This document shows positions 1-64,000 of a stretch of 64,000 bases of DNA, one piece after another. The notes beneath the pieces are model-generated. The model did no database searches, had not been told where the DNA came from, and worked only from the letters and a program-made list of their open reading frames with translations. Each line of letters opens with the position of its first letter. Positions within the stretch are counted from its first letter, which is position 1. This DNA comes from Candidatus Heimdallarchaeum endolithica (lineage in GTDB: Archaea; Asgardarchaeota; Heimdallarchaeia; Heimdallarchaeales; Heimdallarchaeaceae): positions 1,376,001 through 1,440,000 of the forward strand of contig CP084167.1 in NCBI GenBank assembly GCA_021513715.1, read 5' to 3'. The translations under genes and the position numbers were made by a program.

Positions 1-549
1 AAATTTTGATATTTTTAAAAAACAGCAGCTTGGAGAAATACGAAAGAGGTTTTCAATTGATTTTTGTTTGTTTTCTACAAGGATTCTAATTAACCATTTT
101 GTCATCCATCTATTAAAACAGAAAATTTCACTTAATATATTTCCTACTTCATCTAAAAATGTAACAGTTGAGCAATCAGGTGTTTCAGTTATCAAGGACT
201 TATACTGTGCTTGATTTATAAAGAATTTACCAGAAGTAATGAGTATATAATCATTAATGGCATGCTTCATGATTTTATTTAATATTTCAACATCTATTCT
301 TTTTCTAATAGGTGGAATAACTTTAATAGGAGCACAATCTGTTTTTTTGTTAAATATTTGTCTTTCTTCATCATTTATAAAAAAATCAGTTATAAGATCA
401 TTTGACAGATGTTTTAATTTTTGAACATGAGTTATTAACTGTTCTACATTTTCACAATTTAGAATAAATATTGAAACATTTGATTTATCTTTCTTTTTTG
501 ATTCAAAGTGATGAACTGTACGTTCAAGTAATTTAACAATGTTACTCAA
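1..549 (-). CDS. Partial CDS running off the window edge; degenerate MobA-like/nucleotidyltransferase-fold protein
   Basis: Not in the ORF track. Manual translation from TTG at 549 (overlapping the mobB stop) stays open to position 1: MSNIVKLLERTVHHF...IMKHAINDYILITSGKFFIN... Pattern and mobB adjacency suggest the MobA fold; no LAGG motif. Confidence 0.5.
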   Translation of the reverse strand, partial: MSNIVKLLERTVHHFESKKKDKSNVSIFILNCENVEQLITHVQKLKHLSNDLITDFFINDEERQIFNKKTDCAPIKVIPPIRKRIDVEILNKIMKHAINDYILITSGKFFINQAQYKSLITETPDCSTVTFLDEVGNILSEIFCFNRWMTKWLIRILVENKQKSIENLFRISPSCCFLKISKF

Positions 550-1136
550 AGTTTAAATTCCTCCAATAGAAGTTCAATTATTTGCTCATCTGATTTAAAT
601 AGATTAAAATTATATTTTTTCACAAATAGTTTAACATCTTTTTCATTTTCTTTGTAAATGTTCGATGGGCAATAAACACCAATTAAGTTATCTAAATTGA
701 ATAACGACAAGTCAATGTTTTTTGTCCAAACAATAATTTTTGGAAAATCTAACTTTTTAAAACCTTCAATTATTATAAGATCAGAATTGGTATATTCATT
801 TATAAGACCTATAGTTTGCTCAAGAGACAATTCACTAAAAGTGATCTGTGTACCATTAGAAAAGAGAACTGCAGTAGAGACACCTCCACTAAAGAAATTT
901 TTATCAGAATCTTTTCCATGATCCTCTATTTTGTGAGTTGGAGCTGATTTAATTGTAGACACTTTAATTTTTTTGTTATTTAATTTTCTAATTATATTGG
1001 TAACTAAAGTCGTCTTTCCAGTGTTAGAAAAACCAACAATTTGGATAATTTTTTGTCTTTCAACTGAAATATTCATTATTAATGGAAAAAAATAATAATA
1101 AAATTTAAACTTACTTACCCAATAATTTTTTTGCAT
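546..1136 (-). CDS. mobB: Molybdopterin-guanine dinucleotide biosynthesis protein B (likely start at MNISVER, ~1076)
   Basis: IIQIVGFSNTGKTTL P-loop; GKDS; DLIIIEGFK motif typical of MobB. Confidence 0.85.
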   Translation of the reverse strand: MQKNYWVSKFKFYYYFFPLIMNISVERQKIIQIVGFSNTGKTTLVTNIIRKLNNKKIKVSTIKSAPTHKIEDHGKDSDKNFFSGGVSTAVLFSNGTQITFSELSLEQTIGLINEYTNSDLIIIEGFKKLDFPKIIVWTKNIDLSLFNLDNLIGVYCPSNIYKENEKDVKLFVKKYNFNLFKSDEQIIELLLEEFKL

Positions 1137-2604
1137 TCGTGATATATTTTTCTGCTGTTGAAGGGCCTATTCCTTTGATTTTTACAAGCTCATCTATAGA
1201 TGCATTAACGAGTTTTTCTACATTTTCAATTCCTGCTTCTTTTAGTAATTTAGCTTTTGATTCTCCTATTCCTGGGACATCTACAAGCGAATATTGAGAT
1301 TCTTTGTCTACGTGTTCATCAATCTTCATTGAAGAAGGAATTTCTTCACTTACAGTTTTTTTGGCTTTAGATACATTTTCTAATTGTTTCTGTGTAGGTT
1401 TGCTAATCGAAAGAATTTTTTCTTGATGAGTTGAAGGAGTTTTAGTTGGTAATTGCTCTTTTTGTGATTCTTCTTTTTTCTTTTTTAGAATTTCACTAGG
1501 TTTTAACAATGTATGCTCTTTTTTTTCCTCTTGTACGTAATCTACAGTTCTTGAGATTACAGGGATTGCCTCCCTTTTTCTCAAATATTCTGAAGGTTTG
1601 AGTAGTCGTTCAGAAGGAGTGTTATCATCCCTTTCTTCAATATCAAACATTTTTCGTTCTTTATCAAAAATTGTTTCTCTTTCTTTAAGAACTTCACTAG
1701 GTTTCAAAAGACGCTTTTCTGGAGGGCTAGGTTTACTTTCTTCTCTTTTTAAAGGAGGTAATACTTTCACTTTTGGAGATCTTGTAGGCCCTTTATCTAG
1801 GATCTCGCTGGGCCTAGCTAACTTATTTTCTGGTGGCTTCAATCTTTTTTTTGGTAAAGGTAGAACATTTTCTTGAACAGGTGTTTTAACTTTTTTATCA
1901 ATAGGTTCTGAAGTTGTTTCGATTTGTCTAATATCTCTAAAACTTCCAGATGGTTGAAGTTTTCTGACTGAGGTCTCTTTTTTCTCAATTGGAGTTGAAA
2001 CAACTTTTGCTTCTCTGATAGGAACACCTGTAGGCTTTAATCGTGCTCTAACATCTGCAGCAGTTTCACCCAAAAAGTGTTCTTTTTCTTTTCTAGTAAC
2101 TGTAGGTTCAGGTTTCTTTTCATCAACTGGCTCATAATAAACAACCTTAGCTTCTTTTACAGGCACACCAGGAGAAGACAACAAACTTCTATAACTCGAA
2201 GGTTTTTCTGCAGAAGGTTTTACAGGTTCATCATAAACTACTTTAGCCTCTCTTATTCTATGGCCAGTTCGTTTTAAAGCAACACCAGTATTTAGAGGAA
2301 GTAATTCTTCTTCCAGTTTATCTTCATTTATATTTTGAATACCAAAATCACTTAAAAATTCTGAAAACCAAAAAGAAAATCTTCTGAAATTTAATTGGCC
2401 AGTAATAGTTCCTTCCCAGAAATTATAACACATTTTTGCTAATTGATCCAATGAACTAAATGAACGAGTTTCTATTGCATGTTTCCCATCAAAAAAATAA
2501 ACAGTTCCATTTATTGTGGGCGAGAAAGTAGTGGATTTAGGCTCTAGAGCTACCCCATATCTTGTAGAGCCAATCAATCTTTTAGGTCTTTGCGGAATAG
2601 ACAT
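1111..2604 (-). CDS. Low-complexity repeat protein with C-terminal helix-hairpin-helix domain
   Basis: C-terminal VPGIGESKAKLL...IKGIGPSTAEK (HhH); long K/E/P-rich linker with repeated EAKVV and L(L)KPSE.L motifs. Confidence 0.7.
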   Translation of the reverse strand: MSIPQRPKRLIGSTRYGVALEPKSTTFSPTINGTVYFFDGKHAIETRSFSSLDQLAKMCYNFWEGTITGQLNFRRFSFWFSEFLSDFGIQNINEDKLEEELLPLNTGVALKRTGHRIREAKVVYDEPVKPSAEKPSSYRSLLSSPGVPVKEAKVVYYEPVDEKKPEPTVTRKEKEHFLGETAADVRARLKPTGVPIREAKVVSTPIEKKETSVRKLQPSGSFRDIRQIETTSEPIDKKVKTPVQENVLPLPKKRLKPPENKLARPSEILDKGPTRSPKVKVLPPLKREESKPSPPEKRLLKPSEVLKERETIFDKERKMFDIEERDDNTPSERLLKPSEYLRKREAIPVISRTVDYVQEEKKEHTLLKPSEILKKKKEESQKEQLPTKTPSTHQEKILSISKPTQKQLENVSKAKKTVSEEIPSSMKIDEHVDKESQYSLVDVPGIGESKAKLLKEAGIENVEKLVNASIDELVKIKGIGPSTAEKYITNAKKLLGK

Positions 2605-2711
2605 TTCTTATCAAATAATTAAATTCAATCAACTTATAAAAAATTTACCTATTGTATTAATCATTGAATTAAGTGATACTGAAAACGCAAAAAATAAAAA
2701 AAATAAAAAAA

Positions 2712-4220
2712 TTAAGTACTTTTAACTGGTTCTTCTTCTGTTTCTGCCTTTGCAATCCAAGACTCTCTTGATTCTTTATCGTAATCTTTCAAGACTCTTT
2801 CTTTCACTCTAGTAATATCTTTTTGTATGTCTTCAGACAATTGAGTTCTTCTTCCGCTCTTACCTCTAAATGGATCAGTCAAGTAGAAGAAGAGAATAGT
2901 CTTATAGGCTGTAGAAATAGGACGTAAAACTGCAGTCATTGGCAGATAACCAAAGAAGAAAAACATAATTGAAACTGCAATACCAAATATTGCAATATTA
3001 GTTACGCTTCCTAATATCTGATAACCTAGCCAATAATATCCAATGAAGAATCCACCTATAGTAAATATACTAAAAGTCATAAAAATGAATAATCCTTTAG
3101 CTATGTTAACTCCTGTTTTTTCAATGATAATATCTGCCCCAGAGTCTAATGATAGTTCAGATGAACGAGCTATACTTTTTATGAACCCCTGTTTTTCTAC
3201 CACAATGATTGTTAATGTATAATAGTTCAAGAATTTCAGAATCTTATAGAGCCATTTTATTAGAATTACGAATATAAAGAATATCACTGTTAGAATATTC
3301 TTTATAACATTCCAAACTTTGTAAAACTTAGAAGTTTCTTTTATCTTCTTCGCTGCGAAGTATTGAACAATAATAACTATCCAATTGAAGAAAGCCATAA
3401 ATGTACCAAAAAGAACAATGCTTCCTTTAACTTTCATGATTTCACGGAAAGCTTTTCTTATACTAGCATCTTTATAATTATTCCATCGCTTGAAAATACA
3501 GATATTGATTGCATCAGTGAAATATAGCATAGTCCAGTAAATATTCAAGTAAACGTAAATAACTAAGAAGAAGACTAAAGTTTGTACCCATGAACTCTTG
3601 TCAGTTAATATATCACCGATATTAAATGCAGTCCATACAGAAGCTCCTGTACCGAGAATGAAGAGTACAATACTAAAGAGGGCAAAGAAAATAATTGGTA
3701 AAATTGTTCTCCTATTTTCGTTAACTGCTTCACAACTTGTTTCGAATATTTTCGCTCCAAGAATAATTCTTCTTGAAACGAGTAAAACAATAACAATAAG
3801 AAAAGCTGTTGGAGCAAGAATTACTAGACCAATCCAGATTGGATCTATAAAAATAACAGAGTAAATTCCTCCGCCTAATAAGAGTAGAGGGACACCAAAA
3901 ATTGTCCCAATAACTGTTTCTGCGCCGAGGTAACTCATAAACCAGACTTCAATATAAGCCAAAATAATCCCAAACAAAAAAAGAACGCCAATAGTTCCAA
4001 GTACCCAATATTTGGTAGCAGAATCAACTGTGTATCCTGATAGATCACTAATAGAAAGTCCTTGAACTTTTCCAACAATCCAGTCAATAATTCCTTGATT
4101 GCTTTGATATAAGTCATATAAAGCAAAAACTCCAAAAGCTAATGCTCCTAGAGTAACAAGGAACCAAATGTAAAAAATTAATCCAAAATCTCTTACTTTT
4201 TCTTTATTATCTTTATTCAT
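2712..4220 (-). CDS. Multi-pass membrane protein, choline transporter-like (CTL/SLC44/Pns1) family
   Basis: ~10 hydrophobic segments; RRIILGAKIFETSCEAV, SIRKAFREIMKVKGSIVLFG and KILKFLNYYTLTIIVVEKQGFIKSIARS resemble the CTL consensus. Confidence 0.6.
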   Translation of the reverse strand: MNKDNKEKVRDFGLIFYIWFLVTLGALAFGVFALYDLYQSNQGIIDWIVGKVQGLSISDLSGYTVDSATKYWVLGTIGVLFLFGIILAYIEVWFMSYLGAETVIGTIFGVPLLLLGGGIYSVIFIDPIWIGLVILAPTAFLIVIVLLVSRRIILGAKIFETSCEAVNENRRTILPIIFFALFSIVLFILGTGASVWTAFNIGDILTDKSSWVQTLVFFLVIYVYLNIYWTMLYFTDAINICIFKRWNNYKDASIRKAFREIMKVKGSIVLFGTFMAFFNWIVIIVQYFAAKKIKETSKFYKVWNVIKNILTVIFFIFVILIKWLYKILKFLNYYTLTIIVVEKQGFIKSIARSSELSLDSGADIIIEKTGVNIAKGLFIFMTFSIFTIGGFFIGYYWLGYQILGSVTNIAIFGIAVSIMFFFFGYLPMTAVLRPISTAYKTILFFYLTDPFRGKSGRRTQLSEDIQKDITRVKERVLKDYDKESRESWIAKAETEEEPVKST

Positions 4221-4329
4221 ATGTTAAATAGCAAGTTATTATTGAAAAATGTTTTCCAAAGAATAAAATTACTAAAAAAATTAGTTCTGAAAACCTTATT
4301 AAGTCATTTTTTTTTAAAAAAATAGTCAA

Positions 4330-5226
4330 ATGAATCATAAAATAACTCTTATTAGTCATTTAGTTCTTGATGACAAAATATTTTTCAAGGAAGATAAAGT
4401 TAAAGAAGAATATAACCAATTGGGTGGTCCAGCAACTTATGGTTTGCTAGTTAGACCTTTTATTAAGCAGAAAATAAAATTACTAACTTCTTGTAGTAAA
4501 GATTTTCCTATTTCAAAAATACAAACTAACCCAAAAAACATAACTGTCATTCCTTCAAAAACCACAACAAGATTTAAACATGAGATTTTCCATAGTCACA
4601 GAAATTTATATTTAATAGACACTGCTAAAGAACTTAATACAAAAATCCAAACAATCAACACAGGAAAAGCGTGTTTATGCTCTCCTGTTTTTAAAGAAAT
4701 AAGTGTTGATTCTGTAAAACATCTCACACAAAATCATGAAATCACAGTTGTAGATATCCAGGGTTTCCTAAGATTTAGAGAAAAAAATAATCTAATCACC
4801 TTCAAATTCTCAAAAGATGAGATAACAGAGATTTTGAAAATAGCAGATTATGTTAAGCTATCCTATGAAGAAGCTTCAATAATAACTCAAGAAAATACTT
4901 TAACTAGAATATTTACTAAACTAGGTTATGAATCTGCAATCATTACTTTAGGTAAGGAAGGAGTTGCGTATAAAGAAGAAAAAAGAATTTTTAAGATCCA
5001 GGCCCCATTAGTGGAAGAAATAGATCCTACTGGAGCAGGAGATGTATTTATTACCGCTTTTCTTGGGAAATTGATTGAAACAGGAGAAATAGATTATGCA
5101 GTAGCTTTTGGAATAGCACTTGCATCTCATGCAGTAACAACAAAAGGAGCTGAACCATTACCAAAAGTAAACTATAAAGAAATTGCAGATGAATTGTTAA
5201 GTACAAAAAGAAAAATAGAAACTTAG
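4330..5226 (+). CDS. PfkB/ribokinase-family carbohydrate kinase
   Basis: GGPATY; VDIQGFLR; ITLGKEG; DPTGAGDVF signature. Confidence 0.9.
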   Translation: MNHKITLISHLVLDDKIFFKEDKVKEEYNQLGGPATYGLLVRPFIKQKIKLLTSCSKDFPISKIQTNPKNITVIPSKTTTRFKHEIFHSHRNLYLIDTAKELNTKIQTINTGKACLCSPVFKEISVDSVKHLTQNHEITVVDIQGFLRFREKNNLITFKFSKDEITEILKIADYVKLSYEEASIITQENTLTRIFTKLGYESAIITLGKEGVAYKEEKRIFKIQAPLVEEIDPTGAGDVFITAFLGKLIETGEIDYAVAFGIALASHAVTTKGAEPLPKVNYKEIADELLSTKRKIET

Positions 5227-5849
5227 TTAATATCTATAATTTTGAGAGAAGAAACACATTGATTAATTAGCTCAGAGTATTTAATTTTTAACTCTTCACT
5301 TTTCACTTTTTCTTCATTAGCTTGTGTAATTGGGTGTTTTGGTCCAAGAATGTCACAAACTTCTGGTCCAGAAGATATTTCAAAAGTTCCGATTTGTTTT
5401 GAATAATTAATTATTGTTTCTTTATCTATTGCTATCAAAGGCTTTAATACTCTGTATTTAGTAGCTTTTTCAATGACATTTATATTCATTAGAGTTTGGC
5501 TAGAAACTTGTCCTAAGCTTTCTCCTGTTATTATGTAACTTGCATTTTCTTTTTTTGCTATTTCTGAAGCTAGAACAAGAAGTAATCGTTTCATTAAAAC
5601 AAAAAAATAAGAGTGAGTACATTCATTTACAAATGTCTGTAAAGAATTAGCTATATCCATAACATACAATTTTGACCAATTGAACTTTTTTGCAATTTCA
5701 ATACATTTTTCTATTGTCCACTCCCCAACAAAATCTACATTTGATAAATGAAGAGGAATTATCTCAAATCCTTCTTTTTTTAATAAGTAACCTGCTACTC
5801 CGCTATCAAAACCTCCGCTTAACAGCAGTACTGCTTTTTCTTTTTTCAT
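5223..5849 (-). CDS. thiI: ThiI-like PP-loop tRNA sulfurtransferase catalytic domain (no THUMP domain)
   Basis: LLSGGFDSGVA; TGESLGQVSSQTL; PLIAIDKETII...IGTFEIS. Confidence 0.8.
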   Translation of the reverse strand: MKKEKAVLLLSGGFDSGVAGYLLKKEGFEIIPLHLSNVDFVGEWTIEKCIEIAKKFNWSKLYVMDIANSLQTFVNECTHSYFFVLMKRLLLVLASEIAKKENASYIITGESLGQVSSQTLMNINVIEKATKYRVLKPLIAIDKETIINYSKQIGTFEISSGPEVCDILGPKHPITQANEEKVKSEELKIKYSELINQCVSSLKIIDIN

Positions 5850-5962
5850 TCAATTTTACATTTATTTGTTATTTTTTTAACCTTTGGATTTTTGAAAAAT
5901 TTTATTAATATTACCTTATTGTTGAGACAGAATATACATTTTATTAATAAAATGGTGATAAA

Positions 5963-6394
5963 ATGGAAATAAAGAACTTTTCTATGGATTATTACGATGA
6001 AGTTTATGAATTATGGAAGAAAACAGGGCTAACTGTTACTAAATCTGACTCTAGAGAAGGAGTTAAGATAATGCTTGAACGAAACCCTGATCTTTTCTTA
6101 ATTGGAATTGAAAATGACAAATTAGTTTGTGTTGTCTATGGTGGATTTGATGGAAGAAGAGGTTTCGTACATCATCTAGCTGTTGATCCACAATTTCAAA
6201 GAAAAGGATTAGGAAAAATGATGATGGAAGAACTAGAAAAAAGATTCAAAAGAATGAATGTTGAAAAGATACATCTTTTTATCGAAAAAAGAAATTTAGG
6301 TGTAATAGAATTTTATAAGAGATTAGGTTGGTATTTAAGAGACGATTTAGTTATAATGTCTTTTGTACCAGATGAAGAAAACGAAAAAGAATGA
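5963..6394 (+). CDS. GNAT-family N-acetyltransferase (YpeA-like)
   Basis: GFDGRRGFVHHLAVDPQFQRKGLG; N..VIEFYKRLGW. Confidence 0.9.
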   Translation: MEIKNFSMDYYDEVYELWKKTGLTVTKSDSREGVKIMLERNPDLFLIGIENDKLVCVVYGGFDGRRGFVHHLAVDPQFQRKGLGKMMMEELEKRFKRMNVEKIHLFIEKRNLGVIEFYKRLGWYLRDDLVIMSFVPDEENEKE

Positions 6395-6399
6395 AAATG

Positions 6400-8172
6400 C
6401 TATTCTTCTTTTTTCTCCTCTTGAACTAAGGGGGGAGACAAAACAGCTGTTGATTCAATACTTAACGTTCCTTTATCCATTGCCTTTTTAATATATCCGA
6501 AATAGTCTAGCTCGTAAATATATTTCATTAAAATTTCTTTACGCATGCTTAGTATTTTTGATAATTCTTCAACTGTTAGAGCTCTTGAGAAATCGTTTAG
6601 GATATAAAGAATCCTGTATTTAGGATCTGTATTCAAAAATCCTTCAAGACTCTTCAAGGATGTACTTAAAGTATCTATCTTCTTCCTTAATTTCTGGATA
6701 TCCAATTCATATTGATATTTTTCTTCACTACTTATTGTTCCTTGTTTCTCAATTTTGTCGAGTGTCACTTTTGTATTTATTAGTTCATTTTCTGTTTCTT
6801 TGAGTTTTGAAGTTAATTCTTTGATCTTTTCTTGTTGTGCTTCCAGTTCCTTCTGTATCTTTTCTTTTTCTTCAGAAAGATTATTAGCTCTTTCCTGAAG
6901 TTCTCTTGATTCAGCATCTTTTTCTGCTATTTTGAGCATAAATTCATCTATTTGGGTTTGAACTGCATGAAGTTCTCTTTCTTTTCCACTTATTTCTTGC
7001 TGAAGTTCGATCATTGTCTCTGCTAAACGTTCAATGTCTGAATCTTTCTCTTTCAATTGTACTTGAAGTTCAGTAACTTGATTTTCAAGTGTTTCAATCT
7101 TTGATTGTTGTTCAAGAATAATTTTATCTTTTTCTTCAATTTGTTGTTTTAACTCTTTCTCGAGTTCACCTAATTCAGATATCTTAGAAGTGTCACTCTC
7201 TTGTTCCTTCATTTTCTCTTGTATCAACTTTAATTCATTCTTAAGATGAGTATTCTCCTCTTTCAGTTTATTGATTTCCTCCTTTGAATGATCGAGATCA
7301 ATCTTTAGAGCCTCAATTTGATTTGCTTTTTGAGATATGTCTATTTTCTGATTTCTTATAGTATCTTCATTTTCAGCTATCTGATTTCGTAGATTGAAAA
7401 TAGTTAATCTAGCTTTTTCTAACTGTTTCTGAAGTTCTTCAAAAAACTGATCCTCTTTTGATGCACTTTCTGAACGAATCACCCTAAGCTTGCTTTCTAA
7501 TCCTTCTATTTGTTTTGCATAAGAATCACGTTCAATTTTTATTCTGTTGAATTCAGATTGTAGATTAGTTTTCTCAAGAGTTAACTTTTGTATTTCCCTA
7601 TCCTTATCTCTGATCACTTCGTCACGTTCTTTTATTAGAGTCTCATCAATCTTTGGAATTGCTGCTGTTTCTGCTAATTCAGATATTTTTCCTTCTATAT
7701 TCTGAATATATGCTTGAGCTTCAGCGAGTTCTTTCTGCAGAAGAGCATTTTCTTTATTTAACTGTTTAACTTTACTATTTAGCTCATCTCTCTCTTTTTC
7801 TAATGAAGGAATTCTTTCTGACTCTTTTTTATATCTCTGAAGTTGATCTAGCATTTCTTCAGTAATAAATTCACCTTTAACAAATCCTTGTTCAATTGCT
7901 GTTCTAATCTTTGTTGTTCCTTCTGTTACAATCATCAAATGTACATCATTCAAAACTTGGGAATAACTAGATTTGAAATTTTTAATGATAGCATCAACTT
8001 CACTTACTGAATATTGAGATTTTCCAGGAGCTAAAGATTGACTTTTAATTTCTTCAGCTTTTGCTTTAACTTGTTCTTGAGCACTAACTCTTAAAACTCT
8101 CATTTCATTTAAGAACTTTTGAAGTTGATCTCTTACAATTTTAAATGGACTGTCGGCCATTGCTGATGCCAT
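6400..8172 (-). CDS. Long coiled-coil protein with C-terminal winged-helix-like domain
   Basis: ~400 aa of E/K/Q/L heptad-rich sequence; C-terminal DPKYRILYIL...LTVEELSKILSM...IYELDYFGYIKK resembles wHTH. Confidence 0.75.
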   Translation of the reverse strand: MASAMADSPFKIVRDQLQKFLNEMRVLRVSAQEQVKAKAEEIKSQSLAPGKSQYSVSEVDAIIKNFKSSYSQVLNDVHLMIVTEGTTKIRTAIEQGFVKGEFITEEMLDQLQRYKKESERIPSLEKERDELNSKVKQLNKENALLQKELAEAQAYIQNIEGKISELAETAAIPKIDETLIKERDEVIRDKDREIQKLTLEKTNLQSEFNRIKIERDSYAKQIEGLESKLRVIRSESASKEDQFFEELQKQLEKARLTIFNLRNQIAENEDTIRNQKIDISQKANQIEALKIDLDHSKEEINKLKEENTHLKNELKLIQEKMKEQESDTSKISELGELEKELKQQIEEKDKIILEQQSKIETLENQVTELQVQLKEKDSDIERLAETMIELQQEISGKERELHAVQTQIDEFMLKIAEKDAESRELQERANNLSEEKEKIQKELEAQQEKIKELTSKLKETENELINTKVTLDKIEKQGTISSEEKYQYELDIQKLRKKIDTLSTSLKSLEGFLNTDPKYRILYILNDFSRALTVEELSKILSMRKEILMKYIYELDYFGYIKKAMDKGTLSIESTAVLSPPLVQEEKKEE

Positions 8173-8239
8173 GTTTATTTCCCTTAACTTTTTTATAGAA
8201 TAAGATATATTCTATATATAAATAGGTTTCTTCTAAGAA

Positions 8240-8349
8240 TAGTACTTCCGAATTATCTCAAAAAGTATGAATTGAGAACACGCCAATGATAGTATGGACG
8301 CCTATAATTTTAACCTATAGAAATCGGTCAACTTATTGCGGAAGTACTA
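8240..8349. mobile_element. 110-bp MITE, copy 1
   Basis: Perfect 11-bp TIR TAGTACTTCCG...CGGAAGTACTA; 6-bp direct repeat TAAGAA at 8234-8239 and 8350-8355; 108/110 identical to the reverse complement of 59809-59918. Confidence 0.95.
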
Positions 8350-9035
8350 TAAGAAATAGAAAAAGAAAATTTGTAAATTTCATCCTCAAATTCATCGATT
8401 TCTTTTAAAAAACTAGATAATTTAAATAAAGGAACAATTGGAACACCATCAGATATTTTAATAGGAACATTTTTCCAAGAAACAACGAGAGCAATTAATT
8501 TTACTACATTTCTTACTGGTAAACCCAATCTAGTTATCAAATCAGAATATATTTCAGGAAAAACTTCAATTAGATAATCCAATCTTTTTTTCTGTAAAAC
8601 AGCTGCTTTTGAATAATAACTTGGTGGGCTTTTCTTGTGGTACTTACAATCAATCAAAAAAAGGAAAGGAAATTTAAAAGCTATTACATCTATTTCGATA
8701 TTGCTTTTGTTCTCCGTTTTTATTCTATAATTATGTAGAGTTGAATATCCACTATAATCAAAAGCACTGGACACTATTATTTCAAAATCTTTCCAGTTTA
8801 TATTATTAAGAACTAAATCTGGGTTTGAACAGTGAAATAACAAGTTACAAAGAAGAGACCCTCTCTCTTTTTCAGTAAAAATGACATCAGAATAAAATCG
8901 TTCTATAGACATATTACTCTTCATCAAAATTGTATTAAGTTTAGCTTTATTTAATTCATGAAGTAAATTACTTTCATTTGTTAATCCGTTTTTTAAACGG
9001 TTTAAAATAAACTTCGATACTTTATCAATTTCCAA
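8328..9035 (-). CDS. PD-(D/E)XK restriction-endonuclease-like protein (Mrr-cat/NERD-like)
   Basis: WKDFEIIVSSAFDYSGY...IEIDVIAFK...LIDCKYH motif; last 7 residues are encoded by the MITE. Confidence 0.75.
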   Translation of the reverse strand: MEIDKVSKFILNRLKNGLTNESNLLHELNKAKLNTILMKSNMSIERFYSDVIFTEKERGSLLCNLLFHCSNPDLVLNNINWKDFEIIVSSAFDYSGYSTLHNYRIKTENKSNIEIDVIAFKFPFLFLIDCKYHKKSPPSYYSKAAVLQKKRLDYLIEVFPEIYSDLITRLGLPVRNVVKLIALVVSWKNVPIKISDGVPIVPLFKLSSFLKEIDEFEDEIYKFSFSISYSTSAIS

Positions 9036-9052
9036 AAATTACACCATTTAGA

Positions 9053-9820
9053 TTAAGCTGAACCTTTTGCAACTTTTATTCGATGAATAATTATTTCTCT
9101 TGTTAATTGTTCTATTGGTTGAGCTACTTTCTGAACATTTGGTGGTCTTTCACCTTTCTTTAATCGACCATATTCATCTAGTTTTTCTTTTACATTTGGA
9201 CTACGAAGGAGTGTCATTAGTTCATTTCTAGCATTTAAACAAGAGATTTCCATTACTCTCATATATGCATCTCCTTTATTTTGAGCCAAGCCTTTTTCTA
9301 CTACCAAATCTAGAAAATCATCTGTAGGTCTTCTTTTTTCTGTAGGAAGATCTATTTTGTTTAACACAATTAAGAAAGGTAGAGAATTTCCGAGTTCATC
9401 ACCTTTTAATTCAATTAGCTCGTCAAGACTCTCAACATTATCTTGCCACATTTCTTTAGAAGGATCAAACATGAAAATTAGTCCATCTGCGCCTTCAAGA
9501 ACTACTTTTCTTTGTATATGATGTCTTTTTTGACCTGCTACTGTCCAAACTTGATACCTTAGTTTAGGAACACTTACTCCTTGACCTTTTGGCAATTCAA
9601 AAGTACTTTGGTCATAGAATATTGTTCTCCCTGAAGGGTCATCAATTTTCTTTAATGATGAATAAATTGTTTCTGGATCTTCTACTTTCCTTAACACATT
9701 ATAAACTGTTAACATACTAGTTTTTCCTGCTAAAGATGGCCCAAAAATAACGATTTTAAGATAAGGAACACCAGAAGCATCCACTTTGAAGATATCGCTA
9801 ATTGATAATTTACTTGACAT
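9053..9820 (-). CDS. MglA-like small GTPase
   Basis: KIVIFGPSLAGKTS; GRTIFYD; WTVAGQ; VLEGADGLIF; NKID, matching the MglA pattern (RTLFFD, TVPGQ). Confidence 0.85.
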   Translation of the reverse strand: MSSKLSISDIFKVDASGVPYLKIVIFGPSLAGKTSMLTVYNVLRKVEDPETIYSSLKKIDDPSGRTIFYDQSTFELPKGQGVSVPKLRYQVWTVAGQKRHHIQRKVVLEGADGLIFMFDPSKEMWQDNVESLDELIELKGDELGNSLPFLIVLNKIDLPTEKRRPTDDFLDLVVEKGLAQNKGDAYMRVMEISCLNARNELMTLLRSPNVKEKLDEYGRLKKGERPPNVQKVAQPIEQLTREIIIHRIKVAKGSA

Positions 9821-10152
9821 ACTAACCTTTCCGTTAACTGTTCTTTTTTTTTAATTCGTTATTAGAGTTATAAAAATTTTGTTGGTTAGGTTTCTATAAT
9901 ATTTTCTTTCTTATTAAGTTATCGGCAATTTCAGCGAATAATAAGGCATTATTTAAAAAATTAAATACAAAAAGTGGAATGGACATATCTACTCTTAAAA
10001 GAAAATAATTAAGTACAAGAAATAGAATTTAAGTTTAATAGAAATTTTAAAATATCATTACAATAATCAGTTTGATGAAAAATTTATATACCAAGTTGTA
10101 AATATGTACGAAATATAGATAGTTCAAAACGAAAAAGATAAAATCCATCATG

Positions 10153-10168
10153 TTCTATCTAGATAGAA
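10153..10168. promoter_or_regulatory. 16-bp perfect palindrome, putative operator upstream of the GTPase operon
   Basis: TTCTATCTAGATAGAA between a BRE/TATA-like AAAATTTATATA (~10079-10090) and the ATG at 10217. Confidence 0.4.
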
Positions 10169-10216
10169 TAAATGAGAGCAATGATAATTGTTGATGAATA
10201 TAGTTAAGGTGAATTA

Positions 10217-11236
10217 ATGTCATTTTACGAATTTAGACGTAGAATATTAGAAGAAAAAAAACGACAGCAAAAACAACAAAGTAAAATTGGAGAAAAAAGA
10301 ACTTCATCTTTTTCACAACCAGAATTAGAGACAGGTAGAACAAAATATAGTGTAGCTTTACTAGGATTGGAAAGAGCTGGAAAAACTTCTTTAGTCAAGA
10401 AATTATTAAAACAAGACGATATCGTTACACGACCAACTTACGGGGTAAACATTGAGTCATACCATTATAGAGACTTAAATTTTACGTGTTTTGATCTTGG
10501 TGGTCACGCTCCTTTCAGACTAAGTTTGTGGAAAAAATTTATTGAAAGAGCAGATGGAATCCTTTATTTAGTTGATTCTGCAGATAATTCGAAATTTGAA
10601 GAGTCAAAGCAAACTTTTTGGCATTACATTAATTTTGCTAAACCTAATAGCCCTGTATTATTTCTAGCAAATAAGAGTGATTTACCTAATTCTAAAGAAT
10701 TATCAGAAATAAATGAATACTTTGAGTTAGATAAATTTTTAAGAAATCTCAGACCTTTTAATGTTAAAAAAATCTCTGCAAAAACAGGTCAAGGAGTTTA
10801 TGAGGCATGGGATTGGATGGTTGAAATTCTTTGTGGAGCCCAGCAATGGAAAGTTAAAATTGCAGCTGCTGTATTAACAGATGTTTCTGGAAACATTCTC
10901 TCAGAGGCTATGTTTGGAAGACCTGATGATCAAGCTCATTTAGCCTCAGATTTCAGAAAACTAAAAGAATTAGCTAAACTATTTGCTATTGAAGCAAAGG
11001 ACAGTATCCAAAGCGTAAAACTTGAAAGTTTATTTAAAAAACATGTCAGCCATGTCAAACGAGGGGCCTATGCGCTATCAGTAATGATTGACCCAATTGA
11101 TCCTGTTACAAGAGCACAGCAAATTCAACTCCGGATATTGGAATATTTTAGTAGAAACGCAACTATCACACAAGATTCATTAGAAGAAGTATTCATCAGC
11201 AAGTTCCCGCTTGAAGTTGAGAGAGGGATAAGATAA
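10217..11236 (+). CDS. Arf/Sar1-like small GTPase fused to a C-terminal longin/roadblock-like domain
   Basis: G1 GLERAGKTS, G2 RPTYG, G3 DLGGH, G4 NKSD, G5 SAK; ~130-aa C-terminal alpha/beta domain (AAVLTDVSGNIL...). Confidence 0.85.
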   Translation: MSFYEFRRRILEEKKRQQKQQSKIGEKRTSSFSQPELETGRTKYSVALLGLERAGKTSLVKKLLKQDDIVTRPTYGVNIESYHYRDLNFTCFDLGGHAPFRLSLWKKFIERADGILYLVDSADNSKFEESKQTFWHYINFAKPNSPVLFLANKSDLPNSKELSEINEYFELDKFLRNLRPFNVKKISAKTGQGVYEAWDWMVEILCGAQQWKVKIAAAVLTDVSGNILSEAMFGRPDDQAHLASDFRKLKELAKLFAIEAKDSIQSVKLESLFKKHVSHVKRGAYALSVMIDPIDPVTRAQQIQLRILEYFSRNATITQDSLEEVFISKFPLEVERGIR

Positions 11237-11239
11237 AAA

Positions 11240-12241
11240 GTGAGAAAAATGAGTAGTTACCTATCATTCTTAAGAGATAAAGTTTTCTCCAAAAAAGGAG
11301 AAAAAACACCACGTATAGCTATTTTAGGTTTAGATAAATCAGGAAAGTCTACGACAGTCAATAGATTACTTTTTGGAACTGTATCAGATGCTAATCCTCC
11401 TCAATCAACTTGCTTCATTAATATTTACTATGGTAAATCACTTATTAGTATTTTAGAAGCAGATGAGGAGACTTCAAGAGAAAGCCCCTATTTTCAAGAT
11501 ATTCTTTCTCAAATTGATGGAGTAATTTTTATCATCGATACTGAAACAAAGCGACATGTAGAAGCTTCTTTTGAGTATATATACAGTTTATTAGATAAAA
11601 TTCCTCAACAAACACCAATGCTATTCCTAGCTAACAAAATGGATATTGAAAATGCTATTCCTTTTGAGGAGATATTACTAGACCCTGCATTTCAAGTAAT
11701 AACTGATGACATTAACCGTTCAGTTTCAATTTACGATATTAGCGCAAAAACAGGTGAAAACTTTTACACTGCTTTTGATTGGATAATATCTCGAATTACA
11801 GGAAGAACGCCTTTAAGAGAAGAAGTCACTTTAAAGAGGGTAATTATTCTTCAAGAAGGAGGTGTTCCAGCTTTTGATCACACTTTCGATACTAAAATAG
11901 AGGAGCATGATAGTACATTACTTGGAGGATTAATTAGTGCTTTGAATATCATGGCAACAACAATTTTCGAAAGCGAGTCTGTAATGGATATAATTAAACT
12001 CGGACACTTCAAGCTAGTTATCAGAAAAATGCAAGGTTGGACTGGTGTTTTATTTGTAAATAGAGATGATAGTGAATCAAAAGCTCAATCTCTCTCAGAA
12101 GAAATATTAAAAGCTTTTATTGAAGAAAAAAATAGAAAACCAGATCAAGAACTAGCAAGAGAAACAAAGTATGAACTATTGCATAAAATACCAGAAATTG
12201 CAATATTATTAGATCAAGAATTAGATCAAGAAATTAATTAA
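11240..12241 (+). CDS. Arf-like GTPase with degenerate switch motifs, fused to a longin domain
   Basis: G1 GLDKSGKST, G4 NKMD and G5 SAK intact; G3 DxxG replaced by EADE; C-terminal VIILQEGGVPAF...DSTLLGGLISALN longin-like pattern; N-terminal amphipathic helix. Confidence 0.8.
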   Translation: MRKMSSYLSFLRDKVFSKKGEKTPRIAILGLDKSGKSTTVNRLLFGTVSDANPPQSTCFINIYYGKSLISILEADEETSRESPYFQDILSQIDGVIFIIDTETKRHVEASFEYIYSLLDKIPQQTPMLFLANKMDIENAIPFEEILLDPAFQVITDDINRSVSIYDISAKTGENFYTAFDWIISRITGRTPLREEVTLKRVIILQEGGVPAFDHTFDTKIEEHDSTLLGGLISALNIMATTIFESESVMDIIKLGHFKLVIRKMQGWTGVLFVNRDDSESKAQSLSEEILKAFIEEKNRKPDQELARETKYELLHKIPEIAILLDQELDQEIN

Positions 12242-12253
12242 GGAGTTAGAAAA

Positions 12254-13021
12254 ATGATAAATCCAAGTCAAATGAGAGCACCAAAGATGGTCTTTAGCAT
12301 CTTTAAAGATTATGGACCAGAAATTGAATTTAACAACACAACTCTTTCAGAAGAGCAGGCTTTAGCACTAGTTATGAGTGGTTTTACACTTGTGGAAATG
12401 AATAAAGACTACAAAGGAAGGTTAGATGGATCAAAGATGCCCAGAATGTTAGGCCCCATTCCAGTTCCAGATACAACAATGAAAGCGATAGCTATTCCTT
12501 TTGAAACAAAGATAACTTCTTCTGAGGATGAAAGAATTGCAGAAGCAGGATATAGAGACTGTGTTGTTTTCTTCATTTTTGAAGGTAGTAAATTAAGAGA
12601 AGTATTAGATAGTTACGGGATTGTTGAGCCCTATTTCTCAATGATCGCTCGAAGTTTAAATGAAGAAAAGTCTATCACACCAAGCAATTTGAAAAAGGTT
12701 TACGAACGTATGGTCGATATGTTTACAGGAAGGATTCCTCGTATTTTCAAGATAAATAACGACAATTCAGTGAAAGAGATCATTGGTAAGAGACTTGAAC
12801 ACGCAGATGCGTATTTAATATGCGATTTAGAAAGAAAAAACATGTATGTATTATTGTATAACAGTGATATTGATATTTGGAGAAAAAGAGAAATAGAAAA
12901 AGTTTCTTCAGAAGTAAATTCAAAGATGTTTAGAAGCGCATTGAGAAGAAAATTTATCACAGATATTGGAGAGATATCACAAATCTTGAATTTACTTAAT
13001 ATCGAAATTGCTCCTGTATAA
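12254..13021 (+). CDS. uDENN/longin-like domain protein with possible gelsolin-like C-terminal module
   Basis: FSIFKDYGPEI...GPIPVP...AIPF...EDERI...CVVFFIF resembles uDENN (F..GP, D.R); C-terminal DAYLICDLERKNMYVL. Confidence 0.5.
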   Translation: MINPSQMRAPKMVFSIFKDYGPEIEFNNTTLSEEQALALVMSGFTLVEMNKDYKGRLDGSKMPRMLGPIPVPDTTMKAIAIPFETKITSSEDERIAEAGYRDCVVFFIFEGSKLREVLDSYGIVEPYFSMIARSLNEEKSITPSNLKKVYERMVDMFTGRIPRIFKINNDNSVKEIIGKRLEHADAYLICDLERKNMYVLLYNSDIDIWRKREIEKVSSEVNSKMFRSALRRKFITDIGEISQILNLLNIEIAPV

Positions 13022-13134
13022 TTTTGTTTTTCTTGATTTACTTCTCCTCTATTTTTATTTATTAAATAATATACTATTTATACTATACAATTTGATGTAA
13101 AAAGTTAAAAACTATATAATAAAGTGAAAATAAT

Positions 13135-13683
13135 GTGAAATTGATGAGTGAACAAAACAACGAATTGGAAATACATGACGAACGTAGTAAACTAGAAAAA
13201 ATAGCCAATAGAATCAGTTCAATCTCATATCTACAATCTGTTAGATCATTTTTGTCTAGAGAAAAAAAAATAGCAGTTATAGTAGATGCCCCTAATTTCT
13301 TAAGAAAAGTGAAAAATAAGCAAGTAAAACTTGATGATATTGAAGATAAAATCAAAGATGAAGGAAAAATTGTTATTAGAAAAGTGTTATTAAATGAATT
13401 TGCAAGTGAAAGTCTGTTACAAGCAGTTTTCAATAGTGGATATGAACCAATTGTAGCAGCTCATGATATTTACATCCAAATGGCTATTGAAGTAACAAAA
13501 TTATTATCAGAAAAAATTGATTTAATATTTTTTGCTACTCGTCATGCACGAGCAGTACCTATTGTTCAAAAATTGAAAGAGAGAGGAGTAGAAGTTGCTT
13601 TAGTCACTTATGAAAGCGGTTTAAGCATTGCTCTAAAAAAAACAATCGACAAAATCTACTTTATTGAAATCGACAAAAGTTAA
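13135..13683 (+). CDS. NYN/LabA (TIGR00288-like) domain protein, apparently inactive
   Basis: IAVIVDAPNFL; GYEPIV; TRHARAVP where TRDADF is expected; GLSIALK. Confidence 0.75.
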   Translation: MKLMSEQNNELEIHDERSKLEKIANRISSISYLQSVRSFLSREKKIAVIVDAPNFLRKVKNKQVKLDDIEDKIKDEGKIVIRKVLLNEFASESLLQAVFNSGYEPIVAAHDIYIQMAIEVTKLLSEKIDLIFFATRHARAVPIVQKLKERGVEVALVTYESGLSIALKKTIDKIYFIEIDKS

Positions 13684-13698
13684 CTAATTGTTAAAAAC

Positions 13699-14961
13699 TT
13701 ACAATTCTTCCTTTTGTCTTGTAAAAGAATTAAGTTTTACTCTCCTTTCTTTTTTACTAAATTCAGTTATAAGATATAAATCCGCTATAGTGCTTAGAGC
13801 TGAATTCAATTTATAGTAAGCTTTTCTGTTTAATGTTCTTTTAACTATAATGTTTTTCTTTAATAATTGAGATAGATGATAGGATATCGTCGTTTTTTGG
13901 ATATTTAAATTAGAAACTAGCTCTTCATAACTTATACCTATATCTAAACCAACTGATTTTAATGTAATTAGAGTTAATAAAAAAACACGAGAACTGTCTT
14001 CTTCATTTGTATAGCTACGAAATTCATCAAAAGAAGTGTAATCCAAAAGAGAGGAAATATCATTAACAAGTTCAATGTACGCTTTATCATAACCATTATA
14101 GAAACATTCCTTGCAAACTAGAGAAGTAAGATGTATAGCATTATGTAAATTAAGTAAAGAATTTTCTGCAATTACTTCAACAATTTCTGAATTGAATGGT
14201 TGTTGAATATTACCATTAACAGATAGTCTTACTGACAAAATTTCATAAATTGCTTTCTTATCTAATGGACTCAATTCTATTGCAGGCAAGGTAGAATTAT
14301 AAAATTGATCTGTGTAGTTAATTGTCGTAATTAAACTTTTTAATCTAATCCAAGCAGGAAAGGAAAAAACAAATAGAATTGAGGTTTTAGGAAAGCGATA
14401 CTTAAACGATTCTAAAAAAGTTACAAAAATATCTATTAAATAATCAGCATGATCAATTATTACTAGAGGAATCTCTTCATCATGAATATCATGTTTTGCA
14501 ACTTCATTAATAATATTATTAAAAGAAAACGTAGGTTGAGAACTTAAATTTTTGATTGTAACATTTTTTTTGGCATCAATAATTAGGGAATTTTGCATTT
14601 CTGTTATTTCATTTTTTACAAGTTCATGTGCTTTTTCCACTAACGTTGACACTCCACTACCCCTGTATCCAAACAAAACAGCATCAAGAAAAAAGTTGTT
14701 TTGTCTACTTTTATCAATATCAGCGATTAAAGTAATTATTTTACGAAGATTTATATTAATTATTCCTTTTTCCAAAAGAATGTTTATCTCATCAAAACTC
14801 ACTTTTTTCTCAAAGGGATTTTTTTGAAAACCAAATGCTCTGAAAGGGTCTTGAGAGGAAAATTCTATAGCCTTCGCTCTATTTATCGTCTCTTTTACAA
14901 ATTTGCGAAGGTTTTCTGGAATGTCCATATTTTTTCCTCTATTGTAATATCTAGAAAACAT
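13699..14961 (-). CDS. AAA+-like P-loop protein (ExeA/Cdc6-like) with C-terminal wHTH; degenerate Walker A
   Basis: FGFQKNPF N-terminal motif; GYRGSGVST; LVIIDHAD; C-terminal ISYEELVSNLNIQKTTISYHLSQL ArsR-like HTH. Confidence 0.7.
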   Translation of the reverse strand: MFSRYYNRGKNMDIPENLRKFVKETINRAKAIEFSSQDPFRAFGFQKNPFEKKVSFDEINILLEKGIININLRKIITLIADIDKSRQNNFFLDAVLFGYRGSGVSTLVEKAHELVKNEITEMQNSLIIDAKKNVTIKNLSSQPTFSFNNIINEVAKHDIHDEEIPLVIIDHADYLIDIFVTFLESFKYRFPKTSILFVFSFPAWIRLKSLITTINYTDQFYNSTLPAIELSPLDKKAIYEILSVRLSVNGNIQQPFNSEIVEVIAENSLLNLHNAIHLTSLVCKECFYNGYDKAYIELVNDISSLLDYTSFDEFRSYTNEEDSSRVFLLTLITLKSVGLDIGISYEELVSNLNIQKTTISYHLSQLLKKNIIVKRTLNRKAYYKLNSALSTIADLYLITEFSKKERRVKLNSFTRQKEEL

Positions 14962-14977
14962 CTAACCTTTAAACTTT

Positions 14978-15008
14978 TTCGAAATGTTCGAATATTTCGA
15001 ATTTTCGA
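14978..15008. repeat. Four phased TTCGA(A) motifs
   Basis: TTCGA at 14978, 14987, 14996 and 15004 (spacing 9, 9, 8), just upstream of the AAA+-wHTH gene. Confidence 0.6.
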
Positions 15009-15098
15009 CAAAAAAACAAGAAATTACGACAAAAAAGGAAACAACCCAAAAAACATTTTTTTAAGCAGAAAATATAGATTTTGTTCAAACAGAAAGTA

Positions 15099-15869
15099 GG
15101 TAGTGTCTAGTTTTTATACCACCTCCTAGGCAAAAAGGAACTAAGGGGAGGATGTCCCAAGCTCTGATGAGGACGAACGAAATTATAATGGAGCATAAAG
15201 AGAGTAAGGAAACCAGAAAGATGACTAGAGCCATAGACGGCACGGATAGGACAAGTGTAGTGCATTGGAGAATAGAATGAAACCAACGATAACTCTTAAG
15301 GGTGGCATTAAAACGTTCAATATAGGAGCCTAAACCACCTTTTGTAACGGAAATTTTGATACCTAGACGAAGTAAGACAGGATACCATACCCCTGCATCT
15401 GTAACGACAATACGGGGCTTAAAACCCTATACCAACATTTGAGCCAATAACGGAAAGTTAGTAAACATTCAAGATTACTCCGTCCCTTAGTAATACTAAA
15501 ACCCAGTAAAGTCTTATTGTAAGGATCTAACGCGAACCACAGATACATTGAGCCTTGAGAGGTCCTAATCTCTGTTTCATTTACTACTATACTTTCTGGT
15601 ATTCCCCTTCTCTCTGCTACAACTCTATGTAAACTTTCCCTAAAGAGTCTGAACTTCTTTACCCAATACCATAATGTTTGGTGTGTTAAACCATTCTTCC
15701 AAGCTACTGTCCTCAAACCATTCTTTGAACCAATATATTCCTAAATAGCTTTTATTATTATCTTTTTGGGGATCCTGCTTCGAATAAATAATTTGTTTAG
15801 TTTATTGAATTTCATATTATACTCTTAGCAAGTCCCCTAATTTTTTTTGTCGGAAAACTAGACACCACC
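15099..15869 (-). mobile_element. IS6-family insertion sequence (771 bp), decayed
   Basis: TIRs GGTAGTGTCTAGTTTT / GGTGGTGTCTAGTTTT (15/16); flanking direct repeat ACAGAAAGTA at 15089-15098 and 15870-15879; IS6-type transposase remnant inside. Confidence 0.9.
15114..15815 (-). pseudogene. IS6/IS240-type DDE transposase pseudogene
   Basis: ATG at 15815 with an in-frame TAG after 23 codons; VVNETEI (DET to NET); YLWFALD; then frameshifted GFKPRIVVTDAGVWY, IERFNATLK and HYNFVRPHQSL. 3' boundary approximate. Confidence 0.85.
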
Positions 15870-16013
15870 ACAGAAAGTATATAGAAAAATTCAAATTATT
15901 ATTATATGATCAAATAATCTGAGAAAATTTATAAGTGCATCAATGAAGTAAAAACCAGAGAATGAAAAGATTTATAAGTGGGTGATTAGGCGCTGAGCTT
16001 TCGTGACCGAGAA

Positions 16014-16556
16014 ATGGATGAATGGCAGGTAAGAGCAAGAATAGATCAAGCCCTAAATAATTCTACAAAAGTATATGCCATGGAAAATGGAAGGTTAGTG
16101 CGATTACATGATGTTATAAAAGTAAGAGAGCTCAACGCATTTCTTGGCTTAATTATTGCTTATTCTGCTGGAAGTTTTATGACAATTGATCGTTTTTATT
16201 TAGATAGTTTTCACCCAATAAGGCAAAAAAGAATAATCAACAGGTTAAATAGTCATAGCGGTCAAATAAATACTGCTCTGTTGTTAGAGTTACTTAGGTT
16301 ACGAGATAGGACAAAGCTTAGTAAGTATGATATTATCAGAAAAGTCCAAAACAAATATTTTATTAGTCAACCAATAGGTACAAAAGACATTACAGAATCT
16401 CTCAACAGAATGCTAAGGAAGACTATGGTTGACTATTTCTGGTTTGAAGGAAAATATTTTAGAAGATCAAATTTTGATTTACGTTTAATTGAACTTCCAA
16501 ATAATGCTAATTATGATTTTATCAAAATAAATATTGACAATATTATTCAATTCTAA
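16014..16556 (+). CDS. Hypothetical protein
   Basis: 180-aa ORF preceded by two TTTATAAGTG TATA-like boxes (15928, 15971); no recognised motif. Confidence 0.6.
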   Translation: MDEWQVRARIDQALNNSTKVYAMENGRLVRLHDVIKVRELNAFLGLIIAYSAGSFMTIDRFYLDSFHPIRQKRIINRLNSHSGQINTALLLELLRLRDRTKLSKYDIIRKVQNKYFISQPIGTKDITESLNRMLRKTMVDYFWFEGKYFRRSNFDLRLIELPNNANYDFIKINIDNIIQF

Positions 16557-16602
16557 GCTAGTTTTCTTTTAACTCTAAAGAATAAAAAAAGAGAAGAAAT
16601 TT

Positions 16603-17070
16603 CTATTTTTCATTATTATTTTCTTGTTTTATAGAAGGTGCAATTATGTTTACAGATTGCCAAATATCTTCTTTGTCCAAAAGCAAAACAGGAAGACCTC
16701 TTATCAGATCTGGTTCTTTTTCTAGTTCATTCTGCAAAAAAGGTGGATAAAAACCTACAAATTTAAAATCATGTTCCTCCAATTCACCTAACAATATTCC
16801 TAATAACATGTTATTTGTATCCAATCCCAATATTAGAAAGAAACTATGTTTTGAGAAATCTTCTCCTTCAGGACTAGATAACTTCACTAATCCACCTGAT
16901 AGATGGTAGTTATCCTTATTTTTTGATTTTTCTATTATACTTTGAAAATACTCTGTTTTCAATATTATATTTGTGTTTGTAGCATCATAATAATCTACAA
17001 ATTCGAGATCAATAATTGCTTCCTTCCCTTCTTTATCTTTACTTGCTACAGAAGCTTTCCATACTTTCAT
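16603..17070 (-). CDS. Hypothetical protein
   Basis: 155-aa ORF, ATG start, typical composition. Confidence 0.65.
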   Translation of the reverse strand: MKVWKASVASKDKEGKEAIIDLEFVDYYDATNTNIILKTEYFQSIIEKSKNKDNYHLSGGLVKLSSPEGEDFSKHSFFLILGLDTNNMLLGILLGELEEHDFKFVGFYPPFLQNELEKEPDLIRGLPVLLLDKEDIWQSVNIIAPSIKQENNNEK

Positions 17071-17256
17071 TTGAGAAGTTTCTCAAACACCAATAAATAC
17101 TTTTAGAAAGAAACGATTTCGAAGAGTTATAAAAAATTATTACTTTTTTTCTTTAAATATTTTAAGTACAAAAAACAACTCTTGAACCAAAGATAAGTCC
17201 AGCAGTCTGATTTTTACAGATAATAATCCTTATGAATGCTTAACTATTCGCACTAG

Positions 17257-20200
17257 TTGATGATAAATCCAATAGATGAAACAAAAGCAAGAAAAGTTTT
17301 TCTCAAATCTCTATTTATTATTACGAGATCATTTTACTATAGATTTTTCCAATATTCAAAAGTTAAACAAAAGATTGAGAAAAATAAAAATATAAAATAT
17401 CTTTTTGGAGTACTTCTTTCAATAGTTTTTATTTGGCTAATTCCTTTCTTGCTTCTATTGGATTTTCTGTTAATTCTGTTCCTTCCCAGCCTTCACATTT
17501 TTAAGCCAATGTTCAAAGCTGGTTGGAAGTTTAATCTTATTACTACAGTAGGTGTCATTTTAGCTGTTTCAATTATCTCACAGTACGTATTCTTTATTTA
17601 CTCATATCAATATCAAGCTTTTGAATTATATCTAGAAGATGAACCACGAACATTCATTCAAGCACAAATAGACTCAGTTCATATTGAACCATCCTATACT
17701 CAGACATATCTTATTGACAGAATAGCTGATGTAACTATTCAAGAAATGAATCTTACAAATAACATTCTTCAAAGAGATCTTTTTTTCAAAAGAGGAACAT
17801 TTACTTCTACTTATGATCCAATTGCAAAACAAACCTATTTACCAAACTTACCATTAGTTGGATTAACAGATAGACTAAGTTTATTTTTATCAAATCACCT
17901 AACTCAAGGAAGATTTCCTGAGAATTTTGGAGAAGTCTTAGTCTTTCTTTCAAGCAATTTTTATAATCATTCAACAATTAGGGTTAATAGTACAATAAAT
18001 CTATACATCCCGATATCACTACTAAAACAAGCTTCACTTTCCGAACCTCAAGCTCAAACAGAAGTTACAGTTACAGGAATAGTTATTTCTGATAACTTAA
18101 CTGATTTTTCCGTAATTGGGAGTGATAAAGGTATTCCTTTTGATATTTTTCTTAATTTATATGAAGGAAATGCAGTTCTTTCTCCATGGACAATTGCAGC
18201 AAGAATTTTATCTTCAATTCAACTTACTTATGGATTTGCTTCGATTTACGAGAATTTGTTTTATGATATTGGAACTATTGATACTTTCAATCTAGATGGA
18301 GAAATTTCAAAACTTAAAGAGCTTGCTATTAATCTTAAAGATTCATATTTACAAATGGGGGGATACTCTGGAGTCGATATTAATTCTTATCTTCTTACAG
18401 CAATTGAAGAGTTTAAAGATGAATATAATTTATATCAAATCTTTATGTTTGCTTTTCTTGCGCCGATTATTATTTTAACCCTAATACTCACTGTTTATGC
18501 AGCTAATCTAGTTCGTAAAAAAAGAGAGAGACAACTTACAATTCTCTCGGAAAGAGGAACTACTAAGATTGAAATTGGTAGTTATTTAGCATTAGAATCA
18601 CTGATTTTTGGCATTATTGCGTTATTTTTGGGAATAGCTCTTGGGATACCGGTTTCTGCTCTTCTTACAAAAAGCTCAGGATTTCTTTCTTTTGGAAATC
18701 AAACATCCAGATTGCAAATAAAAATTCCTTCACTATCCCAAGCGTTATTTGGCAGTTTACTAGTCATTTTAATTATTCAAACATTCAACGTAATTACTCT
18801 ATTAAAAACTAGAAGTATTGAAGATTATGGTAAAGTAGAAAAAACATTGCCAAGCTTTTACCGCTATTATGTTGACATCATATTTATCAGTACAGGTGGG
18901 ATTTTGTGGGTAATTTATCAGCTTCCAATTTTAAGTGGTTTTAGGGATAAAACAACGAAAAGCATTGGAATTCCTGCAATGATTATCTTACTATTTGGAA
19001 TCGTTTTACTTATTCAGAGATTACTTCCTATATTTTCCAAATCAGTCTTAAAACTCACTCAGATCCCTAGTGACAAATTAAAGAAGAAACTCAGGCTAGA
19101 CATTTTTTCTTTAGGAATAAAAGAAATAACACGATATCAATCAAGTTTTGTTAGATCTTCTGTTATTCTTAGCCTTTCATTTGCAATTGTAGTTAGTGCA
19201 ATAGTTGTTCCTGCTTCTTATCAAAAATTTAACATTGATGGAGCTTATTATGATTTAGGCGCCGATATTGTTATTGAAAACTTTCCAATAGAAAATAAGT
19301 TTTTGATTGAAGAAATAGAGAATATTACTGAAATTCAGTCAACTTGTATTGTAAAATATGCGGCCCTTTCTGATATTTCGGGTGATTATGCTATCACACA
19401 TGCTATACTAGGAATAGATTTAAATAAATTCGCAGAAACAGCTTTTTTCAGAGAAGATTTCGTAGATCACTCACTTAAACAGCTACTATCACTTTTGAAA
19501 GAAGACACACGAGTAATTGCACAAGAAGACGAGATAAAAACCATAAACAGAGGAGTTGGAGATTCTTTAATAATGGGTTACCGTGCATACAATGAATCAA
19601 GAAGAGGGAGTGATGGTTCCCCATTTTACAGATCTAACATTTCAGTTGAAATTGTTGGATTGTTTAAATACTGGCCAATATTAGTTAAAGATATTTCGAC
19701 TACTAATACTTTGTCAATATTAAACCATTTTGTTGCTAACATTTCAATTTTCAATAAAATAGAGTTATCACCCCTTGAAATTAAAGATTATTTATTAATC
19801 AAAGTGAATCAAAAAGAAGACATTGAAGAAATTACCAACAAAATAAAAACAATTGCTGGTTCAAACGTTGAAAATGTGAATTCCAAGATTTTTGTTAGAG
19901 AAGGTAGTGCAAGATCATCTATTTTGTATTCTGCTATAAACTCTACTCTAATAATGTCTTTCACAATTAATTCATTAATTATTGCACTATATGCTTCTGT
20001 TCAACTAATTGAAAGATCTAGAGAGATAGCTACTATGAAAGCAATCGGTGTTTCCAAGTCTCAATTACTATTATTGTTTCTATCTGAGTATGCGACACTA
20101 CTCATTTTCTCCACAATAATGGGATTGTTAAGCGGACTATTTTCTTCGTGGATGTTGATGAATATAATCACAATAAATCGTTCTATTCCTCCTTTTATTA

Positions 20201-20331
20201 TGAAGTTTCCTATGTTTTATATTGTCTTAGTTGGTTTAATTTTACTTTTGACTGCATTTATAGGTGCTTTGATACCATCTTTAACTGCAACTAACAAAAA
20301 TATTGGAACAGATTTAAGACAATCTAGTTAA
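17257..20331 (+). CDS. FtsX/MacB-like ABC transporter permease (duplicated)
   Basis: Two FtsX-type modules (RERQLTILSERGTT; RSREIATMKAIGVSK) with large extracytoplasmic loops. Confidence 0.9.
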   Translation: MMINPIDETKARKVFLKSLFIITRSFYYRFFQYSKVKQKIEKNKNIKYLFGVLLSIVFIWLIPFLLLLDFLLILFLPSLHIFKPMFKAGWKFNLITTVGVILAVSIISQYVFFIYSYQYQAFELYLEDEPRTFIQAQIDSVHIEPSYTQTYLIDRIADVTIQEMNLTNNILQRDLFFKRGTFTSTYDPIAKQTYLPNLPLVGLTDRLSLFLSNHLTQGRFPENFGEVLVFLSSNFYNHSTIRVNSTINLYIPISLLKQASLSEPQAQTEVTVTGIVISDNLTDFSVIGSDKGIPFDIFLNLYEGNAVLSPWTIAARILSSIQLTYGFASIYENLFYDIGTIDTFNLDGEISKLKELAINLKDSYLQMGGYSGVDINSYLLTAIEEFKDEYNLYQIFMFAFLAPIIILTLILTVYAANLVRKKRERQLTILSERGTTKIEIGSYLALESLIFGIIALFLGIALGIPVSALLTKSSGFLSFGNQTSRLQIKIPSLSQALFGSLLVILIIQTFNVITLLKTRSIEDYGKVEKTLPSFYRYYVDIIFISTGGILWVIYQLPILSGFRDKTTKSIGIPAMIILLFGIVLLIQRLLPIFSKSVLKLTQIPSDKLKKKLRLDIFSLGIKEITRYQSSFVRSSVILSLSFAIVVSAIVVPASYQKFNIDGAYYDLGADIVIENFPIENKFLIEEIENITEIQSTCIVKYAALSDISGDYAITHAILGIDLNKFAETAFFREDFVDHSLKQLLSLLKEDTRVIAQEDEIKTINRGVGDSLIMGYRAYNESRRGSDGSPFYRSNISVEIVGLFKYWPILVKDISTTNTLSILNHFVANISIFNKIELSPLEIKDYLLIKVNQKEDIEEITNKIKTIAGSNVENVNSKIFVREGSARSSILYSAINSTLIMSFTINSLIIALYASVQLIERSREIATMKAIGVSKSQLLLLFLSEYATLLIFSTIMGLLSGLFSSWMLMNIITINRSIPPFIMKFPMFYIVLVGLILLLTAFIGALIPSLTATNKNIGTDLRQSS

Positions 20332-20335
20332 AGGG

Positions 20336-21193
20336 GTGAAAAAATTGTCATTCATTGAAATTCAAGATTTAATCAAAATTTATGAAAGCAAAGAAACATT
20401 CATTCGAGTTCCAGCTCTTAGGGGAATAGAACTAGAAGTAAAAAAAGGGGAGTTTATTTCAATAATTGGTCCTTCAGGAAGTGGAAAAACAACATTACTT
20501 TTAATTTTAGCAGGTATGACAGAACCTTCTGCGGGTTATGTTAGAGTAGATGATATACAAATTGACAAACTAGACGATACTCAAAGAGCATATTATAGAA
20601 GAAATCACGTAGGTACTTTATGGCAACTACCAAGTAGGAATTTAATTTGGGAATTACCTATTATTGAAAATGTTGAACTTCCCATGCGATTACTTGGAGT
20701 ACCAAGAGAACAAAGAAAAAAACTTGCGAAAGAACTACTTAAAGAAGTAGGTCTAGAAACCAGAATGGAACATAAACCTTCCCAACTAAGTGGAGGAGAA
20801 GTTCAACGAGCAGGTTTAGCTACTGCCCTTGCTCATCAACCAAAACTTCTTCTTGCAGATGAACCAACTGGGGAACTAGATTCACATACAGCAGAAGAGC
20901 TTCTCATTTATTTCAGAGATCTTAATAAGAGTTATGGAATTACTGCTATAATGGTCACACATGATTACTTTGTAGCTTCTAAAACAAATAAGATCATTCA
21001 AATTGTTGACGGGAGAATTTCAGGATATAATCCTGCTAGAGAACTTGAATCACTAATCGATATGAACAAAGTATATATCGATAGATATGGTACTATTCAA
21101 CTACCAAAGCATATTGTTGAACAAATAGAAACACAAAAAGAGATCAAAGTATCGATGGAAAATGGTAAAATAATTTTAGAACAAAATAATTAA
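20336..21193 (+). CDS. ABC transporter ATP-binding protein (LolD/MacB-like) with C-terminal AbrB-like extension
   Basis: GPSGSGKTT; LSGGEVQR; LLADEPTGELD; VTHD; C-terminal IDRYGTIQLPK. Confidence 0.93.
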   Translation: MKKLSFIEIQDLIKIYESKETFIRVPALRGIELEVKKGEFISIIGPSGSGKTTLLLILAGMTEPSAGYVRVDDIQIDKLDDTQRAYYRRNHVGTLWQLPSRNLIWELPIIENVELPMRLLGVPREQRKKLAKELLKEVGLETRMEHKPSQLSGGEVQRAGLATALAHQPKLLLADEPTGELDSHTAEELLIYFRDLNKSYGITAIMVTHDYFVASKTNKIIQIVDGRISGYNPARELESLIDMNKVYIDRYGTIQLPKHIVEQIETQKEIKVSMENGKIILEQNN

Positions 21194-21229
21194 ATTAACA
21201 TTAAAAAAAGAAGACACGAGCTGATAAAT

Positions 21230-21499
21230 ATGAAGCTTAAAAAAAGAGCTAAAAAAGAAAAAGATGAAAAAGAAAAACCAGATAGGTTACTTGATCTAGT
21301 TATAATCAAAATGATGTTAGCTCTTACATTAAGTGTCGTATTTTTATTCGGAGGTGGAACAATTTTTATTTATGCATCTTTTAATAGTATTGAAATTGAA
21401 GGATATAGTTTCATCTTTGGCTCAATTTTTGGAGTTCATATGGCGATTTTATTGCTTTATTATTCCATATCACTTTTCAAGTATATAGTTTCTGATTAG
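21230..21499 (+). CDS. Small two-TM membrane protein
   Basis: Basic N-terminus plus two hydrophobic helices. Confidence 0.7.
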   Translation: MKLKKRAKKEKDEKEKPDRLLDLVIIKMMLALTLSVVFLFGGGTIFIYASFNSIEIEGYSFIFGSIFGVHMAILLLYYSISLFKYIVSD

Positions 21500-21511
21500 G
21501 AGAATAAAATA

Positions 21512-22243
21512 ATGTTTGGTAAAAGAAAAAAGAAAAGCAAAAAGGAAAAAAAAGAAACAGATTACATTCATTTAAGTAGAAACGAAAAAATAAGAGACAT
21601 AGTTTTTTTCACTATTAAATTCGATTTAGGAACTATAGCAACAATTATTGTGATAAGTGTTATATTATTCCTATTTCATTACGACCCGTTTTTCTTTTTT
21701 GAAAGATCTATCCTCATTATTGCTGCATTTATTCTTTTAACAGGAGGATGTATTGGAGGATTAGGTCGATATCATCCATCTCCTAAATTGAGAATAATTG
21801 AACCTGAAGATCAAGGTGTGATTCCGCCTTCTTTTAGAATCAAAATTAAATATGATAAAGATTTAATCCAAAAAGAAACAATAACAATTAAAGTAAATGA
21901 AAAAGAAATGCCAAAAAAAGAAGAAAAAGAGGATCTAATTTCTGTTCCTAAAATTTTCAAAACAGAACCAAAAAAAGCAATTCCTCTGGATATTGATGTT
22001 GTAGCTTTAAACAATAAAGGAAAAGAAGTCAAAGATCAAATTAAAGTTATATGTGATCCAAAAGAAGACCCAGAAGATTATGAAGATTACTGGGAATTTA
22101 AGAAAGACAATTATTGGACGAAAGAAACAGAATCTGCCAATAGATCTGCAAAACAGGGACTTCGAGCTTTAAAACTAATTAGTGTTTCTATTACTTTGCT
22201 TCTTATTAACGCTTTAGTTACTGCAATCAGAGGATGGGTATAG
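21512..22243 (+). CDS. Membrane protein with Ig-like soluble domain
   Basis: Two N-terminal TMs, beta-rich middle (PKLRIIEPEDQGV...), one C-terminal TM. Confidence 0.7.
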   Translation: MFGKRKKKSKKEKKETDYIHLSRNEKIRDIVFFTIKFDLGTIATIIVISVILFLFHYDPFFFFERSILIIAAFILLTGGCIGGLGRYHPSPKLRIIEPEDQGVIPPSFRIKIKYDKDLIQKETITIKVNEKEMPKKEEKEDLISVPKIFKTEPKKAIPLDIDVVALNNKGKEVKDQIKVICDPKEDPEDYEDYWEFKKDNYWTKETESANRSAKQGLRALKLISVSITLLLINALVTAIRGWV

Positions 22244-22363
22244 ACTTTTCATTTAATATGAAAAAACTTTATCTCAATTTTTGATATAAACATAGACACA
22301 CGTAATAAGCAACACTTTAAATATATTCTTTGAGGAATATATTTTAAGAATTAATCATATAAA

Positions 22364-24607
22364 ATGTTAAGAGGTCAAAAATTGAACAAAAAAAATTTTT
22401 ACATTGTAATCTGGAACTTATTATCAATTTGTGTTTTGGTTTCTTCTAGTTTATCATACCACAACACAATAGCTAATAATATAAGTCCAATAAACTCTAA
22501 AACGAGTGTTTCACCTGAGGATCTGTTCTTAAGAGATCCAACGAATCCCACTCAAGTGTTAAAAGCTGAACTAAACCAAAAACGAGACCAGTTAGTTAAC
22601 TTTTCTCCAAAAGTTTCCAATGAAAAGGAATTTTCTGACGCATTAGATGATGAAAGAAACTTTTGGACAATTCAAAGTTTTAGTAGCTACCCTTACACCT
22701 ATATTCAGATTACAGCTACATTATTAGCTGTTGGTGAGCATTCTTATGTCTATGTTGCGAATAGCATAATCAATAGCGAAGGTAAATCAGAAGCGCAATC
22801 AAAGGCTGAAACTTATAGAGATGAATTTGATGATGTTATCTATCCATCAGACACATTATATTTTGGTTCTCCAGATGGATATTTAGGAGATATTGACGGT
22901 GACTCAAAAGTAACAATGTTATTACTCTCTTTGGATGGTGGTGTCGCAGGTTATTTTGATCCTATCAACGAGTATGTTGATTCAAATTCTAATCAAAGAG
23001 AAATGATTTATGTTGATTATGGTATATCTGACATTCAATATAGTTTTGCAGTTATTGCACATGAGTTTCAACACTTGATACATTTTAACCATGATCAAGA
23101 TGAGCTATGGTTTATCGATGAAGGTTGTTCTGAATTTGCAACTTATGCTGCAGGTTATTGGGCTGGAAATGATAATCTAACATATTTCGCAGAGGATAAT
23201 TTTGCTAATAATCCTGAAGATTCTTTACTTTATTGGAATTATGATAGTGAAGGGGGTTATGACGTCAGAATCGATTATGGTGGAGCTTATTTGTTTATAT
23301 TTTATCTAGCAGAGAAATATGGGTTCCAAATAATTGAAACTTTAGTTGCTGAAACAGCAAATGGAGCTCAAGGAGTGGAAAATGCTCTTGTTGATGAAGA
23401 GATACCTCTCACATTCAATGATTTATACTTAAATTGGATAACTGCACTGACCATAGATGCTCCTGAAATTGGAGAAGGATTATATGGGTTTGTGAATTTA
23501 GACATTCAAATAAAAGTTGAGACTGAAATTTCAAATGTTCCAACAGAAAGTAATAATGAATTACATAGATATTATGGTATTCATGTAACTAAAATCACAT
23601 CAGGAAGTGACAACATATTTTTTGAGATTTCTGGTTCTGACCAATACGCAATAGGTTTTTCAATTGCAATTTTAGATTCTGAAGGATGGCACATTAATCA
23701 ATCAATAAGTGATGTATCAACTGAATCTAAGATGGAGATAATACAAGGAAAAGACATTTCACGCATTTATGCCATTACAAGCTTATTAGACTCTGATACA
23801 CCTTTTGTCGATAGTGATAATCAATTTGGTTTAGGCCCTTATGAATATTTGAATTTAAACTTATATGTAGGTAATCCATTAACTATAAAGAATGTGCAAT
23901 CAACATATGAAAAAGATACATGGACATACATTATTTCAGGAGCACGTGTTTATGATGTAAATAATACAGAACTCGATGACACTTCTCAAATTGATGTCTT
24001 CTTAGAATTCAAGGGAAGCGAAGGATTTAAAATGATAAAATCGCTAAATTATTCAGATACAGACTATTGGAATGGACAACTTTCATTACAAAGTTTTTCA
24101 GAGGATACTTATTCAGTAAAGCTTTTTGCTAAAAATAGTTCAGCTTTTGGAAAGATTAATCTCGCTGACATTGTTGTTGAACATATTATAACTGTAGAAA
24201 AACCATCTGTTGAAATTTCAGGGGATTACCTAGTCATAACCGTTGGAGCTTCTTACACTCAACTTAATGGGTGGGAAAACTTTACCAAATATGCAGAAGT
24301 AAAAGCCGTTATTTATGACCTTTCAACTAGTACTCCAGCAGATGTGATTGACTTAGTCTATGACTCTGGAATAGACAAATGGACTAGCGGAAGTTATTAT
24401 TATGGAAACCTTACTTATGGCGATTACTATGTTTCTGTAACTTTTAAATATGGTTACCGAACAGTTTCATCAGATAGTTCAGATATTTTTTCAATCGAGA
24501 CAACAAAGGATACAACATCACCTAGTTTTACTCCTTTCCCATTAATATCTACAACTTTGGCAATTGTTACTCTTGTAGCAGTTATAGCCTTTAAAAAACA
24601 GAAATAA
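22364..24607 (+). CDS. Secreted membrane-anchored zinc metallopeptidase (M30-like)
   Basis: Signal peptide; VAGYFDP; AHEFQHLIH...WFIDEGCSE; C-terminal T-rich linker plus TM anchor. Confidence 0.85.
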   Translation: MLRGQKLNKKNFYIVIWNLLSICVLVSSSLSYHNTIANNISPINSKTSVSPEDLFLRDPTNPTQVLKAELNQKRDQLVNFSPKVSNEKEFSDALDDERNFWTIQSFSSYPYTYIQITATLLAVGEHSYVYVANSIINSEGKSEAQSKAETYRDEFDDVIYPSDTLYFGSPDGYLGDIDGDSKVTMLLLSLDGGVAGYFDPINEYVDSNSNQREMIYVDYGISDIQYSFAVIAHEFQHLIHFNHDQDELWFIDEGCSEFATYAAGYWAGNDNLTYFAEDNFANNPEDSLLYWNYDSEGGYDVRIDYGGAYLFIFYLAEKYGFQIIETLVAETANGAQGVENALVDEEIPLTFNDLYLNWITALTIDAPEIGEGLYGFVNLDIQIKVETEISNVPTESNNELHRYYGIHVTKITSGSDNIFFEISGSDQYAIGFSIAILDSEGWHINQSISDVSTESKMEIIQGKDISRIYAITSLLDSDTPFVDSDNQFGLGPYEYLNLNLYVGNPLTIKNVQSTYEKDTWTYIISGARVYDVNNTELDDTSQIDVFLEFKGSEGFKMIKSLNYSDTDYWNGQLSLQSFSEDTYSVKLFAKNSSAFGKINLADIVVEHIITVEKPSVEISGDYLVITVGASYTQLNGWENFTKYAEVKAVIYDLSTSTPADVIDLVYDSGIDKWTSGSYYYGNLTYGDYYVSVTFKYGYRTVSSDSSDIFSIETTKDTTSPSFTPFPLISTTLAIVTLVAVIAFKKQK

Positions 24608-24670
24608 CTTTTTCTTCTTTTTTTAAAGAAATCTAATAATGTTTAAATATACCGAAACTAATTTTTTATT

Positions 24671-25429
24671 ATGAGTCAATCAGAGCTCCAGTTATCAGAT
24701 ATTTTTAGCGTAGATAAAGATGGAAAACCTACAATTAAAATTGTTCTCTTTGGTCCTACTTTAGCTGGAAAAACGAGTATGCTTACTGTTTTTAATGCTT
24801 TAAGGAGAATGGAAGATCCTGATCTTATTGTAAGTTCTCTTACTAAAATTCAAGAATATGGACGAACAGTTTTTTTTGATCATTCTGTCTTTCAAACACC
24901 ACCATTCAAAGGTAAGAAATTTGATCGTCTTCGTTATCATTTATGGACAGTTCCCGGGGAAGAAAGACACAAGGCCCAGAGAGATATAGTTATGAGAGGC
25001 GTAGATGCTGTTTTACTATTCTTAAACTTTGAAAAAACTGCTTGGGATTTAAACGTTAAAACAGTAAAAGAAGCCAAAGCAAAAATCGGAGAGAAATTCG
25101 GTAAAAAGATTCCAGTTGTTGCTTATATTAACAAATCGGACCTTCCTCCAGAACAGCGTACAGATAAGCGTGCCTTTATCACATTTCTACAAGATATTGC
25201 GGCTATTCCAAAAGAGAATGTTGCAAACTATATTATGACTGGTAGTTGTCTTAATGCTCGTAATGATTTATTAACTATCTTAAAATCAGAAAATCGTGAT
25301 GAATACCTTGAAAATGAAAGATTGAAGACTAGTAAACGTCCTGATTCAGTTTGGTTAGTAGTACGTCCTATTCAAAAGCTTACACAACTAGTTGTACAAC
25401 AGAGAATGGAAGTTCTACAAGGCATATAA
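24671..25429 (+). CDS. MglA-like small GTPase (paralog of 9053..9820)
   Basis: KIVLFGPTLAGKTS; GRTVFFD; WTVPGE; NKSD; shares SDIFxVD and SCLNARN segments with the paralog. Confidence 0.85.
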   Translation: MSQSELQLSDIFSVDKDGKPTIKIVLFGPTLAGKTSMLTVFNALRRMEDPDLIVSSLTKIQEYGRTVFFDHSVFQTPPFKGKKFDRLRYHLWTVPGEERHKAQRDIVMRGVDAVLLFLNFEKTAWDLNVKTVKEAKAKIGEKFGKKIPVVAYINKSDLPPEQRTDKRAFITFLQDIAAIPKENVANYIMTGSCLNARNDLLTILKSENRDEYLENERLKTSKRPDSVWLVVRPIQKLTQLVVQQRMEVLQGI

Positions 25430-25542
25430 CCTTTTTTTATCTTTTTTTTCACGATGTTTATATAGTATTTTCTAGATTATTGTTTGAAGTAGATAAAGTG
25501 TCTAATTCGATACTGAAATTTAACTAAAAAGGAGTAGAAAAA

Positions 25543-26589
25543 ATGCCAATAGAACCAATGACAAAGGCAGTTGGACTAGATTTAGGTACATCAACAATTA
25601 AGCTAGTGAGTGGGAATCATTCGTATCGGATTCCTTCTGTAATTGGATCACCAAATCCTGGATGGTCAGGAATGGTGCAAGACAAAAGTTGGTTAAACAA
25701 CTTAATTATCGAGGATGCAAATGGAAATGACGTTTATATCGGAGAACTCGCTAGATTACAAAGTGAAATTCGAAAATCTTTAGCTAGCGAGGGTAAAATG
25801 AAATCTATTGATAATAGTATATTAGCCTTAAAAGCGATTTTAAGTTTAATTATGAAATCAAACTATGAACAATTTGTTGTTGCAACTGGAGTTCCAATAG
25901 CTACAGGAGTTGAAGAAAGTAAAGAACTCATTAGAGGACTTAAAGGAACTCATGAAATCAAGGTAAAAAATGATGCTACTGGTGAAACTAAACAAATGAA
26001 GATACTTGTAGAACAATCATTAGTTATGCCTGAGCCTTATGGAACTTATTATAATATATTAAAAACATTAGGAGTTACTACAGCTGTCGATTCAGTCATT
26101 GTAGACATAGGCCATGGTACTACAGATATTTTGTGTATGTATAATGGGCGTATCATGAGAGCTGCTTCAGGGTCACTAGAGGAAGCTACTGACAGCTTAA
26201 CGAGTGCACTTTCAAGAGCAATTCAAGAAAAAAGTGGAAAAATAATCAGACCCTTTGATCTCATGAAAACGATAGAACAAGGCAAGAGGACCATTCTTGC
26301 TGGAGGAAAAGTGTTAGATATCGGAAGTGCTGTAGATCAGTCAATTGAGACAATATCTGAAGTAATTATTGATGAAACAAACAGATTATTGAATAACCTT
26401 CCTCCTGATGCATGGATAGAAAAAGTAATGGTTACTGGTGGAGGAGCATATATCTTTGGTAAATACTTGAAACAAGCTTTCTTTGAAGCAGATATTGTAA
26501 AATCACCTGAAGGAGTAATTGTTCCTGAAGACGCAGTAATGTCTAACGCTATTGGTTTCGAAATGATTGCTAAAACAAAAATGAAATAA
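25543..26589 (+). CDS. Actin-fold ATPase, ParM/StbA/Ta0583-like
   Basis: Phosphate-1 GLDLGTSTIK; VATGVP; VMPEPYG; phosphate-2 VDIGHGTTD; adenosine TGGGA; connect-2 SNAIGF. Confidence 0.88.
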   Translation: MPIEPMTKAVGLDLGTSTIKLVSGNHSYRIPSVIGSPNPGWSGMVQDKSWLNNLIIEDANGNDVYIGELARLQSEIRKSLASEGKMKSIDNSILALKAILSLIMKSNYEQFVVATGVPIATGVEESKELIRGLKGTHEIKVKNDATGETKQMKILVEQSLVMPEPYGTYYNILKTLGVTTAVDSVIVDIGHGTTDILCMYNGRIMRAASGSLEEATDSLTSALSRAIQEKSGKIIRPFDLMKTIEQGKRTILAGGKVLDIGSAVDQSIETISEVIIDETNRLLNNLPPDAWIEKVMVTGGGAYIFGKYLKQAFFEADIVKSPEGVIVPEDAVMSNAIGFEMIAKTKMK

Positions 26590-26596
26590 AAAATAA

Positions 26597-27355
26597 TTAA
26601 CTATTTTTGCTCTTTCTTTTTTCTTCTAGTTTTAGTGCGTATTCTGGGCTAAAAATAAGATAAATAACCATATAAGCAGCTAAAAAGTAAGCAGGATATA
26701 CCATTATTGAAAAAGGAAAGAAAATAAAGCATAGTATAATAATAGTTGTACTTACAATCCAAAATAGGTCAAACTTACTGGGAACACCCTTAAAGGATGG
26801 AAAAGGTGTTTTTGAGATCATAAAACCAGAAATAACTAATGTAGCTATAATAAATTCCCAAGCAGGGGTTTCATGAAAAACAACAAGACAAGATAAGACT
26901 AAAGCAGCAAATGGGCTAGGAAGTCCTGTAAAGTATAAGGTATAAAGAGGGTCTCTTTTAACAAATCGGTATAATCTATACCAAACTGCTAATAAATAAA
27001 CTAGCCCTGTTATTACTCCTACAGCAATGTGAATTGAAGAAACTTCATAAGCTAGAAATATAGCTGGTAACACGCCAAAAGCTATGGCATCAACAATTGT
27101 ATCAATATCAACTGCGAGTTTCTTACTTCCACCTATTCTTGCTAGTTTTCCATCTGTAAAATCTAAAACTCCACAAATAGCAAGAATCTTGGCAAACCAA
27201 AGAATATAATTATTCACCTGCAAAAATATGAAAACTATCGAGAGAATAGCTAATGAAACATTTCCTAAAGTCATCAAATTTGCAAGGATAATTGCTGTTT
27301 TCTTAATCCAATCTTTCTGAAGAAATTCGATATCACTCCAAGTCATCAAATCCAC
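26597..27355 (-). CDS. pssA: CDP-alcohol phosphatidyltransferase (archaetidylserine/phosphatidylserine synthase)
   Basis: ANLMTLGN; DFTDGKLAR; DTIVDAIAFGVLPA; RLYRF; FTGLPSP; adjacent to psd. Confidence 0.88.
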   Translation of the reverse strand: MDLMTWSDIEFLQKDWIKKTAIILANLMTLGNVSLAILSIVFIFLQVNNYILWFAKILAICGVLDFTDGKLARIGGSKKLAVDIDTIVDAIAFGVLPAIFLAYEVSSIHIAVGVITGLVYLLAVWYRLYRFVKRDPLYTLYFTGLPSPFAALVLSCLVVFHETPAWEFIIATLVISGFMISKTPFPSFKGVPSKFDLFWIVSTTIIILCFIFFPFSIMVYPAYFLAAYMVIYLIFSPEYALKLEEKRKSKNS

Positions 27356-28009
27356 TCATTTATCGTTTAATTGTGCTAGGGCAGTTAATCCTGCACGTAC
27401 ACTTGTTGAAACAGAAATAGTTGTTAAAAAGTTTTTTCCACCTACAATTTTCAAATGTGTAATTGAGCCAAACCTTATCGTCCCAATTTTCTGTCCTTGT
27501 GTTATAACATCTCCAGGTTTAACATATGCAATTGTTCTTCTTGCAAAAATTCCTGAAACTTGAACAACATAAGCAATAACATCTAGTTCTTTGTTAACTA
27601 TCTTTATTGTATTTCTTTGATTCCTTTTTGCATAATTGGGAAAGTAAACCGGCCAATGAGATCCTTTTTGGAATTCCACGCTCTCTACAATCCCACTTAT
27701 TGGAGCTCTATTCATATGAACATCAAAAGGAGACATACGTATTGTGAAGTAAAGTTCATCTTCTTTTTTATCTACTTCCGACAATATTCCATCAGCAGGT
27801 GATAATACTTGCTTTTCATTTAACTTAACTGTTCTTTCAGGATCTCTAAATGACCAAACTAAAAACAAACAAATAACCACAATAGTCAAAGGAATTAAAG
27901 TGAACCAATAATATCCGAAAATAATTAAAAAAAAGAGAACAATTAATGATAGTGAACTTAAAATTAAGCACAAACAAACTATCTTTTCAGAACTTCTGGC
28001 AACTTTCAT
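27356..28009 (-). CDS. psd: Phosphatidylserine/archaetidylserine decarboxylase proenzyme
   Basis: FRDPER; LSPADG; MSPFDVHMNRAP; RFGS autocleavage site. Confidence 0.92.
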   Translation of the reverse strand: MKVARSSEKIVCLCLILSSLSLIVLFFLIIFGYYWFTLIPLTIVVICLFLVWSFRDPERTVKLNEKQVLSPADGILSEVDKKEDELYFTIRMSPFDVHMNRAPISGIVESVEFQKGSHWPVYFPNYAKRNQRNTIKIVNKELDVIAYVVQVSGIFARRTIAYVKPGDVITQGQKIGTIRFGSITHLKIVGGKNFLTTISVSTSVRAGLTALAQLNDK

Positions 28010-28124
28010 TTTAACCGATTTACAAATTTGATAAAGGAATTTAGTTTATCCTTTGAATCCAATCACACTTTTTGAAATAAAAACATTCTGATATATTATT
28101 TTTAAAAAAAAGAAAGAGGTAGAA

Positions 28125-31100
28125 TTAAAATTGTTTTCTTCTTAAAACATAAACCAAAGCCAATAGACTCATAAGTCCAACAAATATTGATGGATAAGGT
28201 GTACTTGATGTTTCAGTATCTGTATGTTCAGGAGCAGCAGTCTTATACAGTACATAATCAGCATCTAACACGTTACCAAAATCATCTACTGCATATACAT
28301 GAATAATATTCTTTTCTAGCGTTAGATGATAAGGATATATTCTAAATGAAGCAGATTTTGCTCCAATTGAGAGTTGCACTTCTTCTCCATTTAATGTTAC
28401 TGAGTAGTTATGTGCTGAACTTAACTCATCCTTGATTGTAAAGTCCATATAAGTCCCAGTCATTGCAGAACCATTTGTCCATCCTCCACTGCCAATAAGT
28501 ATTGGAGGAGTACTGTCTCTGATAAATAGACCTAGATATTTGTCATCAGAGGTTAATATTGTAAAGATGTATTTTCCATCTTTGTCTAGTGTCATTGAAT
28601 AGGTATATTTTCCAGTTCCTGCACTTGTTAGACTAACTTCTGTCATTGTTTCTGTGCCATTTGCGTCAACATAGATTAATGAAGCACTTAATGATGTTGA
28701 AGAAGGTACTGCTGTTATATCAAAATCAACTTTATTATCAGATCTTGTTGTATGAACTACAACTTTATTATCTGCAAGTAACCAATGGATGAGATTGTCT
28801 GCAAAAATAGCGTTTGTAGTTCCATCATTATAGTTTTCAACAAAACCTTCTGTGTCTATAAAGAAGTTAGTTGTACAAACAACAACTCGTCCTCCATTCT
28901 CATTTTCAAATGCTGCAGCTGTTGCTTCACCTTCAAATTCTAATAATTCAACAGCAGTTCCTGTAGTTGTCAATGAAGTTCCATAATGATCTACTTTTGT
29001 TACATTTTCAGTAATTCTGTGAAGATTCCTTACATATGAAATTAAAGGTTCTTCAAAACTGTAATAACCTGTATCTACTTGAATGTCGTAAGGCTCAATA
29101 AGTTTGTTTACAACTGAAACATTGTTTCCAATAACTAAACTATAATCAGGATCTTTTGTGGCTCCTAAAAGATCAATGAATAATGAACCTCCATTTTCTA
29201 CATAATCCTGAATAGCTGTAATCTCATCAGCTGTTAGTGCTCCATATGTTTCTGCTTTAGTAGATGGAAAATTAGGATACATAATATTAAATGGATCAGC
29301 GAACCAAAGAGCATCATAATCAGCTAACAATTCTGAAGTTATTTCTCCTTTAGTTACTTCACTAACTGCTATTCCCTTGCTGTTTAGATCTTCAATAAAG
29401 TAAATGTATTGACCTAGTAAGTGATCTGTTCCCCAGTTTGTATGCATCTTTGCGAGTAAAATTCTCTTTTCTCCGGGTATAACTTTTACTTTAATTATTG
29501 TTTCTGCTGTAACTCCTTTAGCTGTTTCAAAAGTTATTTTTCCTTCGTAATCGCCTACAGCAGCGTTTTGAGGAACATCAAAAACAAGTTCATAATTCTT
29601 GTCCCACGGATCAGTTGCAGGAGTAGTGTTTAATGTTGCTATTTGGGTAATTGTACCAGATAAGACTGGAGCCTTATCTTCCCAAGGAGTGGAAGATACA
29701 GATTTAACATAAATAGAAGCTTGGAATCCTTGATTCATCTGTTGATAAAATGGCACGTCAATTTCTGGAATGGCCCACAAAAGTACTGGAAAATCACTAT
29801 CATTTTTTGGAGCTGCTTCTATTATATCTAATGCTTTTCCTAGATCAGGAACCCCTGCACCAAATTTTAAGTAGTCTAATCCTTGATCATCTGCTGAAAG
29901 CATCATTGCAGTTTTTACCATTCCTGCATCATAAGCAATTCCTTCCCCTTTTAAAGCATCGATAAGAACAGCAGCTGCACCAGTAATTGCAGGAGTTGCC
30001 ATTGATGTCCCTTGCATGGAAACATAGGCAGTAGAACTTGCAATACCACAACTCATAATACCCATACCAGGAGCAGCCAAATCAGGTTTAACATATCCGT
30101 CAGCAGTAGGACCTACAGAACTGAAATAAGCTTGTCCTTGCCCTGTTTGCTTAGTTGCAGCAACAGAAATACTTTGAGCTTCAGCTCCAGGAGACTCTAC
30201 TGTGTAGTAGTTTGTTCCACTGTTTCCTGCGGCAACAGCTACAAGAATATTGTTAAAGTAAAGCTCTCTAATCATTGCTTCTTCAACATCTTGTCCTTCA
30301 GTATCTGGTCCACCCCAACTAAGGTTTATAACATTAATATCAGTTCCATTTTCCTTTAATTCTAAAGCATATTCAAAAGCAGCAATAAAAGCTTCAGGTG
30401 GAGCAGGACTACCTAAACGCCCAACAAGTATCTTTGCTTCAGGAGCCATTCCGATGTAGGCTGGATTTGCTATACCTGCACCAGCCATAATTCCTGCTGT
30501 GTGAGTACCATGTCCGTCTTCATCTTCTATACTAGGATCATTAATATCGTATCCGTTCTCTTTGGTAATGAAAGATTTACTTTCTCCCATTATTCTCCCC
30601 TGAAAATCTACATGGTTAATATTAATTCCAGAATCGATATCATAGGCTATAATACTATCTCCTTCGTATCCTAAGTCCCATAAGAAACTAACATTTAAAA
30701 TGTCTGCAGTTTGTTGAGTAAATTTAATTTTTTCAGCATTGGACACAAGATAGACTGGATTTTCAGGTGGTTTAATTTGTGTATATCTAGTATTAGTTAC
30801 ATCAAAAACGTTTATTACGCCGTCAATTGATTTCAAGTTTTCCTTTTCACTTAGCATATCTTCAACAATCACCATTTTCAGATGAGGATAGACTCGTTTT
30901 ACATTATATTGAAAAACAAAATTCTCCAAAGCTCTATGATTTGAGAAGTGAATAACATATTTTCTCAAAGAATCTATAAATGGTTGTTGAATTTCAATTT
31001 TTCTAGGTTCAATTGACATTTCAGAACTTTTTTGTTCTGTATTTGCATGAAGAATTGAACCAGATTGAACTAAAATAAGCAATATTGTTATTGTACTGAA

Positions 31101-31166
31101 CACATAAATTATCTTTTTGTGGTTCATGATACAAACTTTTTTGGAATATTCATAAAGTTTACTCAA
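28125..31166 (-). CDS. Membrane-anchored S8 subtilisin with Site-1-protease-like domain architecture
   Basis: Triad IDSGI / HGTHTAG / GTSMATP; oxyanion AAGN; downstream DUF4350/GATase-like domain (EITAIQDYVENGGSL); C-terminal TM plus basic tail. Confidence 0.85.
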   Translation of the reverse strand: MSKLYEYSKKVCIMNHKKIIYVFSTITILLILVQSGSILHANTEQKSSEMSIEPRKIEIQQPFIDSLRKYVIHFSNHRALENFVFQYNVKRVYPHLKMVIVEDMLSEKENLKSIDGVINVFDVTNTRYTQIKPPENPVYLVSNAEKIKFTQQTADILNVSFLWDLGYEGDSIIAYDIDSGININHVDFQGRIMGESKSFITKENGYDINDPSIEDEDGHGTHTAGIMAGAGIANPAYIGMAPEAKILVGRLGSPAPPEAFIAAFEYALELKENGTDINVINLSWGGPDTEGQDVEEAMIRELYFNNILVAVAAGNSGTNYYTVESPGAEAQSISVAATKQTGQGQAYFSSVGPTADGYVKPDLAAPGMGIMSCGIASSTAYVSMQGTSMATPAITGAAAVLIDALKGEGIAYDAGMVKTAMMLSADDQGLDYLKFGAGVPDLGKALDIIEAAPKNDSDFPVLLWAIPEIDVPFYQQMNQGFQASIYVKSVSSTPWEDKAPVLSGTITQIATLNTTPATDPWDKNYELVFDVPQNAAVGDYEGKITFETAKGVTAETIIKVKVIPGEKRILLAKMHTNWGTDHLLGQYIYFIEDLNSKGIAVSEVTKGEITSELLADYDALWFADPFNIMYPNFPSTKAETYGALTADEITAIQDYVENGGSLFIDLLGATKDPDYSLVIGNNVSVVNKLIEPYDIQVDTGYYSFEEPLISYVRNLHRITENVTKVDHYGTSLTTTGTAVELLEFEGEATAAAFENENGGRVVVCTTNFFIDTEGFVENYNDGTTNAIFADNLIHWLLADNKVVVHTTRSDNKVDFDITAVPSSTSLSASLIYVDANGTETMTEVSLTSAGTGKYTYSMTLDKDGKYIFTILTSDDKYLGLFIRDSTPPILIGSGGWTNGSAMTGTYMDFTIKDELSSAHNYSVTLNGEEVQLSIGAKSASFRIYPYHLTLEKNIIHVYAVDDFGNVLDADYVLYKTAAPEHTDTETSSTPYPSIFVGLMSLLALVYVLRRKQF

Positions 31167-31344
31167 AAAAGTGCTTTTAATTATCTAAATAAATTGCTAA
31201 GTAAATATCTATTGATAAAAAAGTCGTACCAAAATTTTAAAAAATACCATTAAAACCTACATATTAGCATCTAGTAACTATTGTATCTATTATTTAAGAA
31301 TTTAACTATTAAATTAACAATAAGAATTTAACAGAAGTGGAAAA

Positions 31345-32391
31345 ATGAGTGAAAAAATAGGAATCGTTGCTTATGGAGTATATATTCCAAGAAATAGGAT
31401 TACTGTCGATGAGATCGCCAGTGTATGGGGAGAAGATGCAAACGAAATAAAAATGCAATTACAAGTTTTTGAAAAATCAGTTCCTTTCCCAGATGAAGAC
31501 GTAGCAACCATGGCTGTTGAGGCAGCTCGTAATGCAATAAAACAATGGAGAGGAGAATCAGAAAAAATAGGTGCAATATATGTTGGAAGTGAATCCCATC
31601 CATATGCAGTTAAGCCAACAGCAACAATTGTAGCTGCTGCTATAGGGGCAGAAGGACAAACAACTGCAGCGGATCTAGAATTTGCATGTAAAGCAGGAAC
31701 TGCAGGAATGCAAATGTGTTTTGGATTAATGCAATCAAACATGATTAAAGTTGGTCTAGCTATAGGTTCTGATAGTAGTCAAGCTAAACCAAAAGACCCG
31801 TTAGAATACACTGCTGGAGCAGGAAGTGCCGCATTCTTAATTGGTAAGCAGAATGTGATTGCAGAACTTGAGGGGATGTATTCCTATACTTCTGACACTC
31901 CAGACTTTTGGAGAAGAGAAGGAGCAACTTTTCCATCCCATGGGCAAAGGTTTACTGGTATGCCTGCATATTTTGATCACATTATCAAAGCAACAAAGGG
32001 ATTACTTGAAAAGATTAATAGAAAACCTGAAGATTATGATTATGTAACTTTTCATCAGCCAAACACTAAGTTTCCTTTAAGAGTAGCTAAAATGTTAGGT
32101 TTTTCTAAAGAGCAAGTTGAAAAAAGTTTAGCATGTAAATATATAGGAAACACATATTCTGCTTCATCAATGATAGGTTTTGCTAAAATTTTAGACGATG
32201 CACAGCCAGGTGACAGAGTTCTTGTAACTTCATATGGAAGTGGAGCAGGAAGTGATTCCTTTTCTTTTAGAATTACAGAAAATATAGAAAAGATAAGAGA
32301 TAGATCTAAAACTGTTCAATATTATATCGAAAATAAAAGAAATATCAGCTATGGTCTCTATTCCCGATATAAAGGAATTTTAAAGGTGTAG
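31345..32391 (+). CDS. mvaS: Hydroxymethylglutaryl-CoA synthase (archaeal type)
   Basis: [11 protein letters not shown]; [10 protein letters not shown]; FHQPNTKFP; SYGSGAGSD. Confidence 0.95.
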
Positions 32392-32393
32392 TT

Positions 32394-33566
32394 ATGAGTA
32401 ATGAAGTATACATAATTGGAACTGGACAAACAAAATTTGGTGAATTTTTTGATTTAAATATAGGTGATCTTGCTTCTGAAGCAGTTAGCAAAGCGATAAA
32501 AAATGCGGGAATAGGAAAAAATGAGATACGAACACTATTTATCGGTTCAACAGTATCAAATTCTCTCTCTCAATCATCAATAGGTGGAATTTGTACTAGA
32601 AGTTGCAGTTTATCTTCTAATGCATATAGAATTGAATCAGGAAATGCTAGCGGTGCAGCTGCATTTCATCACGCTTTTTTAAGCATAAAGAGTGGGTTAT
32701 ATGACGTTGTTGTTGTATTAGGTATAGACAAATTATCAGATTACGTACAGAACGGAACAATTGAAAAAATTTTAGCCTCATCTATTGATTACCAGTGGGA
32801 ATACGAAATGGGAGCTACTCTCACTGGATTATACTCCTTTCTAACTCAAGCTCATATGGAAAAATATGGAACAACGTTAGAACAACTAGCTTATATTCCA
32901 ACAAAAAACCATCAAAATGGCGTTTTAAACCCGAAAGCTCAATATAGGTATGCTATCCCAATAGAAAAATTTCTTAATGCAAAGAGAATTGCTGACCCTA
33001 TTGGTCGATTTGATATAGCAACTCCATGTGATGGTGCAGCAGCGATAATATTAGCTTCTGAAAGATATATTGAAAACAAAAAAACCCATTCTTATAAAGT
33101 TAAAATTCTCTCTTCATCTGTTGGATCAGATACTCTAGCTTTACAACACAGAGAAAAGCTAACAGAATTAAAAGCAACTAAAATCGCAGCAAATGATGCC
33201 TATCACAAAGCAAAACTTACAGCTAGTGACATTAATTTGGCAGAAGTGCATGATTCACATCCAATTGGAGAAATATTAGCAATAGAAGATCTTGGGCTAG
33301 TACCAAAAGGAGAGGGAGGAAAAGCAAGTGTAGAAGGGTTAACTGCTTTGAATGGGAAAATAACTGTTAATCCAAGTGGAGGATTAAAAGCTAGAGGAGA
33401 TCCCTTTGGAGCGACAGGAATAGCACAATTGATAGAAATCGTTGAACAGATAAGAGGAAATGCTGGAAAAAGGCAAGTCAATGATGTACAATATGGGTTA
33501 ACTCAAAATGTTATGGGAACAGGAGTCATGTCCTACGTTTCTATTCTAGGAAGAGGTGAAAATTAA
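32394..33566 (+). CDS. Thiolase-family protein of the HMGCS-thiolase-DUF35 operon (active-site motifs altered)
   Basis: IGTGQTKFGE; DGAAAIIL; AEVHD; VNPSGGLKARG; ESGNASG and RGDP in place of ExACASG and GHP. Confidence 0.85.
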   Translation: MSNEVYIIGTGQTKFGEFFDLNIGDLASEAVSKAIKNAGIGKNEIRTLFIGSTVSNSLSQSSIGGICTRSCSLSSNAYRIESGNASGAAAFHHAFLSIKSGLYDVVVVLGIDKLSDYVQNGTIEKILASSIDYQWEYEMGATLTGLYSFLTQAHMEKYGTTLEQLAYIPTKNHQNGVLNPKAQYRYAIPIEKFLNAKRIADPIGRFDIATPCDGAAAIILASERYIENKKTHSYKVKILSSSVGSDTLALQHREKLTELKATKIAANDAYHKAKLTASDINLAEVHDSHPIGEILAIEDLGLVPKGEGGKASVEGLTALNGKITVNPSGGLKARGDPFGATGIAQLIEIVEQIRGNAGKRQVNDVQYGLTQNVMGTGVMSYVSILGRGEN

Positions 33567-33955
33567 TGGAACCACCAAAAATTTGGAGAGAACGTAAAGA
33601 AAGATATTTAGGCATAGGAATTATGTGTGAAGATTGCAAAAAGAAGAATTTCCCAAAGACAAGAATATGCCCTGATTGTGGAAGTGAAAACGTAAAGCCC
33701 TATAAAATAGCAGAGAGAGGTACTTTAAAGTATTTCACGCAAATCATGAATACAGGAGATGAACTTGTCTTCAACACCCCATATGTTGTAGGTTTAGTAG
33801 AACTAGAAGATGGTATTAAGGTTACAGCACAGATTGTCGATTGTGATTTCAAAGATCTAAAAAAAGGAATTAAATTAGAACAAACATTTCGTGTAATAGC
33901 AAGAAATGGAAAAGAAGGATTAATCAAATATGGTTTCAAGTTTAGACCTATCTAA
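33566..33955 (+). CDS. DUF35 Zn-ribbon/OB-fold scaffold protein
   Basis: CEDC...CPDC; PYVVGLVELEDG; YGFKFRP; third gene of the operon. Confidence 0.93.
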   Translation: MEPPKIWRERKERYLGIGIMCEDCKKKNFPKTRICPDCGSENVKPYKIAERGTLKYFTQIMNTGDELVFNTPYVVGLVELEDGIKVTAQIVDCDFKDLKKGIKLEQTFRVIARNGKEGLIKYGFKFRPI

Positions 33956-33965
33956 ACTTTTTTTT

Positions 33966-35315
33966 TCATAGATCTAAATGTATAAACGAATGAATCTTTA
34001 GTTTTTTTTCTTTTAACTTCTCAATTGCTTGATTGTAATCATGTTTATAAGTATGAATATCCCCGGCATGAAAGCCATGTATTCCCCCTTGAATTAAATC
34101 ATGAACAACGAGAAAACCTACTCCACACCCACCTTTTTCTTTAGGACAGTAAAATGCAGAAGAATTTTCAAATGAAAGTTCAATAGATATCTTTAGATTT
34201 TTAACAATTGTATTAGGTATAGAATTTTCTACTTTATCAAAACCACAGAATGGACACCTAGAAGAATAAAATTGGCTCAATATTTCTTTACTTTTATTAT
34301 ATATTGACTCAAAGAAGTATCCTGAAGATAGGAACATAAGATTTTGCTCATCAAATTTCTTAATTTCAGGAAGCTTATGTACAGAAAAAAGCTCTTCAAT
34401 TGTAGCTATTTCAAACAAATTTTTGAATCCTTCAACTGTAGTCTTGATTACACCAATTTCAGAAAAGTTGTCTTTAATTGAAGAGGGCTTTAAATAGGGC
34501 TCTACTTCAGTAGATGAAATGTTGAAAACAACAAAATCTGTATTTTCTGGAAAAGTGGTAGTCTTAGGTCCATAGTGATGAATCAAGAAATCCATTAATA
34601 TTGGTTTTACTTCATTATCATGTGTATCAACTAAAAAAATAAACATTAAATCTCTATCACGAAATTGAATTACTAAAGGAGGAAGAGAAGATTTATCTAA
34701 ATGTAAAGTTTTCATTATTCCTAATCTTCGTTTTGAAAGAATATTTTCAATAGATCTTACTGTTAGTAAAGTAGATTCAGAAACACTATAAGGAACAGGT
34801 TTGGAAACAGTTATTCCCTGATCTGTCAAAGATTGTTCAAAATCATCTCCCCAATTTTCTTTCATCCATTGCCATGGAATAAAAACAACATTCTTTCGCT
34901 TATACCAAGTTTTAGATATTCTTGTTTCTCCATCGTAGTAATAGAATAATGGGTGATTTTTTGATGATTTTTCATTAATTATAACAGGTACAGCGACCAT
35001 ATCAGAGTATTTAGAACAATTTTCATGATCGATACCTAAACTCAAAGCACGAATACAACTTAGTAACTTCAAAGCTGGTTCTTGAAGTTTCATTTCTACT
35101 TCATCTTCAGTTCCTTGAAAAGGGTCCTCTGTTTCTCCACTTTTTGCTTTAATACAAAGAAGAAGATTACCCTTGTGTGCACAAAGTACAACTCTTTTAT
35201 AGCTTTGATAATAGTCTACATCTTTTGTATAGATTGTACAAATTTCAGTTCTAAACCCATGATCATTAAGGAAGGCTTCAATTAATTTCATGAAATTTGT
35301 TTTAAATATCGACAT
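33966..35315 (-). CDS. Hypothetical protein with C-terminal Zn-ribbon
   Basis: 449-aa ORF; CPFC...CPKEKGGCG. Confidence 0.65.
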   Translation of the reverse strand: MSIFKTNFMKLIEAFLNDHGFRTEICTIYTKDVDYYQSYKRVVLCAHKGNLLLCIKAKSGETEDPFQGTEDEVEMKLQEPALKLLSCIRALSLGIDHENCSKYSDMVAVPVIINEKSSKNHPLFYYYDGETRISKTWYKRKNVVFIPWQWMKENWGDDFEQSLTDQGITVSKPVPYSVSESTLLTVRSIENILSKRRLGIMKTLHLDKSSLPPLVIQFRDRDLMFIFLVDTHDNEVKPILMDFLIHHYGPKTTTFPENTDFVVFNISSTEVEPYLKPSSIKDNFSEIGVIKTTVEGFKNLFEIATIEELFSVHKLPEIKKFDEQNLMFLSSGYFFESIYNKSKEILSQFYSSRCPFCGFDKVENSIPNTIVKNLKISIELSFENSSAFYCPKEKGGCGVGFLVVHDLIQGGIHGFHAGDIHTYKHDYNQAIEKLKEKKLKIHSFIHLDL

Positions 35316-35568
35316 TATCTTATTTGGGTGACAATCCTATAAAAGGATAATGGATTCTAATGTGTTACTTTTCTCATTTACCTGTAGTAAATTATCATTT
35401 TGTTAAAAATTAAACCTTTTAATATCAAAAACAAACATATATTCTTTTATTTATTTACCATTACCACTTTTCATCAGACACAATGCATTTATAATTTTTC
35501 ACAATTACATTTACAAAAAAAATATATAAAAGAATATAAAAGGGTCTTTTTGTTTCAAATCGAAGAAA

Positions 35569-36447
35569 ATGAGTATCAAATTATTAACTGATTCAACAAC
35601 GTCTATCCCAAAAAGTTACTTAGATGAAAATGGAATAGCATTGTTAGAGCTATTAATTGAAATAGATGGTGAGCTAAAAAAAGAAATTTCTGACGTTAAC
35701 ATTGACCAATTTATCGAGCAAATAGACAATGAAGAAAAACCTTACACCACTAGTATGAGTTCCCCACAACATGTTATTGAAACTTTTAATTCAATAATTG
35801 AAGAGGGTTACTCTACTATCCTATATCCTTATATGACTTCTCAAACATCAAGCCAGATTAATGCAGTAAACATAGCTAAAAAGCGTATCAACGGAAAATT
35901 AGATATAAAATATTACAATACTCAGTTAGCTGGCCCTGCTGTAGCTCCTTTCATCCTTTATGGTGATAAGATGCTTAAAGAAGAATTAAGTATTGAAGAA
36001 ATTACCACTGTTTTTGATAGATTAAAAGAACAAATCTATACTTTAGGTTTTTCTGAAAATTTTAATGCTTTGTTTAGAACAGGAAAGGTCAAAAAAAATC
36101 TAAAAATGCAAGTTGTCTCAAACATGCTAAATATCAAACCTTTGTTCCAGATTTGTGTTGGAAAAGGAGTAGAAGGATTTGGTGGAGGAATGGGGTTCAA
36201 TGGTGCTGTAAAAAAAATTAAGGAAAAAATAATCAATGACACCGATAAAAACACAATTTACAACCTAATTTTAACCCATTCACATGCAGAAAAGAATCTT
36301 AAAGTTCTTGAAAATGAAATAAAGAATATTAGAAATATTAGAAAAGTAAATTATTTTACAATTCCTCCAGTAATTGTTAATACAGTGGGTAAAGGAGCAA
36401 TAATAGCCACCTTATACCCAATTTATGAAACTTTTGTTAAAAAGTAG
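35569..36447 (+). CDS. DegV/FakB family fatty-acid-binding protein
   Basis: IKLLTDSTTSIP; YTTSMSSP; LFRTGKV; LNIKPL; IPPVIVNTVGKGA. Confidence 0.88.
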   Translation: MSIKLLTDSTTSIPKSYLDENGIALLELLIEIDGELKKEISDVNIDQFIEQIDNEEKPYTTSMSSPQHVIETFNSIIEEGYSTILYPYMTSQTSSQINAVNIAKKRINGKLDIKYYNTQLAGPAVAPFILYGDKMLKEELSIEEITTVFDRLKEQIYTLGFSENFNALFRTGKVKKNLKMQVVSNMLNIKPLFQICVGKGVEGFGGGMGFNGAVKKIKEKIINDTDKNTIYNLILTHSHAEKNLKVLENEIKNIRNIRKVNYFTIPPVIVNTVGKGAIIATLYPIYETFVKK

Positions 36448-37345
36448 ATTTTCTTTTATTTTGGGTGAAAAACAGATGAAAAAGAAAAGAAAAACTAAAT
36501 TTGATTTACTAGGCATTTCAGAGTTTGAAAAAATTAGCGAGGAAATTTTTGTTGAAATGTCTGATCATTCAAAACTCAGAATCCTACATGTTTCAAGTGA
36601 AAAAGAATCTGCTTATACTATCTTAGTTATTGCAGGTTGGGCATCTATTCCCCTAGGTTGGAATGACTTTCTACTGGAAGCGAGGAATAATTTTGAAATT
36701 TTCTATTTAGAAACAAGAGAAAAGAAATCTAGCATCCTTCAACAAGATTCAATAAATAATATAGAGAGAATGGCATTAGATATTTGTGAAACTGTAGAAA
36801 AACTTAATTTAAAACAGGAGAGACTAATATTATTAAGTTCATCTTTTGGAACAATTTTAACAGCTCATGCTTTGTCTTATAATAGAATTAAACCTTTTCA
36901 TACTATTTTAATTGGCCCAATTGCAAAAGTAGAAATGCCTCCTTTGATTGGATATCTTATAAAAGTTCTTCCAATTCCTATCTTACGCTTATATAAACCA
37001 TTTGGCAAATTATGGGTAAAGCTGTTTAAGAGTGAATCAGAAGAACAAGCAGCTAAATATCTCCGTGTATTAAAAGAAGCTGATGAAGTTAAGTGGAAGA
37101 ACATTGGAAAAGTAATAGCACAAAAAGAATATTGGGAAACTTACGAAAAAATAAACCAATATCCTATACTAATAATTGACGAAAGCAAGGATAAAATGCA
37201 TGACACTAAAGTTACTAGAAAAATTAACTCTTTGATTAAAAGTTCTAAGTATGTTGACCTTCATACAAATTATTTTACCCATTCTGCAGATATGGCTCAT
37301 TTTCTACTTGAGTTCATAAAAAACCCAGAAATAGGACAAATGTGA
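36425..37345 (+). CDS. Alpha/beta hydrolase (start probably at MKKKRK, ~36476)
   Basis: IAGWAS oxyanion; LSSSFG nucleophile elbow; DKMH; C-terminal TH. Confidence 0.75.
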   Translation: MKLLLKSRFSFILGEKQMKKKRKTKFDLLGISEFEKISEEIFVEMSDHSKLRILHVSSEKESAYTILVIAGWASIPLGWNDFLLEARNNFEIFYLETREKKSSILQQDSINNIERMALDICETVEKLNLKQERLILLSSSFGTILTAHALSYNRIKPFHTILIGPIAKVEMPPLIGYLIKVLPIPILRLYKPFGKLWVKLFKSESEEQAAKYLRVLKEADEVKWKNIGKVIAQKEYWETYEKINQYPILIIDESKDKMHDTKVTRKINSLIKSSKYVDLHTNYFTHSADMAHFLLEFIKNPEIGQM

Positions 37346-37450
37346 TTTTGTCGGAACACCAACCTATATTTTTTCTTGTTTTTCAATTTTCATCAATATG
37401 GAAATGCTTATATCTAAATCTATTAGAAGAAACTTAAAGGTGAATAATCT

Positions 37451-37846
37451 ATGCCCTATCAATGGTTGAAAAGAAGCCGCAGAAAATTGTCAGGTGGATT
37501 AATAAAGAAATCAGCATCAAAGAAAAAACGAGATATGGGTCGATATCCAGCTGAAACACAAATAGGTAAAAGAAAGCTTAAGATTATTAGAACAAGAGGA
37601 GGAAACGTTAAACAACGCCTATTACGTGATAGTTACGCAAATATTTTCGATCCAGAAGAAAAAATATCAAAAAAAGTTAAAATCACTAACGTTTTAGAAA
37701 ATAGAGCAAACAGAGAGTATGCAAGAAGAAGAATCATCACAAAAGGTTGTATCATCGAAACTGAAATAGGAAACGCTAAGGTTACAAGCAGACCTGGACA
37801 AGATGGACAGATCAATGCTGTTTTAATTGAAAAGAAAGCAGATTAG
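37451..37846 (+). CDS. rps8e: 30S ribosomal protein S8e
   Basis: RSRRKLSGG; IRTRGGN; [13 protein letters not shown]; VTSRPGQDG. Confidence 0.97.
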
Positions 37847-37918
37847 CTTTCAACCATTTTAATTTATTTATTTTTCTAAAAACAAACTATATATTTTTAC
37901 TAAAAATAAACTTTACAA

Positions 37919-38200
37919 TTAGAATCTCTTTTTCTTTTGTTTTCTTCTTTTTTTAGGTTGAAGAGAATATAAAATTGTTTCAGAAGATAAATATTCTTGT
38001 GCACCTTCTTTTAATTTTACACTCACATAAGGAGATCTTACAGGTCCAAAAATATCATTTACAACCCCTATATGTACCATTTTCTCTGTCACTACAGCAC
38101 TACCTATTTTTGGAAGTTTATCAGGAGATTTAATTATTAAATTCCCAAGATCACTAATGTGAAGATAATTTCCTAATTTCTTTATTGGGGGTGTATTCAT
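37919..38200 (-). CDS. gar1: H/ACA RNP protein Gar1
   Basis: IGVVNDIFGPVRSPYVSVK. Confidence 0.92.
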   Translation of the reverse strand: MNTPPIKKLGNYLHISDLGNLIIKSPDKLPKIGSAVVTEKMVHIGVVNDIFGPVRSPYVSVKLKEGAQEYLSSETILYSLQPKKRRKQKKKRF

Positions 38201-38207
38201 GTACTAA

Positions 38208-38537
38208 TCACTTTTTTTTCTTTGTTTTTCCACTTTGTTGTGTCTTTTTCTTTAGTTTCCTTGCTATATTTGCAACATCATTAATTAACACTGATTTGTT
38301 TTTTGCAGATTCAGGATTTATTAAGATTCTTCCTTCACTATTCCACCAGTTCTTAGAATATTTTTTCTCTTTTTCTACAACATAATCATAATTAAGATGT
38401 TTACAAGCGAAAACAAGCTTTGCGAGAGAACAATCGTCTACAGCTTTGTTTTTTGGAACTTTTCTTCCTTGATTCCGCGTAAGTTTCTTATCGAAATATT
38501 CAGGATATAGAACGAAATACCTCTTTTTACGAAGCAT
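38208..38537 (-). CDS. srp19: Signal recognition particle protein SRP19
   Basis: VLYPEYFDKKLTRNQGRKVPKNKAV; KKYSKNWW.SEGRI. Confidence 0.93.
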   Translation of the reverse strand: MLRKKRYFVLYPEYFDKKLTRNQGRKVPKNKAVDDCSLAKLVFACKHLNYDYVVEKEKKYSKNWWNSEGRILINPESAKNKSVLINDVANIARKLKKKTQQSGKTKKKK

Positions 38538-38658
38538 GATAAATGTTTTGAAACTTTGCTAATAATCTTTTGGGTGCTGAACATTGCCTTAATTACTTAA
38601 AAAATGCTTTAAAAAAGACAGTTCGATTAAGAAAGAAGAGAATAACATAGTTGAATAA

Positions 38659-39126
38659 TTATTTGATAAATTGTATTTCTTCTTCGATATAGTCAAATTC
38701 CTCAAATTTAAACTTCATTTTTTCTTGTTCTTCATGGTTTATATCTTCAGAATAAATTAGCCATTCATTAAAAGCTTTGCACAATATTGGATTGACTGGA
38801 TTATTAACATTACATTCGTGAATACGTTCACATGTAAAGCATCTACATACCATTGTATCCCATCCTGTCTCTTCCTTACGAGGAATTGTGAGCATATAAT
38901 CTTTAACATTTCCTATTTCAACTGGAATTTTTAGGATTTTATTGTTATAAAGTAGTTCGTCAATTTTTAATTTGATTGTTAAATGATTACCCAGTAAATC
39001 AAGTACTTCACTATGTAGTAACTTTTTCTCTTTGGTCAGTTCAATAAGTTCAATAATTTCTTCACCCAAAGCATTACTATAACTTTGCTCCACTTTAATT
39101 CTTTGTTTAGGAATCATAATTCTCAC
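38659..39126 (-). CDS. TFE-beta/RPC34-like protein with [4Fe-4S]-type Cys cluster
   Basis: CFTCERIHECNVNNPVNPILCKAFNEWL matches the RPC34/TFE-beta C-terminal CxxC-x5-C...P..C...WL pattern; next to srp19-gar1. Confidence 0.6.
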   Translation of the reverse strand: MRIMIPKQRIKVEQSYSNALGEEIIELIELTKEKKLLHSEVLDLLGNHLTIKLKIDELLYNNKILKIPVEIGNVKDYMLTIPRKEETGWDTMVCRCFTCERIHECNVNNPVNPILCKAFNEWLIYSEDINHEEQEKMKFKFEEFDYIEEEIQFIK

Positions 39127-39377
39127 TCACAACGTTTTATTTTACATTTTAAGGACTATACGGTCACATAACTACGTTATCTCTTCAAAACTTACTATGT
39201 AATTTAGTATATTTAAATCTTCATACTGTTTCAAAACACGTATGTGCCAATTATACACACTATAGGACTAGACTGTTTAAAAAACTATTTAGACACATTA
39301 ATAATAAAAACAGTCTACTCAAATTTATTACTTGAAGCAAAATTTATCACTTACTAATTTAACTACAAAAAAAGAAA

Positions 39378-39971
39378 GTGACCAATATGTCTCACGATTC
39401 AGATTACTTTTACGATAAAGCAAAAAAACAAGGTTACCGCTCTCGAGCATCTTACAAACTTTTACAAATACATGAAAAATTTCATATTTTTAAAAAAAAT
39501 CAGGAAGTTGTTGATCTTGGTGCTTCTCCTGGTGGATGGACACAAGTTGCATCTGAAAAAGTAGGTAATAATGGTCTAGTTATTGCAATAGATAAAGCAT
39601 ATATTCCTCCTTTAAATCTAAAAAATGTTGATATCTTACAAATGGACATAATGAATGAAACAATTAGCGAATATCTGAAAGAGAGATATGGTTTAATAGA
39701 TGTATTATTAAGTGATTGCGCCCCTAATGTAAGTGGAAAATGGTCACTTGACCACTCAATTCAAATCATGCTTGCAGAAAGAGCAATAAAGATAGCTGAA
39801 GACATTTTAAAAGATGAAGGGTGGATTGTAGTAAAAGTTTTTCAAGGAGAACAGTTTGCCAATTTCGTATCTTATGCTAAAAAGGTCTTCACTACAGTAA
39901 AATTATTTAAACCACAAGCTTCAAGAAAGAGAAGTGCAGAAATTTATCTAATTGCGAATAATAAAAGCTAA
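39378..39971 (+). CDS. rlmE: 23S rRNA 2'-O-methyltransferase RlmE/FtsJ
   Basis: GYRSRASYKL; DLGASPGGWTQV; SDCAPNVSG; KVFQG; KPQASRKRSAEIY. Confidence 0.96.
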   Translation: MTNMSHDSDYFYDKAKKQGYRSRASYKLLQIHEKFHIFKKNQEVVDLGASPGGWTQVASEKVGNNGLVIAIDKAYIPPLNLKNVDILQMDIMNETISEYLKERYGLIDVLLSDCAPNVSGKWSLDHSIQIMLAERAIKIAEDILKDEGWIVVKVFQGEQFANFVSYAKKVFTTVKLFKPQASRKRSAEIYLIANNKS

Positions 39972-39991
39972 AAACAAAGAGAGATTTCGAT

Positions 39992-41173
39992 ATGAACAAA
40001 CAAAGACTGGTTGAAATTAACGAAGGAAAAACATCTTTTACACTAGAAAGAGATTCTGAAACGATCTATGATTCCTCAGTATTTTACAACCCTAAAATGT
40101 CTATCAATAGAGATTTAGCTCTTTTGCATCTTTATACTATTGGAAATATTTCCAAAAAAAGATTAACTATACTTGACCCTTTTACAGGTTCTGGGATTAG
40201 AAGTTTTAGGATAATTAATGAACTTCCTAAAGAATATGTTAAAAAAGTAATAATTTCAGATATAAGTGAAAGAGCAATTGAAAACGTGAAATTAAATATC
40301 GAGAAATCATTCAATGATGAAAGAATTGTTGTTCATCGTGAAAATGCTTTTAATATTATCGCAAAACAGATTTTCGATAAGGAAAATATTGATGTTATAG
40401 ACCTTGACCCTTTTGGGACTCCTATTTCTTTTATCGAAGTAGCTGTAAGAGCTTTAGTAAAAAATAGTGGATATTTGTTCTTGACAGCAACAGACCATCA
40501 AGTTTTATGTGGTAAAGAAAGAGCTGCTTGTTTAAGAGAGTATAACAGCAATACATCAAACAATTATTTGTGCCATGAAATTGCTTTAAGAATCTTGTTA
40601 TATAATATTTTAGTAAGTTCAGGTCGTATAGGTGTAAACATTAAGCCGATATTATCGTTACAATTTGAACACTTCTTCAGAATTCATGTAAGAATTGAAA
40701 AAGGGAAAAAGAAAGCGAACGAACAACATAAGAAATTGGGCTTTGTATATGTTTGCGCACCATGTAGTTTTTTTGAAATAGAAAGAATAGAAGAGAGCAA
40801 AAATTTAGAAAAATGCCCAATATGTAATAAAAGATTAGAAAAAACAGGTCCTCTATGGTTGGGTCCTTTAGGAAATAAGGAGAAAATAGAACTTCTTCTC
40901 AACTTTTTAGATAAAATTGAATTTGATCACAACAATAAAAAGAAGATTCATTCGATGCTATCTATATTCAAAGAAGAGATTTGTCTTTCACCAATGTTCT
41001 ACAATTTACCTTATTTATTCAAAAAATATAAGAAAAATGGTGTTTCTCCCAAAGACATGATAGATAGGTTAGAAAAAAGGGGATATTTTTCTACTAGAAC
41101 AATCTTTGACCCTCAATCAATAAGAACAGATGCTCCATATTATGTTGTGCATAATGAAATAAAGAAATTATAA
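39992..41173 (+). CDS. trm1: tRNA (guanine-26) N2,N2-dimethyltransferase
   Basis: VFYNPKMSINRD; GSGIRSFR; IDLDPFGTP; TATD; GPLWLGPL; IRTDAP. Confidence 0.95.
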   Translation: MNKQRLVEINEGKTSFTLERDSETIYDSSVFYNPKMSINRDLALLHLYTIGNISKKRLTILDPFTGSGIRSFRIINELPKEYVKKVIISDISERAIENVKLNIEKSFNDERIVVHRENAFNIIAKQIFDKENIDVIDLDPFGTPISFIEVAVRALVKNSGYLFLTATDHQVLCGKERAACLREYNSNTSNNYLCHEIALRILLYNILVSSGRIGVNIKPILSLQFEHFFRIHVRIEKGKKKANEQHKKLGFVYVCAPCSFFEIERIEESKNLEKCPICNKRLEKTGPLWLGPLGNKEKIELLLNFLDKIEFDHNNKKKIHSMLSIFKEEICLSPMFYNLPYLFKKYKKNGVSPKDMIDRLEKRGYFSTRTIFDPQSIRTDAPYYVVHNEIKKL

Positions 41174-41175
41174 GG

Positions 41176-41853
41176 GTGATATTAATTCAAGAAATAATAA
41201 TAGGAATAGATGAAGCTGGAAGAGGACCGGTACTTGGACCTTTAGTCATTTGTGCATATGCAATTGAGAAAAAAGATTTACATCAATTGAAACTTTTAGG
41301 TGCGAAAGATTCAAAGATGTTATCAAAAAATAAAAGAACAGAACTATATCAGAAATTAATTGATATAGCTGTTAATTATAAAACGATCCACTTGTCTGCA
41401 TCAGAAATTGATGAAATGAGAAAAAAAGCAAGCTTAAATGATATTGAACAGAAAATTATGATAAAAGCTGTATTAGAATTAAAAGTAAATCCTTCAGAAA
41501 TATACATTGATGCAGCAGATGTTAAAGAAGAAAGATTTGGTCTTCTATTTCAGAGTTATTTTCCAAAAGCAAAAATAGTTTCAAGACATGGAGCAGACAA
41601 AACTTTTCCTGTTGTTTCTGCTGCATCCATCATAGCAAAAGTAGAACGAGATAGAGAAATAGAGAAAATAAAAGAAAAAACAGGAATTAATATTGGTTCT
41701 GGCTATCCTTCAGATCCTAAAACAAAGAAATTTTTAAATGAATATTATATAAAGCATAAAAAATTCCCCTATTTTGCTAGGGAATCATGGGATACATGCA
41801 AAAAAATAAAAGAAAAAGGTGTACAACAAGCTAAAATAAACGAATATTTCTAG
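41176..41853 (+). CDS. rnhB: Ribonuclease HII
   Basis: GIDEAGRGPVLGPLV; KDSK; AASIIAKVERD; GSGYPSDP. Confidence 0.97.
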   Translation: MILIQEIIIGIDEAGRGPVLGPLVICAYAIEKKDLHQLKLLGAKDSKMLSKNKRTELYQKLIDIAVNYKTIHLSASEIDEMRKKASLNDIEQKIMIKAVLELKVNPSEIYIDAADVKEERFGLLFQSYFPKAKIVSRHGADKTFPVVSAASIIAKVERDREIEKIKEKTGINIGSGYPSDPKTKKFLNEYYIKHKKFPYFARESWDTCKKIKEKGVQQAKINEYF

Positions 41854-41864
41854 AGATGTAATGA

Positions 41865-42500
41865 ATGAGCGATTCAGAAACAGATGAAACTTCTATTGAA
41901 GATTTTTGGAAAAGAAGTTCTTCAACCAGAGATCTAATAATTGTTTTTACTATAACTTATTTAGTTCTTACAATTCTGTCTCTTACTTGTTGTGTGGATA
42001 CAGGATATACAGGTATTGTTAAAGTGATTTCAATTAGTCGGATCGTCTTAGAATGGGTAGGACAATATAATTTATTAATTTTTAAAGGATACGTTTATGA
42101 GCTATTTAGTGCAATGTTTGTTCATGCAAATCTACTGCATTTGTTATCTAATCTTTTGTTTTTCTTAATTTATGGGTTAAGAGCAGACGAAAAATTATAT
42201 GCTAAACATTTTTACATCATATTTGTTGTTTCAGCATTATTAGGCAATTTGTTTACCTTAGTAGTTTATCCTGTAAATACTATTTCCTGTGGAGCTTCAG
42301 GAGGTATTTTTGGATTACTTGGAACAGACTTGATTTTAGCTTATGAAGAGGATAAAAGTAAATCAATTTGGACCTATCTTGCTTTTGGAATAATATTTTT
42401 ACTTATGTCTGTAGGAGTAAATGTGAATAGTTTAGCACATAGTATTGGTTTAGTTTCTGGTATCTTACTAACTTTTTTTGTTATTAAAAAGAGAAAATGA
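41865..42500 (+). CDS. Rhomboid intramembrane serine protease
   Basis: MFVHANLLHLLSN; GASGGIFG; AHSIG. Confidence 0.92.
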   Translation: MSDSETDETSIEDFWKRSSSTRDLIIVFTITYLVLTILSLTCCVDTGYTGIVKVISISRIVLEWVGQYNLLIFKGYVYELFSAMFVHANLLHLLSNLLFFLIYGLRADEKLYAKHFYIIFVVSALLGNLFTLVVYPVNTISCGASGGIFGLLGTDLILAYEEDKSKSIWTYLAFGIIFLLMSVGVNVNSLAHSIGLVSGILLTFFVIKKRK

Positions 42501-42604
42501 AAGAAAGTGAATTAATCTAAATAAATGAATTAAAATAGATTTAAATAGCCTAGTACAATCAGAAGATTTATTTGTTTTAATTTGATTAGAAATATAGATT
42601 CAAT

Positions 42605-43765
42605 ATGATTCCTTACCATTTACAAGTTTTGTTAACAAATGTTCAAGACATTGAAAAAGTTACAATCAAACAACTTATCGAATCAGATGTAAAAATAATA
42701 AAAGGAATAGGTAACAAGTATGCTAAGGTTTTACACAGGAAAGGAATCAAAAAAGTAAAAGATTTAGCAGAATCTGAATCTCAAGAAATAAATTTACCAG
42801 AAAAATTAGTAACAAAATGGATAGTTGCAGCAAGAATTATTACAAATTCGCAAAAAGTTCGCAGAACAGGAAAAATCATTTTCTCTGGCTTGTCTCAAGC
42901 TGGAAAAACGAGCATTGTTTATGTTTTAAAGTCAATTGTTGAACCTCCTACTGTAACAACAGGTGTAAAACAAGACTTTATCAAATTTGCAGGACATAAT
43001 ATTCAAATTTCTGATATGGGGGGCCAAAAAAGATTTCAAGAGATTTATTTAGCTGCCCCAGATTTGTATTTTGAAAGAACAAAATTAGTTTTCTATGTAA
43101 TTGACATTCAAAATAAAGAAAAAACAGATGATTCGCTTGAATATCTCCAGAGATTACTGGCAATCTATCGTTATCTGCAAGAAAAGCCGTTTATTTCTAT
43201 TTTTTTACATAAATTTGATCCTGATTTATCCTATGACTTGAAATATGATATCCCACCTATTAAGGAGAAAATCGAAAATATTTTTTCTCACTATGTTGAA
43301 TTTCAACACAATTTTTTTTACACTTCAATATACAACCCCCCTAGCATATATGTAGGGATTGCTTCAACGCTATCAGAGATATTTCCAGTCATGAGTATTT
43401 TAGACGTTTTGCTTAAGGATTTTGCAGAACTACACGGTTTTGATGGATTGCTAATAATGGATAGTACAGGAATGCTAATTGGTCAATTCATTCGAGGAGA
43501 ACAAGACTCATTAGTTGAAGAAACCTATTCTGTTTTCAAAGAAGCAAAAAATGCAGAAAAAAACCCTTTTAACAATATTGTTTTACGAAAAAATATTGCT
43601 GACCCTCCAGGAGGAGAGATAGTTGTCCAACAAATTTTTTTACCTCATAATGATGGCTACATTTTTTATTGGAGAAAGGAAAATACAGAAATTGATTTAT
43701 TAGAGTATATGTTGAGCGAAATAACAAAAACTCTTAATCCATGGCTATATAATCTATTGTCGTGA
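42605..43765 (+). CDS. Rag/Gtr-like small GTPase with N-terminal HhH and C-terminal roadblock-like domain
   Basis: IKGIGNKYA (HhH); GLSQAGKTS; DMGGQ; YVIDIQ; HKFD; TSIY; C-terminal GLLIMDSTGMLI. Confidence 0.8.
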   Translation: MIPYHLQVLLTNVQDIEKVTIKQLIESDVKIIKGIGNKYAKVLHRKGIKKVKDLAESESQEINLPEKLVTKWIVAARIITNSQKVRRTGKIIFSGLSQAGKTSIVYVLKSIVEPPTVTTGVKQDFIKFAGHNIQISDMGGQKRFQEIYLAAPDLYFERTKLVFYVIDIQNKEKTDDSLEYLQRLLAIYRYLQEKPFISIFLHKFDPDLSYDLKYDIPPIKEKIENIFSHYVEFQHNFFYTSIYNPPSIYVGIASTLSEIFPVMSILDVLLKDFAELHGFDGLLIMDSTGMLIGQFIRGEQDSLVEETYSVFKEAKNAEKNPFNNIVLRKNIADPPGGEIVVQQIFLPHNDGYIFYWRKENTEIDLLEYMLSEITKTLNPWLYNLLS

Positions 43766-43837
43766 AGTAATTTACAAGAAATAGTCTTTAATAAAGAAAT
43801 ACTTTTTAATCTATCTAATTCTTTCTGGTTAATTTAA

Positions 43838-44356
43838 ATGAAAGATAACGAATACGAACAAGAAAATAGTGGAACCAAAGTTGCAAGAATTTACTTAAAT
43901 GGAAAAGTAGAAGTATTAAGAAACATTCATTTCTCTTGCAGCTCCTGTGGATTATGTTGTAGACTTAATCGTATTCCTGTAAGAGAAGAAGATATTTTAC
44001 GTTTTCAAGAACATGGTTTTGAACTAGATCAGCTATTAAATGATTTGAGCCCTGTTCTAATTCCAAGTAAAAATGTTGATGGCAATTTTATAAAAGCATA
44101 TATTTTAAGGAAAAAACCATTTGTAAATGAATGTATTTTTTTGGATGACAACAATCACTGCAGAGTTCATGAATTTAAGCCATTAGCATGTAGACTATAT
44201 CCTTTTGCTTTAAGAAGAGAAAATGATGAAACAGTAATTATGCAAATTCATTCAAAATCTGTTTGTCCTTCAGTAAAACTAGATGTATCTGAAGAAGAAT
44301 CAAATACTTTAGAATTGGCAAAACAGATGTACAAGTTATTTGATTTGGAGGAATAA
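43838..44356 (+). CDS. YkgJ-family cysteine-cluster protein
   Basis: CSSCGLCC; CIFLD...CRVHEFKPLACRLYPF. Confidence 0.9.
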   Translation: MKDNEYEQENSGTKVARIYLNGKVEVLRNIHFSCSSCGLCCRLNRIPVREEDILRFQEHGFELDQLLNDLSPVLIPSKNVDGNFIKAYILRKKPFVNECIFLDDNNHCRVHEFKPLACRLYPFALRRENDETVIMQIHSKSVCPSVKLDVSEEESNTLELAKQMYKLFDLEE

Positions 44357-47300
44357 AAGTATTCAGTACATCTTTCTATTATTTGTCATAGAAAAATCTA
44401 AAAGCAATAAATGCTCAATTATAGTTATGCAAAGAACTGGGTTTGTTTTTTTTATTTTCTTAATGCTATCTAGTCCTTTTATTTATCCTACACTAGCAAA
44501 ACAAGAAAATAAAATAGACTTTAAGTCTAATAACAATATTAATCAAGTGATTTCTTCAACTCAAAATAACAAAAAAATCGTTTATGCTAATGATCTAAGT
44601 CGAAGTTGGGACACTCCACTTTCTGATAAAGAGTTAAAAAAACAATTTTTAGAAGCAGAAGGCAGAGCGATCATTTCTTTTTTCAGTTTTGCAGAACAGA
44701 AAAAAGCTATTGATTTACTTGAAGGTCAAGGTATAAATGTAATTCTTAAGTATAATTCTTTTCCAGGACTAAAAATTGAATATAACTGGAAAAAGATTAC
44801 AGATATTAGTTTAGATAATTTAAGAGTAAAATATGTTTCTCAAATTGGAAAAGAAACCTTTTACTCTCTTACATTAGATCAAAATATAAATACAACTTTA
44901 ACTGGTTTAATCGATCTTTCTGAATTAAGACAAACATTAGAGATAGATTTTCTCCACAATCAAAAAGACGACGAAGGAAATTATCTCTTTGGAAAAAATA
45001 TTACGATAGCAGTAATGGATAGCGGAATAGAGTCCTCTCTGAAAGGTCTAACCAAAAAATGCAAATACTTAGGAAATGGAACTATTCAACCAACTAATGA
45101 AGATAAGATTGTTTACGATTTTAATGCTGTCCCTGGTGAAGATAAGAATGATCTAAGCGGTCATGGTACCCATATAACTACTATTCTTGCAGGAAATGGA
45201 TTTTTCACAGTTGATGGAAAAGTGCAATATGAAGAAGAATATGGGATAGTTCCTGAAGCTTCATTAATGAATATTAAAGTATTAAATGCAAGCGGTTATG
45301 GTAAAGATGAGTGGTTGGTTGATGGTTTTGATAAAGCTATTGCAAATGAGTTAAACATTGTTCCTGATATAATTACTGCAAGTTTAACATCTATTACTTT
45401 TTTAAGTGAACATGACCCGCTTAATGAAATTGTTCAAGAAGCATCCAAAAAAGGAATCATGATTGTAACTTCTGCAGGCAATTATGGTCCAACAAGTTCA
45501 TCTATTGGCTCTCCTGCAGTGTGGGAAAATGTTTTGTCAATAGGGAGTACTTCAACTATGAAAGATATCTCACTATTTAGTTCAAGTGGACCTACCCCAT
45601 ATTCAACAGCTGGAGTAGACCTAGTGGCACCAGGAAGACTAGTTTTAGGATTAAATAGTAGCACAGGAGAAAAAAGATATACATCTGGAACATCAATTTC
45701 TACACCAATAGTTTCTGGGATACTAGCTCTCTTAAAGCAAGCTTTTCCGGAATATAATTCTTCACAGTTAGAATCTTCAATATTAAATACAGCAGATGAT
45801 CTAAATAAACCAATAGTTTTTCAAGGAAATGGTCTAGTAGATGCTAAAGAAGCTTATTTCTGGTTAGAAAAAAACACAGGAATTACTTTTTCTATCTTAC
45901 CCAAACGTATCTCTCCTGAAAATTTATTCTTTTATTCGTGTGTTGAGGGAACGCAATCATCTTTCAAAGTGAAAGCAATAGCAAGTGATGAACAACATCT
46001 ATGGACTAATATAACTGGTGACGATGAAATAATTGAAATTGGAGATGAAATTATTCTTTCAGGAGGGTGGAACATTTTTTCTTTTAACATTACCATACCT
46101 TATGACAAACCTATCAGAAATTATCAAGCAATAATAAGTTTTACAAATTCTGAAAACTATACTGAAAGAATAACAATTAATCTGCAATCAAGATATTATA
46201 GAGGATCAATACTCTTTGATATTAGCCATGATAGTGATATAACAAACAATTCATGGTTCGGTGGATCGTCTCCTTATGGAGCTCATCTATATATGACAAG
46301 AATGTTAAAAGATAGAGGATTTAAGATAAACAGTTTCTCTAAAGGAAACTTTTCTGATGAATTGAGTAAGAATGATATTTTGGTTATTTCAGACCCAGAA
46401 AAAGGCTTTACTCAAGATGAAAGAGAACAGATTTATACTTTCATTAAAAACGGAGGCTCGTTTTTACTTTTAGTAGATAGTTACAGAATACAAGTAGAAT
46501 CTGCTAAAGATGACCCAATTTATCCAAGCAATTATACAGCTATAGATAATTTAGTAGGATTCTTTGGAGTTAATATAGATCCTGATTTACATTCAATGCA
46601 AATTCCTTTTGCAACAGTTTTTTCTAGTGTACATTCAGACATTACAGACGTAGAAGAAGCATTCTTTTTAGGTTCATGTTTACAGTTTGACAATGATACT
46701 AATCCAGAAGTTAACCTTTCTCCTTTATCTGCGATTAATATTGGTACAGAAAAATCTCCTTTCTGGAAATTTACTGGAGTAGTAGGAGAATATGGTAAAG
46801 GAAAAATAATTGTTTTCGGTTCAGGATATACCTTCTCAAACTTTGGATTAATGGATGATGAATTCGATGCAGACTATAGAAATAGAGGATCAATTGGATT
46901 AGGAAGTATTAGTTATAATCATTTGTTCAGTAAAGAGATGGATAAAAACAATAGAGAGCTCATAAATGATACTTTTAGCTGGTTATCTACTTTTAACAGA
47001 CCAAAAATAGATTTTAGTGTAGACAGAGAAAAAATTCTAATAAGAGAAGAGTTTACAGTTACAGTCTCAGTAACAATGACAAATGATTTTCAAAATGGAA
47101 ACCCCTATGCAGTTCAGTATCTTAATGGTACAATACTTTTCAGCGACCATACAATTAGATATGTCGTTCTTTCAGCCATAAGAGCTGGAGTTTATGAAGT
47201 TACCACCTCTGTCTCACATTACGGTGAATTTATATTATTTATTCCTTTGAAGTTAGATGGTCACAATCCCACAGATGGAAGAATTGATCTGTTCTGCAAT

Positions 47301-47417
47301 GTAGAACTATGGGATCAACAACAAGAAATTGCCAACATAGCAAATCTTGTTCTGGCTTTAGTTCTTATAGTTTTACTTGGATTACCTTTTGTTAATTATC
47401 GCTTCAAACACAAATAA
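44340..47417 (+). CDS. Membrane-anchored S8 subtilisin, second Site-1-protease-like paralog (start likely at MQRTGF, ~44427)
   Basis: MDSGI / HGTHITT / GTSISTP; SAGNYGP; ILFDISHD; ILVISDPEKGFTQDERE..IKNGGS; C-terminal TM. Confidence 0.85.
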   Translation: MIWRNKSIQYIFLLFVIEKSKSNKCSIIVMQRTGFVFFIFLMLSSPFIYPTLAKQENKIDFKSNNNINQVISSTQNNKKIVYANDLSRSWDTPLSDKELKKQFLEAEGRAIISFFSFAEQKKAIDLLEGQGINVILKYNSFPGLKIEYNWKKITDISLDNLRVKYVSQIGKETFYSLTLDQNINTTLTGLIDLSELRQTLEIDFLHNQKDDEGNYLFGKNITIAVMDSGIESSLKGLTKKCKYLGNGTIQPTNEDKIVYDFNAVPGEDKNDLSGHGTHITTILAGNGFFTVDGKVQYEEEYGIVPEASLMNIKVLNASGYGKDEWLVDGFDKAIANELNIVPDIITASLTSITFLSEHDPLNEIVQEASKKGIMIVTSAGNYGPTSSSIGSPAVWENVLSIGSTSTMKDISLFSSSGPTPYSTAGVDLVAPGRLVLGLNSSTGEKRYTSGTSISTPIVSGILALLKQAFPEYNSSQLESSILNTADDLNKPIVFQGNGLVDAKEAYFWLEKNTGITFSILPKRISPENLFFYSCVEGTQSSFKVKAIASDEQHLWTNITGDDEIIEIGDEIILSGGWNIFSFNITIPYDKPIRNYQAIISFTNSENYTERITINLQSRYYRGSILFDISHDSDITNNSWFGGSSPYGAHLYMTRMLKDRGFKINSFSKGNFSDELSKNDILVISDPEKGFTQDEREQIYTFIKNGGSFLLLVDSYRIQVESAKDDPIYPSNYTAIDNLVGFFGVNIDPDLHSMQIPFATVFSSVHSDITDVEEAFFLGSCLQFDNDTNPEVNLSPLSAINIGTEKSPFWKFTGVVGEYGKGKIIVFGSGYTFSNFGLMDDEFDADYRNRGSIGLGSISYNHLFSKEMDKNNRELINDTFSWLSTFNRPKIDFSVDREKILIREEFTVTVSVTMTNDFQNGNPYAVQYLNGTILFSDHTIRYVVLSAIRAGVYEVTTSVSHYGEFILFIPLKLDGHNPTDGRIDLFCNVELWDQQQEIANIANLVLALVLIVLLGLPFVNYRFKHK

Positions 47418-47563
47418 TTTTTTTTATTTTTCATTTTTTGTTTCATTCTCATCACCAGATACCATATACTAAAAAAACGTGAAATAAAACTAAAACCAAT
47501 AGAGTTGCTTCTTAAACAGTGAGAAAATTAAGTTTCTGTGTTTTTTGAGGCGCGTACTCACAA

Positions 47564-47602
47564 CAGAAAGTTTATATAGGTGTGTGAGAATTTGTCACAC
47601 AC
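47564..47602 (+). promoter_or_regulatory. BRE/TATA promoter followed by an 8-7-8 inverted-repeat operator
   Basis: CAGAAAG-TTTATATA (TATA 47571-47578), then GTGTGTGA-N7-TCACACAC (47580-47602); RBS AGGTGG; ATG at 47616. Confidence 0.7.
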
Positions 47603-47615
47603 AAAGGTGGTTAAG

Positions 47616-47879
47616 ATGAAGCGAGAAAGATTACCAAAAGGGTCTCGTGAAGTAATTCAATTACTTGAGAAAGAGGGAGCACTAACTCAAAAAGCAATTA
47701 TTAATAAATTGAAAGATATGAAACCACGTTCTGTAAGATATACAGTTAGGCAATTAATTGATAGATCAATTCTATCAGAAATAGCTAACTTTTCAGATAT
47801 GAGATCAAGCCTTATTGGTTTGAACAAACAAAATGAAGAAATTATTAAACAGTTATCAAAAGTTTCAATTACAACTTAA
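47616..47879 (+). CDS. Small winged-helix (MarR-like) transcriptional regulator
   Basis: LPKGSREVIQLLEKEGALTQKAI...PRSVRYTVRQL...DMRS; start reassigned to ATG 47616 from RBS and promoter position. Confidence 0.8.
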   Translation: MKRERLPKGSREVIQLLEKEGALTQKAIINKLKDMKPRSVRYTVRQLIDRSILSEIANFSDMRSSLIGLNKQNEEIIKQLSKVSITT

Positions 47880-48031
47880 GAAATGGTAAACCAGAATCAT
47901 TCTGTTAATACCATTGCTATTTTTTATAAATTCAGTTAATTTTTCTATTCAGACTAAAGAAAAATAAAGTATATTTTTTAGTTTCTTTTCGCTTAAAGAA
48001 ATACTTTTTTATGTATTATAATTAATTATCT

Positions 48032-49327
48032 TTGAAAGCTATGACATTAAAGATATTCCTTACAATTGGAGGTTTTTTTGTCTTAGATGACAATAATGAA
48101 ATTATATCTACTAAGACTTTTGAACCTGATCCTGCATATGTTAGTACAAAGATCTTTAATTTAGAAAGGTATAATGAATCTGAAGAATTAGATGAGATTC
48201 TAGAAGAATATGCTGACACAGAAATTAAAACTAATTCTAGTTTAATTCGTGATTTTATTCGTTCAAGAGGAAGGAAAGTTTCTTTAGATAATTCATCAGA
48301 AGACTTCTATTCATTTCAAAGTTCATTATTTAGCTATTTAGCAAAACATACTGGTATTAAAACAGATGAGATTTATCATCAGCTTGTCCGTGAAACTAAT
48401 ATATTAATATCAAAAAAGCGTGTTGCTGTCGCCAGCCAACGAACTGACAAAATGGTTGTCCATGCTATATTAAGTTTGGATGATATTGTTACTACAATAA
48501 ATCTTTTCATGAGTCGGATTCGAGAATGGTATGGAATCCATTTTCCTGAAATTTTAAAAGAAGTTGAAAACCATGAAACATTTTGTAAAATCATTACAGA
48601 GATTGGAGCAAGGCAGTTTTACTCTAAAAAAGCATTAGAGCAGTATGGTTTTTCAAATAAAAAAATTGAAAGGATTAACAATTTAGCAAAAAGTTCTATG
48701 GGTGCAGAATATGATAATAAAGACCTTCTTCCTCTTCAACGTTTAACTCAGCAGACTCTGCAATTATTTGAAGAAAAACGTGCTCTTGAGAATTGGATAG
48801 ATGAGCAAATCAATAAGATTGCACCCAATCTTAAAGCAATTGTTGGATCAGCTATTGCAGCTAGACTTATTGCACTAGCTGGAGGTCTTCAAGAAATGGC
48901 ACTTCTTCCCTCTTCAACAATCCAGCTTCTTGGTGCAGAAAAAGCTCTTTTCAGGTCCTTAAAAACAGGTGCAAAACCACCTAAACATGGTGTAATCTAT
49001 CAAACTCCAGAGCTTCATAGTTGTAAGTGGTGGCAAAGAGGAAACATAGCTAGAGCAATTGCTGGTAAGTTAACGATAGCAGCAAGAATTGATGCTTTTC
49101 AAGGAGAATATAGGGGAGACGAACTAAAGATGGATCTTGAGCGGAAAATTGAAGAGATAAAGGAGAAATACAGCGAACCTCCTAAAGGAAAGCAAGACCC
49201 TGCACTAACAAGACAACAAAAACCCAGAGGAAAATCAAAACCCCGTTCTAGACAAAAAAGTTACGATAGGTCCAAAAGTAGAAAGTACAAAGGAAAAAAC
49301 TATTCAAAAAAAGGAAAAAATAGGTGA
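48032..49327 (+). CDS. nop5: C/D box RNP protein Nop5 (Nop56/58)
   Basis: RIREWYGIHFPE; APNL; PSSTIQLLGAEKALFR; PKHGVIY; RGNIARAIAGK. Confidence 0.97.
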   Translation: MKAMTLKIFLTIGGFFVLDDNNEIISTKTFEPDPAYVSTKIFNLERYNESEELDEILEEYADTEIKTNSSLIRDFIRSRGRKVSLDNSSEDFYSFQSSLFSYLAKHTGIKTDEIYHQLVRETNILISKKRVAVASQRTDKMVVHAILSLDDIVTTINLFMSRIREWYGIHFPEILKEVENHETFCKIITEIGARQFYSKKALEQYGFSNKKIERINNLAKSSMGAEYDNKDLLPLQRLTQQTLQLFEEKRALENWIDEQINKIAPNLKAIVGSAIAARLIALAGGLQEMALLPSSTIQLLGAEKALFRSLKTGAKPPKHGVIYQTPELHSCKWWQRGNIARAIAGKLTIAARIDAFQGEYRGDELKMDLERKIEEIKEKYSEPPKGKQDPALTRQQKPRGKSKPRSRQKSYDRSKSRKYKGKNYSKKGKNR

Positions 49328-49333
49328 TAAAAC

Positions 49334-50020
49334 ATGGTAGAGCTAAAAAAACACAATTTTGAAAATCTTTTCTGGCTTCATTTTCCTGATGGAAAGGTTC
49401 GGTTAGCTACTAAAAACAGTGATCCAGGTAAGAAAGTTTATACTGAAAGACTTGTAAATGTAGATGGAAACGAATATAGAACATTTGACCCTTATAAAAG
49501 TAAATTAGCAGCAGCAATTAGATCAGATTTGCAAACTTTTCCTTTCAAAGAAGGAGTGAAAGTTCTTTACTTAGGTGCTGCATCAGGAACTACTGTTTCT
49601 CACGTTTCAGATATTATTGGAGATAATGGAGAAATCTATGCAGTAGAATTTTCCCCCAGATCATTAAGAGATTTAGTAACAGTAGCTGAAAGAAGAAAAA
49701 ATATTATCCCTATTTTAGCTGATGCTCGATATCCTGAGAATTACTCTTTCACTGTTCCTCAAGTTGACATTGTTTTTGAGGATGTTGCACAACCTTTTCA
49801 AACTGAGATTTTATGGTTAAATGCTCAAACCTTTCTTAAAAAAGGAGGGGTTTTCTTTATCGCTGTTAAGGCAAGAAGTATAGATGTTACAACCAACCCA
49901 AAAATAATTTTTGAAAGAGTTAAAAAAGAGATTCTTGAATATGGATTAGAGATACTAGAAGAAATTAATTTAGAACAATATGAAAAGGATCACATGATGT
50001 TTGTAGGTAAAAAACCCTAA
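49334..50020 (+). CDS. flpA: Fibrillarin rRNA 2'-O-methyltransferase
   Basis: VLYLGAASGTTVSHVSD; AVEFSPR; DVAQP; KARSID; YEKDH. Confidence 0.97.
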   Translation: MVELKKHNFENLFWLHFPDGKVRLATKNSDPGKKVYTERLVNVDGNEYRTFDPYKSKLAAAIRSDLQTFPFKEGVKVLYLGAASGTTVSHVSDIIGDNGEIYAVEFSPRSLRDLVTVAERRKNIIPILADARYPENYSFTVPQVDIVFEDVAQPFQTEILWLNAQTFLKKGGVFFIAVKARSIDVTTNPKIIFERVKKEILEYGLEILEEINLEQYEKDHMMFVGKKP

Positions 50021-51144
50021 CCATCAATATTTTCTTTCAACAGCGCATATTTTTTGATATATTCTTTAACTAAATCAAATGCTTTTTTCATTTCTTGTAG
50101 TTCATCTATCGTAAAGGTTGGAACTAATTCTGAAGCAGGATGATCTTCTTCATCAATTATTAAAATAGGTCTTCTTTTTGCTATAGATGCGATTTTTTGT
50201 GTCATTTCTACTCGAGTTATTACATTTTTTCCTTTATTTTCATCCACACACAATAAAACATTTAATCCACTTTTTACGTCATGATTTCCGTGTTCTCCAT
50301 AAGCATCAAAGGGCATTTTTTTAACCCAGAACTGTGAGATTAGACCAAGATCTTCTAACAGAGTTGCAATTTCTTCTTTTCTAGGAGACAACTTTTCTAT
50401 TGAACTAATAGTATCTTCTTCTATTCTGAATTTAATATTAAAAACAGGTATTCCTTGAGTTAAAGAGATATCCAAAATATCTTCTAATAAAATAGCTGTT
50501 TCTGGAGGCGGATTTATTGAATGTTCATATTCGTACATTGTACGTCTTGAAATGCCCACTAAACGAGCTAGTTCGCTATAACTTAAGTTTTTATCTAATC
50601 TTGCTTTTCTTAAACTGTTTCTATTTATTCTAACATAATATCCTCCCCTGCTACAATATACAACAGGAGGTAATCCATCAATCATCAAATTTAGGAAGGT
50701 TTCAAGACTAATTACTGGAATCTCATGTCTAAATAAAACTAATCCATCCTGAATTTCATCAAATCTTTTTCCTCTCACACCTATAATAACAGGAGAAGCT
50801 TGAAGAAAAGCAGATAAATTCTTTAATTCTTGAGCTTGTACCTTTAAGAAATTGTCAATATAAGGTTCAATTTTAATAATAGTTAATTTATTTTCTTTTT
50901 TTGCTATAATATCAAAACATGTATTTGGCGTTTCTGTGAGGTCGACAAATGAATAACTTAGTTTAGTGAAAACTTTAAGGAGAATATTTCTTAGAATCTC
51001 CTTTGCTTGACGAGAAGAGGAATCCATTAACTCTCTTAAGTTTTCATTGAATTGTTTTATGTCGTCCTCAGAAAACATAGCGTCTCCTCTTTTATTTTCA
51101 AAAAACTTCACGTGTTTATAAATATAAATTTGTCTTTCGTGCAA
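50017..51144 (-). CDS. Archaeal HTH transcriptional regulator (COG1395-like)
   Basis: CFDIIAKK; PPVVYCSRGGYYV; LSYSELARLVGISRRTMYEYE; PFDA. Confidence 0.85.
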   Translation of the reverse strand: MHERQIYIYKHVKFFENKRGDAMFSEDDIKQFNENLRELMDSSSRQAKEILRNILLKVFTKLSYSFVDLTETPNTCFDIIAKKENKLTIIKIEPYIDNFLKVQAQELKNLSAFLQASPVIIGVRGKRFDEIQDGLVLFRHEIPVISLETFLNLMIDGLPPVVYCSRGGYYVRINRNSLRKARLDKNLSYSELARLVGISRRTMYEYEHSINPPPETAILLEDILDISLTQGIPVFNIKFRIEEDTISSIEKLSPRKEEIATLLEDLGLISQFWVKKMPFDAYGEHGNHDVKSGLNVLLCVDENKGKNVITRVEMTQKIASIAKRRPILIIDEEDHPASELVPTFTIDELQEMKKAFDLVKEYIKKYALLKENIDG

Positions 51145-51147
51145 AAG

Positions 51148-52740
51148 TTAAAGAGTTTTGCTCATATACGGACCATCTCTTTTATAACCTAGTTTTCTAT
51201 AATAATCTCTTACACCAACACCAGAAATAACTGATATTTTCTTATATCCTCTTTCGACACCAATTTCTTCAGCAATTTGAACTAGTTCTTTTCCAAAACC
51301 TCTATGTTGCCATTCATACTCTTCTTCACCTTTCTTATGAACAGAAAGAGATTCACCGTAAACATGCAACTCCCTGATAACAATTGTGGGTTGAGAGAGA
51401 AATTCTGGTCTATAATTGTCCTCGCTTAACTCTCTTAATCTAAGAAAACCAATAATCACATCGTGTTTTACTTCTTCAAAAGATAAAAAGTGCTCAATTC
51501 CCTTACTTGCTTTATATTTTCTTTTTACTAGTTCAATTGATTGAGGATCAAACTCTCCTTTATTTTTATAGAGATAGTGCCCTACTTCTCTACATCTAAT
51601 ACACCTACATTTTTTACCTTTCGATTTTAAGAAAGCTTGTATGTCTAACCTCAAATCGCTTTTTTTAGGTCCTGCAGCTATTTGATGTGCAGGAATATCA
51701 CGCAAGATTCTTTTTATTCTCACATAAGGAGGAACAAATTCTTTTATTTTGGCAATTAGTTCAATTGTTTCTTCATCAGTTAAAGCTTGATACTCACCTT
51801 TTTTCCATAGATCATAAAGTTTTGTACCAGGTATAACCATTGTAGGATAAATTTTGATTTCATCTGGTTGATAATCTTGTGATTGAAAAATTGTTTTGAA
51901 AGCTTCTATATCTCTTTCTTTTGTTGAACCAGGTAGTCCAGGCATCATATGTGCTGTTATTTTCAACCCTGCATCTTTTGTTAGTTGAATAGCTTTAATT
52001 GAATCAGCAGCAGTGTGTCCTCTAATCATTTTTTCGAAAACATCATCATAAACTGTTTGAATACCTAATTCAAGTCTGGTTACACCATAATTTAACAATT
52101 CATCTATTGTTTGCTTATCTATTTGATCTGGTCTTGTTTCTGCAGTTAACCCAACACATCGATGTTTAGCATGTTCATTAATTTCATGAGCTTCCTCTAT
52201 TGTATTAGAATCTACTCCATTAAAACCATCAAACATTCTTCTGATAAACCATTCTTGATAGTCTTTTGGCTGGTAAGTAAAAGTTCCACCCATAATAATT
52301 GCATCTATTTTCTCTGTAGAATGGCCTATAGCTTCTAATTGATTAATCCTTTCAGTTACTTGAAGATAAGGATCATAATTATTTCTTATCCCTCTTCTAG
52401 AAGTAGGTTCATAACCTGTATAACTTTGAGGTCTGTCAACATCTGGTCCACCAGGACACATAATACATTTGCCATGAGGACAAGCCCAAGGTCTAGTCAT
52501 TACAGCAACAATTGCTACACCAGAAAGTGTTCTAACTCTTCTTTTTATTAAATAAGGACGCAGTTTTTCTAGTTCTTCATCATTACATATAGCAAGAATA
52601 TCACTATTTCTAGGGAAAAAGGATAAAGAATACTCTTTAGCTACTTTTCTCTTTATCTGGTCAATAGTTTTATCATTTAATTTAGACTGACTCAACAACT
52701 GTTTTTTAATTTCAGTAAAAGCAGAAAGAGATTTATTCAT
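51148..52740 (-). CDS. elp3: tRNA uridine(34) acetyltransferase Elp3 (radical SAM plus KAT)
   Basis: RTLSGVAIVAVM; CPHGKCIMCPGG; MGGTF; ETRPD; RELHVYG; QHRGFG; ISGVGVRDYY. Confidence 0.97.
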   Translation of the reverse strand: MNKSLSAFTEIKKQLLSQSKLNDKTIDQIKRKVAKEYSLSFFPRNSDILAICNDEELEKLRPYLIKRRVRTLSGVAIVAVMTRPWACPHGKCIMCPGGPDVDRPQSYTGYEPTSRRGIRNNYDPYLQVTERINQLEAIGHSTEKIDAIIMGGTFTYQPKDYQEWFIRRMFDGFNGVDSNTIEEAHEINEHAKHRCVGLTAETRPDQIDKQTIDELLNYGVTRLELGIQTVYDDVFEKMIRGHTAADSIKAIQLTKDAGLKITAHMMPGLPGSTKERDIEAFKTIFQSQDYQPDEIKIYPTMVIPGTKLYDLWKKGEYQALTDEETIELIAKIKEFVPPYVRIKRILRDIPAHQIAAGPKKSDLRLDIQAFLKSKGKKCRCIRCREVGHYLYKNKGEFDPQSIELVKRKYKASKGIEHFLSFEEVKHDVIIGFLRLRELSEDNYRPEFLSQPTIVIRELHVYGESLSVHKKGEEEYEWQHRGFGKELVQIAEEIGVERGYKKISVISGVGVRDYYRKLGYKRDGPYMSKTL

Positions 52741-52788
52741 CGAAATCTTCGCTCGAATGATAAAAAGACAATATAAATAAAAGATGAT

Positions 52789-52971
52789 TTACATATTATG
52801 TCTGCGTGAACCCATACTTGTTGGTTGGCCTGGAAATTTTCCTTTAATTACTCTTCTAATATAATTATTTCTATGTCCCAATCTTGGAATAGGACTAACA
52901 CGTTCTTTTCCTTGTACTTTTGGCGTTTGTTTTCTTACTTTTCCAGCTTTTTGTAACGAACCGTGACCCAT
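52789..52971 (-). CDS. rps30e: 30S ribosomal protein S30e
   Basis: MGHGSLQKAGKVRKQTPKV. Confidence 0.95.
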   Translation of the reverse strand: MGHGSLQKAGKVRKQTPKVQGKERVSPIPRLGHRNNYIRRVIKGKFPGQPTSMGSRRHNM

Positions 52972-53045
52972 TTAATCACATCCACAAATTTCCTATTTCA
53001 TTGCAGATAAGAACTATATAAAAATATTTAGATTTCGTTGAATTC

Positions 53046-53300
53046 TCAGAAAAATTTGTGCCCAGATAGGAAGGAAATCTTTCTCGATGCTTCAGAGGTC
53101 TGGTAATTGAGGTTATACCTCTTTTGGGGGTTCTGGCAGACTATAAGTCTGTGTTCTGGGGTTTAGAACTTTGTTAGGAGGTCATTCCTATAAAAAAGGG
53201 GGTGTTTAACCAAACTCATTCGCGCCCTACATGGAGGGATTGAGCATCGGTTACTCTTCCTATCTGGTTTACACTTCCCTTTTTTAGTTCTAACTCATCA
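53046..53300 (-). ncRNA. Candidate novel structured non-coding RNA (~250 nt)
   Basis: GC-richer non-coding island; perfect 12-bp helix 53062-53073/53256-53267; helix 53085-53091/53243-53249; 5-6 short internal hairpins; BRE/TATA upstream on the minus strand and a T-tract downstream. Strand inferred from the promoter. Confidence 0.65.
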
Positions 53301-53317
53301 AAGTATCCACAACATTA

Positions 53318-53334
53318 TTTATAAATCTTTTTCT
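53318..53334 (-). promoter_or_regulatory. Archaeal BRE + TATA promoter facing the structured element
   Basis: Minus strand reads AGAAAAAGA-TTTATAAA. Confidence 0.6.
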
Positions 53335-53350
53335 GATTGTAACCTACATT

Positions 53351-54369
53351 TGTTTACTCAATAGACTTGGGTTACACTTTTGGGTACTAGAGAAACATAG
53401 GGGTGATTCATAAATCTTTCTCCTGGGGTGAGGAAGTTAAGAGATTGGTGAGGACGACTAAAATTGTAGTAAGAGCGGTAGTAGGAGAGATCTGCGTTGC
53501 AGTATTTTAGACCTAATCTTTCCATCTCACGGATGATTGTTGGGTCCCATGTAGTCTTTCTACTTTTCCACATGTTTCGGGGTGAAAAACTCTAGCTCTG
53601 ATGTGTTTTATTCCTTCTGTTTGACACCAACGGGAGAAGGTACTTGTTCCTCCTCTAACGGAAGAGAAGAGTGCTCCATTGTCCGTGAGGATAGACTCGG
53701 GGTAACCGTACTCTTTTATTGCTTCCTCTAGTAGATTTATTATCTGCTCTTTTTTTGGTGCAAAAGGGTGGAATTTAGCTCCCAGACAGAATCGTGAGTG
53801 GTCGTCTATCAAGGTTATGAGATGGAGATGTTGTCCCTGTTCTTCTACCCAGAATGGTCCTTTCACATCTATTTGCCAGAGTTCGTTAGGTTTTTGACGT
53901 TCAAAACTCTTGTATCGAGGTCTCTTCCTCTTTTTTCTATTGACCCATAAAGGAAGACCTAACTCTTTTATTACTTTCGTCACTGTCGTCTGAGAGAGTG
54001 CTTTTCCTTCTCTCTTCAACAAATAAGCTATCTTCTCCACATTCATTCCTTGTTTTATTCTTAACTCCCTTATCCTCTCTTTTAACTCCTCATCCACTTT
54101 CCTGTGTATAGTTTTTGGTCTGGAGGATCTATCTTTCCACCAACCATTCTCCTTCAGGGTTCTCTCTGAACCTCTTCAACCACTTATACACAAACTTCCT
54201 ACTCACCATATACTTGTGAGCTATCTCTTTTATCTTCTCTCCTTCCAAAGCTTTTTTAACTACAATTTTTCTTAGTTTCTCCAGGTTACGTTCGGTCTTA
54301 TTCATATTTAATCACTTACCCACGTAACCCACTTCTATTTATTTGTTACCAATGTGAGTGGAGTATACA
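53351..54369 (-). mobile_element. IS481-family insertion sequence (1019 bp), decayed
   Basis: TGT...ACA ends with imperfect ~26-bp TIRs; 16-bp direct repeat GATTGTAACCTACATT at 53335-53350 and 54370-54385; rve-type transposase. Confidence 0.9.
53358..54305 (-). pseudogene. IS481-family transposase pseudogene (two frameshifts)
   Basis: ATG at 54305 begins an HTH (VSRKFVYKWLKRF), frameshift, core PNELWQIDVK/IDDHSR/LTDNG/GKVERLHGT, frameshift, YNFSRPHQSL...TP. Confidence 0.88.
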
Positions 54370-54402
54370 GATTGTAACCTACATTGAAAAAAGAGAAAAA
54401 AA

Positions 54403-55590
54403 TTATAAAATGTCTTTAAAGCAGTTTAAAAAACCAAGAAGAGCGTAAATAGCAGTTCCTTTCCAGAGTACACTTTCATCGACATCAAATTTTGGATGGT
54501 GATGAGGAGCAGTTATACCCTTCTCTTCATTTCTTGTTCCTAGTGTAATAAAAGCCCCTTTAGTCTTTTTTAAATAATAAGCAAAATCTTCTCCACCCAT
54601 CGTCATTTTTGCTTCGCTGACAGTATCTAGAGCTGAGAGAACTTTTTTCGCGAGTTCCACTGCCTCTTCATTATTAACTACAGGGGGGTAAGCAGGATCA
54701 TGCAATTTTATTTCAGCTTCACATCTCCAAGCTTTACTATATCCTTCTGTTACTTCCTTCAATCGTTTGAGAATAAATTCTCTTATCTCCTCATTAAAAG
54801 TTCTAAATGTTCCCTCTAAAACCGCTCTAGCAGGGATTATATTATGTGCATCACTCCCAGATAATCTTGGGCTTGATAAAACAACATGTTCTAAAGGATC
54901 TATTTCTCTTGAGATAATCTTTTGAAGAGCATTATAAATATCTACTAATACAGAAGTAGGGTCAAAAGTCTCATGAGGAGATGCAGCATGTCCTCCTTTT
55001 CCTGTTATTGTAATAATGAAACTATCTGAAGAAGCTAGAAAAGGCCCAACTCTAGTTTCAATTGTTCCTGCATCGTTATCACCCCATACATGTAAACCAT
55101 ATACATAGTCCACATCATCAAGTATCCCCTCCTCTGTAACCAGTTTTCCTCCTCCATCGCCTTCTTCTGCTGGTTGAAAAATCAATTTTATTTTTCCTAC
55201 TAGTTTATCCTTGTGTTCATAGATTATTTTTGCAGCCCCCAATAACATCGCAGTGTGTGCATCATGACCACAAGCATGCATTTTTCCTTTATTTCTACTT
55301 TTATATTCCACTTCATTTTCTTCTTGGACATTTAAAGCATCAATATCAGCCCTTAAACCAATAGTCAATCCAAGTTCTTTTCCTTCTAAAATGGCTAATA
55401 CACCAGTTTTAGCTATTTTCTTTGTTTCATAACCAATTTTTTGAAGTTCTTTTTCGATAAAAACTTGAGTCTCATATTCTTCAAAAGCTGTTTCAGGATT
55501 CATATGTAGATGTCTACGCTTTTCTATTATATAGGAACTTAATTCTTTTGCCTTATTTATAATAATATTTTGTAATTTCTCAGTGCTCAT
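54403..55590 (-). CDS. M20D amidohydrolase/carboxypeptidase
   Basis: RRHLHMNPE; LRADIDAL; MHACGHDAH; FQPAEE; GGEDF; HHPKFD. Confidence 0.95.
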   Translation of the reverse strand: MSTEKLQNIIINKAKELSSYIIEKRRHLHMNPETAFEEYETQVFIEKELQKIGYETKKIAKTGVLAILEGKELGLTIGLRADIDALNVQEENEVEYKSRNKGKMHACGHDAHTAMLLGAAKIIYEHKDKLVGKIKLIFQPAEEGDGGGKLVTEEGILDDVDYVYGLHVWGDNDAGTIETRVGPFLASSDSFIITITGKGGHAASPHETFDPTSVLVDIYNALQKIISREIDPLEHVVLSSPRLSGSDAHNIIPARAVLEGTFRTFNEEIREFILKRLKEVTEGYSKAWRCEAEIKLHDPAYPPVVNNEEAVELAKKVLSALDTVSEAKMTMGGEDFAYYLKKTKGAFITLGTRNEEKGITAPHHHPKFDVDESVLWKGTAIYALLGFLNCFKDIL

Positions 55591-55745
55591 CTAAGTCACA
55601 CCTTACCTAATAAAAAAAGAAATTTTTTGTTTAAAAATATTTTTGAACAAAGATGCTTTCATTCTTTATGAAAAAAATGAACTAGTAACAACTATTTCTC
55701 GCTAAAAAGTAGAATTAATAAACGCTTGAAGTAATTTTATCACAA

Positions 55746-57605
55746 GTGTATAAAATGTCAAAGAACGCCAAGATCCCCGAAGAACGAAAGAAGAAGATAC
55801 CTAAAGGACTTATCTATTTATTGGCCTTGATTTTTATAATAACTTCTATTTTCGCAATAATTGTCTTTGTCCCACAACCTCCTCCTTCAAATGCTCTTTT
55901 TTCTATTTCTATAAGATCATATACAACTGGCTATGAGAAGAGCTATTATTCTGAATACTCTACGACTATTCAAACAAATTTAGGAGAGATAGGGATAAAT
56001 GCAGAAGTAAAGAGCACTGATTATGCTACATTTTTGGATAAAGTTGTAGTGAACAAAGATTACGATTTAGCAATTTTAGAATTTGAGATAGAAAGTGCTC
56101 CCCATCTTGAAGTTTTATTTAGAGAAAATGCGAGTTTAAATATTTTCAACTATAAGAATGATCTAGATAATGGGTATATAATAAACAAAATAGATTTAGC
56201 CGAGAAAACAGTTGACTTTGATGAAAGAAAAAACATCTATTTTGATATTCAAACATATTTAATGGCAAATATTTTACCTTTTATCCCATTGTTCACTCCA
56301 GTAAACACTTATGCTTATTGGAAGCAGGTAAACAATTTTTCTGCAGAGTTGGGTTTATCTGACAGTCTTCCTTACATGTATTTATCCGACCCTTCAAAGG
56401 AGCAACTTAAAGTAGGAATAGGTTATTGGAACAACATAGACCCTCTGAGTTCACAGAGAACTTCTGAGAAAGAACTTGTTTCTCTTTTTATGGACAAATT
56501 AATTAAAACATCTCCAGATGGCTCTATTATTGATGGAGGACTAATTAAAGATTGGAAATTTGAAAATGAGACCACGTTGTTACTTACAGTTAGACCAAAT
56601 GTTTATTGGCAACCAGATGTAGATAATGAATATACAGATGAACCATTTACTATAGACGATGTGATTTTTACTCTAAATGTTTTTAAGAGTCCTTATGTAA
56701 ATAATGAGTTTCACAAATATGATTGGATCAAAAAGATAACAAAAGTTAACGAAACTACAATTTCAATTACCATAGATGCTGATAGAGAAACAAAAATAAA
56801 TGAACCTTATGCTTATGCTTTAGATGATTTAAGCATTTATGCTCTTCCAGAGCACTATCTTAATGTTACTGGATCATGGGAAGGGATAACTAGTTCAACT
56901 AAATGGGTGAAGTTTAGTTCCTATCCTTTTGGAACAGGTAAATATAAAATTAATTTTGACGAAACTGAAAAAGGTGTTACTATCGTTTTTGATAAATTTG
57001 CCAATTGGCATGGAGCAGGGGTAATACCTAACGTTCCAACAGAATTAAGTATCGAATCTTTATGGATAAACACTTACAGAGACAATTATGCTTTGCTTCT
57101 TTCTTTACAAAATAATGATATAGATTTTGCTATTTTTGGTAAAGATTCACAGATAGCAAATTCTTTATCAACTTCTGAAATAGAAATTCAACACTCTCCA
57201 TCAAACTCAATAGTTGTACTTGCTATCAACTTAAACAATCAATACTTTGGTGGAGAAAATAACTATATCAACACTACAGAAACATCCATTTCTAAAGCAT
57301 TAGCTGTTCGAAAAGCAATTGCCTATGCAGTAAACAGAGAGCAATTAAATCAAGGTTTTCATGACGAATTTTATATCATAACAGACACAATAATTCCCTA
57401 TGGAACTAAATACTATTATTCAGGAACAGAAAAATATGATTTTTCAATTCAAAAAGCGATAAGCTACTTAGAGTTGGCAGGTTTCACTGCAAAAACGCAA
57501 AATTCTGAAACTAGTACAGCTCCTGAAACATTCTGGTTTTCATTAATAGCTATTATACTTATCCCAACATTCAAATTTATACGTCAATATAAAAAAAGGA
57601 AATAA
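55746..57605 (+). CDS. Family-5 ABC solute-binding protein, circularly permuted, TM at both ends
   Basis: IQTNLGEIGI, ERKNIYFDIQ and PFIPL (normally C-terminal) precede NIDPL, PFTIDDVIFT, GTGKY, VRKAIAYAVNR and KAISYLELAGF. Confidence 0.8.
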   Translation: MYKMSKNAKIPEERKKKIPKGLIYLLALIFIITSIFAIIVFVPQPPPSNALFSISIRSYTTGYEKSYYSEYSTTIQTNLGEIGINAEVKSTDYATFLDKVVVNKDYDLAILEFEIESAPHLEVLFRENASLNIFNYKNDLDNGYIINKIDLAEKTVDFDERKNIYFDIQTYLMANILPFIPLFTPVNTYAYWKQVNNFSAELGLSDSLPYMYLSDPSKEQLKVGIGYWNNIDPLSSQRTSEKELVSLFMDKLIKTSPDGSIIDGGLIKDWKFENETTLLLTVRPNVYWQPDVDNEYTDEPFTIDDVIFTLNVFKSPYVNNEFHKYDWIKKITKVNETTISITIDADRETKINEPYAYALDDLSIYALPEHYLNVTGSWEGITSSTKWVKFSSYPFGTGKYKINFDETEKGVTIVFDKFANWHGAGVIPNVPTELSIESLWINTYRDNYALLLSLQNNDIDFAIFGKDSQIANSLSTSEIEIQHSPSNSIVVLAINLNNQYFGGENNYINTTETSISKALAVRKAIAYAVNREQLNQGFHDEFYIITDTIIPYGTKYYYSGTEKYDFSIQKAISYLELAGFTAKTQNSETSTAPETFWFSLIAIILIPTFKFIRQYKKRK

Positions 57606-57702
57606 TGCTCTATCTATTTTCCCCCATCTAATTTTTTCTCTTTTAATATAAGAAAATTTCTGGTCAATAGAAACTTTTTTTAGAGGATTTTAGGATTGTA
57701 AG

Positions 57703-58725
57703 TTGATTTGTTTGAAAGAATTAGATATAATGTTTTTTGAAACACTTATTGATATTATACCTAATTTAGTAGTGATTCTTGATAATAAAGGCGATATTGT
57801 TAAATTTAACAAAGAAGCAGAAATAGTTACTGGATATAATGAAAAAGAAGTATTATACAAAAATGTTTTTGATGTATTTATAGCAAAAGAGGAGCTAGAA
57901 GATGTTAAGAATGTTTTTTTTCAGTTAAAAGAAAAAAATTTTCCAAACCGTTTTATAAATTCATGGATCACAAAAAATGGAGAAAAAAAACTTATTTCAT
58001 GGAATAATACTTGTAAAGCTGATGATAAAAATAATGTTAGTTTTATTATTTCAATTGGTACAGATATTACTAAAAAGATAAAAGATGCAGAAAAAATCCA
58101 AAAAATATATGACAAAATCGAAATAATAAATAAAATTCTTATTCATGATTTACAAAACGCATTATCTGTATTGCAAGGATATTTAGATTTGTATGAAGAA
58201 ACAAAAGATGACTTATATTTTCAGAGTATAAAAAAAATAGTAGAAGAAAATTTTAAAACACTAAAAAGAATGGAAACTGCTACACAAAGTGCTGAAGAGT
58301 TTAAACAAAAAAAACAGAGATTGACTAAGATTTTTGAAGAAATGGAAGAAAGATATCAATTTTTTTCAGACATAGTCCTTCATTTCGATGAAATAATTGA
58401 TGCAGAAATAAAGGTAGATGATAATTTATATTCAATCTTTGATAATTTATTTATGAATTCAATTATGCACGGAAATGCGAAGAACATTTTCATTTCATCT
58501 TCAAAAATCAAAGATAAAACAAACATAGTTCTTGAAGATGATAGTAAAATAAGTGATATTGATATACAGAAAATAATAAAGGATCTTGATTCTTATTCTA
58601 CAGGAAAATATTCAGGATTAGCATTAGTTGGTAAACTAATGAAAAATCTAAATGGAGAAATCACTGTTTCAAAAAATGAACAAGGTGGAATTAGAATAAT
58701 ATTATCTTTTCCAGATTTAGATTAA
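57703..58725 (+). CDS. PAS-domain histidine kinase (degenerate ATP-binding boxes)
   Basis: PAS/PAC (VILDNKGDIVKFNKEAE...GTDIT); H-box HDLQNAL; N-box NLFMNSIMHG; G1/G2 eroded. Confidence 0.85.
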   Translation: MICLKELDIMFFETLIDIIPNLVVILDNKGDIVKFNKEAEIVTGYNEKEVLYKNVFDVFIAKEELEDVKNVFFQLKEKNFPNRFINSWITKNGEKKLISWNNTCKADDKNNVSFIISIGTDITKKIKDAEKIQKIYDKIEIINKILIHDLQNALSVLQGYLDLYEETKDDLYFQSIKKIVEENFKTLKRMETATQSAEEFKQKKQRLTKIFEEMEERYQFFSDIVLHFDEIIDAEIKVDDNLYSIFDNLFMNSIMHGNAKNIFISSSKIKDKTNIVLEDDSKISDIDIQKIIKDLDSYSTGKYSGLALVGKLMKNLNGEITVSKNEQGGIRIILSFPDLD

Positions 58726-58954
58726 GGTTTGAGATCATTTGTAACTGTGCTTTCTATAAGATTTTCTCCTATTGTTACTTATCCCAATAGAAGAACTTTA
58801 GGTAGTAATAGAACTTTCTTGTGACTGGTTTGTAACACTTTGTACAAAATTCAGACAATGTTTCACTCAACTTTTATTACTAACATAAAACTAGCTGAAA
58901 AAGATAAGAATTTAGAAAAGTATTTAGTGTGAGAATAATAGTAATACTAGTAAG

Positions 58955-59749
58955 ATGAAAGCTCTTTCTGTGCAAAAATTCTTAGAAGATATTGAAAAAT
59001 TTGGTTTAAGTAAAACTTACATTGATTTGCTCACAAAGAATAAAGAACTCTTTTCGAAAGAAAAAATAACTGAAATATTAACTGAAAATCTCAATATTTA
59101 TACAGATTACACTGTACTACTTGATTTTTTAGAGTATATTTGGTCAAAAGAAAATTCAAGTCCCCTTTTACTTTACTATATATCAGGTATAGTTCATCGT
59201 TTATTTTATCTAACAAGAGAATATCTCGAAAAAAGAGAGAATCAATTAAAGCAATCAAAAGAGCAGATATCAGTTATATTATCTAAATTAAAAAAAGTCA
59301 ATAATAATGATTCAAACAAAAAAGAGAATGTTAATAGAGATAGAAAAAAGAATAATATCGTAAATATTCATTCTGCTAAAGAATTTGTTTTGTTTTTAAA
59401 AAACAGTCCTAAATTAGACAATGACTTATTCGAATGTTTAAAAATTGTAGGGAACTTATTTTTTTCCTTTCTATCTTTTCCCTATCAGCAATTATGTAAT
59501 GCAAATGATTTATCGTTATATATTTCACGAATTTTTCTGTTATGGAAGTTAAATGCACTCACTGATCAACAAATGGTTAAAATTTTTGAATATTTGCGAA
59601 ACAACAAAAAAGAGGATTTCTCATTAGAGCAACTTACTAATATTCTTTTCTTAGAATTCAAAAACTATCAATTTTTACAATTAGGAATAAATAAAGAAAT
59701 ACTTTCTAATATTTGCAGATTCATTCTCTCCAACCCAAAAAGACAATAA
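58955..59749 (+). CDS. Hypothetical protein
   Basis: 264-aa helical-looking ORF, no recognised motif. Confidence 0.6.
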   Translation: MKALSVQKFLEDIEKFGLSKTYIDLLTKNKELFSKEKITEILTENLNIYTDYTVLLDFLEYIWSKENSSPLLLYYISGIVHRLFYLTREYLEKRENQLKQSKEQISVILSKLKKVNNNDSNKKENVNRDRKKNNIVNIHSAKEFVLFLKNSPKLDNDLFECLKIVGNLFFSFLSFPYQQLCNANDLSLYISRIFLLWKLNALTDQQMVKIFEYLRNNKKEDFSLEQLTNILFLEFKNYQFLQLGINKEILSNICRFILSNPKRQ

Positions 59750-59808
59750 ATATGTAAAGAAATAGAAAATGAATGCATCTTCAGTTTTAAACAATTTTTT
59801 GTTTTTAA

Positions 59809-59918
59809 TAGTACTTCCGCAATAAGTTGACCGATTTCTATAGGTTAAAATTATAGGCGTTCATACTATCATTGACGTGTTCTCAATTCATACTTTTTGA
59901 GATAATTCGGAAGTACTA
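59809..59918. mobile_element. 110-bp MITE, copy 2 (inverted relative to copy 1)
   Basis: TIR TAGTACTTCCG...CGGAAGTACTA; 6-bp direct repeat TTTTAA at 59803-59808 and 59919-59924. Confidence 0.95.
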
Positions 59919-59962
59919 TTTTAATACGAAACGCTTTTAAAAATTCTTGTTTCAATTGACAC

Positions 59963-61132
59963 ATGGAACCTTCTGTTTTCCTTTCTGTTATAGAAGTTGG
60001 GCCGCCCTATGTTGGTTCTCTTGCAGGAACACGTCGATATGCTTACTCTCTAATAAATTCTTTATCGTTACAAGGTATTAATATTACAGTAGTTTCTACC
60101 AACAAACTTAATAGTAAAGATCCTTTATTAGAAAAACCAAATGTCAAATTTTATTACATAAAACCCCGCAAAGAAAGGAAGGAAGGATATAGAAAAAATA
60201 TTCGTTCAATAAAAAGAGAAAGTAGATATTTCTCAAAAAAATCTTTAGAATTCTTTTTGAAATTGCAACAGCAACAAAAATTTCATTTAATCCATACAAT
60301 TGATTTTGCTTCTTTATCTTTTATTAAAGCTAAAAAAGAAGATAAAATCATATTACCTATCATTGCTTCAATAAGCAATCCAATTATAGCTTATTTCTTA
60401 AAAAAGGAGCATATAGAATGCGTAGATCAGGTAATTTACACAAACAACAAATCAAAAGAAAAATCTTTGAAACTGTTTCCTAATACAGAAAATAGAAGCA
60501 TAGTCATACCACTATCGATTGATTGTACAAAATTCTCTCAAATACCAAAAATCGAAGATATAGATAAATTTACTCAAAAATATGATCTACATCGTGATAA
60601 AGACATCATTCTTATCCTTGGACCTTTTATTCCCCGAAAAATGCAGAAAGAGCTAATTCCTCTCTTTCCAAAAATTATTCAAAAAAATTCTAACAGCTAC
60701 TTCTTATTCTGTGGAGAAGGACCAACTCTCACATCAATTAAAGAAAAGATCATTAGCTACCGTTTAGAAGACTATTTAAGCTTTACTGGTTATGTAAGTG
60801 AAGAGGAACTATATATAGCATATTATATTAGCTCAGTTTTGATTTACCCTGCTGAAAGTGGGAGTTTTGGTACACCAATAATTGAGGCTTTAGCTTCAGG
60901 ATTACCAGTAATTGCAGCAGATAAACCACCAATGAATGAAATAGTTAGTAAAGAATACTTGTATTCAATAGAAAATAAGGAACAAATAGTTGATATTGTA
61001 GTTTCTACTATTGAAAAAAGAAAAAAAGAAGATATTAGTACATTTGATTTACAAAAAGATGCTATTAAGGAACATCATCACTCTCTAGTGGGCAAAAAGA
61101 TTCTAAAGCTTTATGAGAAAGTAATTGAATAA
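59963..61132 (+). CDS. Glycosyltransferase family 4 (GT-B)
   Basis: PPYVGSLAG; CGEGP; FTGYVSEEEL; SFGTPIIEALASGLPVIA. Confidence 0.9.
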   Translation: MEPSVFLSVIEVGPPYVGSLAGTRRYAYSLINSLSLQGINITVVSTNKLNSKDPLLEKPNVKFYYIKPRKERKEGYRKNIRSIKRESRYFSKKSLEFFLKLQQQQKFHLIHTIDFASLSFIKAKKEDKIILPIIASISNPIIAYFLKKEHIECVDQVIYTNNKSKEKSLKLFPNTENRSIVIPLSIDCTKFSQIPKIEDIDKFTQKYDLHRDKDIILILGPFIPRKMQKELIPLFPKIIQKNSNSYFLFCGEGPTLTSIKEKIISYRLEDYLSFTGYVSEEELYIAYYISSVLIYPAESGSFGTPIIEALASGLPVIAADKPPMNEIVSKEYLYSIENKEQIVDIVVSTIEKRKKEDISTFDLQKDAIKEHHHSLVGKKILKLYEKVIE

Positions 61133-61245
61133 AAGAACAAACATTTTTCTTAAAACTATTTCTCAATGCCTAATAGATTTAATTTTTTACAATAAAGATA
61201 TGGAGATAGGTTTAAATAATTGTCTTGTCATAAGATAAATGTATC

Positions 61246-61845
61246 ATGTCAACAAAATATTTCTGTCCCAACTGTGGTGCAGCAGTCACCCCAGAAGATA
61301 AATTTTGTCAGAATTGTGGAACAAAACTAGAGGGAGGAACTGCACAAGGAGTTTCTGCTCCAGCTTACCAAGCACCTGTCTCACAATCTGGCCCAGTAAC
61401 ACCTACCCCCACTTATCAACCATCCCAACCTTATCAACCCTATCAACCATATGTAGACAGCCAGAGGATACAACAAGTTAGTACTGTTGATCCTTCCCAA
61501 TATATGAGGATAAAAGCATCTTTAGGTAATAGGTGTGTAGCCTACTTAATTGATTCCATAATTTGGACTTTGATTTCTAGTTTTAGCGGAGGACTTGGTA
61601 TTTGTGCCGTACCATTCAAAGACTCTATTCCTGAAGAAGGAAAATCATTTGGAAAACAAGCAATGCATATACGCGTAGTAGATTATAATACAGGAAGACC
61701 AATGACAGTAGGTCAAGGTTTTGTAAGAAATTGTTTGGGCTATTTAGTAACTTTAGGACTTGATTTCTTCATCCCTATCTGTACAAGTGATGGTAGAAGA
61801 GTTGGAGATTACCTAGCAGGAACAATAGTAATAGAGGATATGTAA
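61246..61845 (+). CDS. RDD-family membrane protein with N-terminal zinc ribbon and P/Q/Y-rich linker
   Basis: CPNCG...CQNCG; RCVAYLID; GKSFGK; RRVGDYLAGTIV; 4x9-bp (Y/S)QP repeat at 61414-61449. Confidence 0.9.
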   Translation: MSTKYFCPNCGAAVTPEDKFCQNCGTKLEGGTAQGVSAPAYQAPVSQSGPVTPTPTYQPSQPYQPYQPYVDSQRIQQVSTVDPSQYMRIKASLGNRCVAYLIDSIIWTLISSFSGGLGICAVPFKDSIPEEGKSFGKQAMHIRVVDYNTGRPMTVGQGFVRNCLGYLVTLGLDFFIPICTSDGRRVGDYLAGTIVIEDM

Positions 61846-61863
61846 TCTTTTCAATTTTTTTGG

Positions 61864-63960
61864 TTGCTTCCAATGGTTGATTACAATTTAAAGCAAATAA
61901 AAGAATTATACAAAAAGAGGTCGTTTAGTGTAGCTTTGTCTATCATCCAAGAAAAACTTTCTGAAGCTGATGATAGCCAAAATATGTGGGAGTATTACTT
62001 CTACTTAGCACAAGTTCAATATATGCTTGGAAGAAACAAAGATGCTTTAAAATCCATACAAAAAACGTTACTACTTATTAAAGAAAACCAAATTGAAATC
62101 AAGAATATGATAGAGATTCAGATTGCGAATGGTAAGATTTTACGAAGAAATAACAAACTTCAGGAAGCAAAGCAGATCTATTTAGATTTACTGAAAAAAG
62201 ATGAGAAATATATTGATAAAGAAGAAAAAATCAAAATATATCATAATTTAGCTAATGTTTATTTAGAATTAAAAGAATACAAAGAGACAGAAAGGTTACT
62301 AGAAAAAGCTCTATCACTTTCCAAAGAATTAGGAAAAGAAGAAAAAATAGCTACAGTCTATTCAAGTTTAGCAGCTCTAAAATATCTATTAGGTGATGTG
62401 GATAGAGCTTTACATTATTACTCAAAAAGTTTAGAAATCAGAGAAAAACTTCAAGACAAACAAGGAAAAGCAACATTATATTTTAACATTGGAACAATAT
62501 ACTCCAACATACAAGATAGAGAAAATGCAGAAAAATACCTTTTAAAAGCTATAAATTTATTCAAGACTGTCAATAATCAAAGAGGTGAAATTATAACTAA
62601 AGAAACACTTGCGATTATGTATTATAATTTAGGAGAGATAAAAGAAACTATTAAATGGTTAGATCATCTTATTGAACTTCCAGAATATAATCTTAAACAA
62701 CTTCCTAAAGCAGTTATTCTCATTGATTGCCTAATGAAACAAAATAATCTTCAGCTATTAGAAATTATTCTATCAAAATCATTGATCACAATAAACAAAG
62801 CAGACAAAAATCAAATAGAAAAATATTGGAAAGAAGTCTTTCAAATTAAGTACATCTATTGTACTCTTATTTTAGATAAAAAAGACCATAAAAAAGCATT
62901 AGAGATATTAGATGAACTCAAAAAAGAAGAAAATGTAAGAAATAACTGGAATAATGTTATTTTAGTTAGTTTAGAAAAAGCTCGCATATATGAAAATTTG
63001 TTAGAGTTTGAACATACAATCAACGAATTAGAAATTGTAGAAGAAATAGGAAAAAAACAAAAGAGAGATATTAAACTTGTTCTAATAAAAGAAAGCCAGA
63101 TATATTTTATATTGGGAAAATACAAAAAAGCCCAAAGAAAACTCGAGAGTTTAAAAGAATTGATTGAAAATAAACACAAATATGTCATTGAAACAATTAT
63201 TCGTTCATTGAAAATTGCTTTAAGACAAAAAGTTCCAGATTCTACTAAATTATTAGAAATGGATAACAAAAATATTGATTATGAATTGGTTTTCTTACAA
63301 AATATACTGGTTCAAATTCAAAAAAACAGTTTACAAATTAAGAAAATAGACAAATTATGTAAAAAAATAGGAATATGTAGCGAAAGATTGACTTTTTCTA
63401 ACTATCTTTTGGTTCATAAATTGTTAACAAACGAAGAGTTAGATAGAGAACTTTATCTGGAAAGCAATTCAAGGTTAGAACAAATTTACAGGAGAGTTAT
63501 TGAAAATCAGATACTTCCTGAAGAATTCAGAGAACACTTTGAAAATTTATTTCAGAAAGGTTCGTGGAACTATAAAGAAAAAAGTAGAATTCTCGATATT
63601 TTATGCATAGGAGTTTTAAATGATTTAATATCAAAAAATGTCATTACTCAACTTTCTTGGAAAAAAGAAGAAATAGAAATTAATGAAAGTTTATTAAATA
63701 TAAAGAAAATATTGTATACCAAAATCATTGAAGCACATTCACTTTCTGATTTCCAGTTAGAAAATAGAGAAACAGGAGTATTTTTACTAAAAGAATCCCA
63801 ACTATTTGTTAAACAGTTGATTTATACGATAACAGATTTTATAAAAAGTAATTATTCAAATTTGACAAGAGAACAAATTCAAACATATTTGTTTATAGTT
63901 GTAAAAGTAACTATAGGAACAATTGAACAGTTATTTTTAGTTGATTTTAATGAAAGATAG
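61864..63960 (+). CDS. Tetratricopeptide-repeat protein
   Basis: Multiple TPRs (YHNLANVY; ALHYYSKSLEIREKL; YFNIGTIY). Confidence 0.9.
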   Translation: MLPMVDYNLKQIKELYKKRSFSVALSIIQEKLSEADDSQNMWEYYFYLAQVQYMLGRNKDALKSIQKTLLLIKENQIEIKNMIEIQIANGKILRRNNKLQEAKQIYLDLLKKDEKYIDKEEKIKIYHNLANVYLELKEYKETERLLEKALSLSKELGKEEKIATVYSSLAALKYLLGDVDRALHYYSKSLEIREKLQDKQGKATLYFNIGTIYSNIQDRENAEKYLLKAINLFKTVNNQRGEIITKETLAIMYYNLGEIKETIKWLDHLIELPEYNLKQLPKAVILIDCLMKQNNLQLLEIILSKSLITINKADKNQIEKYWKEVFQIKYIYCTLILDKKDHKKALEILDELKKEENVRNNWNNVILVSLEKARIYENLLEFEHTINELEIVEEIGKKQKRDIKLVLIKESQIYFILGKYKKAQRKLESLKELIENKHKYVIETIIRSLKIALRQKVPDSTKLLEMDNKNIDYELVFLQNILVQIQKNSLQIKKIDKLCKKIGICSERLTFSNYLLVHKLLTNEELDRELYLESNSRLEQIYRRVIENQILPEEFREHFENLFQKGSWNYKEKSRILDILCIGVLNDLISKNVITQLSWKKEEIEINESLLNIKKILYTKIIEAHSLSDFQLENRETGVFLLKESQLFVKQLIYTITDFIKSNYSNLTREQIQTYLFIVVKVTIGTIEQLFLVDFNER

Positions 63961-64000
63961 TGAAAAAAAAGCTAGATGGATGCTTTACCCTTATCGTCTT

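Follow-up and report, generated by a model that had tools for sequence, protein, structure and literature searches.

Candidatus Heimdallarchaeum endolithica appears to carry a stand-alone, family-specific gene on the minus strand for a non-coding RNA that is predicted to be processed at a bulge-helix-bulge (BHB) motif and is probably circular, a reading of the DNA sequence to which we give a probability of roughly 70%. The ends of the putative transcript form a cut signal for the tRNA-splicing enzyme, which suggests that the 213-base core is probably excised and closed into a ring. The gene lies in a window of 64,000 nucleotides, the whole stretch of DNA that was analysed, and all coordinates below refer to that window.

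The locus is a GC-richer non-coding island, as a preliminary description of the window had observed. No open reading frame of at least 30 aa was found in any frame across 53022-53357, and the G+C content of the locus is 0.41-0.45 compared with 0.23-0.36 in most flanks. The RNA shares its orientation with rps30e, on the minus strand, and lies upstream of that gene; a copy search found a single copy of the element in the 3.33-Mb genome. Genes for nop5 and fibrillarin are found a few kb from the RNA locus. Among relatives, the steadiest neighbours of the RNA are an SBP_bac_5 gene and a PAC2-family gene, both upstream, and neither offers a functional hint.

Searches of the whole window with Rfam at gathering thresholds returned nothing, and at E <= 10 the RNA locus gave only noise matches. 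A scan of the window for tRNA and tmRNA (aragorn) was likewise negative, as was the same program applied to every excised sequence joined head-to-tail to a second copy of itself, an arrangement that would reveal a permuted tRNA-like part. The genome's SRP RNA (114.8 bits), RNase P RNA (179.7 bits) and 5S candidate all sit elsewhere and no family model matches at the locus, and these three identities were rejected. The earlier statement that the element is not a tRNA, SRP RNA or RNase P RNA is thereby upheld. The paper describing Ca. H. endolithica (PMC8813620) makes no mention of non-coding RNAs.

An nhmmer search first recovered diverged copies from three other genera, each upstream of rps30e and oriented like it. 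A covariance model (R1) built from six sequences then detected the element, always as a single copy, in 26 of the family's 31 genomes, spanning 5 of 5 genera and including 6 of 6 high-quality genomes. The same model found no copy in 16 genomes of three sister families, and lax thresholds applied to five sister-family genomes produced weak matches only, none of them convincing; as the RNA is undetected in sister families, its function is not universal. When 185,579 species genomes were scanned with a three-part motif, 26 matches were returned, 11 of which were confirmed by the model and belong without exception to the Heimdall group; the other 15, which lack model confirmation and are mostly bacterial, were taken as chance. 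The motif scan of metagenome contigs added four further copies. Genome comparison thus identifies the locus as a single-copy, uncatalogued gene for a structured non-coding RNA, confined to the Heimdallarchaeum family, and the earlier proposal of an undescribed structured RNA of Heimdall-group Asgard archaea holds.

The structural elements of the core are as follows.

53256..53267, minus strand: P1 (inner BHB helix), 5' strand; every homologue forms 11-12 of 12 pairs.
53062..53073, minus strand: P1, 3' strand; 6 of 10 modelled P1 pairs change on both sides.
53243..53249, minus strand: P2, 5' strand CGAUGCU; 99% of cells paired.
53085..53091, minus strand: P2, 3' strand AGCAUCG; compensatory variants CGAUGUU/AACAUCG and CGAAGUU/AACUUCG.
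53225..53238, minus strand: P3 hairpin CCCU..AGGG with a C-rich loop; 4 of 4 pairs change on both sides.
53192..53205, minus strand: M1, single-stranded C-rich ACACCCCCUUUUUU (GAACCCCC in relatives), from homologue comparison and folds.
53175..53190, minus strand: P5 hairpin with invariant GACCUCCU (53183..53176); forms in all full-length homologues.
53153..53161, minus strand: M2, invariant single-stranded CCCCAGAAC; CCCCAGAA in 24 of 24 homologues.
53137..53151, minus strand: P6 hairpin CAGACU-UAU-AGUCUG, from per-sequence folds of homologues.
53126..53136, minus strand: M3, conserved single-stranded CCAGAACCCCC, from homologue comparison.

In the 25 model-aligned homologues, 91% of cells are paired versus 35-45% with the partners slid, the slid-partner controls being the fairer comparison because the alignment is fitted to the covariance model. 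Both sides change in 23 of the 38 modelled pairs, and none of 500 shuffles reaches the observed values. The search of relatives has yielded homologues in all 5 genera with covarying elements, namely the helices of 12 bp and 7 bp and two hairpins, TAGGA and CCCT. All four had been picked out beforehand. The 12-bp helix (53062-73/53256-67), the TAGGA-N6-TCCTA hairpin (53175-90) and the CCCT-N6-AGGG hairpin (53225-38) are present and take part in the covariation; CGATGCT/AGCATCG (53085-91/53243-49) is also present and covaries, but it does not stack directly on the 12-bp helix as had been supposed, an internal loop lying between them. In three genera a GAAA-tetraloop hairpin is inserted between P1 and P2. 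P3 is missing in one subgroup of the largest genus (g4). The sequence and register of the P5 stem vary between genera, and GACCUCCU is constant in 24 of 24 homologues and the four metagenomic copies.

The central hairpins rest on per-sequence folds rather than on the fitted alignment, and 60-68% of their cells are paired on a rough alignment. These folds recover the same helices, P1, P2, P3 and P5, together with CAGAC..GUCUG-type hairpins, one to three per sequence. The previously noted hairpin CAGACT-ATA-AGTCTG (53137-51) recurs in folds of each lineage with a differing stem, relatives having one to three hairpins at P6 with stems such as CCAGAC/GUCUGG, CCAAAC/GUUUGG and CCAGCA/UGCUGG. Two others, GAGGT-TAT-ACCTC (53109-21) and GTTCT-N7-AGAAC (53153-69), can form as described but belong to this genus only. 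Long-range pairings of GGG with CCC beside P2, and of GGUUG with CAACC, are tentatively proposed; the latter competes with a local GGUUGAACC hairpin. The mature RNA is predicted to be a rod (P1, internal loop, P2) opening into a multi-hairpin domain with unpaired invariant C-rich segments, these being GAACCCCC, the hairpin-borne GACCUCCU, CCCCAGAAC and CCAGAACCCCC.

The gene lies on the minus strand. Dozens of alignment cells are G.U pairs that would become A.C mismatches on the other strand, and the P2 variant GCGUCG provides a U.G pair that fits the minus strand only. Compared with shuffles, the minus-strand fold has z = -4.3 and the plus-strand fold z = -2.5, and the strand order of the BHB motif is canonical on the minus strand only. 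The following elements belong to the start of the predicted transcription unit.

53327..53334, minus strand: BRE-like element AGAAAAAG, recognised by sequence; aGAAAAAaG directly upstream of the TATA box, kept in homologues.
53318..53325, minus strand: TATA box TTTATAAA; TTTAAATA or TTTATAAA at the matching position in 24 of 24 homologues.
53269..53294, minus strand: predicted 5' exon (leader), with a start near G53294, 23 nt after the TATA box.

The start is placed near G53294 because GUUAG begins 22-23 nt past the TATA box both here and in g4. Transcription would run from about 23 nt after the BRE/TATA to the oligo-T tract, giving a precursor of about 245 nt; in every homologue the motif is followed by a T-rich tail. 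A minus-strand transcript from its own BRE/TATA promoter had been predicted earlier, and the conservation of these elements in homologues, together with the G.U pairs, favours that prediction. The leader is poorly conserved between genera and the core highly conserved.

Below the 12-bp helix lies a motif that the preliminary description had overlooked.

53275..53279, minus strand: outer BHB helix, 5' strand GGGAA; pairs with UUUUU at 53050-54 through two A-U and three G.U pairs.
53271..53274, minus strand: central 4-bp BHB helix, 5' strand GUGU; 4 of 4 pairs in 24 of 24 homologues.
53268..53270, minus strand: BHB bulge 1, AAA; AAA in 24 of 24; predicted 5' cut 53269/53268.
53058..53061, minus strand: central BHB helix, 3' strand GCAC, from homologue geometry.
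53055..53057, minus strand: BHB bulge 2, AAA; AAA in 21, UAA in 2 and AAC in 1 of 24; predicted 3' cut 53056/53055.
53050..53054, minus strand: outer BHB helix, 3' strand, doubling as the oligo-U terminator tract, from sequence and homologue geometry.

A BHB motif is defined as a 4-bp helix between two 3-nt bulges (PMC4090602). The terminal stem has this canonical archaeal (hBHBh') geometry, its 5' side running outer helix, 4 nt, AAA, P1 and its 3' side P1', 4 nt, AAA, outer helix. In 24 of 24 full-length homologues each bulge measures exactly 3 nt, and the central helix occurs in these as CUGC/GCAG, GUGU/GCAC, AUGU/GCAU, CUGU/GCAG and CUAC/GUAG. The outer helix, weak in this genome, has 4-8 bp and covaries between genera (CAAGGAA/UUCCUUG, UGAA/UUCA, AAAG/CUUU, AAGGG/CCCUU). 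In most g4 genomes it contains one mismatch, adjoining the bulge or one base pair off, for which reason the g4 motifs are regarded as relaxed. By inspection, the four metagenomic copies match the BHB pattern as well. The genome's own tRNA-Arg intron displays the same order (stem, cuuc, uaA, UCUC...GAGA, GAAG, CUa, stem): both bulges come 3' of their strand of the central helix, and cleavage follows the second nucleotide of the bulge; it is from this geometry that the cut positions in the RNA are predicted. The minimum-energy fold of the genome's own 16S processing stem contains no clear canonical BHB. The genome encodes two proteins with the EndA domain (tRNA_int_endo) and an RtcB.

We propose that the leader and trailer pair into hBHBh', comprising the outer helix, GUGU/GCAC, two AAA bulges and the 12-bp inner helix, that EndA would cut after the second nucleotide of each bulge, and that RtcB would join the ends to give a 213-nt ring in which the 12-bp helix is capped by a 7-nt junction loop, GCACAAA. 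EndA and RtcB excise and circularise pre-rRNAs, and circular rRNA transcripts have been reported in Asgard archaea. The predicted products are as follows.

53056..53268, minus strand: predicted excised RNA, 213 nt, probably circular, from BHB geometry.
Ring junction predicted from these cuts in the own species, minus strand: ...GGGCACAA/ACCAGAUAGG..., i.e. GGGCACAA/ACCAGATAGG.
Ring junction predicted in the same way in the largest genus: GGCAGAA/ACTGAACAGG.

Predicted excised lengths in homologues range from 213 to 290 nt, for example 254, 235 and 246 nt in three of them. A rolling-circle open reading frame was considered and rejected: 213 is divisible by 3, but the homologue lengths are not consistently so. 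The predicted g4 junction had no match in assembled metagenome contigs; these are mainly DNA, so that the negative carries no weight.

Two other readings of the terminal stem concern the fate of the flanks. The RNA could instead be a linear structured RNA that works with leader and trailer attached, its A-rich bulges serving as a protein-binding or tertiary-contact motif. The outer helix is indeed short or mismatched in many homologues, and in most of the 24 the leader could also pair with parts of the interior (z roughly -2 to -5 compared with shuffles), a pairing that would matter only if the leader were retained and that is therefore counted for the linear RNA. We nevertheless consider a linear product unlikely given the exact 3-4-3 geometry in canonical order in 24 of 24 homologues with a covarying central helix, the contrast between a poorly conserved leader and a highly conserved core, and the presence of EndA and RtcB genes in the genome. 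Leader-to-core complementarity is found in most lineages, but the segments that take part in it differ. A pseudoknot or two-state switch had been proposed earlier for this RNA. The complementarity of 53277-93 to 53191-200 (10 bp) and 53163-70 (8 bp) on which that proposal was built does exist, but its 8-bp half is not conserved and all that recurs of its 10-bp half is a general AAAGGG/CCCUUU complementarity. Because 53277-93 is leader, and lies outside the predicted excised product, this second helix could form in the precursor only, and a pseudoknot or switch in the mature RNA is not upheld. Alternatively, the core could be a mere intron and the ligated leader and trailer "exons" the functional product, in keeping with the ligation of flanks by BHB splicing in tRNAs and pre-rRNA spacers. 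This we regard as very unlikely, the flanks being short (about 26 nt and about 6 nt here), unconserved between genera and devoid of a recognisable motif, with all invariant sequence and covarying helices residing in the inner part.

The remaining alternatives were raised by features around the element in this one genome. A long box C/D-class RNA, the reading preferred in the preliminary description, drew on UGAUGA (53295-300) and CUGA (53046-49), which do flank the element here, and on the proximity of nop5 and fibrillarin. The homologues from the four other genera have neither box, and within this genus a third species carries CAGA in place of CUGA; UGAUGA precedes the predicted start and CUGA follows the terminator tract, and no C/D family of Rfam matches, leaving this reading with a very slight chance indeed. 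A cis-acting leader, attenuator or switch for rps30e-elp3, also suggested previously, would accord with the position of the RNA upstream of rps30e and in the same orientation in genera g1, g2 and g3 and part of g4. However, the oligo-T tract ends the RNA unit, rps30e has a conserved TATA box of its own about 40 nt before its start codon, and in most genomes of g4 unrelated genes intervene, the gap being 2-20 kb where both are on the same contig; the steadier neighbours, SBP_bac_5 and PAC2, are those upstream. We consider control of rps30e-elp3 highly improbable. Finally, the element is bounded by a 12-bp inverted repeat situated about 85 bp from a copy of an IS481-type element (53351-54369; about 25 copies in the genome), whose end at 53351 is 26 bp from the TATA box, as might be expected of a MITE or IS remnant. 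This origin has practically no likelihood and was ruled out, because the RNA is single-copy in the 3.33-Mb genome, and the "inverted repeat" covaries as an RNA helix; moreover the IS is absent from the site in the sister species Ca. Heimdallarchaeum aukensis PM71, where the RNA region is 99% identical.

BHB cutting with subsequent RtcB ligation has been described for the introns of tRNAs, for precursors of rRNA and for a single permuted SRP RNA. Neither Rfam nor the literature searched contains a promoter-driven gene with a BHB-released orphan RNA of 213-290 nt as its only conserved product. In Thermoproteus, the SRP RNA is reportedly cut at a BHB by the tRNA-splicing endonuclease and ligated, the circle being the functional form. 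The published account (Plagens et al. 2015, eLife, PMC4731332) describes a permuted SRP RNA that regains function by circularisation. Like that molecule, the Heimdallarchaeum RNA is a structured RNA, neither rRNA nor tRNA, from its own gene. The Thermoproteus gene, however, encodes a known universal RNA in permuted form, whose normal topology is restored by circularisation, whereas the RNA described here finds no match among known families and shows no obvious permutation, its two ends pairing as P1, and a canonical SRP RNA is encoded elsewhere in the Heimdallarchaeum genome. In archaeal pre-16S and pre-23S rRNA, a stem of leader and trailer similarly holds a BHB that EndA cuts and RtcB circularises. 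In that pathway the ring is an rRNA intermediate or, for certain lineages, the mature circular form of 23S rRNA, as opposed to a 213-290-nt orphan RNA with its own promoter, and no site for later re-opening is apparent in the Heimdallarchaeum RNA.

Archaeal tRNA introns have the same hBHBh' geometry and strand order, as checked with the genome's own tRNA-Arg intron. Excised archaeal tRNA introns can be stable and functional, the tRNA-Trp intron carrying a box C/D sRNA. Unlike such introns, the RNA is not flanked by a tRNA (aragorn), and the "intron" of 213-290 nt is the sole conserved part and exceeds the published range for archaeal tRNA introns of 11-129 nt.

The excised RNA contains more C than G, and its C-runs repeatedly follow GAAC. 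Its stems covary, and GACCUCCU (in or at the P5 loop), CCCCAGAA and CAGAACC are constant in every copy. The 3' end of the genome's own 16S rRNA is GAUCACCUCCU, which has ACCUCCU in common with GACCUCCU, and in the same genome the stretch immediately upstream of start codons is 5- to 20-fold enriched in GGAGG, GGGGG and GGGGU. In Firmicutes, C-rich small RNAs such as RsaE/RoxS and the UCCC-motif RNAs of Staphylococcus pair through unpaired C-rich motifs with G-rich Shine-Dalgarno regions. The RNA described here resembles RsaE/RoxS in having several unpaired C-rich motifs in loops and linkers, a functional analogy only, without homology; RNAs of that type are bacterial, linear and about 100 nt long, unlike the present one. 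We tentatively suggest that a stable RNA may bind G-rich (Shine-Dalgarno-like) RNA or a poly(C)-binding protein through its C-rich segments, acting as a decoy or regulator of translation, a role that is possible rather than probable. More doubtful is the specific proposal that the ring would be a multivalent look-alike of the 16S 3' end (ACCUCCU, C-runs), titrating Shine-Dalgarno-type leaders or a factor that binds the 16S 3' end.

Exact complements of the invariant GACCUCCUAA loop in the own genome fall mostly within coding sequence, and no specific target was found among them. Duplexes with the genome's own 16S and 23S rRNA were no better than expected of C-rich probes. A segment just past the 16S 3' end, UUUGGGGG, pairs with CCCCCAAA in this genus only. 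Three sites matching CCCCAGAAC at a spacing of 75 nt resembled a CRISPR array; this identity was rejected, the sites being a proline-rich protein repeat.

Few known archaea are more closely related to eukaryotes than the Heimdall-group Asgard archaea, and in eukaryotes the same enzyme pair makes circles from tRNA introns. The RNA provides a concrete case for asking whether archaea use purpose-built circular RNAs as regulators, and shows the extent to which structured RNA has been overlooked by annotation in AT-rich Heimdall genomes. The predicted junction makes the proposed ring directly checkable in metatranscriptomes containing Heimdall-group organisms. If the translational role is true, this would be a gene dedicated to a stable ring RNA, a circular-RNA "sponge" through which these archaeal relatives of eukaryotes would control translation.

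The 5' leaders of the RNA precursor are poorly conserved and nevertheless complementary to internal segments of the core that is predicted to be excised (leader at window 53275-53294 in this genome; homologues in loci L054-L077). The matched segments comprise the P4 loop, the flanks of hairpin P5 and the P5 strands, and those that pair with the leader differ from lineage to lineage. In most homologues, the complementarity has a z of about -2 to -5 versus shuffles, and it may reflect folding of the precursor or the timing of the cut.

An IS481-type element with a split transposase frame lies upstream of the RNA gene, 26 bp from its TATA box, at a site where the sister species has no copy. About 25 genomic copies with 86-100% identity, together with shorter fragments, are found in the Ca. 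H. endolithica genome. In g4, the largest genus of the family, variable genes separate the RNA gene from rps30e, including a TnpB-like ORF in genome G014 (locus L035), and genome G021 carries an extra partial copy of the 3' end of the RNA gene about 2.4 kb downstream (G021:C94:44093-44140, locus L021). All g4 subgroups (loci L056-L076) also conserve an (A/T)TTTTGTCG-N2-TTTYAG motif, which precedes the TATA box by about 45-50 nt. This motif, with the PAC2 gene on one side and the promoter of the RNA on the other, could terminate transcription of the upstream gene or bind a regulator.

Features of the Ca. H. endolithica genome (G000:C1 unless stated)
Window 53351-54369: IS481-type element
1674331-1677159: RtcB ORF, 993 aa
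1817526-1817770: 75-nt tandem repeat, protein-coding
2550484-2550791: SRP RNA gene with flanks
About 2829700-2830000 (locus L109, about 1400-1700), minus strand, outside the window: 5S rRNA candidate, sub-threshold Rfam match

The sole 5S rRNA match in this genome scores 31 bits versus the Rfam threshold of 38, and its helix I is mismatched. The gene looks circularly permuted, with its 3' part ahead of its 5' part, because the DNA immediately 3' of this match resembles a well-formed 5' half of a 5S gene (GCGGCCAUAGCGG...CAUUCCGAACC). A 9-bp inverted repeat (CUAAUGGCA...UGCCAUUAG) flanks the permuted-looking gene on both sides. At the SRP RNA gene, the two flanks are complementary to each other over about 17 nt (AAGAUGCUGGACUAAU with GAUUGGUUCAGCAGUCUU), an arrangement resembling a processing stem; no canonical bulge-helix-bulge motif was seen in these flanks. 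The region at 1817526-1817770 resembles a CRISPR array but is protein-coding: its 75-nt tandem repeat encodes a proline-rich, PEPKPTP-type motif.

Both enzymes proposed to excise and circularise the RNA core are encoded in the genome. The RtcB ligase ORF probably contains an intein, judging from its Pfam match, which falls in two pieces (positions 1-50 and 45-426). The splicing endonuclease EndA is represented by two separate EndA-domain proteins of 213 and 197 aa, suggesting that this organism has a heteromeric, broad-specificity endonuclease.
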